Below are positions 1-64,000 of a stretch of 64,000 nucleotides of DNA, one piece after another. The translations under genes were made by a program, and so were the position numbers. This stretch comes from Euprymna scolopes (Eukaryota), in NCBI GenBank assembly GCA_053919585.1, contig CM132786.1. One strand, given 5' to 3'. Under the pieces are notes generated by a model, which saw only the letters and a program-made list of their open reading frames with translations, had not been told where the DNA came from and did no database searches. Position 1 is the first letter of the stretch; each line of letters starts with the position of its first letter.

Positions 1-164
1 ATATATATATATATGTATATATATATATGTATATATACATATATATGTATATATATATATGTATATATTAATCAGTAAATTTAAAAGTATATAGTTTAAA
101 AGAACTACAAACAAATATTTATTAAAAGAACACTATATATAGTACAATATACATCTCTCTCACA

Positions 165-220
<56 letters not shown>
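1..220. repeat. (TA)n microsatellites (1-68 imperfect, ~168-220 pure)
   Basis: Dinucleotide runs read directly. Confidence 0.95.
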
Positions 221-223
<3 letters not shown>

Positions 224-485
224 TTAAAAAATCGTACATATGTACCAATGGTCCGCCGCAGTGAGATAAAGAATATTTGTCATATGAAGCATCAAGAATA
301 CTGGGAGAAGAAAATAAACCCAGTCGTGGAACTTCTACGTGTTGCGTGGATTTAGAATTATATTAATCATTAGAAGGAAACGAATTTATTAATGAAATTT
401 GGAATACGAAGCATAAAATCTCTAAACAAAACGATACAGTAGGAAATTTAAACAAAAAAACACGCACAGCCGTGTTATGTTACTT

Positions 486-3400
486 GAATAAATCTGAAAT
501 AAGCAGAGGGCGAATAAGCAGAGGGCGAACAAGCGGAGGGTGAATAACCAGAGAGTGAATAAGCAGAGGGTGAATAAGCAGTGGGCGAATAAGCAGAGGA
601 TGAATAAGACGCGGGTGAATAAGTAGAGGGTGAATAAGCTGCGGGTGAATACGCAAAGGATGAATAAGCAGCGGGTGAATAAGCAGAGGGTGAATAAGCA
701 GAAGGTGAATAAGCAGAGGGTGAATCAGAAGCGGGTGAATAAGCAGAGGGTAAATAAGCAGCGAGTGACGAAGCAGAGGGTGAATAAGCAGCGGGTGAAT
801 AAGCAGAGGGTGAATAAGCAGCGGGTGAATAAGCAGAGGGTGAATAAGCAGCGGGTGAATAAGCAGAGGGTGAATAAGCAGCGGGTGACGAAGCAGAGGG
901 TGAATAAGCAGCGGGTGAATAAGCAGCGGATGAATAAGCAGAGGACGAATAAGCAGATATGAATAAGCAGCGGGTTACGAAGCAGAGGGTAAATAAGCAG
1001 AGGGTGAATAAGCAGAGGGTGAATAAGCAGAGGGTGAATAAGCAGAGAGTGAATAAGCAGAGGGTGAATAAGCAGAGAGTGAATAAGCAGAGAGTGAATA
1101 AGCAGAGGGTGAATAAGCAGAGGGTGAATAAGCAGAGGGTGAATAAGCAGAGGGTGAATAAGCAGAGAGTGAATAAGCAGAGGGTGAATAAGCAGAGGGT
1201 GAATAAGCAGAGAGTGAATAAGCAGAGGGTGAATAAGCAGAGGGTAAATAAGCAGAGGGTGAATAAGCAGAGGGTGAATAAGCAGAGGGTGAATAAGCAG
1301 AGAGTGAATAAGCAGAGGGTGAATAAGCAGAGGGTGAATAAGCAGAGGGTGAATAAGCAGAGGGCAAACAAGCGGAGGGAGAATAAGCAGAGGGTGAATA
1401 AGCATCGGGTGAATAAGCAGAGGTTAAATAAGCAGAGGGTGAATAATTAGAGTGTGAATAAGCAGCGGGTGAATAAGAAGAGTTTGAATAAGAAGATAGT
1501 GAATAAGAAGCGGGTGAATAAGCAGCGGGTTAAAACAGCAGGGGGTGAATAAGCAGAGAGTGAATAAGCAGCGAGTTAATAAACAGAGGGTGAATAAGCA
1601 GCGGGTGAATAAGCAGAGTTGGAATAAGAAGAGGATGAATAAGCAGAGGGTGAATAAGCAGAGGATTTATAAGCAGCGAGTTAATTCGCAGAGTTTGAAT
1701 AAGCAGAGGGTTAATAAGCAGAGGGTGAATAAGCAGAGTGTTAATAAGCAGAGGGTGAATAAGCAGAGCGTTAATAAGTAGAGGGTGATTAAGCAGCGGG
1801 CTAATAAGCAGCTGGTGAATAAGCAGAGGGTGAATAAGCAGAGAGTGAATAAGCAGAGGGTGAATAAGCAGAGGGTAAATAAGCAGCGGGTGAATAATCA
1901 GAGTGTTAATAAGCAGCGGGTAAATAAGAAGAGTTTGAATAAGAAGAGGGTGAATAAGCAGCGGGTGAAAACAGCAGGGGGTGAATAAGCAGAGAGTGAA
2001 TAAGCAGCGGATTAATTAACAGAGGGTGAATAAGCAGAGTGTTAATAAGCAGCGGGTGAATAATCAGAGGGTTAATAAGCACAGGGTGAATAAGCAGAGT
2101 TTCAATAAGAAGAGGGTGAATAAGCAGAGGGTGAATAAGCAGAGGTTAAATAAGCAGCGGGTTAATAAGCAGAGTTGGAATAAGAAGAGGGTGAATAAGC
2201 AGAAGGTGAATAAGCAGAGGATTAATAAGCAGCGAGTAAATTAGCAGATTTTGAATAAGCGGAGTGTTAATAAGCAGAGGGTGAATAAGCAGAGGGTTAA
2301 TAAGCAGAGGGTGAATAAGCAGAGGGTTAATAAGCAGAGAGCGAATAAGCAGAGGGCGAATAAGCAGCGGGTGAATAAACAGAGGGCGGATAATCAGAGG
2401 GTGAATAAGCAGAGGGCGAATAAGCAGAGAGCGATTAACAGAGGGTGAATAAGCAGAGGGTGAATAAGCAGCGGGTGAATAAGCAGAGGGTGAATTAGCA
2501 GAGGGCGAATAAGAAGAGGGATAATAAGCAGAGGGCGATTAAGCAGAGGGTGAATAAGCAGGGGGCGATTAAGCAGAGTGTGAATAAGCAAAGGGTGAAT
2601 AAACAGAGGGTGATTAAGCAGAGGGCTAATAACCAGAGGGTGAATAAGAAGAGGGGGAATAAGCAGAGGGTGAATAAGCAGAGAGTGAATAAGCAGAGGG
2701 TGAATAAGCAGAGGGTGAATAAGCAGAGGGTGAATAAGCAGAGGGCAAACAAGCGGAGGGAGAATAAGCAGAGGGTGAATAAGCATCGGGTGAATAAGCA
2801 GAGGTTAAATAAGCAGAGGGTGAATAATTAGAGTGTGAATAAGCAGCGGGTGAATAAGAAGAGTTTGAATAAGAAGATAGTGAATAAGAAGCGGGTGAAT
2901 AAGCAGCGGGTTAAAACAGCAGGGGGTGAATAAGCAGAGAGTGAATAAGCAGCGAGTTAATAAACAGAGGGTGAATAAGCAGCGGGTGAATAAGCAGAGT
3001 TGGAATAAGAAGAGGATGAATAAGCAGAGGGTGAATAAGCAGAGGATTTATAAGCAGCGAGTTAATTCGCAGAGTTTGAATAAGCAGAGGGTTAATAAGC
3101 AGAGGGTGAATAAGCAGAGTGTTAATAAGCAGAGGGTGAATAAGCAGAGCGTTAATAAGTAGAGGGTGATTAAGCAGCGGGCTAATAAGCAGCTGGTGAA
3201 TAAGCAGAGGGTGAATAAGCAGAGAGTGAATAAGCAGAGGGTGAATAAGCAGAGGGTAAATAAGCAGCGGGTGAATAATCAGAGTGTTAATAAGCAGCGG
3301 GTAAATAAGAAGAGTTTGAATAAGAAGAGGGTGAATAAGCAGCGGGTGAAAACAGCAGGGGGTGAATAAGCAGAGAGTGAATAAGCAGCGGATTAATTAA

Positions 3401-4522
3401 CAGAGGGTGAATAAGCAGAGTGTTAATAAGCAGCGGGTGAATAATCAGAGGGTTAATAAGCACAGGGTGAATAAGCAGAGTTTCAATAAGAAGAGGGTGA
3501 ATAAGCAGAGGGTGAATAAGCAGAGGTTAAATAAGCAGCGGGTTAATAAGCAGAGTTGGAATAAGAAGAGGGTGAATAAGCAGAAGGTGAATAAGCAGAG
3601 GATTAATAAGCAGCGAGTAAATTAGCAGATTTTGAATAAGCGGAGTGTTAATAAGCAGAGGGTGAATAAGCAGAGGGTTAATAAGCAGAGGGTGAATAAG
3701 CAGAGGGTTAATAAGCAGAGAGCGAATAAGCAGAGGGCGAATAAGCAGCGGGTGAATAAACAGAGGGCGGATAATCAGAGGGTGAATAAGCAGAGGGCGA
3801 ATAAGCAGAGAGCGATTAACAGAGGGTGAATAAGCAGAGGGTGAATAAGCAGCGGGTGAATAAGCAGAGGGTGAATTAGCAGAGGGCGAATAAGAAGAGG
3901 GATAATAAGCAGAGGGCGATTAAGCAGAGGGTGAATAAGCAGGGGGCGATTAAGCAGAGTGTGAATAAGCAAAGGGTGAATAAACAGAGGGTGATTAAGC
4001 AGAGGGCTAATAACCAGAGGGTGAATAAGAAGAGGGGGAATAAGCAGAGGGTGAATAAGCAGAGGGTTAATAACAAGAGGGTGAATAAGAAGAGGGTGAA
4101 TAAGAAGAGGGTGAATAAGCTAAGAGTGAATAAGCAGCTGGTTAACAAGCAGAGGTATAATATGCAGAGGGCGATTAAGCAGAGGCAAATAAGCAGAGGG
4201 TGAATAAGCAGAGGGTGAATAAGCAGAGGGTGAATAAGAATAGGGCGAATAAGCAGAGGTTGAATAAGCAGAGGGTGAATAAGCAGAGAGTGAATAATCA
4301 GAGGGCGAATAAGCAGCGGATGAATAAGCAGAGGGTGTATAAGCATAGGGCGAATAAGCAGCGGGTGAATATGCAGAGGGCGAATAAGCTGCTGGGGCTT
4401 AATAAGCAGAGGGTGAGTAAGCTGTGGGTGAATAAGCAGCGGGTTAATAAGTAGCGGGTGTATAAGCAGAGGGTGAATAAGCAGCGGGTGAATAAGCAGA
4501 AGGTGAATAAGCAGAGGTTGAA
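486..4522 (+). repeat. 15-bp minisatellite, consensus GAATAAGCAGAGGGT, roughly 270 units
   Basis: Tandem unit read directly. It accounts for all VNKQR / LFTLC / SAYSP / LLIHP ORFs between 475 and 4549. Confidence 0.98.
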
Positions 4523-5099
4523 ACACGCAGATAACAATACGTTTCTCATTTCTTTTTTTTTTTCTTTACTACACCAATCACAACAGAAAGATAGAATCGC
4601 TGAGAGTTTTTTTTTTATATTAGTTGCTACCTTGCTTGTGTTTCAATTTCCTTCTTTCCTGCAGTAAAAGGGAAAGAAATTATAAATGGTAATGTTATGT
4701 GATGATAGAATAAGAAAAATAAAATGTATGTCGCCATGGGAAGGATTAATTTTTCACCGTTATATGCATTTATTTATATGATCGTTGCGTTATGATAATA
4801 CTTTTTTTGGACTTTTAATTACTGTCTTGCGTCGGTATTTCTTTTTCATATTATCTCATTTCAATATAAAATACATCGTATAATTAATATAATTCCTCCA
4901 ATAAATTATGGCAAAATATAACTGATCATTTATGAGGATCCTATATTAATCAGATAATTAAGGAGGTCATTTGTGTGTTTGTAAAATATTTGGCGGTTAG
5001 TCACGGAATTCGAGCATATTATTCGGAATAATCATACGGAGTATTGATCAGTGCGTAATATGAATTAAAGTAGTGATATGATACATGTACTTCTACAGA

Positions 5100-8000
5100 G
5101 CCACAAAAATCCACTACACTCGCGCTGTAATCAGAGGAAGTACAATACGGTGCCTGCCTTTCTGCAAAGAGTAAAAGTGTTTACATGAAACCACTTGTCG
5201 GTCGTGGGTGACGACCTGCGATGCCTTAGGACGGAATTTTTCCACCACATCACGTTGGTCTAGACAGCAGTCGAAAAGGCCCGATCCGATCAATTGGCTT
5301 TTCATAACAACCATTTCACAGATCACAAAATCTAAATTACGAAGGTTGTCGTAGGGCCAATTTAGCTAGAGAAGAATGCATAACCCTTTCTGTCTTAGGA
5401 TGAGTTATTATTGTGGGAGTAAAAACCCAGCGACTGAACTTTAAACTGTCAATTACCAGCAAGAGTATTTGTGTATGTATCCCTGTTATCACTAGGCGAA
5501 TGCTTTTTCCCTTAGACACATCTCTTCATAGTAGTTGATGTACGAATAATTATTATAAAAAGGACCATCAATCAACATAAATACATGTATTCTCATATTG
5601 AACTCCCCCAAACCCCCAACAAAAATAAAGATCGGCTATATAATAAAAATTGTAGATTCCTATATCCCTGAAATATATCTTAGATGTTATCACTGTCAAA
5701 AGTATGAACACCACAAAAACAAGTGGACTAGACGAAAAATATGTAAAAATTGTGAAATTGACGGATTAGCACAATAAAGCCACTTATCAACAGATGAAAT
5801 GCGTAAACTGCCAAAGAATGAAAATTAAATGCACTCAGGACATCCCTTTCTACAAGCCCGAAAAATAATTGAGAATGTTCATTCCGAATGCGCTTACTCA
5901 ATAATAACTCAATAATTGTAGGCAAGAAACATGGCAAACTCTTATCAAAATGCGAAACTTACACAGAAAATCTACAAAATACAAAGGAAACAAATTACCA
6001 AAGTTTATTTAGACTAATCCTTTTATTCAAAACTCTAATTGAAACTACGAAAATAACACAAAAATCTTAACTAAAACAATTTAAAATGTTGATAAATAAA
6101 AAAATAAAAAAACTTTATAATATAAATGATTAAAAACATCATACAGTGGACTTGCAAAGGCTCAAACACAAATTATAAAGAAATGAAACTTTTAAGAGCG
6201 AAATACAAGCCAGTATAATTGGACTACAGGAAACCTTGCTAAAACAAACTGACAATATCACCCGTAAAGTATACAACATCTACAACCAAGCAAATAGGTC
6301 AGAAAGAGATAAAAGAGAAATAGGTGGCAACTCAATTATAATTAAAAATAAGATAACACACATGAAATTGCAACTTTAAACAAATCTTCAAACAATAGAA
6401 ATTAAAGCTTCACTCCACTGACCGACAGTTGTCTGTTCAATCTACAACCCACATAAATACAAACGTAAAAAGCCAAAATTTAAGCTCTGATAGCAGAATC
6501 TCTTACCCATTTTATTTCAATAAGGAAATTTAATGTCCACAATAAAATGTGGGAATGCAAAAATATAATCCAACCTGGAAAATTTATTGAGTCACTACTG
6601 GAATCACCTGAAATATGTATACTTAATAACAAAACCTAAGCACAGGAACAACATCAGCTATTGATCTAATCCTATGCTCTCCCACAATATTTATGGACTT
6701 TGAATAGGCGTTACCAGTGCGGTAGTGACTACTTTCACATTTTCCTCAAGACTCGGGAATATGTAACAGAAAAACCGAAATGGTAAATCTGTAAAGCTTA
6801 CTGGACCAAATTAAGCAAACTTTGCTCAACATTAATCAACCAAGAAACAGTTAAGAAACTCGATCCAATGTTAACTTTCACCAATATATTAAATGAAATA
6901 GCAACCGAAAAATATTGAAATTTCCTACTAAATTACACCCAGAACCAAAACAATGGTTCAAAAGTGAATGCAAAGAGGCAATAACCAACAGTGAAACGAT
7001 GCTAACGTACTTCAAATAATACCCTACAAAAAACTCAATAAAACACCCACGAGCACGAGCAAAAGCCCGTTATATCATAAAAAATGGAAAAAAGAGACCT
7101 AGCAAATTATATTTGCAAACAGCACGCTATCAGAATAAACATAAGTAATAATAAAATATAACTGACAGAAAACTCAAAACAAAAACAAGCTATATAATCA
7201 TTTTCCAAAATGGGAAACAAACTATAGATTAGAAAGAAATCGCAAGCATAATCGAAACTGAATTCTAAGCAAAACTCCTCCTTCGACAACTACTTCTCGA
7301 AATTCCAAAAATAGAAAAATAACGCAAAAAAACTCAATTGTACACCCAGCAACGAGAGATACTATACCCCTTAATTCACTATAACAGAACGAAACAACGC
7401 GATACATAAAAGCAAAGACCTAGCTACTGGACCAGTCAACACTCAATATCAATCCCTGGAACACAGTCCAGACACCTCCTTCAACATACTTCTACGGATA
7501 ATTAATACCCGTCTAATATCCTAGGAAAACGGGTTCGAATATAATATCATCCAAATTCCTAAGCAAGGAGGGGACCACTCCAACTCTACCACTTATCGTC
7601 CTATTGCTCTAAAGAATTGTATCTTCATAACAATGAAAATGATGGTCAGTATCGGACTGATGTGGCATTTATAAAAATAAGACGTTCTCTCCGGATACCA
7701 AAGTGAATTTAAATAAAATCAATGTACTAATGACGAACTTATTTGTCATAAGGTCTACTAATAAAACACGATGTGGTTAAAACTTTTTTTATCTTGAAAA
7801 AGCGTATGACACTAAGAGATCCTGAAAGATATTCATATTATAGGAATCAGAGATAACCTTGCAATGTTCATCCAAGAATCTCTATGCTAAAGCAATATTA
7901 AGTGTGCTTGGAGAATATTACATCAGACTAATGCATACAAAGAAACAGAGGCAGTAGAGTGTTGTATACTTTCCGTCATTCGATTTCTAATTAAAATCAA

Positions 8001-8660
8001 TAATATAACTAAAACCGTTTGTATGGGGGTTGAAAAAATCACTATTCGTTGATTATAACTTGCTCATCACAAAACAGTCAAACTATTGAACGACAAATAC
8101 AACATTATCTTAACAAAATAGACCATTAAATTAATCACAATGCATGTAAGATACTTAAAAGCAAAACCACATGCTCCCACATCTGTAGGGGAAAATACTA
8201 TCTCGACACAAAGCTCAAAATAAATGGATCACTTATACCAGTAATACAACATACCAAATTTTTAAGAATAAATTTTGATAATAAACTGAATGTACAGGGT
8301 TCACATTAGGAACTTAAAAGCAATAAATTACTTTTAAAATTATATCCTTACTAGATTGGGAAGCAAACCAGGCTACAATGCTCCAAATATGTCGTACACA
8401 TATCAGATCAACACTGAACTAAAGTTCTGCCTTATACAGCTTCACTTACAAATTCTACTACATAAAAACTACAAACTATACAGATTCAAGGTTTACGACT
8501 TAGTCTGGGAGATTTATGAATCTCACCAATGGAAAGCATGTATGAAGAAGTTCATGAACCTCCACTATATTTAAGATGAGAAAACTAGCTTTGCAGTACG
8601 CAACAAAACTGCAAAGCAATTCCGAAAACTCAACATACGAAACTACCTTAAACTTATCTT
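5100..8660 (+). mobile_element. Decayed I/Nimb-type non-LTR retrotransposon, 5' part (ORF1 zinc knuckle, AP endonuclease, RT)
   Basis: Motifs in the expected order across frameshifts: YIPEIYLRCYHCQKYEH (~5661), IIQWTCKG (~6138), IIGLQET, FNVHNKMW, SAIDLILCSP, GSDYFHI, ATGP, YRPIALKNC, LEKAYDT (~7793), LIKINNI, LFVD, KLALQYATKL (~8583). The 5' boundary is approximate. Confidence 0.85.
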
Positions 8661-8710
8661 TTCTAAACTTTTGTTAATCATACTCCCCTTTTGTTATTAC
8701 ATCTGGGTAT

Positions 8711-9504
8711 GGTATAATGTTTATTTCTTACAGAGACCATGTCGTTTTTTTTATCATTTTCTAGATCCTGATATTTTGTTATCTATTCCACTTCCGCTCT
8801 ATTAAGGCCAAAATCGTTTGGGACCGTGACATCGACAATGAGTGCAGTTTTTTTCTGGTTTGTTCTATATTACAATATCTGGTTTGATGGCCTTATCTTT
8901 TACGTATCTGCCCGCCTGTATGTCTTTGTCATAGAATACGGTTCACTTTTCCATTTGAGGTTATCGATGGTGATTCATGTTCCCAGATGTTCGTCGATTT
9001 GTCATGTTGCATCTCTCCACAGATCTTCCAATGGAGGTATTTACATATTTTTTGTGACGGGCGATTTAAAGGCCGTCTGCCAATAAGATTTGACATGCAG
9101 ACATTAAGTGACTTGGGCTTTCACCCACTGAGCGGTAAAACATACACTGGCTATTTGTTTGTAGGTCAGCCATTTTTTTTATCCATTTATGAGTAAGCCC
9201 TTATCTTGCTCGGCTACAATGAGTCTTTCCTCGTCAAATGGGAGTCTCCTACTCTTTAGCCATAAGAGTGAAGCATCATTATCTATGCATTCATGGTTCA
9301 GCTCCTCTGGGAATATCCCTGCTCGCTTATTTTGTTTCCATCCTTGTTTTCTTGTTTGTATCTCCATTTCGGTGTATTTTTTCTTTTTATTCTTGCAATC
9401 TTTGTAACTGGTTTTTCATGTACATCAACAGTGTTCTCCGGTATGACTTCTCCAAAGATTTCAGCACGCTTTGTGATTGAGATATGTTGGAAAAGATGAT
9501 CATG
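8711..9504 (-). mobile_element. R4/Dong-like RLE non-LTR retrotransposon, inverted segment (post-RT region, zinc finger, PD..D endonuclease)
   Basis: Minus strand encodes WKQNKRAG...IDNDASLLWLK...EERLIVAEQD (ORF 9179-9367), CMFYRSVGESPSHLMSAC (degenerate CCHC), ARH, YLHWKIC, KPDIVI, IVDVTVPND, KYQDL, and ends in EINIIP. Confidence 0.85.
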
Positions 9505-9796
9505 AAAGAAATAAACATTATACCGGTTGTGATAGGAGCAACTGGCTTAATAAAAAAGAATTTTCATGAATACTTAAAAACAATTCCTGGAAGACTAAGT
9601 CCTAGCGAGATACAAATAGCAGCCATAAAGGGAACAGCATATATTCTTAAAAGACCCCTGGGATATAAATCCCAATCATAACAGAACCAAGTGTTAGCTC
9701 GAGGAGGGAGCCGCTTGATCTCTTGAAGCTTACTGAAGTAAAAAGAATTACAGAGAAATTACTTCAAATCAATGAAAAACCAGATAACATAGTTAC

Positions 9797-9800
<4 letters not shown>
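9505..9800 (+). mobile_element. R4/Dong-like retrotransposon 3' terminal segment, non-inverted
   Basis: ORF 9484-9681 EINIIPVVIGATGLIKK...IQIAAIKGTAYILKRPLG matches the typical RLE C-terminus (PVVIGALG...Q.A.L.GTA.ILR). A short 3' UTR and (TA)n follow. Confidence 0.85.

Positions 9801-9850
<50 letters not shown>
9801..9850. repeat. (TA)n microsatellite at the 3' end of the R4-like insert
   Basis: Read directly. Confidence 0.95.
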
Positions 9851-9852
<2 letters not shown>

Positions 9853-10890
9853 ACGGACATTTAATAAATAAAACATTTACCTTCCACTAGCCAAATATCA
9901 GAAAAAATATGCAAGTAATCTAAGAAACAGAAGAAACTGCGGAGATCTTTGAAAAATACGCAATGGACCGAAAACCATGAATGGAACACGCGCAGAATAT
10001 ACAGATGGCCAAAGCCAATACCAAATACGACTGCCTGATTATACCTCAATATATACAGCTAAACTACCCGCAATCTAAATGGCACTCAAATACATCAAAT
10101 GCAACAACAAAAACAGTTCATCATATACGCAGACCTCCTTTCTTGCTTAAAGCATATGGAAGATGAAAAAATAAACACCTTTTCATTGCAGAAATTATAC
10201 AGGAATATTATAAACGAAAAAGGTAAAATAATTGTAATAGATATGTTGGCATCCCAGGAATTAACAACAGGCAAACTGGCTAGAGAAGCTAAAAACCATC
10301 AAATAAAAATAAAAAAAATTTCCAGAGACAGACCTAAAAAGAAAAATTAATAAATATCTGGAAAAAATGTTGCAAGAGGAATTGAATCAGTGCGCAGAGA
10401 ACAATAGCATGGACGTCAGTTGGGAATCAGAAATGAAAAAAGAACGGCCTTGGAGAAAAAAGATTGTACTGAACCGAATACGAATCCGACAAACAAAGCT
10501 CATTCCTACCTAATCAAAGTGGCGAAAGCATTAAACTTCACCCTCTGCAACAAACAAATAACACAAATTTAATGAACAAAGTAAAAGGCACAAACATATC
10601 CGAAAGAAATATTTTGGAACAGCTAGCATTGGAGAGAGGATCTAAGAAATGGAACCTCAATAAATTGAAAGTACTTAAAAATTATTCAAATTCCTGCAAA
10701 CTAAACAAAAAACATTTTACTTTAGAGAAATATACTTTTGTACTAAATTTTGGGAAAATTTAAAGCATCTGAAGTCAAAATTTCAAAAACGTTCAAATAT
10801 CTTTAACAAAAAGTTACAATTCTCTATATGAACATTCCACTTCTTTGTCATTAACTGACCCCTTGAGGTCGAAATGGCGCTAAACAGATA
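9851..10890 (+). mobile_element. I/Nimb-type LINE, 3' part (RNase H-like domain and C-terminus)
   Basis: FIIYADLLSCLKHM (ORF 10099) resembles FIIFSDSLSCL, and IVLNRIRIRQTKL resembles V.L.RLRIGHT. It continues the element broken at ~8660. Confidence 0.7.
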
Positions 10891-10904
10891 CATTTACACA
10901 TGCA

Positions 10905-11445
10905 CTCACGAGGCCACTCTTTGCTCATGAATGGAGTATTGTTGTTACATCTGGGCTGATGAAATTGACACTGGTCTCCCTCGAGATAAGGTTTTAAAAA
11001 GTTACCAACCTAATAGGCCACGCACTGTCGGCTGAACGCCAACCTCTGTCCCATCACCGAAATACGGCATTCCTGTGCCTGTTTTACAAGTACTTTAATG
11101 GGAAGTACGTGGAGGAACTCAAAACACTAGTACGCTTTCGAACATATATTCCCAAGTAACCAGACAAATAGCAAATTCCCACTACACTGTAGAGATCCAT
11201 ATATGCCGCAAACGAATCTACTCACATCTACTCACATTGCGTTTCTCTTCCAACTGCTAGATTTTGAATTCTTCCCCGAAAGTACTAGCATGCAGAAGTT
11301 CAAGTGTAATGTGAACAGATAACCCTAACCTGCAGAACTCTTTACATCGTGTCCGTACAATCTGGTTCCAAAATAGTAGTCCCTTACGACTTAGTAGCAC
11401 TGTGCCTTGTTTGGGGCGAAACCTTGTTTTGAAAACAAAAGAAGA
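10905..11445 (+). mobile_element. CR1(Zenon)-type LINE 3' fragment (subfamily B)
   Basis: MEYCCYIWA, QPLSHHRN, LFYKYFNG. Its 3' end (..GCCTTGTTTGGGGCGAAA) matches the 3' end at ~31646-31665. Confidence 0.8.
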
Positions 11446-11884
11446 TATCATGGCCAGGTGTAAAACCTACCACAGAGAACTTGGCATTGCAACTGGGGCA
11501 AGGAAATGAAACATAGTGAATGCAACCGGATTTGTTTCATGCTAATAGCAGCATAGTTCGACGTGTCGTTATAAGAGACTTCGGAGATGAGTAAAAACAG
11601 GCGGCCAATCAATGTTTGTAGTTTGATAACGAAATTATATGTTCTATTATATTGTTTATTGGTATTCTTGTAAACCGTCCCTAATTAAAAACAAAACTTT
11701 TTCTTACTGAGGAATCACCAGTTAAGAGGACTATAATCTACATATGGAAACGGGTTTAGATGAAGTGCCAACCTGAACAGATTCGTTTATTATTGCGATT
11801 TTTGCTTAATTTCCTCGCACCAACAAATTCCCGCTTTTAGTCTAGGTAATATCCTAATTTATGTATAGTTAGTTCCGTATAATA

Positions 11885-11898
11885 TATGTATGCGTCCA

Positions 11899-11949
<51 letters not shown>

Positions 11950-11989
11950 TATGTATATCTATATATATATTACGAATGCGTCCACTTAT

Positions 11990-12068
<79 letters not shown>
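11885..12068. repeat. Compound (TA)n microsatellite with duplicated spacer ATGCGTCCACT
   Basis: Two TA arrays, each preceded by ATGCGTCCACT (~11890, ~11976). Confidence 0.9.
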
Positions 12069-12070
<2 letters not shown>

Positions 12071-12299
12071 GTTTTTAAGCTAAAGACAACGCAGGGAAAG
12101 ACCGGGATTATGGAAGTAAAGAAAGAAAAACAAACACATGTAGACGGGTGTGCTTGAGTAGAGGAGTGTCTAGCCTTTATTCGTATATCTTTCCTCGCCT
12201 CAATGTATAATTATTTATAACCAAGTTGCTGGTATGTCCGGTGTATGTAAAGTCCGTGGGTGGTATGGAACTTTGATTAATTTCGAGAAAAAGGGGCCT

Positions 12300-13010
12300 C
12301 TCTTTTTCAAAAGAAAAAAGTGGATTCAAGATTGATAAATGGTTTACTTAAGGCATCTATTAAAAAGTCAGTTAATTTCAGTTACTCATATACTTAGTGA
12401 GTCTGTTCATCCTAGATTCTATGTCCACGAGTACCTCTCCCCGATCCTCTTTCATTTTTAATAAGGCTTGCAAATTAGTAAAACCAATAAATTTGTGGAG
12501 TAACAAAAAAAAAAATAAAAAGCAGAGGAAATAGTAACCTATCTTAGCGTGTCTGGGGTTTATGGTGTCTTCTTTTTCCTCTGTAAATGCTTAGTTTAAA
12601 TGGCTGTTTTTAACTAAGTTATTTTTGCGTTGTGGTGTTTCCGTAGATTTTGATTCATATAATGGTTGTTTTCCTGAGTTGTTTTCCTCAAGTCGTTAAC
12701 CGCTGTTGTGTTTTTAGTGAATTTATCGTTGTCTAATTGTTGATTTCTAGGTTGTTCTATTTCAATTGATTTTGATTCCTCTAGTGGTTGATTGGTTTAT
12801 GTTTTCTGATTGTTTGCGTCAAGTAATTGTCCAATGTTGGGTTTTAGTTAAGTGATTGTTTTCCTAGTAGTCTTGTTTTCGTGGATTTTTTCTTAGGGTG
12901 TCTGCTGGTTTTCAAGAACCCTTGTAACAATGCTTGTGATTGTTTAGTGATTAGCATCGATGTAGAATTTTTGTGATAACTAAAGGTGTGACCTTGTCAC
13001 AGCGCCAACA
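12300..13010 (-). mobile_element. Gypsy-type LTR retrotransposon internal remnant (leader and gag-like), family X copy 1
   Basis: The reverse complement of 12340-12470 aligns by eye with 34160-34310 (GAGGTACTCG...TAGGATGAACA.AC; TTA.CTGA.TTTT..ATAGATGC.TTA). Confidence 0.7.
12992..13007 (-). promoter_or_regulatory. Primer binding site, tRNA-Ser-like (TGGCGCTGTGACAAGG)
   Basis: Starts with TGG 3 nt downstream of the LTR-terminal CA. The plus strand TCACAGCGCCA matches the 3' end of animal tRNA-Ser(CGA) as I recall it (...CCTGCTCACAGCGCCA). Confidence 0.65.
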
Positions 13011-13801
13011 TGACGCGATCGTTTGTTTATCCGGGGAGATTCGCTTTGTTGAGAAACGTTCTGGGAACGCCAGCCAGCTCTCTGGGTTTGATACACGACA
13101 TCATGATAGACACATAGACGGCAGATACATCCATGGATCGATATGGTGTCGGCTACACCGGCTGCCATGGGGCTCATTTTAAGGTCATTGCGAGCAAGTT
13201 TTATCGTTATTGTTGATAATGGGAATCGTTGGTCTGGAATTGAATGCTGCATAGAATAATCGAACAAGACATTTCTTTATATCCAAGTATTTTGTTTTAA
13301 CAATTAAAAAGAGCATATGTCTTTGAAATCCATTCTCCACCGTCTGCAGTTGATCGGCGCAAAACTATTATACGCATCGCTTGCATGCGACCGTCTGTCG
13401 TGCATAAGATCCAACCTTCGACTATCTAAAAACAATACAATTTAATTCTCCTGTCTTTCATCATTTAGAGAAAAAGCAGGTCAAAGAGAGAAAGAAAGAG
13501 GGAGAGAGAGACATTCATACATTAGACTTGAACAATGTTTAATTGTGTGTAGGCCTCAATGAAGAGTTATTTTGGGTTTTACCTTTTCAATATGATATCT
13601 CAGATCATTTTGACCTGATTGCACAGAACAAACAACTGCCACTCTTGGCTCGAATCATACTTGAGTGACAACAATTACTGAAGCCGCCATGTTTCTTTTC
13701 AATGATAATGCATTTAATTTCTTTCCTCCTCACAAGCAGTTAGGTATAAAGTTTATTAATGAAAAAGCCCATGCTCGCCAAAAATTCGTCATTATGACAC
13801 A
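13011..13801 (-). mobile_element. 5' LTR of family X copy 1 (TG...CA)
   Basis: Minus strand begins TGTGTCATAATGAC and ends ACGATCGCGTCA. It is colinear with 36153-36904, including the (GA/CT)-rich tract and the CCCAGAACGTT.CTCAAC...TCTCCCCGGA block. Confidence 0.8.
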
Positions 13802-14869
13802 ATATGATATCACTTAACTGACAGTGTTAAGAATGGTTTTACATAATTTGGTACTTAAAATAGCATCCTAAAATGTATGCCAATGCAATTATATCAGTAT
13901 TTACAGCAGAAATTTATTTTGTGTTCGAGGAAAAAGTAATCGCTGAAAATGTCGCGTAAATCAATGTCTCTTCGGCTATGTGTATAATACGATTTGCAAT
14001 TTACGATGAATAAATATTTATTTCTTTACTTACTCCGTCATATTTTCTCTTAACTATTATAGAATCCGTGCGTTGATTGGTTTTACATCTGTATGTAAAG
14101 TATATTACAGATGCTCTTGGTCTGACTAACCATTAAAAGTTTCAGGTTTCGCTATTCAATTATCAACTTCGATATATCAGCTGTTCTCAAACGGTAGACT
14201 AATAAAAACATAAACTTAAAAGTTACTTTTAGTATTTCCAATTATTATCTGATCCTGGCTGTCGTCAAATTTATTGCGCAGGTATAATTGGAAATATTAC
14301 AGAAGGTGATTCATTTGCATTCAATATGGCTGATATTAAATGTCAAATGGATGCATTAGTGTGTGTGTGTATGTGTGTGTGTACATTTGTGTGTGATTAA
14401 CACCGAAAGAGTTCAACATGTTAAATGCAATCATATCCACTGGGTTCGATTATGGCGTTATCTGTTGCAATATAAATTGAATAATATTTTTGACTAATAT
14501 TGTAAACACTATTTGTGAATCTTGAAATAGAAAACATTGTAAACATACATATGTGTAAATTATTTCTGGTGACTAATACATCTCTACGGACGAGCAACGC
14601 ATGATAAGTAGAATCATTATTTATACAATCCTATATATATAAATATGTGGTTTTATTTTGTTACATGTACATTTATAACAGCGTTATTTTTTATCTCGGG
14701 AATAAATAATTATAATAAGTAAAAAGCAAATAGTCAGTTGGTCATTCAACAACAATATACCGCTACTTGAAATGAAGCCAAGAAAACCCTCTCATACAAC
14801 TCAAATAATTAAAAAGCGAATGTTTTAAGCAATCAGAAATTGTGATAATATCATACACATATACAATTT

Positions 14870-16040
14870 GTGAAATTCTATGAATTTATATGAGTCATGT
14901 ATCAAAATGTATAGCCAGTTTCTGTCAGTTTTTATCCGCCTATCATTGATGTTCTGTTGGTTAAGATACTTAGGCAATGTTAACATGGTAAGTACTAAAA
15001 TCGGTGACCGTTTTGGAATTCCAATGCTGCATGTGCTCTCAGCTTATTTTTGTCTTGTTTCTAATCGTCTTGGAACTCTCGATACTGGACTAAAGCAGTA
15101 TCGATCACGATAGGGATAGTTGGTGATTACACTACCATTTCATCATAATTACACGCGCAACTACACTCATAGGGGGTATCGAATATTTTTCGAGACTGAA
15201 TGTAGCTTCAAGATTGTTAATAAGCTTAACATAAGGCACATTACAATCTCGCAGACTCATCTCATCATTATTTCAGTGATATTAACTGTACCTACGTTAG
15301 GTGTGTTAATATTTGTTATCTGGTTGTTTTATTTATGCAGTTCTTAACACTTTCAGTTCCCTTTAATTTGCTCTATGCTTTAATTTTAAATTTATAGTGT
15401 TGCTTCCATGTAGTAGGTAAACGGTTTTTTATGTAAATTGTTGTTCCCGATGATGTCTTCTGTATATTCTCATTTTTTTATTGCGCTTTCTCTGAGTAGC
15501 TTTCTGGTTTATTCGAGAATATTCCAAATACTGCTGGGAATATTAGTGTTACATTGACTTATTTCTATTGTCTTTGTGATTCTCAATTTATGTCTTTATA
15601 TTTATTTTTCATGTTTTTCCCTCGCACTGTGCTATTGAAATTGTAAACTATGATCAATAATTCATCAAACTTTCCTGTGTTTGTTTATATCATATTTGGA
15701 ATGTTCAAAGACCTTATCAGTTGTATGCGCACACCCAAAAGAAGTCTGACATTATCGTTTTTCTGTGATCTTTCTGATTTATACTAATCATTTTTCATTG
15801 TGGTCTAATTCGTAAAGTGTACATATATTCCAGCGATGGCATTTTACGCCTTTGTTACGTCTCCATTTTATTATATTAATGGTAAGCTGATATAAGATGC
15901 GCTATTTTTCTTTACTTTTCATTAAATAATCTGTGTATCGATGATTTTGAAGATTTCTTAATGTAGTGTTGATAATATATACGGAAAGAACTTGAAGTAC
16001 TATAAGATACTTTCTTCGAGAGGTTTAAATCTCTTTGAAA
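14870..16040 (-). mobile_element. Highly decayed Penelope-like (GIY-YIG) retroelement remnant
   Basis: Minus strand has YECSCACNY resembling the GIY-YIG VY...C.C...Y.G motif (~15145-15180) and weak RT C-terminal resemblance. Confidence 0.4.
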
Positions 16041-17249
16041 AGAGAGTTTCTAGAACAACACTGGATGAGTATTCCCCTACCTATAAATAAACCTTTACTA
16101 TTCAAAATATCGTATTCTGGGCCAGCATTGAATTCCCTCGATATGGTTTACATATACTGGTTTATACGAGGATTGGTGAACAATTTAGAGTGGGAATTTC
16201 AGTCTAATGCACCGCCAGAACCATGGAAAAATGGGATCGAAAAAGTAATCTTTTTTTTTTTTGCAAAAGAATGTCTGCATAATCCTGCCAGCTTACTCGA
16301 AAGGGCACCTCACGCGATTGGAAAAAAAAACTTAGCCCATCTTAAATAGAGATGGCAAAGCATGGGATAGTGGCCTCATTAGAACTACATAGAATCAGCA
16401 TTACACGTATATCAACAGGAAACAAATTATCAGAATGGTTTAATCTCTATTTGGGGGGGGGGCAAAATACGGAAAAAATACGTCATAAGGATATGTTAAC
16501 ACATCGCTAAATCACCGAAGTTAATAAACGTTGAGACTGATTAGTATCAGATGGGCAACTAATTTGGGAATACCAAGCGCTGTATGAAGGGGATATCGAC
16601 ACCTTCCTTCAAGAGTAGCGAAAACCTAGCGTCATTATTTCTCCTACCGGAGATATAAATGGGGCTAGGGACCACTTGTGAATTTCATACTACCATAAAC
16701 ATTCCACGTTCTGAAGATGGCAATTAAACCTGAGTTATGGTTGGTGATGTAGTTTCACTTGGTGGCCGAGGAGTTCAAATCCATGGACTTTTGTTAAATG
16801 ATGCATCACGTGTTATACCCAGGAGAAGTCCTTTTTTTTTAAATTTAGACAAAAGTAAAACAGAAAAACAGTAAAGTATTTATACTCTATGATTACGATT
16901 AGGTAATTTTGTGTAATTATAAATTATATGCGCTTCATATTACAGCAATTTACACTTCTTATCTAGAAAAAAACAGGTGTTGCTACTTTGAATTCTCTAA
17001 ATCATGCAAACCAAAGGCTTGTTTTGGGGGAAAGGTAATAATTAAGTTGAAACAGTATTTTATTCATACTTTGGCATGTATAAAGCGTCATTACGGTGTG
17101 TCACTTCATAGAAAACTTTACACTTTTAATCTCAGATCGATTTAATTATCCTACAAAAAGTTGTACGAATTTGAACTTTTTTTTATATGAAGTGAAAGTA
17201 GTTATCGAACCGAGAGAAAATATTAGAAATAAAGTTTTAATGTATACTG

Positions 17250-20200
17250 ATGCCTCATATTCATACCCGGAATTAGTGCATTGTGTTACGAAAACGTTGT
17301 ACAAAGCGTTTGCCTTGGATCCCTTCGCCGTATGGAAACAGTTTGCAGCATGTTACCTTCTACTATATGAAACGGCTGATGTCTTTTTAAAATGATCCTG
17401 TTTTGCGGCGTATATAATCAGTACCTGCAATGAGCATTTATTGCTGCATTGCCTGAAAATGTGGAAGAAGTATTACAAGCATCTTCGTTTATGAGGAACC
17501 TAGGCCTGTCATACGTGCTGGTCCATGATCCTGCCATTTTAAAGAACTATACGGAAGTTACGGACCAGGTAGCAATAGCCACACTGCCGGCATGATGCAC
17601 ATCTAAAGAGACGGATACTTCTCCGTAGAGTTATAATGTAACTGACTCAATCATATGCCAAGCAATAGTATACTGGAATGTGTGATAGTCAGGGGTATTG
17701 ATTTTAAGCCTCGAAGAAATATCACGTGTTATCAATTTAATCGGCCTGGGCACATTGCTAGATTTTGTCCGGGAAACGAACAGGGGAAGGCGAGATTTTA
17801 TTAAACTCTTGTAAATTGCGCATTGTCAGTTGGAACTAGTCACATCGATAGTATTACACGAGCAGCCCAAATGGATAGCGGATACGCACAATCGTTATTC
17901 CACAAATAGTGTGTTGGGGACTGGACGAGGACAGTGACCCCTACGCTCACAGCAGACGGAAGTAAACCTCACTGCTGTAGAATCGAAGTGGTGCAAGTTA
18001 ACATGAGTGTAAAGTTAAATTTGTGGATTTCGACCTAATTCGATTGGATTTGTTGCTTGGGCTTGACGCAACAAAGCTACAGGGAAAAGTAGTTGTGTCT
18101 AGTGCCGATCAGGTAACGTTTCACGATTCAACAAACCAAATTTTGCTGCCATCGCAATCATCAAAACTGATTTCACCGCCGACTATGAAAAGAACACGTA
18201 GAAGTTGACCGCATCTTAAATATAAGTTAGTAACTAACCTCTAATTACGTTGATAAATAAATTTCCACACATTCCAGGAGAATATGATCGGAAACTGCAA
18301 ATGAGGATTGATAACGGTTAGCTTCTGTCGTATCCGGAGGATAAACTCGGTTCTCTAAAAGGGCCTAATATTCTCGTAGCTTATTTGCAGGTAAACAGAT
18401 AGAAAGTTCGGCCCGTTATGGATTATTGAGAGCTAAATGAATACATGAACGCGGATGTTTGTTTGCAAAAATTAAAGGAATGGCGAAAGCTAGGAGCAAA
18501 CGTTATAGTGCTAGCCTTGCGCAGAACCTATTTGCAAGTACATGTTGACAAATCTCTTTGACTTTTCCAAACAGTAAAGTTAAACGGATAACAATATTGT
18601 CTTACTCGCCTCGATGTTTTCCAAAGAATCGCATCTAGGAACATTTTGAGAATTTGGCCAGACAAAGCCCCGGGACAGCTGAAACTAGGCTCACTCGTGT
18701 TGTAATTACATATGCAGAAGGAGCAAGGAAAACTGCTATGGTGCCGAATATTATTTTTAGTACGCGAAAAATTAACTGACCATTTATTAGTGTTATGACT
18801 GATTACGTGTCGCCACGAACGGCGAACACTGTAACAAGCGGATGAAATAATAAAGTGCAAACCCCTCTTCTCGCCTGGATGATCGAAGAGATTTGTTTGA
18901 AAGTAGCACAGGGCAATTCACTAAAATCTGATTGGTGTATCTGTGGACAAAATGTAAACGTGTGTAAGCGCTTTGTAGAAAGCAATTGTACCGTGGCAAA
19001 GACGCAATATTTCACCGAGGGGTATATAAGGACAAGCATATAAACTTGACTTTGCTTGAAGCTGTGCTGCGAGGTGCACACTTTGAATTTCAGTGGAAAG
19101 CTTAAATCATTCATTTTCGAACTGACTTTGCATGAGTACATCAGTGAATTACTGTCATCTGGTCTGGGCAGAGGAGTGTAAACACAAAAACAGTTTCTAA
19201 AATGTTGATTAGGCTTAGCCTCTGCACGCAGCGATCGTTTTCTTAGAATATGCAATGATAATTTATGTAGGGTTCGGTAGGTGTGAAAATAACCGAGCAG
19301 ACAAACTTACAGCGATGGTTAAATGAAATCAGTAAGATAACAGACCACAGAGACACTGTGTGTGTCGTAGTCGTAGAACACGACGTTTCTCAAGTACAGA
19401 CAATCTATCGATCCAGAGGATATCCCGGTGTAAAGATGACATTATACTTTAAAAAATTAATCAACCCAAGAATAACTGAGTATTAGGTGCGGATAATGGT
19501 TTAGGATTGCAAAGAATACTAATCCAATTATCCAGACCCAGTGCATTGGAAGCCGGGTATGTTTTATCTCAGAGAAAATTAGAGCAGGGTTTCTTTGATT
19601 ATAACTCATTTCGGCACTCAGCTATACCTGACGGTGATAGACCATGGCACTAGCCCTTTTTCAAACTGGAAGCAGTTGCATCGACAAGACCCTGCTAGCA
19701 TAATCAAGCAGTTAAAATTGTTTTATGAAAGTGGGCATCAATAGAGTTACTTACTGACAAATATTTACTGAGGTTGCACGGATGTGGGGTCTCCACATAC
19801 GATTTCAATGCGTCCGCATACTATCGGGAAACGGAATAAAGAGAGGTATTATTGTACAATGAAGTGCATTGCGGCAAGAGCATGGTGATAATCTTGGAGG
19901 CAGTGTACTGGCTCAACATTACGCTCACGAACAACAAAACGGCTACGACTACACCTACGAATGAATGTAACATATACGTATAAAATGTATGTTAAGGGTA
20001 TTGATGAAGTGATGTACCTGAAAATGCAGTTGCTAGTACGTACTAGGATATATATGCTGTTTGGGTAAAGAACCGGCAAAGAAAACGTGCGATGAAAATC
20101 AATTACCCACACTCAGTTTCAGTTAATAGATAACCATGGTACAGAAAATATACGCGTCCAGCTTGCCGAAATCACTACTTCGTCCTTGACGACATCACCT

Positions 20201-20350
20201 ACTTAAATGACGACGCACCACTACTATACGAATGACCACATGAAGTAAGCTCCTATTTATGATAATATAGAGTATTTCTTGCTGTCGGATGTATGCACCT
20301 AATATTTTTGACAATTTTTGAAACTGTATACAATGACCACTAAATAGGAC
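17250..20350 (+). mobile_element. Decayed Gypsy-type LTR retrotransposon internal region (gag-pro-RT-IN)
   Basis: Motifs in order: LYKAFALDPFAVWKQF...ETADVFL (gag), CYQFNRPGHIARFC (knuckle, ~17727), DSGYAQS (protease), LDLLLGLD, KVRPVMDY.ELN, ADVCLQKLKEWR, YLQVHVDKSL..FQTV....QYCLTRL (RT), THFGTQLYLTVIDHG, LLTD, VYWLNIT (integrase). LTRs not recognised. Confidence 0.85.
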
Positions 20351-20626
20351 CAGTTTATGAGTCCTGAATACTCGATATGCAATCGAATCCTTTGGACATC
20401 CGCCTAAAGCCATGGATGATTTTTTTACTGGCAAATTTCTTGCTGCCAATGTTGATCATCTACATTGTTTTAACACCATTTCCATATTCTGGCTTATCCT
20501 ACGCAAATATGAGTAACGTTTCATTAATTATTTCATTCGTTGCATCCCAAGATTGTCCGCGTGGAATTCTTTGAGCATTATCTTTGCGGAGTAGCCGGTT
20601 TTATTACTCTGTCTGCTGAACGCCGT

Positions 20627-20805
20627 ACACGGTCACATATAAAAACACGGTCACATATAAAAACACGGTCATATAGAAAAAAATGGTCACATAGAAAAAC
20701 ACGGTCACAGAGAAAAACACGGTCACAGAGAAAAACACGGTCATATATAAAAACACGGTCACATAGAAAAACAGGGTCACATAGAAAAACACGGTCACGT
20801 AGAAA
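20627..20805 (+). repeat. 18-bp minisatellite ACACGGTCACATAGAAAA, ~10 units
   Basis: Read directly. It explains ORFs 20540, 20578 and 20604. Confidence 0.95.
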
Positions 20806-20949
20806 CGTGTTCATTTATTTTACTAATGGAACCATCATTCTCTTTATTTTTACATTTTCCAACTTAAGCAGAGGTTCTCTTACTGGACTGCATAACAAGC
20901 TCGACAATTAATTTTCGTTACTTAGCAGCGGGTTATTCCGAATATTTAG

Positions 20950-21351
20950 GTATTAATTTGGATAACCCTTGTTTTTTACGGTGCATATACTATTTTAAAA
21001 TTAAATAGAATTATGCCCAAACACAGTAGTCTATCTAAAAAGTGCGTTAGTATACCTATTTGGAATCCAAAATTTCATCAGCGATTTATGATCTGTTTTC
21101 AGTATAAATTCTTTCCTGTATAAAAAAAAACGGTGCATTTTTTCAGCATTAATTATTGCTAAAATCTCTTTGTATAATTTGACTGTAATTTTGTCCCGCA
21201 TTGCTACAATGATTTTCCTCTTCGGGAAGAAAGATGCCAATGATATGTCCTCAACAAACAGCTTTCTATTTTGAAACGCCTGTTCGATTTTTCAGACTAT
21301 GTCCACTTCGTGTTTATATCCATTTTATTATTAAGCATTTACTGGTATTCT

Positions 21352-21402
<51 letters not shown>

Positions 21403-21650
21403 GATATGTATGCTTTAGTAATAAACTATTCCAAGAACGCATTAGTTTTTTCATATTTTTAATAGCTTCAGCCAAGTTTTCCCTTTTTAATGACAATAAT
21501 TTGTCTACATGTTTTACCTTCGTAAAAATAACTCACATTTTTAGACATTAGAATGAAGATGTGTGCCAAATTTTCTGAAATAGCGCACTAATATAGATTT
21601 TATCTTGGTTTTCCTTTTCGGTGTCAATCAAAATATATATCTAGTATGAG
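20950..21650 (-). mobile_element. Gypsy pol remnant (RT/RNase H), interrupted by (TA)n at ~21359-21398
   Basis: ORF 21031-21240 KEILAIINAEKMHRFFLYRKEFILKTDHKSL matches the Ty3/Gypsy RNase H motif E.LAI.....F..YL.G..F.L.TDHKPL. Boundaries approximate. Confidence 0.7.
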
Positions 21651-23499
21651 ATTGTATATTCCATACTTGCTAACATTGTACATATTTTTGCTGGAATAGG
21701 ATTGAAGCTAACTGCACTCCAAAACAAAAACGATTAGGTTTAAAGATTTTTCATATGTACTCATTATTAGATACTAAGAAAATTATTCACTGATTTCACT
21801 TAAATGTTAGCTACGGACTAATCCAGTTTTGAAAACACTTTTCCACTGTCTTTTCTTGTGATTATATTTTCTGATGATTGGAAGGGAGGGTTCAAACTGT
21901 CATACACCAATTTATAGATTGTTCTTTATATAAATACCGTTTGATACGAAAAATCCGTGTAATAACTTTTGAAATTATATCACATTTTAACACTTTTGTA
22001 ATTCCTCATTTCCTGCGTCTAGCCTAAGAAAATCAGTTCAAAATTGAGTTAATGACTTTTTTTTATTCGAAGTCAACTTTAGTTTTCCTGCTGAAAAATG
22101 TGAGGCATTTCCCTTTTTAACTTTGTAATCAATTGTTATTTAACTTATTTTTATCAACAGCATTAACTTTGTTAAAGAAACCATTCATCGTTAATCTCCA
22201 TGTTTATCAGCACAATCCAGTCTAGACCAGAAAAAATGTGAATGAAGAAGTACATGTTCTTTTGATTTATAAGTTTTTACTATGAACGAAATGTTCAATG
22301 TAGTTCATTTTAAAATTTAATTGTGTACATAATAATCCTTTGACAATCGTTTATGTTTTCCTTAACTGCGGACAACTTATTTTTAGACATTTGTTCCTTG
22401 ATTAACGATATATAACTTCCTAAATCGAGTAACAATTCTGCATTCTGCTCATTTAATATACTTATGCTTCATGTATCTAAATACTATTTACTCATTTATT
22501 TGTGCATCCATGTGGACATCTAGCGAAGCATTTAGCGTACTTTCATATTTGCTTTCCTTAATTCATTTTTTAGACAAAACTAGATTAACTAGATTTCGAT
22601 TTTCTGTTTGCCTTTTTTTGTTTCATCGGACTCTACAAACGCCTATAATTAATCATAGTTTAACACTAATATTGAGACTTACTTTCTAGATGTCATTTTA
22701 TTCATCCGTTTCAGTTTTAGTGTGAATCTTGTTGGACATATTTAAATTGACTAACACCAAACGTTTCGCCTTGACGTAAACATCCCTGATGAACCCGACA
22801 ATTTATAAAATCACACCTACATTGTAATGATCCTTAAGATGCAGGAAAGCCTTCTCCTATACAGTGTCTTCCAGAGAACTGCTAGAATTTAGAATTCTAT
22901 TCAGGATTCCTGAGTATTGACTTGCATATGTAAACAAATAATTCGTGGCTCAACTCCCTACATAGTATCCTTGTAATGTTGATCTTAATAAGAAGCCCAG
23001 GAGGTTCAAGTGGTACCAGTTATTGGTTCGGGTTAATAAACAGTTTACATTGATATGTGGTAACTTATCCTAACATTAAGCCATTCCTTTATTACTGGTA
23101 AATAAAATAAGTATTAAATTATACACATGGATTTTGTAAGATATTATTTTGATTCGGCCAAGACGTTAGCATCTTGGGCATAGAACACCTGTCAGAGACA
23201 ACGTTTACAATATTCAGCGACTATTTGCAATCATACAAATTGAAAGTTGCGGTCATGAAGATGTTTTCAATTTGAACACGTCTATCATACGACATTCGTT
23301 ACATCGGAATACATCGTTTGTTTCATATATCTAAGTAATATTTACTCATTTATTTATGCATTCATGTGAACATCTAGCTGTAAACAAAGGAAATGCACGA
23401 CTAATTCTTCACATACACATAATATAAAATAATTACTACTGAGTATTTCTGTTATCTTTCTGTGTTTCTACAGTGCAATAGCTTTTAATAATCTCAGCT

Positions 23500-23720
23500 G
23501 GATGTTTGTCATACCCTTATGCAATCAATATGCATATTAGATTTCTGTTATATCCGTCTGTTTGATGTTTGTTTGTTTGTCTGTCTGTTTGTTACACTTT
23601 GACTCAAGAACTGCTGGGCTGTTCAGATTGAAAATGTATATAAAAATTTGTCATGATTAAGTGCAGCGCCCAAGTATTCTGATTTCCGTTCAATAAAAAT
23701 TTACTAAATAATAAGGATAT
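23500..23720 (+). mobile_element. Possible non-autonomous DNA/rolling-circle element fragment with (GTTT/GTCT)n tract
   Basis: GTTTGTTTGTTTGTCTGTCTGTTTGTTAC followed by an AACTGCTG...GATTGAAA motif, as in Helitron/DINE-like repeats. Termini not found. Confidence 0.35.
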
Positions 23721-24289
23721 TTTCGGATTAGTCACCATGGGAATGGTGCTAGATGATATGGTTTCATGAGTTTACAATGATCACTATGACAAGAGCGTGG
23801 TGGTCATTCCTGATGGAAATTTGGTATAATCACGTTGTGTAACTTGAATATTAAACAAGAATTTGTTTACATCGCACTTCAAGATAATCATGTTCTTTTT
23901 AGCTTAGTAATAGGCCAGCTGGAAAACATAGTTTGCTAGTTCAAGTTATTTCCTCGGAATTTTCTAGAGCTATCTGATTAAATTTTGTATGACCTTCATT
24001 ATGATAAGGCACGGGGAATTAATATTAAGGTATCAATACGATGCGCATTTATGGATTAATAGGGATTTATAGAAATTAGTAAGTATTACTATTTGATGGA
24101 AATACTGAGTACAGTTTTAACCGTATTCAAACACTCTCATTCTAGCTAACCGGCCTACATTTTTTGCCAATTTTTATTAGGCTAAAATGTCTACAACGCC
24201 TGCCAATATTATTTAATGAACTATTTACATAAAACATTTGTTTTAGTAGTTTATTAAGTCATCGGAAAAAAAGAATAATACTGATGTGT

Positions 24290-26250
24290 AAAGCTTTCAT
24301 GACTGCCAGCAACCACTGTAAAAGAGTAATAAAAATGCAAGAGAGCTATATGCCAAGTCTGTTTTATCCAAGGTAGCTTATCAGCGGCTTGGTTCCCACC
24401 AGTTTTGGAAAATAACAAACAGGATCCTGAACAGAAGTGTGCGTTCTATCCAAACAATTATCAATGGACCAGAGGTCATCTCGTCAGCGCCAGACAAGGC
24501 CAAACTATTTGCAAATAACGTTGCAGCTAATTCTACCCTATGCGACGAAGGCCATCAACTCCCCATATTTCCTTCTATAACACAGAACAAGCTAGGTAAC
24601 ATACAAATATCCGTGCATGTGGTCGCCAAGCTAATCAAGAACCTTGATTCCAGTAAAGCAACTGGCCCTGATGGCATCCCAATTATAGTGTTAAAAAAGC
24701 TTCAACCAGAACTTGCTCCCATACTTACGAAACTATTTAAGCGCTGCTTTAAGGAGAAGTGGTTTCCGACTCCCTGGAATACCTCATCAGTTTGCCCTGT
24801 ATTTAAGAATTCAGGTGATAAGTCATCTCCCTCTCAGTACAGACAAATAAGTCTCCTGTGTGTTATGAGTAAGTTGCTGGAATCCATATTAAATAGAGAA
24901 ATAGTCAACCACCTCAGCAGGAATAACCTTCTTAGTGACACACAATATGGTTTCCGCTCTGCAAGATCTACCGCAGATGTGCTGACAGTTATATCCCACA
25001 GGATTAGTGAATCACTTGACAAAGGCTTCCTTTCTAGGGCAATTGCTCTTGACATATCAAAGGCGTTCGACAAGGTATGGCATAAGGGTCTACTTCACAA
25101 GATTTCCAGCTACGGTATAATTGGAAATGTTTTCTCAATCATTAAATCATTTCTCTCCGATAGGCTCATAAGAGTAGTGGTAGATGAACAAAAATCGGAG
25201 GCCTGCAATATAAATGCTGGAGTCCCTCAGGGGTCAATCCTGGGCCCAACTCTCTTCCTGATCTACATCAATGACCTCCCAAAACACATACTTAAATCAT
25301 TCGTCGACATCTATGCTGATGACACGACCATCTACGGCAACACATCAAAGGCTGTAAATGACAAAGTTCTCTCTGATTCTCTCTCCTCTGATCTCGAGCG
25401 CGTGGTTCAGTGGGGGAAGACGTGGCTGGTTACCTTTAATGCATCTAAGACCAAACTCCTATCCTTACATCATCAACGCTCTGATCCCCATCCGGCATCA
25501 ATTGTGATGGATGGCTCTCGTCTGGGTGAGGCCCCGTGTTTTGACAAGCTTCTGGGTTTGACCTTTACTCCTGATCTGAAATGGAACACGTACATCAAGT
25601 CTGTTGCCATGGTCGCTGGAAAGATGGTGGATCCTTCTACCGCTCCAGAAGATATCTCACTACTGATGCAATTCTCTATCTATATAAAAGCCAAGTACGT
25701 CCAAGGATGGAATACTGTTGCCATATCTGGACAGGAGCTGCTAAAAACAGCCTATCCTGCCTTGACAGAGTACAAAATAGACTTCGTGGCTTAGTGGGGG
25801 ATGCCCTTTTCTCTACCCTGCAACCTCTCTCCCACAGAAGAGACGTTGCGAGCCTATCCTTGTTTTATCATTATTTCCATGGCAGGTGCTCGTCTGAACT
25901 CCAATCTCTGGTCCCCCTCGCCAATCTTTCACGAAAAAACACCCGTCTAGCTGAATCACCTGTGAAAAATTTCCCCCACTCTATATCTGTGCCTAAATCA
26001 AAACGCGGATTCCATAAACAAAGCTTCTTTCTTAGAACTGCACGCCTGTGGAACTCTGTTCCGTCTGCCTGCTTCCCACCGGACTACAACTTGGATGTCT
26101 TCAAGTCCAATGTTAACAAATTCCTGATGAACCGCCCCGTTAAGTAAACGCTTCATCAAATCTCCACACTAACGTAATGTACTTGCAGTAACCCTTATCC
26201 TTGAGTGGCTTCCGGGCCTTGATAAGTGGTGACCACTGTATAAAAAAAAA
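24290..26250 (+). mobile_element. 5'-truncated CR1(Zenon)-type LINE (subfamily A), relatively young
   Basis: Long RT ORF, C-terminal RPRMEYCCHIW...LQPLSHRRDVASL...SFF.RTARLWN, short 3' UTR and A-tail at 26242-26250. Confidence 0.95.
24439..26147 (+). pseudogene. LINE ORF2 reverse transcriptase, one frameshift near 25629
   Basis: KATGPDGI, QYGFR, LDISKAFDKVWH, GVPQGSILGP, YADD. The frame switches from ORF 24439-25794 to ORF 25581-26147 at KMV/GSFYRS. No endonuclease domain and no genuine start codon. Confidence 0.92.
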
Positions 26251-27719
26251 TTCAAAAAATAATGGCGGAAACGTCTAACTAGCTTTTCATAATTGAAATC
26301 ATTTTTACAAAATTATAGCTCTCTCTCTCTATATATATATATGTAAACTGCGCTAAGTATTATATGCTAAAGTTGTATTGTAAAATATTATGTGTTATCG
26401 AATAAAATTAGTTAGACCAGATAAGAATAAAGACAATTAAGACTCAATGTCTAATTTAACATTCTCGGAATTTTTCAGTAATAAGAACAGGTTATTGCCA
26501 GAGACTAGAATTTAGTATTATGGACTGTAAAGAAAATCCAAGAAAGAATTAAACAAACTATATTATCAAATATATTAGTATAGCAAAGCATTCGCTTTAA
26601 TTTCTCAAAATATTCAAATTAGGGTTTTATCAAATAATCAAGACAATATGCTAAAGGGGAATTTAACCGACGAAAATATCTAAAAAATTCAAAGATATTC
26701 AAGATATTCACTCAACCGAGATGTATCACATATCTAAAAAGAATCAATAAGACACAAAAATGTGTAAAGTGCCTTCATATTTGAGGGTGGTGGAACCCCA
26801 TACATTGTCAAAGTAAACAAAGTGTAAAGTATATAGGAGTTTGCTGATATATAAAATTTAAATAAACAGACCGATTTTTATTAAAAAATATAATGGGAAT
26901 AAAGATGCTAGGGGACAAATCATGCACGAAAACTGATTTCACCAAAGGACATTTTTTACAGATTATTCGAGGATCACTCTCGATAGGCTATGGGGTTTCA
27001 AGCTACATGGCCCAAGCTTTTCTAAATCAATATTGCTTTGACTGACTTTATGACCAGTTTACATTAACGATGATACATTTTTTCTTCTTTTATGTAAGAC
27101 AATGCACCAAGCCATGCCTCAAATTTTACCAAACCCTGGTTGACGAAAGGCGTGTGCTAAAGATTCTCTCGTGAACTGGTCTTGAAATATATGTGATTAA
27201 ATCCAATTGAGAACCTCTCAAGAGTGATATTAATTCATTATCGAATGCAAATCAACCGAACACATGACTTCTGGGAGTTAGTTAAAGTTGGTTAAAAAAC
27301 TAGCCAGCAGATAAAATTACAAATCTAATAAAATATGTTTATAATATATTACTAAGGCTTATTGGAAAACAAAAACAAAACATTGATGTAATAACTTTTT
27401 AGACGTTCTCATTTTTATATATTTCTTTTATTTTTTAAAATAAACCCCTTTTCAATAATTTCCCTTTAAGGAATTGTAAAATGTTATTTAACATCTTTTC
27501 ATATTATGAATTTATATTAGTTTTACAAGAATGCCGAAAACGTATCAAAAGAAATAATTGCTACAAAAACTATTGACAAGTAAATTAGTCTGTTTTTTTT
27601 TATTAGTATTAGTTAATAATATTGAGTAAAATCTATACGGTATTGTAATATGGCTTGCAACGTTAAAGGCACATTTCTTTATACTTATTTATAACTTGCA
27701 TATAATTACGAGACACAGT

Positions 27720-27790
27720 TTATATATATATATATATATATAAAAATATATATACGTGTGTGTGTGTTTGTGTATGTGTAAATATATATT
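27720..27790. repeat. (TA)n/(TG)n compound microsatellite
   Basis: Read directly. Confidence 0.85.
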
Positions 27791-28999
27791 GTTAATTATG
27801 CTTCCTATATATAGATGAACATCTGAGGCTTAGAAATTTGCAAGTAACTAATTTCCGTATGAAGTTATTTACGTTTAAGATAAAGCGCAATCGAAATCAG
27901 AAATATTTTAAAGAAATAACTGTCAAAACAGGCAGCACATATATTTTCAACCAGATGAAAGAAATAGAATTATTTACAATTAAATATCAAATATTGTAAT
28001 AATTCAAAGCAATTAAACGGAAATGACATGTAGTATTACCGGAGGTACACTCTCTGGCGACATTTGTGGTTTTCCATTTTCTGAAAATTTGCAAACAAAA
28101 ACATATGTTCGTTTTTCTAACTACTTTTAATCAATACCCATCTTACTTACAATCAGTTTAAACTAGCTGAAAAAGCATGATTCATAACTACATTTTCAAT
28201 ATACAAATATACATACAGGTACAAAAGGTTATTCCTTAGTGTCAACTCTGCCAGCGAGATTTACCATAAAGGAATCAGTCAGGCACTTGCAACGTTTAAG
28301 GGAGCCATCAACATCAGCAAAGACAGAACGACGACCAAAGCAATATTTTAATGACTTTGCTCCAAAGTTCTTAGCATGAATGGCGACAAATCTAAGTATA
28401 ACAAGAGGTCAATAGAGTTCTTGGAAACATCTCCTATAACATAGGTTCAACGAAACAAATGTCGTATTTGGTGTATGAAATAATCGATATATACGTGATA
28501 TAGATTACTTAAACTGTCGGACAACAAGATTAGTCTTGATTGAACGTAGATATAAAGGTGAATACACATGTTTCTTTGTAGATTTCTAGAGATAATAACA
28601 CGCCGGATGTCCCCAAGGGCCGTAACCCATCTTACACTAGACATCTTAATGTCTTTTTTTCTAGAGCGAAATTTACCATCCATATAGATTACAAACATTT
28701 AACAACAATTTTTATAACACTCGCTCCCAGATATAAGCATATATTGAATGTTGGGTTTTTCGAATATAACTTTACGATATTACTGTCATATACAGACTAG
28801 GATACAACAATTCAAATGGTTATCTTAGCCGCTCTCTAATGCACTAGCCACCAAGCCACACAGAACATAAATTGCCAGAGGGATATTTAAACTACATTCT
28901 CTCAACTTCAGCGTCCAACGCAATGACAATTAATGAAATTCCAATAAACCCTGGGAAAAACCAAACATCCACGACTGTCATTCAAACCATTCCGAACAG

Positions 29000-31678
29000 C
29001 AAATGGCATGGTGTTTATGATGGTTTAAACAAAACAGCATTTTAATCCTATACTAATTGTACTGAACTATCACTAGCAGAGCAAGCATCATTTTCAACGG
29101 AGAACTATCTGATACACTACTAAACAGAGCCGCTAAAATACGCGTAGAACATGCAGGACATCAAAACATCGCTAAATCCATGGCCGTTTTCCTGTAAAAA
29201 AATTGGTTCTGAAACATGCAGTGCTTAGTAAGACACAGTAAGAACTCCCACACTTGACAAATTAGCACTCACAAACCGACAAGAGAGAAACTTTAACTGT
29301 TCTCACTACGAATAACCCAAATTGTTACATTTCCAACCCGTTTCCCTGACCACAGTTCTCGATGATTGCATAACAAAGACCCACAGCCAACTCGGGAACG
29401 CTGATCGTGCAGTGATAATGGTTGAAATCGCCCTAAACTCTAGAGCCAAAACTGAAGAGCCAGTGCTAAAAACAACGAGATATTATAAAAAGGCTAACTG
29501 GGAAGCCATCAGGGAACTAATCAGAGATGCCCCATGGGGAAATATTTTTCTCTCCCTGCTGAACAGTGTGCAAACGAGACCACTGACTGGTTCAAAACTG
29601 CAATCGAAGCGCATGTTCCCATGCGGAAATTTTATAGTAATCTCCACTCTCCCCAATGGTTTACTTCGACTTGCCCATTGCCATTGCTCAAAAGCAGCAT
29701 GCATACCGCAGATTAAACCGACATAAGTCCAGTTAAAACAGACTGAAGTATATAGAAGCTAGAAATAACGTTCAGAAAGAAATAGCGACAGCTAAGGGAG
29801 AATATAAGGAAACCATTAAAAAACGCATCGAAGCACAAAAACTAGGAACTCAAGACTTCTGGAAAATCTACAACAGTGTAGTAAATAATGGGCAATCAAC
29901 AATTCCCCCACTAACCAACAATCACGAGGTTGTCTCCTCAGCAACCGAGGAGGCTAACATGCTTGCCAGTCGGTTTGCCTCAAACTCCACACTGGACCCT
30001 TCCAACCACCCCCTGTCTGAATTTTCATATGCGGACAGACGCCACATTAGACGATCTAAAAATCACCCCTGCTCAGGTGCATGCTATCATAAATAACCTT
30101 GACACTTCAAAGCATGTTGACCTGATCTCATCCCAGCTGTGCTATTAAAAAATGCTCAGCCGAAGTAGCTCCAGTTCTCTCCAAACTCTACAACAAATGT
30201 CTTAATGAAGCTTGCTTTCCAGGCTGTTGGAAAACTGCTTGTGTTGTACCAGTATTCAAAAATTCTGACGAAAGGACTGCCCTATCAAATTATCTCTCCA
30301 TTAGCCTCCTGCCACTTTTTGCCAAAATATTTGAGACCTTAATTAACCATGCTCTAGTCCATCACCTTATAGATGCTTAACTTCTGACTGACCAACAATA
30401 TGGATTTAGACAAGGCCGTTCCACAGCAGACATCCTAACTGTAATCTCTGAACGTATATACCATTCACTGGACAAAGCGGGGGAGGGCAGAGCGGTAGCT
30501 CTAGATATATCTAAGGCTTTTGACAGGGTATGGCATGAGGGTCTCCTCGGGAAAATTAGATCATACGGTATCACTTGTAGAATACTTAACATAATTAAAT
30601 CCTTCTTAGATAAGAGAATAATCCAGGTTGTCCTCGACGGTCGTACGACTAAACAATATGATATAAATGCGGGAGTGCCGCAGGAGTCAATCCTTGGACC
30701 TCTATTGTTCCTGATATTCATAAATGACCTCCCCAACAAAATTGCCTCTGAGATGGGTATATATGCTGATGACACTACACTCTATGGCAGGCACGACAGG
30801 AAGACGAATGAACAGATATCTAAAGAAATGACAGAAAAACTAGGGGAAGACCTCCAATCTGTAGTGGAATGGGGACAAAAATGGTTGGTCACGTTCAATG
30901 CCGCCAAGACTAAACTAGTTTCATTCAATAATTACAAGAAACCCTCTCTACCACCTATGGCAATGGCCAACGACTCTTTATCTGAGAGTACATCTGTCAA
31001 ACTCCTTGGCCTGACGTTCACAGGAAACATGAGTTGGAACAATTACATTGAAGGCATTGCTAGGGACGCTGCAAGAAATATGGGCCCTCTCTACTGTGCT
31101 AGACAACTACTAACACCCGAAAGTATTAGGTACCTCTTTAAGGCCACCATTCGCCTATGTATGGAGTATTGCTGTCACATTTGGGCTGGTGCATCTGCTA
31201 TAGTCTCTCGCTCCTTGACAAGGTTCAAAAGAGAGTCGCAAACCAGATAGGCCCTGAACTGGCATCTAACCTTCAGCCTCTGTCCCATCGACGAAATGTT
31301 GCATCCCTCTGCCTGTACTACAAGTATTTTAGGGGTGAATGCTCTGACGAACTGCAACCACTTATGCCCCCACGACGTGAGCACCCTCGACAAACCCGAC
31401 AGGCTGCTAAATCCCCTTTCCACACTGTAGTGATCCCTAGATGTAAAATATATTTCTGCTCCAATAGCTTCTTCCCCAGAACCGCTAGACTCTGGAATTC
31501 CATTCCAGGTCCCTGCTTCCCCAACAGTACTTACGTGCAGAAGTTCAAGTGTAACGTGAACCGACATCTTGCTGCCCAAATCCGTACATAGTACCCCAGT
31601 AGTTGTTGCCCCTGATAGTAGGCCCCTACACCAAAGTGGCAATTTGCCTTGTTTGGGGTGAAAATATAATAAAAAAAG
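29000..31678 (+). mobile_element. CR1(Zenon)-type LINE (subfamily B), fragmented EN-RT
   Basis: YKKANWEAIR, DFWKI, QYGFRQGRST, LDISKAFDRVWH, GVPQESILGP, YADD, MEYCCHIWAG, LQPLSHRRNVASL, SFFPRTARLWN; A-rich tail ~31661-31677. The 5' boundary is approximate. Confidence 0.92.
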
Positions 31679-32935
31679 GGGAAAAGAGGTCAGTGCTGAC
31701 TTTGGATACCTCAAGGGTGGAAAGTATTTTCTTGTTGTCACAAATTAATACTCACACTTATTGCCTACATCTAAGCAATGCAACCTATATTTCGTCTGCA
31801 AAAATAGACAATTCCTACGCCTTCATCATTAGTTTAACCACAAGAGGATAATAACCGCATGGTTCCAGACCAATGGCGAAACAGAATGTAACAAGGCCAT
31901 AGTAGTTGCCCTGATCAAAGGTTGAAGCTGGAAGCAAGAATTTTTCAAATTTCTGCTGGACTCGCGAATAAAGACATATTGTACAACTGGCGTACCGTGA
32001 TCTCAATCCTTTCTGGTGACACCATAAAAACAGTTTGCCACACCTGGTTACACCTATATAGAGCGTGACACACAAACTAAGAAAACGACAAAGCAATAGA
32101 CTGATAAAAATGGAGTAGTTGAAACCCAATAATTTCAGTGAGGCTGATAGAGTCATCGTAAAACGCCCCCACACATTAGAAGCTTTTTCACTCTACAAAA
32201 CTAACACAATGACTGTAACGAAGAAAAAAGGATTCATAGTTACAGCCACAAACAAGCTGACTTCCGATGCCTCATTAAAGGAATGCATTACAAAAAATAT
32301 CAGCTTCTTCAATAAAAATAAAACCTAAAGTACGAAAAAATCCCACACACAAAGCATTGGATTATTCCTCATCCGAAGATGAAGGCCCGCACATGTGCAG
32401 ACACGACCAGATCCTAAAATTAATAAAGCACAGCACATTTTCAGCCTCATGAGTTTAAACCAGACGAAACGACCACCCAGCAGGCTTAATCCCCCTTCCT
32501 GGTTATTTTTCCCTGTTCTATGCACAAATTATCGCATTATGTAATCCGAGGTATTAAAAACAGCGCATCTAAGACAAAACTAAACAATCATCGTGGCGTT
32601 ATACACTGTACATAACAATTTAATAGAAAACGTATTATATCACATTCCATATTACTAATCTTATTTTGCCAATTTGCTTTAAGTTAATTGATTTTATCCT
32701 TATCGTCTTCTAACATATACAGGTGTTCATTGTATTTCTGTAAATCTCCATTTATATTAAATGTTACGGATGCAAAATAAATAAAGACGGTAAATATTGA
32801 ATTATAGTAGTCTAACCATTCCGCCACGAGTCCTTGGGGGAAAATTCTAGTACGAATTGTACGAGCCGTAACCTATTTTATTTCTAGTAGTAAATATCAC
32901 CATTCATGACTAATTATCATTACTATATATTACTG

Positions 32936-32960
32936 TACACAAACACACACACACACACAC

Positions 32961-33004
<44 letters not shown>
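32936..33004. repeat. (CA)n + (TA)n microsatellite
   Basis: Read directly. Confidence 0.95.
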
Positions 33005-33007
<3 letters not shown>

Positions 33008-33059
33008 TATGTGTATATTACTGTATATATTATCTATTATTTTTAATTAATGGTTTCAA

Positions 33060-33750
33060 TATCCTATTAAATTTTGTCTTCTTAGAAATTGGTTTGGTTG
33101 TCTCCCAGAATATGAGCTGGTGTTTTGAGCCGTGTTATACTTTACCGTTCTTCTCTGTCTCAAATTTCTACTTCATCCAATAAGGTTAGATGGTTTCCTT
33201 TTTCTATCCAGATATTGTAAGCTATACTCGATTTTTTAAACCACCCCAAGTATCACGGTTTTCGATGTTCTTTTTGTGACGACGTGTTTCACTCTTGTAT
33301 AGCTTTCCGTATTTACATAGGATCTCATATACACAGTCATGATTTTTTGCGTAGGAGGTTTGAGTTTCAGAAGTTGTTTTTGAGACTTGAATCGATCCTC
33401 AATACTGTTATGATATCTGGATTACATATTCGTTAAAGTTTTTAAAGACTAGATATTCATGTATTGTATGCAAACTGTGATGAGTTTCTGGGTGATGTCT
33501 TTCTGTGTCTTGTCCAGATTTATTTGAGTTGGTTTTGTGGTCTTTGCAAAGTTGTTTCGACGGGGGTTTTTAAGGTGTCGCTCTCCTCTTGATATGCATT
33601 GCTGTTACTACACATTGCTTTTGCTCGGTGTTGTAGGTAACGGCGGATTACTTTCTTTACATTATATAGATCGTGGGAGTTAAGGTTTAGGTATTGACCA
33701 GTGAAATTTGGCTGTCGGTATACCGAAAACATAAATTCCTGACCAGGTTT
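33060..33750 (-). mobile_element. Penelope-like element, 3' half (RT C-terminus and GIY-YIG endonuclease)
   Basis: ORF 33520-33732 SVYRQPNFTGQYLNLNSH..YNVKK....LQHRAKAMCS, and CVYEILCKYGKLYKSET at ~33285-33338. Confidence 0.85.
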
Positions 33751-35662
33751 ATTTCTTTTGTAGGCCCGTTTAGCTCTGCTGTCATCGCTTTCTAGACATC
33801 TATGGTGTTTATCCTCCCCAGGTTGTAATAATTTGAAAAACTTATTTCGTGGTAAGAGTATGTTTAAACGTCGGCTATTTTAAAAATATATATTTAGACT
33901 AAATGGCTAAAAGTAACCAAACCCAATTTAACAGAGTCCGCACAGGTGGATCGGAGCTCTGAAAAAGAAAGAGCGGGTCTACCAGATAACAAACCCAGAA
34001 CTACTAAACATTGCATACGATTTTTCGGACAGGCTAGTATCGGAAATTATCGGAGAATTTCTCGATGATCATCCGAACTGCAGCAGTAAGGATCCACTCG
34101 ATCAAGTAGCAGCCGAGTACAGCGAATTCACAAATGCTGCCAACGCTTCTCGGGCTTTAATAATAATAAAGCAAGATCGATGTGAGGTACTCGCAGATTT
34201 AGCAAGTAGGATGAACAAACTTGCTAAATAAGCTTATAGAGACACAGAGATGAGGGAAGGTCCAACTGTGCTCATGCACTTAGCTGAATTTTTCATAGAT
34301 GCGTTAAATAACCGACAACATTATCGGAGGCCTTGTCTGCTGCTCGACAAAGTCAAATGCTCTATGAGCGACTCCGAAGTGGCCACAAGAAGGAGCAGGC
34401 TTTATTAAATAATAGTTTAACAGGTATCAGGGATCAAGGGGGCCCCAACTATATTTAGTGTACCCAAAACTAAACCTTAATGCAGCTGTAATGCTGTAAG
34501 ATATAAGTTTTGTGGGGGTGCTTCGGCCAGATTTCAGCGAGGGTATTCTAGCTACAATAGACATGAACAAGACTGGAAATGTTCACCTGAAGAAATATTA
34601 AATAACTTCACTTCAGGGAAAAGCAAGGCCAGGTTACACTCGAAAACCACTCACCACCGATTGCCGCAGATGCCAAACACACGGGCATGCAAGCATGACA
34701 AACCCTCAAAGAAAGGAATAACCCTGGGGAGGATTAACACCATAGGTGTCTAGAAAGCGATGACAGCAGAGCTAAACGGGCCTACCAAAGAAATAAACCG
34801 GTCAAGGAAACTCGGGAAAATAGAGACACCCGATGAAAAAAAATCCTCAAACAGGGCTCCTGAATGGAGTGTATAGTTGAAATAAGAAATAGACGGATAG
34901 AGGCACTGATCGACACTGGATCAGAAGCTCCTCCAAACATCAGTTTTTGAAGAGTTAAAAGCGCATAAATGAGTGTAAAGGGATTCTAAGCTAACAGTTG
35001 CTGTCGCAAACGGGCAAAGGATGGCACTAAAAAGCCTGGCCCATTTGCCTATTAAAATGAAGAAGGCGAAACATCGTCTATGTTTTATATCACCCCCGAC
35101 TTAGATCGGGAGTTGATATTAGGTGCTTGCTTTGTTGCAAAGGAACCACGCCCAAATAACGTTTCACCCTAATCAACTAACGGTTAAAGGGGTGAACATC
35201 CCACTTGGTAATAATACCAGTAGTAGAGCCCAGTTACCGCCATACACTGCATTGACGCGTACTGTTAGAGCAGTTCCTAACACACATAAAAAGAATCCAC
35301 CCCGTGAACATCGGATTTCAGTCCAAGAAAGGAAACCTGTAACAGAGGCAATTAAGGTATTCTCCCACCTATCCACACCACGTGTATCTGTGAACCGTAA
35401 AAGCCTAAAAAAAAATGACATATTTTCACAGGACTTTTCCTTTCCAACAAGAAAGGGTCTTTTAATTATTAATCCCTTCACACAAATATGCTCTCAAATG
35501 CTTACAAAATATCTGGATAACTCACATAACCTATAGAATTCTCGAATTTATCCTAGTCCAACATTATAAGTAGTATCCAACTACAAAACAAAAAACTTTT
35601 GAAAACGACCAAGAAATTAGGAAAAAAAGAGAGAAAAAACGAGCAAAGAGAAATTGTCACCA

Positions 35663-35664
<2 letters not shown>

Positions 35665-35704
<40 letters not shown>

Positions 35705-35720
35705 ACAGACACACCCACAC
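35665..35720. repeat. (CA)n microsatellite
   Basis: Read directly. Confidence 0.95.
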
Positions 35721-35943
35721 AAATGTTGAAAAATTCAAAACAAATAAAGCTATACAAAAGTCAATGAAAATCAAATAACTATAAAACTTAACAGGTGACG
35801 ACTAACGTTTCTCAAAAAATTATCAAATATTATATAAAAAAATGATTAAAAGAATGAATGTTTAAAAAAAAGTTCGCAAAATTAAATGAAAGTATAAACA
35901 GGGGAATATTAACGTTTTTCAAATAAAAATAACTAAATAAATA

Positions 35944-35983
<40 letters not shown>
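35944..35983. repeat. (TAA)n microsatellite
   Basis: Read directly. Confidence 0.95.
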
Positions 35984-35984
<1 letters not shown>

Positions 35985-36152
35985 TTTATTTAAAAAATGA
36001 TCAAAAGAATTTATGTTTAAAAAAACTGAATAATAAAAGGAATAATTGAAAGAAGAGAAAATGAATTTAAAAAATAACCACTGTGCCTACGATACGATGA
36101 TATAATGACATTTGCTAGTGAGAGCAAAGGCCACAAAAGGGGGGAGGCGAAA

Positions 36153-36904
36153 TGTGGCACGATGACCTAACCCGTTTTGAGGGAGCTAGGGGCTTTTACA
36201 TTAATAAGCCTTGTGTCTAACTTGGTCTGTACTTGTGAGGTGCAGATGTGTTAAGCAGGTGTTTGTGATTTTGAAAATGGTCTGCTATGACTCAAGCTAA
36301 GAATGACAGTTTGTTTATAATGTTGAACAAAGGCAAAACGATATAAGACATTAGAATTTGAAAGGTCAAACCCGAAAAAACTCATGGATAGAAAAACAAA
36401 GCAATGTTTAAACGTTATGTATGAATGTACCCGTCTCTCTCTATCTTTCTCACTCTCTCTCTCTCTTTCCCTCTTTCTCTCTTTCACTTCCATGTTCTCT
36501 ATTTCAATGAAGAAAGAATAAATAAATAACATTATTTTGTTTTAAAATGTTGACGCTTGCATTCTGGAGTTGGCGGACGCAACAAAGCGTGCGTCTGGTT
36601 TCAACTGGTCTTTATAAAAATATGCTCCTCGTTGTTAAATCTTAAATAAATTAGATTTTTATAAAAATACATTTGTTCGATATTTTTGTATAAGTGTAAC
36701 CTTTCAACATTCCATTAATGCCGACGATGGGAAGATGCCTGTAACGACGCAATGAAGACAAGAAGCGACCCATGCTAGCCAGTTATAGCCGACGACATCT
36801 CCACCCGTTTTTGTTGATGTTTTATCATTTAATCACCCGGGGAGCTGGTCGCGTCCCAGAACGTTACTCAACCAGGTTACTCTCCCCGGAAAACGATAGT
36901 ACCA
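36153..36904 (+). mobile_element. 3' LTR of family X copy 2 (TG...CA), preceded by a polypurine tract
   Basis: Begins TGTGGCACGATGAC directly after the purine-rich tract AAAAGGGGGGAGGCGAAA and ends ACGATAGTACCA. Homologous to the reverse complement of 13011-13801. Confidence 0.8.
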
Positions 36905-38450
36905 TAACTGTACAGTTAAATAGATAGAATTCACATGGTCAATAATGTTTGAACATTTTCCTAATGTGGTCAGAGTACGAATGAGTCATATCGCAACCAC
37001 GTTGCTGGCTTTAGTTGCCTTCATCCAAATGTTATTTACTCATTCCATGTATGCATTGGCCAATACTGGAGAAATGATTTTCCCTATCGTTAGATCTTAT
37101 TCCTGCCAATATATATCAGATCCCATCACGAATTATGTAGTTTTTATACAGAAGTTAAACATGCCCATTATATTGTCAATTGGGATGCAAGTGCGCTTCT
37201 TTAATGAGGCATTAGAAGTCAACTTGTCCCACACCACTGTAAGAGTCTCATCAATGGGTACTTTTTTTAACATATTCATTACATCTACTCACAATCTGGT
37301 TGGAATGAAGGGGGGCATTGTTTATTATTTGCACGAAGTGAGCTGAAAACTTGACGTATGATGATTGATGTGATTATATCTACCATGAATTGTCAGTATG
37401 GAGGATATGCTGAACCTTAGGTGCTAACAATGGGCCTAAATGAAAATTCCGTCTTTATGAATCTTGGGGAGGCAGTATAGCTCTGGTAGTTTGTTTTAAT
37501 GTTTTACTAGCTGTCTGTATTTTGCAGATGGTATTAGATCTTTTTTTCTTATGGAAGATTTCCGTTTTTAAGGTCGGTTTCTTTCTCACTTACCAGTAAC
37601 CACTAGATTCTGTGTAATTGGTCAATTCATCAAAATATTCTGCCTTACCCATTAACACTGCAGCATTATCTTTGTTTACTGGTAGTATTATGATATCACT
37701 GTCACCGCACAGTCTTAATAGGCAATACTTAATTTTAACGGTTCGGTAATAAAAGCTTTGATTTCTCGAGTGCTTGCTTCAATTTCCACCTTAATTCATC
37801 TACTGGTGCTTTCGGTTTATTCAAAGCTGTCTCTACTATTGGAGCTATCATATCTAAGTATGGAATCTGCTAGATGGTTGTGTGTAGCTGAGAACTTGTT
37901 TAGCACCGGTTACTCAGATGGAGTTAGCTGACGTTGACAATATCTCTTATTGGTTAATGGTAGACCGCAATTTTTACGTACTGTCCTTTTAGATGTTTAA
38001 TTTATTTATTTGGTGAGATTTTACCTCATTAATTCTTTTTTATTTGAAATGTCCAGATATTTATAAATACGGGTTTTGTAATCAGTCTGAGATATACTCT
38101 CCAGGAAGGGGGCGAGGTTGTTTGAAATTCTGGTCTATCATTGATGTTTTTTTAACCGACTGTTGTGGGTCCTTTCTTGGACGAGTTCATGCCCTAATAG
38201 TTTTGCAATCATTTGTGTAGTGTCAACGTCAAGCTATGTGCCAATAGACTGAGATCACGGCATTGGCATATAAAAGTAAGGAGATTAATTATCTTTGCCA
38301 GTGTTTTATGTATAATTTTCGATTTATTTCCATTTTTATTATATCGGGTTTGTGCCAAATTGATATGACATTTCTGAATTTCTTAGACAAAAATAAGTTA
38401 ATTGTATTTTTTGAATTCGCATCGTCAGTGTAATTTTACGCCAGATTTTG
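36905..38450 (-). mobile_element. Penelope-like element, 5' half (RT)
   Basis: Minus strand: DSDIIILPVNKDNAAVLMGKAEY (compare ..IIL.ADKG...V), LPKIHK, RPIVS, PVLANAYME, WLRY, IDHVNSI..VQ ending at the LTR junction. Confidence 0.8.
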
Positions 38451-38767
38451 GTTGATAAAACGTCCCACTTTCTTCAGATGTGTCTTGTTGAACTCGGGAA
38501 TGTTTAAGGCTCCTAAAAATCGTACTAGAATTGTCAGTAAGGACCCGTGTCACAGTGGTTGGAGTATATGAAAAATCAATTGTAAAAGTTATATTCGCAT
38601 GAAGTTTGAATGTTCAATTCTCGGTGTGGGTGACCCAAAAATACAATTGCGAATTACTTAGGAATTCTCTTCAGTAATGGCTGACGAAATAAGAGCGGAC
38701 TATCTACGGGAAGTAAATAAAGGGTTCCGTTCGAAATTCAGTCCTAATTCTCAAGTTCGACAGGATG

Positions 38768-38810
38768 TACATGAAAAAGTTCGGAGGCTACATCGACCGA
38801 AACGTAGTGA
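38768..38810 (+). ncRNA. Degenerate hammerhead-ribozyme-like motif in a probable Penelope pLTR
   Basis: CATGAAAAAGTTCGGAGGCTACATCGACCGAAACGT: stem II remnant plus CGAAAC, but the CUGANGA core is mutated. Confidence 0.4.
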
Positions 38811-39039
38811 AAATCTCACTCAAGATCAGAACAGCATTTCAATGAATCCAAATTATACGAATAAAATGTTTCGATAATTAAAAACTCCTTTACTTTATTT
38901 TCCCAACACGCCAAACATGCTGTTGCACTAAATATGTCACAACTAGACAATATCGTTTCACTGTTGCTTTTTTACCACAAATAATACACATAATCTTCTA
39001 TTTGACACGGAATTTGAGGGGATATTATATAATAGGTAA

Positions 39040-39180
39040 ACAGGGAGATTTCTCTAAAGTATATACTTGAACTTCTGCATGCCAGTAATGTCAGGGCAGC
39101 AGGTGGTAAAGAATGGGATTCCAAAATCAAACAGTTCGAGGAAGAAACTAAGATTCAGTATCGAATAAGTTTTTGCGTTA
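39040..39180 (-). mobile_element. Short CR1-type 3' fragment
   Basis: Minus strand TTCTTCCTCGAACTG...TGGAAT...GCAGAAGTTCAAGT matches the 3' coding end of the copies at ~31470-31550 and ~11290. Confidence 0.6.
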
Positions 39181-42100
39181 ATAAAGGACACGTTTCTAAA
39201 TTATATTTTGTAAAGTATTATTCAGTTGAACTAGTGGTTTGAGTAATTGAACAAAATAGAATTTATTTGAATAATCTAGAACCATGAAACTCGAATTAGC
39301 AAAAAATATGTATATACAGTTTTCATAACAAGAATTTAATGAATAAATCATAGAGTGAATATACATTTACTTTATTTTATTGAATTTTTGATGTAATCGA
39401 TCTATTCGCGATGGAAAATACACATTTTTGAGTAATAAAATCTATAGAAAGCAATTTCAATAAAAATGGATTTTATAAACTTATAAATCGAATTTTGTAG
39501 GAGACGTATGAAAATCATTATTTAATATTTGTAATTACAAAATTGCATGCATATAAGTTCTTTCTCCATTCTGTTTGGAAAAATCATGAAGGCTTAATTT
39601 TCTAGAAAAGATTATTTAATAGCGTTTTTATAATCTATTATATATGATCAAGTAACAGGGAGACTCGTACCAGATTACTTTAAGATCAACAGATGCTCCA
39701 CACTTCCAATATATCAAAATCGATGAAAGTGCGTATTATACTATCAAACCAATTAGTTACTTGCTTTAGTCAGGAAATTCCCACAGTTCACTGAGAGAAG
39801 AATGCACGTCTCCCCCTGCAGTCTAAGTCTACAATGCATTGAATTCTACATTGCACTATAGAGAACCTATTGTTGATGTTATAAATTTGTTTTCCTATAA
39901 TGGTTTTAATTAATGTTTTAAATGTAAAAGTTAAGTATCATATTGAACACTGCTATAAACAGAAATCTTCATTTCCTTTGTCTTATCAAAGAAGCTACAG
40001 TTGATTCTAGACGCGGGGTGTTTCTGCTTGTGCAGTGATAAAACTTATCAAATGCAATTTTGATGCCTGGTGGTATCACAGTGTTTACGTTGGTCAAAAT
40101 CTGACTGCTCTTTCTTTAATAGTATTATCGATTTTCGCTATACATTGGAGGCATTTAGATACAAAACCTTTCTAAGACGATTTGGATAAGCATCAAGTGT
40201 ATTCGTGTGAAATTCTTACAAAGTCAATACAGTTGTGTGTGAATTCGTAAGGAACGAAGTAACACACAAAGTGCGCTTATATATAAGAAGTCATGGTTTA
40301 TCTAACATTGTCATAATCTTTTGATGAAGATGAATATCAAATTTAGTTTCAATAATCACTTACTCGATTATAACTAATGTATTTTATCGTATCGTTTTGA
40401 AATATTAATCATCATACACCTGTCACGCTGTCATCAGTTGTAGTCTTTACAAATGACCCATCAATAAAATAAAAGCATTGATAGTAAACATTGCATGTTA
40501 ATAATGAGTATTATAGATTAATAATAAAATGTTTCCTATTGTGCACTTTAGAAAATAATTTTGAACTATTCTGCACGTTCTACTGACAATTATCGGGGGT
40601 TAATTTGGCACACGCTACCCAAAGAATGGCTACTGTTACGAAAATTAGCTGCAAAAATTCAGACGCACTGCTGGCAATGCTGCCAAATTCAAATTCCAAA
40701 TAGTCTCTAAAAATCAGAATTTTCATTGAAATCGAAATCGTCTCATTTGAATATAAGGCGATAAGATAGCAAGCGTTTAAAAAAAGCAGCAGTTCTCGTA
40801 GCTTTATACTTTTCGCCTGCCATCGGGCATTACAGACATTTAAAATTAGATTTGTAATAATCTCTAAAGCATTTAATCGCACATATTAATAAGAACCTTA
40901 GTTTTAAATCAAATATATCACAGAAAATGCCGTGTAGTGTAGTATGGTTTGTTGCCATAATACCGCATTATCATACATTACTTCTTTTCTAAAATATAAA
41001 AACGTGTGCCATACATCTGTTCTTCATAAGTACAAGCGAAAGTATATGACCAGAAGAACATATTTTTGCTAGTTTAGAAAACTTAGTCAATTTTTACTAT
41101 GGCGTATAGTATACTAATTATATAGTGTATTATTGAGACAGTCTGCTAAAGATTTAACTGCGACATTGGATTTTTTACTGCAAAATTTTGTCTCCTCATC
41201 CACTGAAGGAGAAATCATTCTCAACAGAGGCAATGTAAATATTTGTCCCCATCCAATGCGTTACAATCTTAAAATTAGTCTGTGCCTCTAACTCTACCAA
41301 CATCGAGTGACAGACCATTAATCTCCCAATCAAAGACTTGCATTAATTCTGCAGTTTTATCATGTGTTCATATCTGTAATGTCTACAGCGTGATAAAACT
41401 ATGGTCATATACGCGTTCCGATAGTGTGCACGGTGTACCAGGAGAAATTTTTACTGCGTAACAGTTCCAGTCAAGAACTATTTCTTTACAAGGTAAATAA
41501 AAATTGTTGGAAAAATTGTTACTACGTGATAAAGCTTTAATGACAAAAACATTGTTTCACATGATAAAGTGCTACACAAACCAGCATTTTAGTATGAAAC
41601 GTGTTTGTTTTTTTGTTGTTTTTTTTTTTGCATTAACAAAAATTTTAGATCTGAGTGGCATTTAAATTTGAAGGATTACCAAGGCAGAAGCCGATGAAAT
41701 GACGTGGCACGCAGAAGGGGTTGTGTTTGACTAAGAGTTATTTACCATTTCATAAAAAAATTTCGACGCAATTTTACTCTCGATTCGATCGAGAGTAATT
41801 TGTTTAGAAATTATTTTGGATACTATTATTTGTGTTAAAAATTATTTATTAAGTTGCACTTGTTTCTACTTAAATAAAATACAAATACTTCTATGGTTGC
41901 ATAACCTGCGTACATTCCATGAAATATATTTAAGAAAGAAATATGTTTTTATAAAACTGATATTTTCTGAAATGATGCAAATAATTGTTTGTTTGTTGTT
42001 GACGGAAACCATAACACGCAGCAAATATAAGTTTATAACCATTCATATGGAAATAGTGTCAGTTGTATTTTAAATTTATGGCTAACCGAAATAAAATATA

Positions 42101-45100
42101 TTAATAAATGATAAATACTCCAAAATAATATGGTGCTATATTTTTCTAATACAAATAATAACATCACATTGTAAGAGGCAATCTCTTGACGGACAATGCT
42201 TTTGTTGTTGGTCTTGTTTCTTTCGAATACTTTATTTTCTTACTTAATGTTTCGTTGATTTCCTTTGTCAGTGAAGGTGTGCTGCCCGTCAAAGTTAGTA
42301 CGAGTTACTGCTCTGAAAATTTTTCAACAAAGCACATGTATAATTATAATGATATTCTAAAACGAGGCTACATAAATTTAGGGACATATTTTTGTCCCGG
42401 GTTGCCGAATAAGCCTTTTTATGGCCAAACTTTGTGAAGTTGGCGTTTATGACGCAGTTGTACCTTGTAGAATTGTATTTGTATTTTTCAATGCGTAACG
42501 TACGCATTAAATTAGAAAAAAGCAGAATATTATATAGATCCATACTTAGTTTTGTATATTTATTTAAAATACTCTTTAGATGCGAGACAATTTTTTTACG
42601 CCGAAATCATTTAAAAACACTAAATATTGTTGTTAGATCGCTTTACGACAATTTTATTATTTTATGTCATCGTTCGTTTGTACCTCACTGAAAAGAAAAG
42701 AGAATATATGAAAAAAATGTATTTTTTCAACTGAGATTACAGTTTGAAAACATTCAATAAAACGCTTCTAAAAGAAGTCGATGATGATGAGTACTTAGGA
42801 GCTTTCATCGCATATTATTGAAAGATTACAACATCAGAAAGGGGATGGTAGTGACTGCTTCTCAGTATTAATGCAAAACATGGACATCTCAGCAAAAATA
42901 TTAAATGAAAAAAATTCAAATCCATAATATAGGTCATCCTCCCCTCTCGCTCGAAAACATTTTTTTCTTCATAAAATGGTACATATACTCGCTTTTTGTG
43001 AACTCATCGAAATCTATCATGCAGATGTGTCCAATCAAATAACACATCTATGGAGAACTATCATTTACAGGATCTACTGCCAAAGAAGTTGTCAGTCTGT
43101 AAGCCATGGTTCTAGAGACCCACTCCAGAAATAGAATGTTCATATAGCTAGATGACATTGCAATGGATCCCATTGTTTAGAGGTCGGATATGGGATCAGT
43201 CAAGGGGTAACGGAATGTGTGGCTTGAGTGTGTGAACTCCATCATTTCAATAATTATTATAATATGAATCCTATTCTAAAACATTTTTGTCCTCTTTCTG
43301 CTTGAGCATTCCATTTATTTCTTAGCTAATATCGGTCATTATCATAGACATAAATAATTTTTAAAAGTATAAGAATCGATGGCAAATATAAAATTAATAT
43401 CCTTATATTTTAACATTTTCTACAAATGTTAAAATAAATGTTGGGAAACTCAACATAGTCAAGTACTTTAACTAATGCGAACGTGTTGTTTTAGCCTATA
43501 AACACGTTTATTATTTTACTTTATTTCATCCGCATTATCTTTTATCATTTTCTAATTCCGATCTTCACGTTGTTTGTTAATACAAATAACTAAAACAAAC
43601 ATGGGCAAATGAGATTGTCATACAATATTTTTATTATGATATATATGCGTTGGTTTATAAGTAATAGCCTATAAAAAACGTTCTGATTGATCTGCAAGGC
43701 TTATCCTAAAAGTTTTATGGTTAAACGGACAGTTATGCTAAAACAATCTTATTACATCAACCATTTTCATTACATTTATTTCTGTTATGTACAATATTGT
43801 GTCCACGTCTTCTGCCTATGTTGACAGATATTCACTAAATTTCATCCGCAATCAGTTAAAACATATTTTATCTTAAAGATCGTAGAACAAGGTTTAAAGT
43901 TCAGTCTCACTTTTGACGAGAAGGTCTGTTTTGTTAATTGTACTTGGCGAAGACCTTCGTTAAAAAGACCTATTCACAATAAAACCACGTCATGCACGTG
44001 CTATAAAAAATAAGATCCATAGAAGAATACATCTACAGATAATGAATGCAAGTCTTTTATATAAAACACATTCGACATAAATTACAACTAAATTGAAAGC
44101 GAGAAAAATAAGATAAACGATTCGTACTGAAACTGAATGTTGTTGAACATTAAATAAAAAAGGAAACAGGAAATAACCCTAAAAGAAAATGCGTTAAAAA
44201 CAAACAAACATCGCGTTGTTTTATATATTTCAAGTTTACCTAATTTTAATATTTAGACAATAATTCTGCCGATATGTTGACTATGAACTAAATGAACGTA
44301 TTTTTACACATTTATTTTAATAAAACATAGAAATCAAACGATGCCGATTACATATATATAAGCATAATCAAGTTTTGAATGCTTTACCTTCCAATGTCTA
44401 TTTAATTTTTACCTTGAAAACAGCCGCAGCGTCTCATAATAATGCTTTGTGTATTATATTGCATATATTTAATTGGATTTCTACATATAGGAAATAAAAT
44501 CAGGTCGTATAGTGTTAACGACGTTTTAGCCATAAGTTAATGTCACATGTTTTAGTATGGCGGTAGATGAATCCCACCGGACGCCCTCGTTTATTCTCTT
44601 GATTTCAGTTTTCGTTTTTGTTAAATGGCTTAGCTACTTTACACGGGTTGCTCTTCGTGAAGTTAGATTAATGGTCTTAACTCACCACTGTTAAATATCT
44701 TACTTCTTATAAGACACCTTGACAGGCCTAATATTATAGAAGGCTTCAATAATTTAAAGTAGTAATAATTTTAGCAATATTGTTCCTCATCACACTATAT
44801 TAAGAAGCGTTTTAATGCATAGCAAGAACTTAAGTGCATCGTCAGGATGCATCCACCTGCTTGACAACATTAAAGTAACCCATTGTCTCAGTTTAATCTC
44901 ACTTGTCCATATTGTATGAAACATTTATAAAAGCATGGCATAAAAACGTTATGTTGCTGAACAGATAAAATACTAGGTAGCATTCACTTCACAGTTACAC
45001 TGTTATAGGGATTAAAGGTTCAATCCTCAGTGCGGGTTGTACTAAGAATTCAATTGCGGATTACTTAAGACTTCTGCTCGATCCTGGTTAAAATGATGGG

Positions 45101-46084
45101 AGCATTCTATCCCCTGGATTATATAAATGATCCTGTTTTAATTTCCGTGAAGATGCCCGAGAGGAATAACCCAAGCATTAGACAAAATAAAACAGGAGAA
45201 GGGTCGAAGTAAGATCGGTTAAACACCGTGAAAATAACACTCAAGACGGGAATCGTAGTCCGAAGCACCCAAGCAAATGGAAAAACTGATAACTGAAAAT
45301 GAATTTATTTGATAAATTAGGTATTTTTGCGTGATATTAAGTGTTATTAAAGAGCATCAACTCTATTCATCAAATTGGGAAAATCGGATGTTGAGACTTC
45401 ATCTAAACATTAACAATGCCCGGATTTTAATATTTATGTCATGGTCAGATTTTTATATTCTACTTATACTGCAACAATATGCACCAGGCTATAATATGAA
45501 GCAAGGATCTATATTCTACAGAATCAAAGTTAACTTTAAGATATTGATAAAAATATTGATATGTTAAAATAACATAATTATGGCAATTGGTTCAACGATG
45601 ATACACAAACAAAAAATGTAAATATGCTAAACGTTACCAAAAACATCACTTCCTCGTGTGAAATCAGAGGAACCGGATAAGTTCCTGCTTCATATTTCTC
45701 CCATACCTTACGCTACATGATATCTGTTTAGTGTATTTTCAATTTCCCACAAAAGGAATATCGCTGATGTATTTGTTAAAGAGAAAAACTATTTATTTAT
45801 GGGCAGATGTTTTTCTATTCTGTTGGTAGATGTTATGAATTAATATGCTGCCTCGTTGCTGCGAAGTAAGTAAGTAAAAAAAAAAAAAGTTAACAAACAA
45901 AATATTTTCTACAGGAAGTTGTTCAATATTTATGAGCTTTTGCCAATGTATGATTCATGCTTGGGATATTGGTCCGGCCAAACACTATGTGGCGAATAGG
46001 TTTAAAGTGCACACCGTATATATTGAAAGCGAGAAAGGAAATATGGAAAAAAGAGAAAGAAAACCTGTGACAGTTTTATAAAAT

Positions 46085-46128
46085 GATCAACGTTTCCTCC
46101 CCGTTTACGGGAACATCCTCAGGAAAAT
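46085..46128 (-). ncRNA. Minimal hammerhead-ribozyme-like motif
   Basis: Minus strand CCTGAGGA-T-GTTCCCG-TAAA-CGGGGAG-GAAAC-GTT: core CUGANGA and GAAA intact, stem II nearly perfect, G10.1-C11.1 pair broken, stem I not evident. Confidence 0.5.
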
Positions 46129-46759
46129 AATAAGGATGAATAAGGAAAAGAAAATATATAATGTGTCATTTATCTTTTTTATATACTTTTCTTATAAAAT
46201 GATCCAGAACTTCTAGAACCTCACGCGATTTTTCTTGATTAACGTGGTGATTGCTAAAATACTCGATTTACCTTCGATAATCAGGTTGGGAATGTTTTTT
46301 TTTAAAGCAATTATGTACGTTTCTATTACGGTCCTATTTTAAAAGGAAATACTTTATAACCAAGAGCGTAATAAGTATTGGATACCTCCAAAATCAACAC
46401 TATTTTCCTGAGCTGTCAAAACTTCATTCTCATCATTTGCTTTCAATCTGTGTTTTAAAGTCCCATGCTATTAAATTCAAACTATAAAATTCACTATTTA
46501 CTCTGTCTTATCGTTGATGGATATCAGTTGTCTTACACGGGAAACGTTAAATGCGCTTTTAAGCTAAGGAAGTGTCCTTTACATCTCTATTGCTGCACTG
46601 TCGGTTTTTATTATGCTTTCTTTATTCTAGAAGACAAATGTGATGAAAAAAATCGCCATATTGAATATTAGAGGAAAATGCGTAGCCGTGTTGTAGTAGT
46701 TACTGCAGCCGTCTTACATCTCTGTACACCATGTTCTGCCAAAGGTAATCCAATCTATT

Positions 46760-49700
46760 TATAAGTTGTTTTTACAAAGGTCCAGGCGCCACTGAACCAT
46801 AAGTGTTAATGTGTTTATTGTAGTTATTGGGATAGTAGCGTAGTAATCGTTGTGGTGAAAATTTAGTATAATGAAATTATTTACGAGGACGGTTCAATAA
46901 GAAATTGTTTACGTTGGACTTAGTTATGAGAATATTGCAGTTTGCTGGAAAGCGGACCACTGCCACAGAGTTCAACGGACGAGCATTTTATGAAATAAAG
47001 CTTTGTGGATGCAATGCACGTTTAGGTTTATGCACCGATTGAAAGTGGGAAAATTTATTGATAGTAATTTTGATTAGATGATTGTTTTTTTGTAAAAAAA
47101 TTGGCGAGTGGGGACAATAAATTGGAGCTCAAGCGAACATTTGCCATAAGAACAACGAAAGAGCAAAGACAGACTAGCAACATCTCTTCTGTGGAAATGC
47201 TGTAGAAAAGAGAAAAAAATATAGGCTAATAGATTACGAAGTCGTCTTTGAACTTTGTCAAAAGACGATATGCTGCTCTGGGCAGCTCCTGTCCAGAAGT
47301 GCATACACTACTCAACCTACGACGAACTTTGTCTCTCATACAGGCATAGAGATGCATTGGCAATAATATATTTACTCGAGCGCTAAAATGTTCCAACCAT
47401 TTTTTCCGGCAGCCTTGGCAACGGATTTGATGTATGCTTTCCATTTCACATCAGGACCAAGAAGATTGTTTAAACATAGAGCGTCCTAAATACTAGAGAC
47501 GTTCATTTAAATACGGACCAGATGTAGGTCAGAGCATTGATGATGGAAGTAGAGAAGCTTTATTTTCGATGCATTAATATTAACCAGGGATCTTTTCCGC
47601 AATCGAACTACGTTCCCAAGATATAAAAAAGGGGGTATGAGAGATCTAATCTATTACCAACCTTAAAAGTGTTGATATAGATGAAAATATCGTCAGCATA
47701 AATGAATGATCTAAGAATATAATTTGGGAGATCGTTGATGGATATCAGTAAGAAAGTTGAGTTTAAGATGGAACCTTGAAGTATACTCGCATTGATACTG
47801 TGAGTTCTGACTTCTGCCTGTCAACCACTACTGTTATAAACCTGAGAGGAATCCTATCATAATTGAAAAGATATTTTAACTATTCCCTACTGGAAACCTT
47901 TTGTAGTAGGGGTTTATGCAACACACTATCTAAAGTCTTTAATATGCCTAGAGCAAGGCCCGCGTCGGGAAATTTACTAATCAAAAGAGTAGTAAATCTG
48001 TGATAGATCAACTGTAGTTCTAGCAGAACGGTAACCATATTGCATATAACTGAGTAGGTTTTTCTGTTAAGGTAACTGACAAATTCTCTGTTTTACACAG
48101 ATTCCAGTAGCTTACTCATGACAAGCAGACAACTGATTTGTCTGTATTGAGAGGGAGATGACCGATCGCCTGACTTTTTAATACGGGGCAGTATTGTAAC
48201 TATGGGGCTAGTTCTGATTAAACATTTTGAGCACGATAATTGGAATGTAATCGGGGCCAGTTACTTAACTAAAATAGAGATTTTTTATTATCTTGGCAAC
48301 AACTCGCAGTTATTTCTATGTCGTATTTTGTGTGTTCAGGCGCAGGGGGAAATACAGGAGTTAGGCGGCCTTGATTGAGTTCCTGGCAAAGAGTTTGGAT
48401 TTGTCCGATGCGTATAAAATTACCTCAGATCCATTGACAATTTTTGGGATAGACGGCACGCTTCGTTTCAGCACCGTTGTTATTCGCCCAAACTCATGTT
48501 GTTGCTCAGCTACTTTGGACTTGACAGATTGAGCATACAACACTCTCGCGTTATTAATTTTTGCAGTGGTTGTTGGCAGTCTTAAAGGTGGCTTTGCTCT
48601 CAGTACATCTATTTCGGTGAAAGCAATGGAAATAGTAATTTTAGTTCGCAATGGCAGCGGCACATTCTGGAGAGAACCCCGGCTATGTGTTAAATGTTTG
48701 CTGGGCTTTCTTAGGGGTTATAAATCGGTCTATATTGACAATTAACGGTCAGGTCTGATTCTACAGAGCACACATTCATTTTAAACATGTAGCGCAATAG
48801 TATATCTGATATGAATGTATGGAAGCTACCCCAATAATCCATAGAATATCAATATATTGTATGATGGAGAGGTACATATGAGGATATTACCTTTTGTTTT
48901 TATTTTGACTGACACAACCGGGTGGTTGGACGAGCTAAATGGGGACAGAACGAACGATGTACATAGCTATTGTGAAATTGTCAGAAAAAAGTCTTGGAGG
49001 TGCGCATACTGACTGTTAATGTCGGGCACATGGGTTGGTTTGTGAATAATCTAACTTAGGTCATAGGCGATAGAGAAATAATAACAGAAACTTCCATCAT
49101 CATCCGTTCTGTTTGGGTGGACTAACCACTCAACATTCTGAACATTGCATAAACCACAAATCTGAATGTTGGCTGAAGTACGAGTAGACAGGACGTGGTC
49201 AATTTTCTCAGAGATGCTCTTAAATATAGTAATTCCGCTGGTATGGAGGCGACAGACAGCAAATATAAACAGACAGCAAATATAAACAGACAGCAAATAT
49301 AAACAGACAGCAAATATAAACACGCTGCTTTAAGCAAGTGGTACTCGGGGGCACATATAAGACACATTTGGGTTTTCTCTGCAGATTTCCCTACCACATG
49401 CAAACGATCTCTTATCTAGGCACATATTCCATGCTCATGGTGACTTCTAAGGTCAGATTGTGATATAAAGTTTGAGTATCCTTTACTCGCGAAGTCATCT
49501 AAGGAAACAGTTGGTTCAATGTTAAATTCACACAGGAGTAGTAGGTGTGGTTTGCTCCCCTGTAAATGATTGACGAAGGTTGAAACGGTGACCCCTGCTG
49601 TTTGAGAAGGATATCTGTTAATGGAGATCTAGGGAGGCAGTGGAAGTTTGGAGTTTATTCTTGTTATATTTTTCAGACTTTTCACGATGGAATAAGGACA
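46760..49700 (-). mobile_element. Near full-length decayed CR1(Zenon)-type LINE (subfamily A-like)
   Basis: Minus strand: KPHLLLLCE (EN start), ICCL, IVNGSEVI..DKSKLFARN, QYRQISCLLVMSKLLES, INDLP, YADD (~47690-47701), HRRDVASLSL. Colinear with 24290-26250. Confidence 0.88.
49252..49321. repeat. 17-bp tandem repeat ACAGACAGCAAATATAA x4 inside the LINE endonuclease region
   Basis: Read directly. Confidence 0.95.
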
Positions 49701-50982
49701 TATTTTAAAGAGGTTGTCAGAGTTGATTAGAGAATGACAGAGAAAGAATGTCACATAGTAAAATAGCTTATTTTTGCAAACCCTGATAACAACTGGTCTG
49801 ACAACAAGGTGGGGAGAATGAAAAAAAGGGGGAAAGCATCAGACCCCCAATAAGTATAAAACTGGTGTTACGAGTATGATCAAACTTATATATCACTGGA
49901 TGCATTGAAATAATCCTATAAAACAGGAAATCGGAGTATGAGAAAAGAAATCTACTCTACATCATTGTGTAAGATTGAAACCCTTGTTTTGTTGTCGTAA
50001 CTGCCGCAATTGTTTTGTTGCCATAATTCATATATTTGTGGTTTTAGCGTAATTGACTGATAAATCTTGTTTTGTTCCGGTTCGTTTTATACGTTGGTAT
50101 AGATGTCTCCATCAATTCGCTGTTTTTATAGCTCATCGTATTACAGCTTCGTATTACAGCTTCATTTTTAAACTCCTTTCCAAAAGCGTTGAACTCTCTT
50201 CCTGCTGAGTGTTTTACACTGTATTTAATAGTAGCATTTTCTAAAACAAAGATAAATAGACAGTTACTCTCTTTGAGATAAATTTATTTCCTTCTAGTTT
50301 GCTCCTTACATTAAGTGGCTCAACGCTTTTTCTGTGGGTGAGGGTTTTTTTAATAAGAAGAACAGAACTATTATTGTTATTTAATGATAAGGGACGCATT
50401 TTCAAATTATTACGAGGAATTAGGAATATAAAAATTTTGCATTTCCAAATGAAATTCCTGATGCATAGTATTTCAGAAATAAAGAGTTTTATATGCAATA
50501 TTCTAACTAAATTTGATCGTCACCAAAAAGAATTATGTAAGGGATAACGTGAAGAAAATACAGCTTTTTACACAAGCAACGAAAGAAACAAAAGCACTGA
50601 TGGGATTTTAGTGTTAATGTAGACGGTATTTACAAGTATAATTTGCTGAAAAACAATAATAAGGCAGAATATGTAATGAACAATGAATAAAATCAATCAG
50701 GGCGTTAAAAGGGGAGAATAAAGAATGAGATAGCCATATATAATATTATGTAATATTATGTAATATTATAAAACGTTCGTAGGAAGGACCCACAGTTACA
50801 CATCAACACCTACACGCACAGCTACGAACACACAGATTGACACACATAGCTACACATAAAACTACACACATCTAGACACGCAGCTACACAGGCAACTACA
50901 CATATAGCAACACATACTTTGGTTTTACTTGGTTACAAATTTGTTTTCGTTTTTTATTCTACTATTGCTACTCGTCTATTTC

Positions 50983-51075
50983 AAACAATAACAGAATTGA
51001 CGAAAAACAATGACAGAATTGACGAACAAACAATGACAGAATTGACGAACAAACAATGACAGAATTGACAAACAA
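50983..51075. repeat. 22-23-bp tandem repeat AAACAATGACAGAATTGACGAAC x4
   Basis: Read directly. Confidence 0.92.
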
Positions 51076-51079
51076 AGTT

Positions 51080-51950
51080 CCATGTCTTTTTTCATCCAGG
51101 GTGCGTTAGCGTTTACACTATTTTCTTAAGTGTATGCTATACACATTGAATCAACTTTTTCTATCATCTACAAAATATCTCGTGCATGGCAGTCTTGCAT
51201 AAACTTATAAAAGATGGTTAGCCAATTACGATCCCATCGGCAAAGTTTGGATACTTGTTTTCTTGATGATTTAGAGTAATTCCTGATGGTACTCAACCAC
51301 GTACCCAGCTGTGTACTATTAAATGAGTTCAATGCAGAGAAATATACCAGTTCTGTGCTATGTGTAATATATCTCTACTGTTAAAAAGATTAAGAACAAT
51401 TCAATGCAGGGAATAAATGTTCATATAGAATAATAGTAATTAGGAAAAGAGGACACTAAATGTGGTCGAGATAATCGTTGTCAAAACACTTGAATTTAAT
51501 CCCTAAACTATTCGTATTGCCCATATCTCGCAGTCACCGAAATATTAATAATGATAGGCACGTGCCTATTTAAATCTTTAAGCGACAATATAAGGACAGT
51601 TGGAGGTGCAGAAAATCGAACCTAGCGGTCAAATGATGATCGGGCGACAGTCGTTCCGAGATGCAATAACAATTAAAGTGCTCGAGATACACACACGATT
51701 TAAGACGGCAATTAAGGCAACGAAAAACCTAAAAAAGATCAATTTAATCTTCGATTTGCTTACTCGCATGTACAATCGAAGACACCCGCCTGTCCAGCGC
51801 ACCCTGGCATCCGTCACCATGCGGCACATATCCTTAAACCTCACTGGCCAAGTTTTGTTACCAGGCATAATCACATCGCGTACACATGTCTGATAAGTTT
51901 TTGTCTTGGAGCACAATGGTTACGCTCTGTGAAAACAAAATTAATGGCAG
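51080..51950 (-). mobile_element. Possible decayed CR1/L2-like endonuclease region
   Basis: DVIM...KTW, D.RV..GGCLRLYMR (ORF 51629-51916) and a downstream NAPWM resemble APE-domain motifs. Confidence 0.4.
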
Positions 51951-52157
51951 AGATCTAATAGTCATATCAGTAAAACGAAATGTTTCCAGATACAAGACCC
52001 TTCTTATCAGCATCTATCAAATAAAAAACTAGAAACATTTACGGAGGTTATTCGAAAGGGACTGATCTAGCATGCTTTGTCGGAGATGTTATAAAACCCC
52101 ATTAATCCCATAATGTTATATGCTTCTCTATATATAACGAGTGTATGTAACAGTTTA

Positions 52158-52159
<2 letters not shown>

Positions 52160-52213
<54 letters not shown>
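52160..52213. repeat. (TA)n microsatellite
   Basis: Read directly. Confidence 0.95.
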
Positions 52214-52215
<2 letters not shown>

Positions 52216-54934
52216 CCTTTAAGTGTTTACATGTTTATTAAATGTATATATCGGGTATATATTTTTATTCTGTCTGTGACACCACTTTTTCTAGGTGTAA
52301 ATAACATTTACTATCGTATTTTCCTTGCTATCGACTTTAATTAATCACAGTATCTAATCACGCTACTATGTTCTGGGAATCAAAACAAAAAAAAAACCCT
52401 TATATCACTATCTCCCGTGGTCAGCCACCTCTTCCCCAGCTACACAAGGCACATGTCATCGTAATAATTCACTCGGACTTCCAAGCTTTTGAATCCTAGC
52501 AACCCCGACAGAGTTCCTCAGAAAACATCAAATTCTCTAATTATAACCTTAACTTCCACAGTGCTGGACCTGAACAGCGCTTTTTAATCCTTTACTATCA
52601 TTTCCTTGTAACATGTGCGATATTTAACAATACCCTTACCGAAGCGCACTGGAATAAATAAAAACTAGAATTATTCCACATACATACTCCTGGGAAAGCC
52701 TTTATATTGTACATCGGTATAATTTACACTTGGGACCTCATTTCATCTATTAAATTTTACATAATTGCTATCTGTTATTCTGATTTCTTTCTTACGTCTC
52801 ATCTCCTCTGAATACTTGGCAACATATTTGCTCCATTTGCCATTATAACCGTCCGCCAACGATACACTATGTTTGGGGTATATAGTTCGCGAAACAATGG
52901 GTTTACAAGTGTGAAGCTCCCAATATTCTGCTTCACGTTGACTCTACGCCAGAATAAAAAAAAAACGAAATGACAGCAATATATTTTCGCGAATTACTTC
53001 GAAACAATAAAATAATTTTTTTCCACTATAACATGTTCATATTTATCTCTTAACATTAAATTATCCGTTAACCCTTAATTTCTTTTACTTTATTCATTAT
53101 CCGTTTCTTTCCCAATTTAATTGATATAGAGCGTGCATGTTTCAAAAAACAAAGGCATACATACATCATCACATCACAACATTACATAACACAATGCTCA
53201 AATAACATTCAGGAATATGAATAAACAAAAAATGCCTTACAGTATACCACAAAAGTCAAACACTTTTTACGCTTATGCAGCAATAAAACAAATAAACAAA
53301 AACTAAAACTTTAACACAACAAAACACAAAAAGATAGACTAAATATTTTGTTTCTCAAAAACACAAAACACTTTTATAGAACCCCGGAATACGGTAGCTC
53401 TGAGATACTGTTTTCTTATTGTACAATATAAAATACGATGTTTTGCCGGCCCCTGGTAATGGTATCTGGCCCGCCTTACGATGTTTTGTATAATGTCATT
53501 TAATTATATACATGTGTATTATATACTGAAGTATATTTTGTTACTAATTTTTGATGTCATATCTTGGGGTTCTACTATATGAACTTACTGAGAGGCCGGA
53601 GGTTTTTTCCTGTGTACCGGCGATTGTTCAAATTTACACAAAATAGCACTCCATTTTCATAATCTCATGATATTACAAAAATCACATTATTACAAAAGAT
53701 TTGATTACACAATAGCTAGTTTTATCTTACTTTGCGTTTGATTGGCAACCAAACAATCATTGAAACAAAGAAAAGTAACAATTTAGCCGAACATGTGTAT
53801 TTTTTCTTTATACTTTTGACAATTCTGTTTTGCGATATATATTTTTTTTCTTTTTTCGTTAGTCGAAATATATTTTTTTCAGTTAATGACTTAACATGCA
53901 GGTTGTGGCATATTGCTTCTTTTCACTTACTTTACGTTTGTTACATTTGTGTGTACATAAACTTGTATTTTTTTATGCGTTCCTAGTTTAACATTTAAAA
54001 TATTGTTTCTTTACCTAAAATCGACACCTTTAAATCTCATTTTCTTTTTCATTTTAGCGTTGTTGTTTTTTTTTTCATTTACAGCTATCTTTATCGTTCA
54101 CATTAACGTTTTTTAGTGTAACTTAGGTTAAATCGCATCGATGACGCAAAGGTGTCAACGAGCAACAAAGTGAATATGTTGTATACTCGTTTATATATTA
54201 CGAGTGTATATAAAATGTTACTTCTATGTATAAATGTTCATGTGATGATGTATCTTGCGAATGTATTTAAGATCTGTATATTTATAAGTGTGTTTTTGAT
54301 CATCTAAAGTTCTTGTGTATCGATGTATTCGCATATACAGTTTAACGGATATATACATTTACCACAAAAAGGGCGGTTAAATGTTCTCTGGGATTTAACA
54401 TAGGCTAATATGAAAACATACCTATTTTATCTTGGTCTTGTTTTGACTGTCTTGGTAAAGCTGCAAGAAAAATCATCCCAAAGAAACCCGAAGGCTTGGT
54501 CGTATTTTCAGGATTTTATACCGGCTGTATCTCCAATGCAAAGCTGAACAGTTCTACATGCCTTACATCTGATCCCTCGCTCCCCTGAGTTCTCTCAGCT
54601 ATTACGAGCGATCAAGTTGACTGTTTGTCTGCCTTTAACGACTGTCTCTCTCAAATTCTGACGCTCAATGTATACTATATGTGCATGTATACCGTTACTC
54701 TATCTAATTACTTCACCATTCATGTATCCAAATGATCAAAATAACCTGCTGAAATTTTCCTATTTTTTTAGTTAAAAATTGAGGGTCAGCTTGGATTTTA
54801 AGGGACATATTGTTTTTTAACATTCATTTCCATTAAAATATTTTCCCTGAATATTTTCCCTTATATAATATTTAACAATTTTGATAGTAATAATCTATCA
54901 GAGTATCTAGCGTTGCACTGGCTCGTTAATATAA

Positions 54935-56082
54935 TCTTCTATATATGTATATATATATAAAAGCGAAAATGTATGTATGTATGTGTGTATGTGTATATGT
55001 TTGTATGTTTGTGTGTCTGCTAAAAACTTTCGAAAGACAGAAAAAAATTCATATACTCGGTATCATATTGAAGCTCCATCCTTCGCCCGAAAATATCGAA
55101 AAATTGGCCAAAAACGTTCATTTTTTCACCCCGAAATCGACAATTTTCGACAGGGGAGGGGGCCAACAAAAACCCTCCTCTCGTGACGACGACCGGTTCT
55201 ACGCATGCGTAAGATGACGTCATGACTTGATTTACTTTAAATAGTTGAAGAACTCACCAAATTTCATATACGTCGTGTTAGCTCAGTTATCTAAACGTTT
55301 TGGGTTCGAATCATGGTGTGAAATGTCTTTTTTTTTTTCGATTTTTTCAATTTAAATATTGAACCAGTGTTATTTAAGACATTTTTCGCGTAACGTTCGT
55401 TTTTCTGTTTTTTTTTTTTTACTTCGCTTATTCTTAACGATACCAAAAAACACCCGGGTACCCACCGATATTTTAAATTTTAATATCGAAACAGGCTTAT
55501 TTAAGCCATTTTTCACGTGTTTTTTTGTTTTTATTTTTCATAAGTTTTAACGTTCGTTTTTCTGTTTAATTTTTGTTTTTGTTTTTTTACATTTAACATC
55601 GTTCGTTTGCCTTACGTTAGGTTTTTTTCGATGTTTTAATTACCCCCCGCTTTATTTTTCAGATAAGTTTTAACGTTCGTTTTTCTGTTTTCTTTTTTTA
55701 CTTCGCTTATAACAAACAAACCTGGTCATTGACCTCATTAAAAATGTTCACGCAGAAAATGTTAACTGCTGAATAGCTATTGCTTACGTCGTCGTCGTCG
55801 TCGTCGTCGTCGTCGTAACGTTCGCACAAAATGTTAACTCTACGATTTCCGTGCGGGCGCCTGTCAATGTTGTTCTTACTTAAATAAATTCAAACATCTT
55901 TCAGTAACTCATTCTGGCTGGACAAACGTTCATGTATTTCACATTTTATTTTCCAACTTCGCCTCAGGGCTTCGGGTTCGATCCTACCAACTTACCAAAA
56001 CTGTTACCCCCCTCCGGTTTCGTTTTTATTTAAGAGCACACACACTTCGAAACACCCGGGCAACTCCGGGTACCCCTGCTAG
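54935..56082 (+). mobile_element. Non-autonomous Helitron-like unit 1 (1148 bp)
   Basis: 5' A|TCTTCTATAT...AAAAGCGAAAATG, (GT/GTAT) tract, 3' hairpin CCCGG-GCAACT-CCGGG (56055-56070), then CTAG (56079-56082). Contains (GTC)n at ~55787-55815. Confidence 0.85.
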
Positions 56083-56962
56083 TCTATATATATATAAAAG
56101 CAAAAATGTGTGTATGTATGTATGTGTGTTTGTGTGTCCGCTAAAAACTTTCGACTGGCGGAACAAAAATTAAGAAACTTGATATCATATTGAAGCTCCA
56201 TCCTTCGCCCGAAAAATATCGAAATATTGGCCAAAAACGTTAATATTTTCACCCTGAAATAAACAATTTTCTACAGGGTGGTCAAAACCGTCCTCTCATT
56301 ACGAGATCGGTTCTACGCATGCATCAGATGACGTCATGCCCTGATTTAATTTAAATAGTTGAAGAGCTGACTAAATTTCATGTGTGTCGTGTTAGCTCAG
56401 TTGGTTAGAGCGTTGGTTCATTATCTAAACGCTGTGAGTTCGAATCGTGGTGAGCGATGTCTTTTTTTTCGATGTTTAAAATTTAAATATTGAAGAACGT
56501 TTTTTAAGCCATTTTTCACGTAACGGTGTTTTTTCTGGGTTTTTTTTTACTTCGCTTATTCTTAGGTTTTCATTAACATCCCACCCCCGACCGACCACAC
56601 ACACCCAAAAACACCGGGTACCCACCGATTTTTTAAATTTTATTATCGAAACAGACTTATTTAAGCCATTTTTCCCGTTTTTTTTTTTTGGTTTGTTTTT
56701 CTGTTTTCTTTTTTGTTTTTTCGATTTTTAAATTTAACATTGTTCGGTTGCCTTTCGTTAGTTTTTTTTGTGTGTTTTATGCTTATGTTTTGATTACCAC
56801 CCACACCCACCGCCTGGGTACGCCTCCCGCGTTCGTTTTTCTGTTTTCCTTTTTTGTTTTTGTTTTACTTCGCTTATTCTTAGGTTTTCATTAACACCCC
56901 ACCCCGCCCGACTACACACACCTCCAAACATTCGGGCAACGCCGGCTACCCCCCCCCGCTAT
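56083..56962 (+). mobile_element. Non-autonomous Helitron-like unit 2 (880 bp)
   Basis: Begins TCTATATA...AAAAGCAAAAATG directly after CTAG and ends CGGGCAACGCCGGCTACC...GCTAT. Confidence 0.85.
56386..56469 (+). pseudogene. tRNA-derived (Met/Ile-like) sequence with A box, B box and oligo-T; also present at ~55273-55338 (internally deleted) and ~57281-57364
   Basis: TAGCTCAGTTGGTTAGAGC (A box/D arm), TTCATTA (CAT at the anticodon position), GAGTTCGAATC (B box), T8 run. The T and acceptor stems pair poorly, so it is not a functional tRNA. Confidence 0.75.
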
Positions 56963-57544
56963 TCTTCTATAAATATAAAAGCGAAAATGGGTGTGTATGT
57001 ATGTACGTATGTGTGTGTGTTTGCGCGTACGCTAAAAACTTTCGTCAGACGGAACATAAATTAAAAAACCTTGGTATCATATTGAAGCTCCACCCTCCGG
57101 CCGACAAATGTCGAAAAATTCGCCAAAAACGTTAATTTTTCACCCTAAAAGCAACAATTTTCCACAGGGGGGTCAGCAAAAACCGTCCTCTCATGACGTG
57201 ATCAGTTCTACGCATGCGTCAGACGACATCATGACCTTGTTGAGTTTAAATATTTGAAGAACTGAATATATTCCATGTTTGTCGTGTTACCTCAGTTTAT
57301 TAGAGCGTTGGTTCATTATCTAAACGTTTTGGGGTTCGAATCGTGGTGTGAAATGTCTTTTTTTCGATATTTTAAATTTAAATATTGAAGCAGGGTTATT
57401 TAAGCCATTTTTCACGTAACGTTGGTTTTTCTGGGTTTTTTTTGCTTTTATTTCATTTATTCTTAGGTTTTCATTAATACCCCCACCCCTGCCCGACCAC
57501 ACACACCGAAAAACACCCTGGCAACGCCGGGTACCCCTCGCTAG
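56963..57544 (+). mobile_element. Non-autonomous Helitron-like unit 3 (582 bp, simplest form)
   Basis: Begins TCTTCTATAAATATAAAAGCG and ends CCCTGGCAACGCCGGG-TACCCCTCG-CTAG|T. Confidence 0.88.
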
Positions 57545-57773
57545 TACTGCAATAAAAGATAAATGTGTAAATAGATTGGTATATTAGAGAAAGGTGATAT
57601 TCTGATGATATAGATCTCATTGTGTTAATCAATAAAGTTGGCTTGACTTTCCTGATTGAGAGAAAACGACGTTTGCAAATAAAATTGAACGTAAAAATAA
57701 GAAATCAAAATATGAAGTAGGCTTTCTCCACGGCCCCTTCTTCCATTGTCTGTCAGTCTGTCTCCGTCATTGT

Positions 57774-57905
57774 NNNNNNNNNNNNNNNNNNNNNNNNNNN
57801 NNNNNNNNNNNNNNNNNNNNNNNNNNNNNNNNNNNNNNNNNNNNNNNNNNNNNNNNNNNNNNNNNNNNNNNNNNNNNNNNNNNNNNNNNNNNNNNNNNNN
57901 NNNNN
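57774..57905. other. Assembly gap (132 N)
   Basis: Run of N. Confidence 1.
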
Positions 57906-59408
57906 CAAAGAGTTAAGAAATAGATAGATATAAAGATACATAGACTTTTAAGATCTCAGAAATATCGCATAATAGCAGTGAATAGTAAACGCCATGAAAC
58001 AAAGAGACGATCACATTAATGGGCATTTATACACGGATAATGGCGTGCACTCAAGGGAAAATCAGATGACAAGTAAGCGATATTCAATAGATGGCGGATG
58101 TAAGTGCTGAAACACAATGTGTCGAATTTTTACGTATATTTCAATGGACAGCTTTTATGAAGAAGCAACTAATCTTCTCTGCATTGAGCGTGCAACTTTC
58201 CGCTCTGTTCATCCCGTCTTCCATTTACGGTAATTAACAAATGTAAATAACAAAACCATGTGTAGAATATTCGTGACTGCGTTTAAAGCACGGTTACTAT
58301 GTGTAGGTGGGCAACCCTGTCGTAGTACAAATTACATCTTCTCTAGTTAATGCAACCAATTGCATCGTAAAAACTTAATCTCCTCCGCAATACAATTATA
58401 TTTAGTTGAAAGAATTTAGTACTATCCCACTTGCCCATGAAGATTTATTATTAAATGTCACTTAGTCTTTGTTTCATTGGCTTTAATTATATTGTTTAAA
58501 TCAGTTTAGTTTAAAGCACGCTGTAGAAAAATGGAAAGCATAAAAAATTCTAACACTCCATACTTTCAGCTCAAACCTATTTTTACAAAATAATCATTTT
58601 CAGTTCAGGAACTTACTGAGCAATTTATTGATAAACATTATAATTGGGATAGTTGATCAAATGAAAGTAGGATGGTTATTGTCCAGTTGATCTGAAAGAC
58701 ATTCAGTATTACACTTACTTGACGAACACCAAAGTAGAACCCAATATTAGCAGATGACGATAAAAGAAAGATTGTTGAGCATTCAGTTGTTAAACTTTAT
58801 GAATAGTAAGGCAAAGCCTCAGTCAATTTGGATCAAATATGATTACATTGGAAAATAATTTAAGAATTTATTTATTTGCAGAATATTATCCTCATCTTTT
58901 ATGGTTGTTGTTTTAACGACGTTTTCGCCAACTATTCTCCTGGCTTTCGTCAAGTTGTTAAATTTTCAACTGTATCCTTAGTAATGGCTGTTCCATAGCG
59001 GTTGTTGTCTCACCACACTTTGGCAAACTAATTCGCTGACCGGCTTTGGGTAGGATTGAAACCGCTATCTACAGACAATGGTCAAGTGTAACTAGAGATT
59101 CAAAGTTGCGCTACTGTCAATAATAATTTAATATAAACTAATAATTATATTGCCAATCGTATACGTGACATTTTCAGGACATGTACACAGTATACTTTTG
59201 TAGAGCACTCCAGTTAATAGTTAATTTTATTTGGAAGATGTGCATCTCATAAGAGTGTTTGTCTTCTAAAGGCGTTAAAGTTTAGTTTCTATAATATTAA
59301 TATAACAAATGACAATGAAATTCTCTGAATTGACCTTTTCTTGTTTTAAATTAAGATATCGTTGCCCAAAATATTTCCATATTGAATTAGAAAATACATT
59401 TATTTAAA

Positions 59409-59415
<7 letters not shown>

Positions 59416-59468
<53 letters not shown>
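59416..59468. repeat. (TA)n microsatellite
   Basis: Read directly. Confidence 0.95.
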
Positions 59469-59470
<2 letters not shown>

Positions 59471-59934
59471 CTAATTTACTTAGATTATATTTAATTTTCA
59501 CAATTTGTATATATCTGTTAATATGCTTTATGTATTCCTCTATATGTATGTGATTCTATTGTAGTATAACATTTTTGCCGGTCTTATAACATTAGGTATA
59601 TCTAAATTATGATTTTAACTTCTTGCTTATTGGCTGTATATTTTCCACGATTTATTTTCTCCATTTATTTTAAAGGTTCTGATTATAATTATTATTCTAT
59701 AATGTTTTCATTCTAATTTGTAATGCGAGTTTCTTAGGTGTGATTCTAAAATAGTCATAATTAAATTTCAAATTCTTAACATATATATTTAAAATTACAA
59801 GTTATATATATGATTATACGTTCAGCTTACGCATGTAGTAATTTATAATATACAAAAATGCCTTATTTTTGCATTTCACTAATTTCAAATCATGACTAAA
59901 AAAAGTGTTATTATTGTATAATTATTGCTATCTT

Positions 59935-59935
59935 A

Positions 59936-60006
<71 letters not shown>
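59935..60006. repeat. (TAT)n microsatellite
   Basis: Read directly. It explains the poly-Y and poly-I ORFs. Confidence 0.97.
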
Positions 60007-60010
<4 letters not shown>

Positions 60011-62189
60011 TTTTTAATATTTGTAATAGTATTAAAAAATCGTGGAAAATATCCAGCCAGTTTTATAAGTATAAATGCCTTCATTGAAACAAAGAAACGA
60101 TCCGGAAAATGAAGAAAGAAAATTCCAGTCAGAACGCCACCAAGGGTGAAGAGGTCAAGCTGTCTTCTGGGGGAGGAAGGAGCCACATAGCACATCCAAC
60201 ATCTCAGGTATGCTTTTCTTCTTATAGAACCTAACGACGGCTATCTTCATATCTTCCCAAGACCGCTTTAAGACATTTACTATAACACGTCTGTCGGTCA
60301 CACCTCAGTGACCGGCTTATAGTGGTATACACCTAAAGTTATTTATAATACATTTTTTACGCGCAGATATAAAAATCTTTAAAATTTTAATCTATTTTTT
60401 TTAGTAATACTGCCAATTATTATGAAAAAAAACTATTATACTAACATAATATTTTATTAAGAGATTTGTCAATTTGCTTTTTTTTCAAATGTCGATGTTA
60501 TAATTTGTCAAAGACTTATTTGAACCCAACCTACTGTCAGAACACTACTTAACGCTGGCTTCTGTCACCTTTCACTTCATCATTATACATACGAGATAAG
60601 AATCTTTTCTATTTGAGGAGGGAATTTTTCTTTTTGTTTTTTTTCTTTGTGTTGTTTATGTTTTGTTGGTTGTTTTTTTCTCTATACTTTAAATGGTGTA
60701 TAATTAATTATTTTATTCTTATTGTTCATTTTTCCTATTATTCTTATATATTTGTTTGTAAATATTTTCTTCCTTTTTTCTGTTTCTTTTTTTCACTTGT
60801 TTAATCACTATTAATTTATTTTGTCTCAGAATATAGTGTGATTGACTTCTTTATCAGGATCTTCTATGAACTTTTCAATTTTACCCTTCAAAAGTAATAT
60901 CAAAAACCTAATAGTCAGCCGTCGTTCATGCTAGAATTTGTCACTGACCTTTCGCAAAGAAACTTCGATTTCCATCGCTTTCAACGAAATAGATGTTTTG
61001 AAACTAAATCCGCCTTTCGGATTGCCAGCAACCACTGCAAAAGAAGATTTAAAAACGCGAGAGATTCTTACAGTAAGTCCGTAAAGTAGCTGAGTAGCGG
61101 TTCAGTTTCAACAAATTTTGGTGAATTACAAACAGGGTCCTGAACAGATGCGTTTTCTCTATTCCAACTATCATAAATAGACATGAGGTAATATTGTCAG
61201 TATTCGTGAAAAAAACCCATTGCGAAAAACTTTGTACCAAATTTTACCCTTTGCGATAATGTCTACTTACCACCAAAACTTGACATTACGACTTAAAATG
61301 CGTTATTCGACACAAAATATATGTGTGTGATATTGTCACGCTAATTAAAAACCTTAATTTCAGTAACACTACTGTTTATGACAGTATTCTAAACATAGTG
61401 CCCCAAAAAATTGAAACCGGAACCAGTTCCCGTTCTTAGAAGGCTGTTTAAATATTACATTAAGGAAAAATACATCCCAACATTTTGAAAAAAACTCAAT
61501 CAGTCTGCCCTGTATTTAAAAAAATTATCAATTATCGGCTTTTCAGTACAGACCAATCAGAATCCTGTGCGTCATGAGTAATTTGCTGGGATTTATGTAT
61601 ATTATAGAAGTGGTCAATTACCTAAGCTAAAATACCGTATTCAACGACATGCAATATGGGTTCTGCTCTGCTTATGTGCGTACTGTAATATCACACAGGA
61701 TTAGTGTACTGTTTGATTGGGCTGTGTTTTTAGAGCAACATATCTTTACATATTAAAAGGTTTTGATGGGAAATGGCATAATAGTCTACTTCACAGAAGG
61801 GTCTACTAAGAATTATCTGGACATGTACTCTCGGTAATTGAATTATTGTTGTCTTATAGGTTTATAAGAGTAATAGCCGATAGGCAGACATCTGAGGCTC
61901 ATAGTACTAATGCTAGCGTCCCTCAGTGTAACATTTTGTGGCCCAACAGTCTGAGTTATATTCATCAATGATCTACAAAATCACATTCTTAGATCATTTG
62001 TTGAAAACACTTCAAACACGGACAATGACAAATATGTTTCTAATTCTCATATCTAACCTTGCATACGTGGTGCTATCGGATAAAAAGTGGCTAGTTATTT
62101 TTAATGCTTTTTTTCTTTCCATTCCTTACTTTCTGCCACCTATTTGCCTTATTTGAAATGAGTGGTTGCTTTCTTATAGAAGCATTATG

Positions 62190-62860
62190 TTTTTACAGTA
62201 TTTTTAAAGTGGCCTCCATGCATGATCTTAAATGGAGCACCGACGGAGAAACGGTCGGATCATGCTACCGCTTAAGTAAATAAATCAGTGATAATGCAAT
62301 CTTCTAGCTGTATAAAAATTAAAGTCCATCCAAGTATGTACTACTGTTGCCAGATATTGTAAAGGATGTGCTCGGGACACCATGTCCGGTCTTGACATAG
62401 TTCAAAACAGAATTTCAAACCGAGAAGTAGATGGCGATTTTCTCTCTACTGCAACCTATTTTTCATAAAAGTAATGTTGCGAACCTGTTTCTGTGTTATT
62501 GCTATTTTCCTGGCAAGTTCTCAGCTGAGGTTCAGTCTATGGTAAACTTTTACAAAACGCTCGATTAGCCACATCTAATAGTAAACATTCTTTCACTATC
62601 TCTCTATGCCCACATTTCAACACAGATTTCGTGAACAAAGCTTCTTTCCAAGAACTTGCCGCCTGTGGAACTTCTGTTGGCCTGCCTTCCAGCTGACTAC
62701 AATATGGTAGACTTCAAGTACGATGTAAATAAGTTAATGCTTAGCAGTCCCCTAATATAATCAAGTTACGCTGCTGTCTCGATGACTACCGTGCACTCAT
62801 TACACTTTATCTTCGAGTGGATTTTGGACTTTGATAAGTTATGATTTCTTTGTAAAGTAA
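62190..62860 (+). mobile_element. Decayed CR1(Zenon)-type 3' fragment (subfamily A-like)
   Basis: Colinear with 25570-26240: AAATGGAGCAC.., TACTGTTGCCA, CAAAGCTTCTTT..AGAAC..CGCCTGTGGAAC, and 3' UTR CTTATCTTCGAGTGG...TTGATAAG. Confidence 0.85.
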
Positions 62861-64000
62861 TATATTTCTCACTATGCATAAATGCGAAGCCCACAAGCGG
62901 AGACGTAAACTGCGATAATGTTATGGCAAAATCAGACAGCTCATTGTAAAAATGCCAATTTTCCTACAAGTAACCCTCCTTGCTAAGCCCCCTAATGCTT
63001 AACGAAAGAGTGATCATCCTGTTGCATAATAATTAGTGTTGTCCGCCATAGAAACGGTAGCTTGCGAATAGTAAAATTATTTAATTTATTAATGTTTGAT
63101 AAAATATATATCACAAGTAAATACATTAAAAGTACTTTTAGTCGAAGCAAAATGTCATAATTATTGTTTCTTTGTAGCATGGTGATACTATCAAGAAATG
63201 TGCTGCACGTAAATTAAGCGAACATTTACAGAAAGAAGCGTGATTTTGGGGGCCATTGCAATTAAGAAGACGCAGGTTAAATACGTCGTTGTAAGTTTGT
63301 TTTATTCTTGTAATGTGCACTAATTGATGATGATAATAAAATTCACTGAACATCTATAAGTAATATCGCTGATACCAATTTTCAAATCAGTTTGCTAAAG
63401 CAGGGGGTGATGCATATTACCGGATGCACAACATTTACTCGTATACACAGATACTTTAACCGCGATATCTTTTAAAGATTCTTGCAGTCATTTAAGTGCA
63501 ATTGTATTAATATTTCGTGCACATGGTTCATCGGGTGTATTTTTTAATGTGTTGGAATGTGTGTTAGAAGAGAGGAGTTTAGTAGTTATATATTAGAGCA
63601 AATTTAGAGATAAATATGACCAGTTTTAAAATCACTAGTATTCGTTATTATTCGTAAACTGTTATTCTCCTTGCATGTCGCACAAAGCCGAACGCATCAT
63701 TAGCAATATTTTCAAAAGATACGCGTTTTCAGTATCTTCATTATTCTTGATTATAAAAATATAATAAGCAGAACCCGTAAAAATTCCACAAAATGAGAAA
63801 TATATTTTATCACCCAATATGTGTTCATAAAACTGATACTTTTCAGGAAAGGCAAATATGTATTTTTATAGAGAATAATCAGTAAGACGTTGTAATTATG
63901 AGTTTATACACATTATTATGAAAATAGTGTCAATTTTATTTTAAATGCATAACGGACGAATGAGATAAATTTATAAATACTAATGTATACTAGGAAAATA

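What the first reader, a model, noticed from the sequence alone, without database searches (positions are those of the whole stretch)
56300..56470. Each Helitron-like unit carries a tRNA-derived Pol III-like cassette
All three units hold, in fixed order: TTTAAATA about 30 nt upstream, an A box (TAGCTCAGTTGG, best preserved in unit 2), a CAT-anticodon-like loop, a B box (GTTCGAATC in all three) and a T7-T11 run immediately after. The cloverleaf 3' half does not pair, so the product would be a ~75-nt non-tRNA RNA. A rolling-circle DNA element dispersing a self-contained Pol III unit is a SINE/Helitron hybrid. It could spread small RNAs or TFIIIC insulator sites, or transcription might aid its mobilisation. 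Function is purely inference.
Basis: partly seen in the sequence, partly recalled or inferred. Interest (0 to 1): 0.75.

Follow-up and report, generated by a model that had tools for sequence, protein, structure and literature searches.

The report
Helitron family carrying tRNA-derived Pol III-like module
The three repeats are copies of a very abundant rolling-circle transposon (Helitron) family in a large mollusc genome that carries a decayed tRNA-like segment with every sequence signal of an RNA polymerase III gene, but nothing yet shows that it is transcribed or useful.

Summary
All three units (54935-56082, 56083-56962, 56963-57544) carry the same module, and it is a family feature: 26 of 30 copies picked by an unrelated 5' word hold it, and its B-box 20-mer occurs 5,351 times in the 5.9-Gb genome.

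The units are canonical non-autonomous Helitrons. They have 5' TC, a 3' hairpin plus CTAG, A|T insertion sites and frequent CTAG|TC tandem junctions.

The module is tRNA-derived over roughly its first 60 nt (25/28 identical to a native tRNA-Ile at positions 1-28; z 6.7 overall). It is not a tRNA: ARAGORN and Rfam give no hit, and it folds no better than shuffles.

I add one point. A perfect CRE (TGACGTCA) lies about -53/-46 and TTTAAATA about -32/-25 from the inferred start. This is the layout described for 7SL, vault, EBER and 4.5S genes.

Across copies the boxes decay like their flanks. The A box is broken in a younger subfamily. TTTAAATA belongs to a module repeated downstream. Only the B-box block stands out, and only among the most diverged subfamilies.

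Nothing supports RNA-mediated (SINE-like) spread. No RNA data could be obtained.

Best reading: cargo captured at the DNA level. Other first-reader notes report similar modules elsewhere in this genome.

The parts
54935..56082 (+). Helitron copy 1, long variant (about 1.15 kb): 5' TCTTCTATATA... preceded by A, 3' hairpin 56055-56070, ends CTAG at 56079-56082
   Evidence: family ends defined from many copies
56083..56962 (+). Helitron copy 2 (880 bp), starts TC directly after CTAG of copy 1; 3' end degenerate (CTAT), hairpin about 56933-56945
56963..57544 (+). Helitron copy 3, short variant (582 bp); hairpin 57516-57531, ends CTAG 57541-57544, followed by T
56329..56336 (+). CRE/ATF-type palindrome TGACGTCA of unit 2, about -53/-46 if the start lies 11 nt upstream of the A box
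   Evidence: intact in 25/35 unbiased copies; position compared with PMC7279448
56350..56357 (+). TTTAAATA of unit 2, about -32/-25
   Evidence: part of a module repeated at 56482-56489
56386..56461 (+). tRNA-derived segment of unit 2: A box 56393-56404, intact D arm, CAT loop, B box 56436-56446 (GAGTTCGAATC), non-pairing 3' part
56462..56469 (+). T8 run, Pol III terminator-like
   Evidence: T>=4 present in 35/35 copies
55215..55338 (+). Module of unit 1: CRE 55215-55222, TTTAAATA 55236-55243, tRNA-like 55272-55327 with a 20-bp deletion (D loop to anticodon loop), B box 55302-55312, T11 55328-55338
57224..57364 (+). Module of unit 3: mutated CRE CGACATCA 57224-57231, TTTAAATA 57245-57252, tRNA-like 57281-57357 with mutated A box 57288-57299, B box 57332-57342, T7 57358-57364
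55880..55995 (+). Second, more decayed tRNA-like module near the 3' hairpin of unit 1: TTAAATAA, A-box-like remnant, internal T-runs, B box GGGTTCGATCC 55974-55984
   Evidence: 48 instances in the fetched loci, some of them in Helitron bodies that lack the first module

Best explanation
The three units are old, diverged copies of a high-copy non-autonomous canonical Helitron family. An ancestor of the family took up, at the DNA level, a small Pol III-type gene segment derived from a tRNA. The D arm is identical to those of the native tRNA-Ile and tRNA-Thr genes; the donor is unresolved. The family has since spread this segment by rolling-circle transposition, not through an RNA copy.

The module keeps the signals of an extended type-2 Pol III promoter: a CRE near -50, a TATA-like box near -30, an A box near +12, a B box near +56 and a T-run near +81. 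Copies with intact boxes could therefore bind TFIIIC and give a non-tRNA RNA of about 80 nt.

Shown here: the anatomy, the tRNA ancestry, the family-wide presence, the Helitron ends, and background-rate decay in the copies.

Inferred: capture at the DNA level, competence for Pol III, and that the module is cargo rather than a requirement for transposition.
For: Helitron identity:
- 5' TC ends are mostly preceded by A.
- 45 of 46 solitary 3' ends (hairpin plus CTAG) are followed by T.
- 53 of 132 3' ends abut the next 5' end.
- Helitron Rep domains are abundant in the genome, with open frames up to 1,603 aa.

Family feature:
- At least 1,649 candidate matches to the module.
- B-box 20-mer found 5,351 times, on both strands about equally.
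- 26 of 30 copies picked by a 5' 23-mer carry the module.

tRNA ancestry:
- 49 of 78 aligned columns are identical to a native tRNA-Ile(AAT), and 25 of 28 at positions 1-28; z 6.7 against shuffles.

Promoter layout:
- In the consensus, CRE is at 266, TATA at 287, A box at 330, B box at 374 and the T-run at 399.
- This matches the -51/-44 CRE and -31/-24 TATA-like box of 7SL, vault, EBER and 4.5S genes (PMC7279448).
- TGACGTCA occurs only in these modules within the 64-kb window.

Cargo rather than requirement:
- Divergence of the tRNA-like part is 0.090 against 0.095 for the element. Singleton rates are uniform across segments.
- A subfamily with a broken A box and D stem is younger: 9.4% against 15% internal divergence, with only 5 copies in that subfamily.
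- The 3' hairpin 20-mer (20,705 copies) is about four times as frequent as the B-box word.
- 32 of 96 Helitron 3' ends in the fetched loci have no such module upstream.
Against: - No RNA, Pol III or TFIIIC data could be obtained.
- No donor gene outside Helitrons was found, so capture is inferred. The upstream part, including TTTAAATA, looks like a diverged copy of the element's own internal module (score 15.5 against 9.1 +/- 1.6 for shuffles). The unit may therefore have been assembled inside the element rather than captured whole.
- Among six copies of the most diverged subfamilies, the B-box block is the best conserved 30-nt window of the whole element: 7% against 19%, ranks 1-2 of 495 overlapping windows. 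In 35 unbiased copies it has no shared variants. This hints at constraint on source copies and argues against pure cargo.
- A second tRNA-like module sits near the 3' hairpin of related families. That would be odd for a single accidental capture.
Confidence: 0.6

Rival explanations
1. The module is a working part of the element or of the host genome. Source copies are kept under selection to recruit TFIIIC and Pol III. This would either help the Helitron (open chromatin or single-stranded DNA at the donor site, protection from silencing) or seed thousands of TFIIIC sites and small RNAs.
For: - Complete extended type-2 layout, including a perfect CRE at the expected distance.
- The B-box block is the best conserved 30-nt window among the most diverged subfamilies, level with the hairpin-like region.
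- B box and TTTAAATA have no shared variants in 35 unbiased copies. Only 1.9% of 11-nt windows and 6.8% of 8-nt windows show this.
- The CRE keeps its palindrome when it changes (CGACGTCG in 3 copies).
- A second tRNA-like module sits near the 3' hairpin in other bodies. Several unchecked first-reader notes describe the same theme.
Against: - The A box and D arm are among the more variable parts (70th and 95th percentile). A younger subfamily has lost them.
- Only 6 of 35 copies keep both boxes.
- The low variability of TTTAAATA is shared by its downstream twin, which precedes no tRNA-like segment and is the least variable 11-mer of the element.
- The CRE is average for shared variants.
- Rank 1 among roughly 17 independent 30-nt windows is weak statistics, and it rests on six copies pre-selected for an intact A box.
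- There is no expression evidence.
Confidence: 0.25
2. The module is a tRNA-derived SINE, or a tRNA retro-pseudogene, that inserted into an ancestral Helitron and has been carried along since.
For: tRNA-derived heads that no longer fold as a cloverleaf are typical of SINEs. tRNA-derived SINEs are common in molluscs (own knowledge; PMC11481361 appeared in the list but was not read). An imperfect direct repeat of about 18 matching bases (GATTT, TTTAAATA, TTGAA) flanks the module.
Against: - The T-run follows directly after about 76 nt, so there is no SINE body or LINE-type tail.
- About 28 nt separate the upstream repeat from tRNA position 1, which a Pol III transcript would not contain.
- The flanking repeat belongs to a module that recurs further downstream.
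- No free-standing copies were seen among 30 sampled genome hits.
- A CRE near -50 is absent from SINE flanks according to PMC7279448.
Confidence: 0.07
3. CRE plus TATA is a captured Pol II promoter fragment, and the tRNA-like stretch downstream is an unrelated relic. The Pol III-like layout would then be coincidental.
For: CRE and a TATA box 13 nt apart make a plausible minimal Pol II promoter. Helitrons are known to capture promoters (own knowledge of bat Helitrons). TTTAAATA is common in this DNA.
Against: The CRE, the TATA box, both internal boxes and the terminator all fall at the distances tabulated for extended type-2 Pol III genes. The chance of TGACGTCA landing within a few bases of the expected place is of the order of 1e-4, given 0.46 expected per 64 kb.
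Confidence: 0.05

Closest known systems
Non-autonomous canonical Helitrons with captured host sequence (gene-fragment capture in maize, bats and others)
   Same: 5' TC, 3' hairpin plus CTAG, insertion between A and T without duplication, head-to-tail arrays, internal cargo of host origin, high copy number.
   Different: The cargo is a small Pol III-type unit derived from a tRNA, not a fragment of a protein-coding gene. [quoted passage not shown] Here the Helitron structure is clear and the family has thousands of copies.
Extended type-2 Pol III genes: 7SL, vault RNA, EBER1/2, 4.5SH, 4.5SI (PMC7279448)
   Same: Internal A and B boxes, a TATA-like box near -31/-24, an ATF/CRE site near -51/-44 (vault -53/-46), and a T-run terminator. 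4.5SI is also said there to trace, less certainly, to a tRNA-derived SINE (B2).
   Different: Those are single or few host or viral genes with proven transcripts. Here the unit sits inside a DNA transposon in thousands of decaying copies, and no RNA has been shown. TTTAAATA is a true TATA-type sequence, whereas the mammalian boxes are only TATA-like.
tRNA-derived SINEs
   Same: A tRNA-related head with A and B boxes that no longer folds as a cloverleaf; very high copy number.
   Different: No body, no tail, no target-site duplications. The terminator lies directly after the head. Spread is by Helitron ends rather than by LINE-mediated retroposition.
Dispersed tRNA genes and B-box-only (ETC) TFIIIC sites
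   Same: The B box matches GGTTCGANNC and is the better conserved of the two boxes. Such sites can bind TFIIIC without producing much RNA (own knowledge).
   Different: TFIIIC binding was not tested. The acceptor and T stems are missing, so this is not a tRNA gene.

Membership tests
Canonical Helitron (non-autonomous) | 5' end TC and 3' end CTRR | tested here: met
   5' TC(T)TCTATATA... and 3' ...GCTAG in the window units and in dozens of copies. Unit 2 has CTAT.
Canonical Helitron (non-autonomous) | GC-rich hairpin about 10-20 nt upstream of the 3' end | tested here: met
   CCCGGG-CAAC-GCCGGG followed by TACCCC..GCTAG. The exact 20-mer occurs 20,705 times in the genome.
Canonical Helitron (non-autonomous) | Insertion between A and T without target-site duplication | tested here: met
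   45 of 46 solitary 3' ends are followed by T. Solitary 5' ends are mostly preceded by A. No flanking repeats were seen. Empty sites were not examined.
Canonical Helitron (non-autonomous) | An autonomous RepHel partner with the same termini | tested here: inconclusive
   PF14214 gives at least 6,421 candidates, many in open frames of 1,486-1,603 aa.
tRNA gene | Cloverleaf recognised by tRNA models | tested here: not met
   ARAGORN finds none in the window or in about 110 module copies. Rfam RF00005 gives no hit at E<=10, while the native tRNA-Ile scores 64.3 bits. The acceptor and T stems do not pair.
Type-2 Pol III promoter unit | A box TRGCNNAGTGG-like, B box GGTTCGANNC, 30-60 nt apart, T>=4 terminator | tested here: met
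   Met in the family consensus and in unit 2. Among 35 unbiased copies: A box 13, B box 21, both 6, T-run 35.
Type-2 Pol III promoter unit | Transcript made by Pol III; TFIIIC and TFIIIB occupancy | not testable with these tools
Extended type-2 promoter (7SL / vault / EBER / 4.5S type) | ATF/CRE site near -50 and TATA-like box near -30 | tested here: met
   TGACGTCA lies 64 nt and TTTAAATA 43 nt upstream of the A box. With box A at +12 these are -53/-46 and -32/-25, against the table in PMC7279448. This is a sequence and position match only. The TATA motif is also part of a repeated internal module.
SINE | Pol III head plus body and LINE-type or A-rich tail, flanked by target-site duplications, dispersed on its own | tested here: not met
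   The terminator follows the head directly. All copies lie inside Helitron ends. 29 of 30 sampled genome hits of the A-box word were in this Helitron family and 1 was a true tRNA-Ile.

The most novel reading that the evidence does not exclude
A Helitron lineage in this mollusc maintains complete Pol III gene-like units (CRE, TATA, A box, B box, terminator) as part of its own biology. Recruitment of TFIIIC and Pol III through the B-box block would be selected in source copies. It would either promote rolling-circle transposition or escape from silencing, or spread thousands of TFIIIC-bound boundary sites and a small non-tRNA RNA of about 80 nt through the genome.
Probability: 0.15. Interest if true: 0.75.

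Novelty: new variant of a known kind. Interest (0 to 1): 0.45.

Why it matters
Helitrons are known for picking up pieces of protein-coding genes and promoters. A clear, high-copy case whose cargo is a small Pol III-type gene unit seems barely documented: the one paper I found (PMC10701932) treats such a case as a possible first and could not confirm it.

If the module is active, one DNA transposon family would have placed thousands of potential TFIIIC and Pol III sites across a 5.9-Gb genome. That bears on how Pol III sites, insulators and small RNAs spread. It would also give a testable link between Pol III transcription and rolling-circle transposition.

If it is inert cargo, it still matters for annotation. 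These copies will confuse tRNA, SINE and Pol III promoter scans in this genome.

Tried and rejected
1. Functional tRNA: rejected (ARAGORN, Rfam and fold z-scores).

2. Chance resemblance to a tRNA: rejected (23-nt exact run and z 6.7 against a native tRNA-Ile).

3. TTTAAATA as a general upstream element of native tRNA-Ile genes at -35: only the one gene already in hand has it. A looser search found TAAATA at -24 in a 242-bp-period tRNA-Ile array. This amounts to at most two independent observations, so I did not use it as support.

4. Excess conservation of the A and B boxes across copies: not found. An apparent excess in my first sample was selection bias, because those loci had been ranked by similarity to the module.

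5. The 4,080 exact genome hits of the A-box 20-mer are not a copy number for the module. Most lie in one-orientation arrays: a tRNA-Thr-like array on C11 and a tRNA-Ile array on C22.

6. Donor tRNA. The anticodon arm matches neither native Ile nor Thr. The donor remains unresolved.

I did not try fetch from genomes afterwards.

9. Literature searches for Helitrons with Pol III or tRNA cargo gave only the Arabidopsis tRNA-Cys paper.

Full report
**Setting.** The window is part of contig C4 of a 5.9-Gb assembly with 925 contigs. Earlier follow-up notes of this scan call it a large mollusc genome; I did not identify the species. The region 54935-57544 holds three head-to-tail units that align at 83% mean column identity. 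An assembly gap follows at 57774-57905. I left it alone.

**The observation.** Each unit holds the same features in the same order:
- TTTAAATA at 55236, 56350 and 57245.
- A tRNA-like stretch at 55272-55327, 56386-56461 and 57281-57357.
- GTTCGAATC at 55304, 56438 and 57334. Three matches against 0.34 expected; 1 of 100 shuffles reaches three.
- A T-run of 11, 8 and 7 bases.

The exact A box TAGCTCAGTTGG is found only in unit 2. Unit 3 has three changes in it. Unit 1 has a 20-bp deletion that removes the rest of the D arm and the CAT loop.

None of the three is a tRNA. ARAGORN finds nothing. The Rfam tRNA model gives no match even at E<=10, while a native tRNA-Ile in a fetched locus scores 64.3 bits. 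The predicted RNAs fold no better than shuffles, with z from +0.2 to +0.75.

**What the units are.** The module has at least 1,649 candidate matches in the genome, and copies cover the whole unit of about 880 bp. I fetched 90 loci and read the ends of many copies.
- The 5' end is TC(T)TCTATATATAAAAGCG followed by a (TGTA/TG)n microsatellite. In solitary copies it is mostly preceded by A.
- The 3' end is a hairpin, CCCGGG-CAAC-GCCGGG, then TACCCC..GCTAG. It is followed by T in 45 of 46 solitary copies.
- 53 of 132 3' ends run straight into another 5' end, giving the CTAG|TC junctions seen in the window.

These are the defining features of canonical Helitrons. The genome also holds at least 6,421 candidate Helitron Rep domains, many in open frames of about 1,500-1,600 aa.

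The three window units are structural variants. Unit 3 stops at the first terminus. Unit 2 reads through a degenerate internal terminus to a second one. Unit 1 carries a further 3' block.

**The module is a family feature.** I picked 30 copies by an exact 23-mer in the 5' body, about 190 bp upstream of the module. Of these, 26 carry the module, three are truncated or interrupted, and one has an internal deletion. The B-box 20-mer occurs 5,351 times, equally on both strands.

The A-box 20-mer gave 4,080 hits with a strong strand bias. That bias comes from two one-orientation arrays of tRNA-type units on other chromosomes, so the figure is not a copy number for the module. Of the first 30 places of that word, 29 were this module in this Helitron family and one was a real tRNA-Ile(AAT). 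I saw no free-standing copy of the module.

**tRNA ancestry.** The family consensus of the module aligns colinearly with the native tRNA-Ile(AAT).
- 25 of 28 positions are identical at positions 1-28, including a 23-nt exact run over the D arm.
- 49 of 78 aligned columns are identical in all, with one 1-nt gap before the T loop. The z-score is 6.7 against shuffles.
- Beyond the T loop there is no similarity, and neither the T stem nor the acceptor stem can form.

The same D arm occurs in native tRNA-Thr genes. The anticodon arm matches neither Ile nor Thr, so the donor tRNA is unresolved.

**A fuller promoter layout.** Upstream of TTTAAATA lies a perfect CRE/ATF palindrome, TGACGTCA. Within the 64-kb window it occurs only in units 1 and 2, against 0.46 expected. 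It is intact in 25 of 35 unbiased copies although it contains a CpG.

In the consensus the CRE starts 64 nt and TTTAAATA 43 nt upstream of the A box, the B box 44 nt downstream of it, and the T-run 69 nt downstream. If box A sits at about +12, as stated for type-2 promoters in PMC7279448, the positions are:

| Element | Inferred position |
|---|---|
| CRE | -53/-46 |
| TATA | -32/-25 |
| B box | about +56 |
| Terminator | about +81 |

That paper tabulates a TATA-like box at about -31/-24 and an ATF/CRE site at about -51/-44 (vault RNA -53/-46) for 7SL, vault, EBER, 4.5SH and 4.5SI genes. It also states that tRNA genes and SINE copies lack such sites. So the module looks less like a bare tRNA gene or a SINE head and more like a small non-coding RNA gene of that class. 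This is a match of sequence and position only.

**Cautions on the upstream part.** TTTAAATA is common here: 18 in the window against 16 expected. Each unit has a second copy just after the T-run.

The whole stretch from GATTT through TTTAAATA to ..ACGT aligns with the element's own repeated internal module. The score is 15.5 against 9.1 +/- 1.6 for shuffles, with a largest shuffle score of 17. The TATA motif may therefore belong to the Helitron's repeat structure rather than to a captured gene.

Only one of the native tRNA-Ile genes has TTTAAATA near -35. A tandem tRNA-Ile array has TAAATA at -24. This is too little to call it a rule in this species.

**Do the boxes decay at the background rate?** My first sample was ranked by similarity to the module and was therefore biased. 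I then used 35 copies chosen without regard to the module: 19 picked by the 5' word, 13 secondary copies in the loci, and the three window units.

| Segment | Divergence from majority base | Share of same-size windows that are no more variable |
|---|---|---|
| Whole element | 0.095 | - |
| tRNA-like part | 0.090 | 0.50 |
| A box | 0.105 | 0.70 |
| Rest of D arm | 0.166 | 0.95 |
| B box | 0.049 | 0.08 |
| TTTAAATA | 0.018 | 0.01 |

Further points from these copies:
- Singleton rates are the same everywhere, 0.02-0.03, as expected for neutral decay after insertion.
- The least variable 11-mers of the whole element are the second TTTAAATA-TTGAA copy, downstream of the T-run. The low variability of the upstream motif is therefore not a Pol III signal.
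- The CRE is average.
- 13 of 35 copies keep an A-box consensus, 21 keep a B box, 6 keep both, and all 35 keep a T-run of four or more.
- A subfamily with TAGGTCAGTTGATTAGCGCG, whose A box and D stem are broken, has lower internal divergence outside the module than the intact group: 9.4% against 15%, with only 5 copies in that subfamily. Amplification therefore seems to have gone on without a good A box.

One signal points the other way. Six copies of the most diverged subfamilies differ from the main consensus by 19% on average. In them the best conserved 30-nt window of the whole element is the B-box block, at 7% (ranks 1-2 of 495 overlapping windows). It is level with the hairpin-like region, which has a known role in Helitrons. 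These copies had been selected for an intact A-box word. There are only about 17 independent windows, so this is suggestive only. The B box and TTTAAATA also lack any variant shared by three or more of the 35 copies. Only 1.9% of 11-nt windows and 6.8% of 8-nt windows show this.

**Wider context in this genome.** The exact 3' hairpin 20-mer occurs 20,705 times, about four times as often as the B-box word. In the first 42 Mb of C1 there are 100 termini against 23 B-box words. In my loci, 32 of 96 3' ends have no such module between the nearest 5' end and the terminus. The same termini therefore move other bodies without this module.

Several of those bodies, and the long variant in the window (unit 1, about 55880-55995), carry a second, more decayed tRNA-like module roughly 70-190 nt upstream of the 3' hairpin. 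It comprises TTAAATAA, an A-box-like TGGCC.AATGG, internal T-runs and a perfect B box GGTTCGATCC. I found 48 instances in my loci, all in the sense of the element.

Earlier notes of this scan describe similar modules in other windows, and one intact tRNA-Arg inside a Helitron-like unit. I used these notes as leads. Only the second module was checked here.

**Reading.** The best-supported account has three parts.
1. An ancestor of this non-autonomous Helitron family acquired a small tRNA-derived Pol III-type unit at the DNA level.
2. The family spread it by rolling-circle transposition.
3. The copies decay at the background rate.

The module is competent by sequence in a minority of copies and could give a non-tRNA RNA of about 80 nt. 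No data show that it does.

The 'SINE/Helitron hybrid' label is not supported, because nothing indicates an RNA intermediate. A maintained function in source copies cannot be excluded and has some support (B-box block, CRE placement, recurrence of tRNA-like modules). I give it about one chance in four.

**What is known.** Helitron capture of gene fragments is well known. For non-coding RNA genes I found only the Arabidopsis tRNA-Cys cluster paper. It says such a case would be the first and could not confirm Helitron structure with prediction tools (PMC10701932). My other literature searches found nothing closer. I therefore rate this as a new variant of a known kind, of moderate interest.

RNA runs could not be searched. 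No further genome DNA could be fetched, and I did not try another tool for it.

Noticed in passing
G000 contig C11, about 1,677,900-1,691,700 and onward to about 2.16 Mb (not in the window): A one-orientation tandem array with a 144-bp period of units that share the tRNA D-arm 21-mer. The few units with an intact T arm read as tRNA-Thr (AGT or TGT anticodon loop). There are at least 2,479 reverse-strand hits of the word genome-wide, most of the listed ones in this array. It looks like a tRNA-derived satellite or a giant tRNA gene array.
   Followed up: partly
G000 contig C22, about 3.66-3.71 Mb (not in the window): A tandem array with a 242-bp period of tRNA-Ile(AAT)-type genes, all on one strand. 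At least 832 units have TAAATAAAG starting at -24 relative to the tRNA start.
   Followed up: partly
window 55880-55995; 48 instances in loci L006-L088: A second, decayed tRNA-like module (TTAAATAA, A-box-like TGGCC.AATGG, internal T-runs, B box GGTTCGATCC) roughly 70-190 nt upstream of the Helitron 3' hairpin. It is shared by Helitron bodies that are otherwise unrelated to the family in the window.
   Followed up: partly
window 56560-56625 and 55440-55465; family consensus positions about 500-545: An internal pseudo-terminus. A copy of the 3' terminal region lies inside the longer variants, with half of the hairpin deleted in some subfamilies and complete in others. It is followed by two or three repeats of an internal module that starts CGATTTTTTAAATTT. 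The long variants look like read-through or stacked units.
   Followed up: partly
family consensus position 266-273 (window 55215-55222, 56329-56336, 57224-57231): When the CRE palindrome TGACGTCA changes in diverged subfamilies, it often changes at both outer positions together, to CGACGTCG (3 of 92 copies), which keeps the palindrome. CGACGTCA occurs in 5 copies. A second palindrome, ACGCATGCGT, lies 4 nt upstream.
   Followed up: no
whole genome G000: The CpG-rich 3' hairpin 20-mer is intact 20,705 times. Helitron Rep domains give at least 6,421 candidates, many with open frames of about 1,500-1,600 aa and no stops. This is a very large Helitron population, and some of it may be recently active.
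   Followed up: no
window 54962-55015, 56107-56138, 56988-57025: Every copy has a (TGTA/TG)n microsatellite of variable length directly after the first 24 nt or so of the 5' end. Rfam miRNA models (mir-297 and others) give spurious weak hits on it.
   Followed up: no
window 57774-57905: An assembly gap or masked stretch of 132 N lies 230 bp after the end of unit 3. It was not filled or looked up.
   Followed up: no
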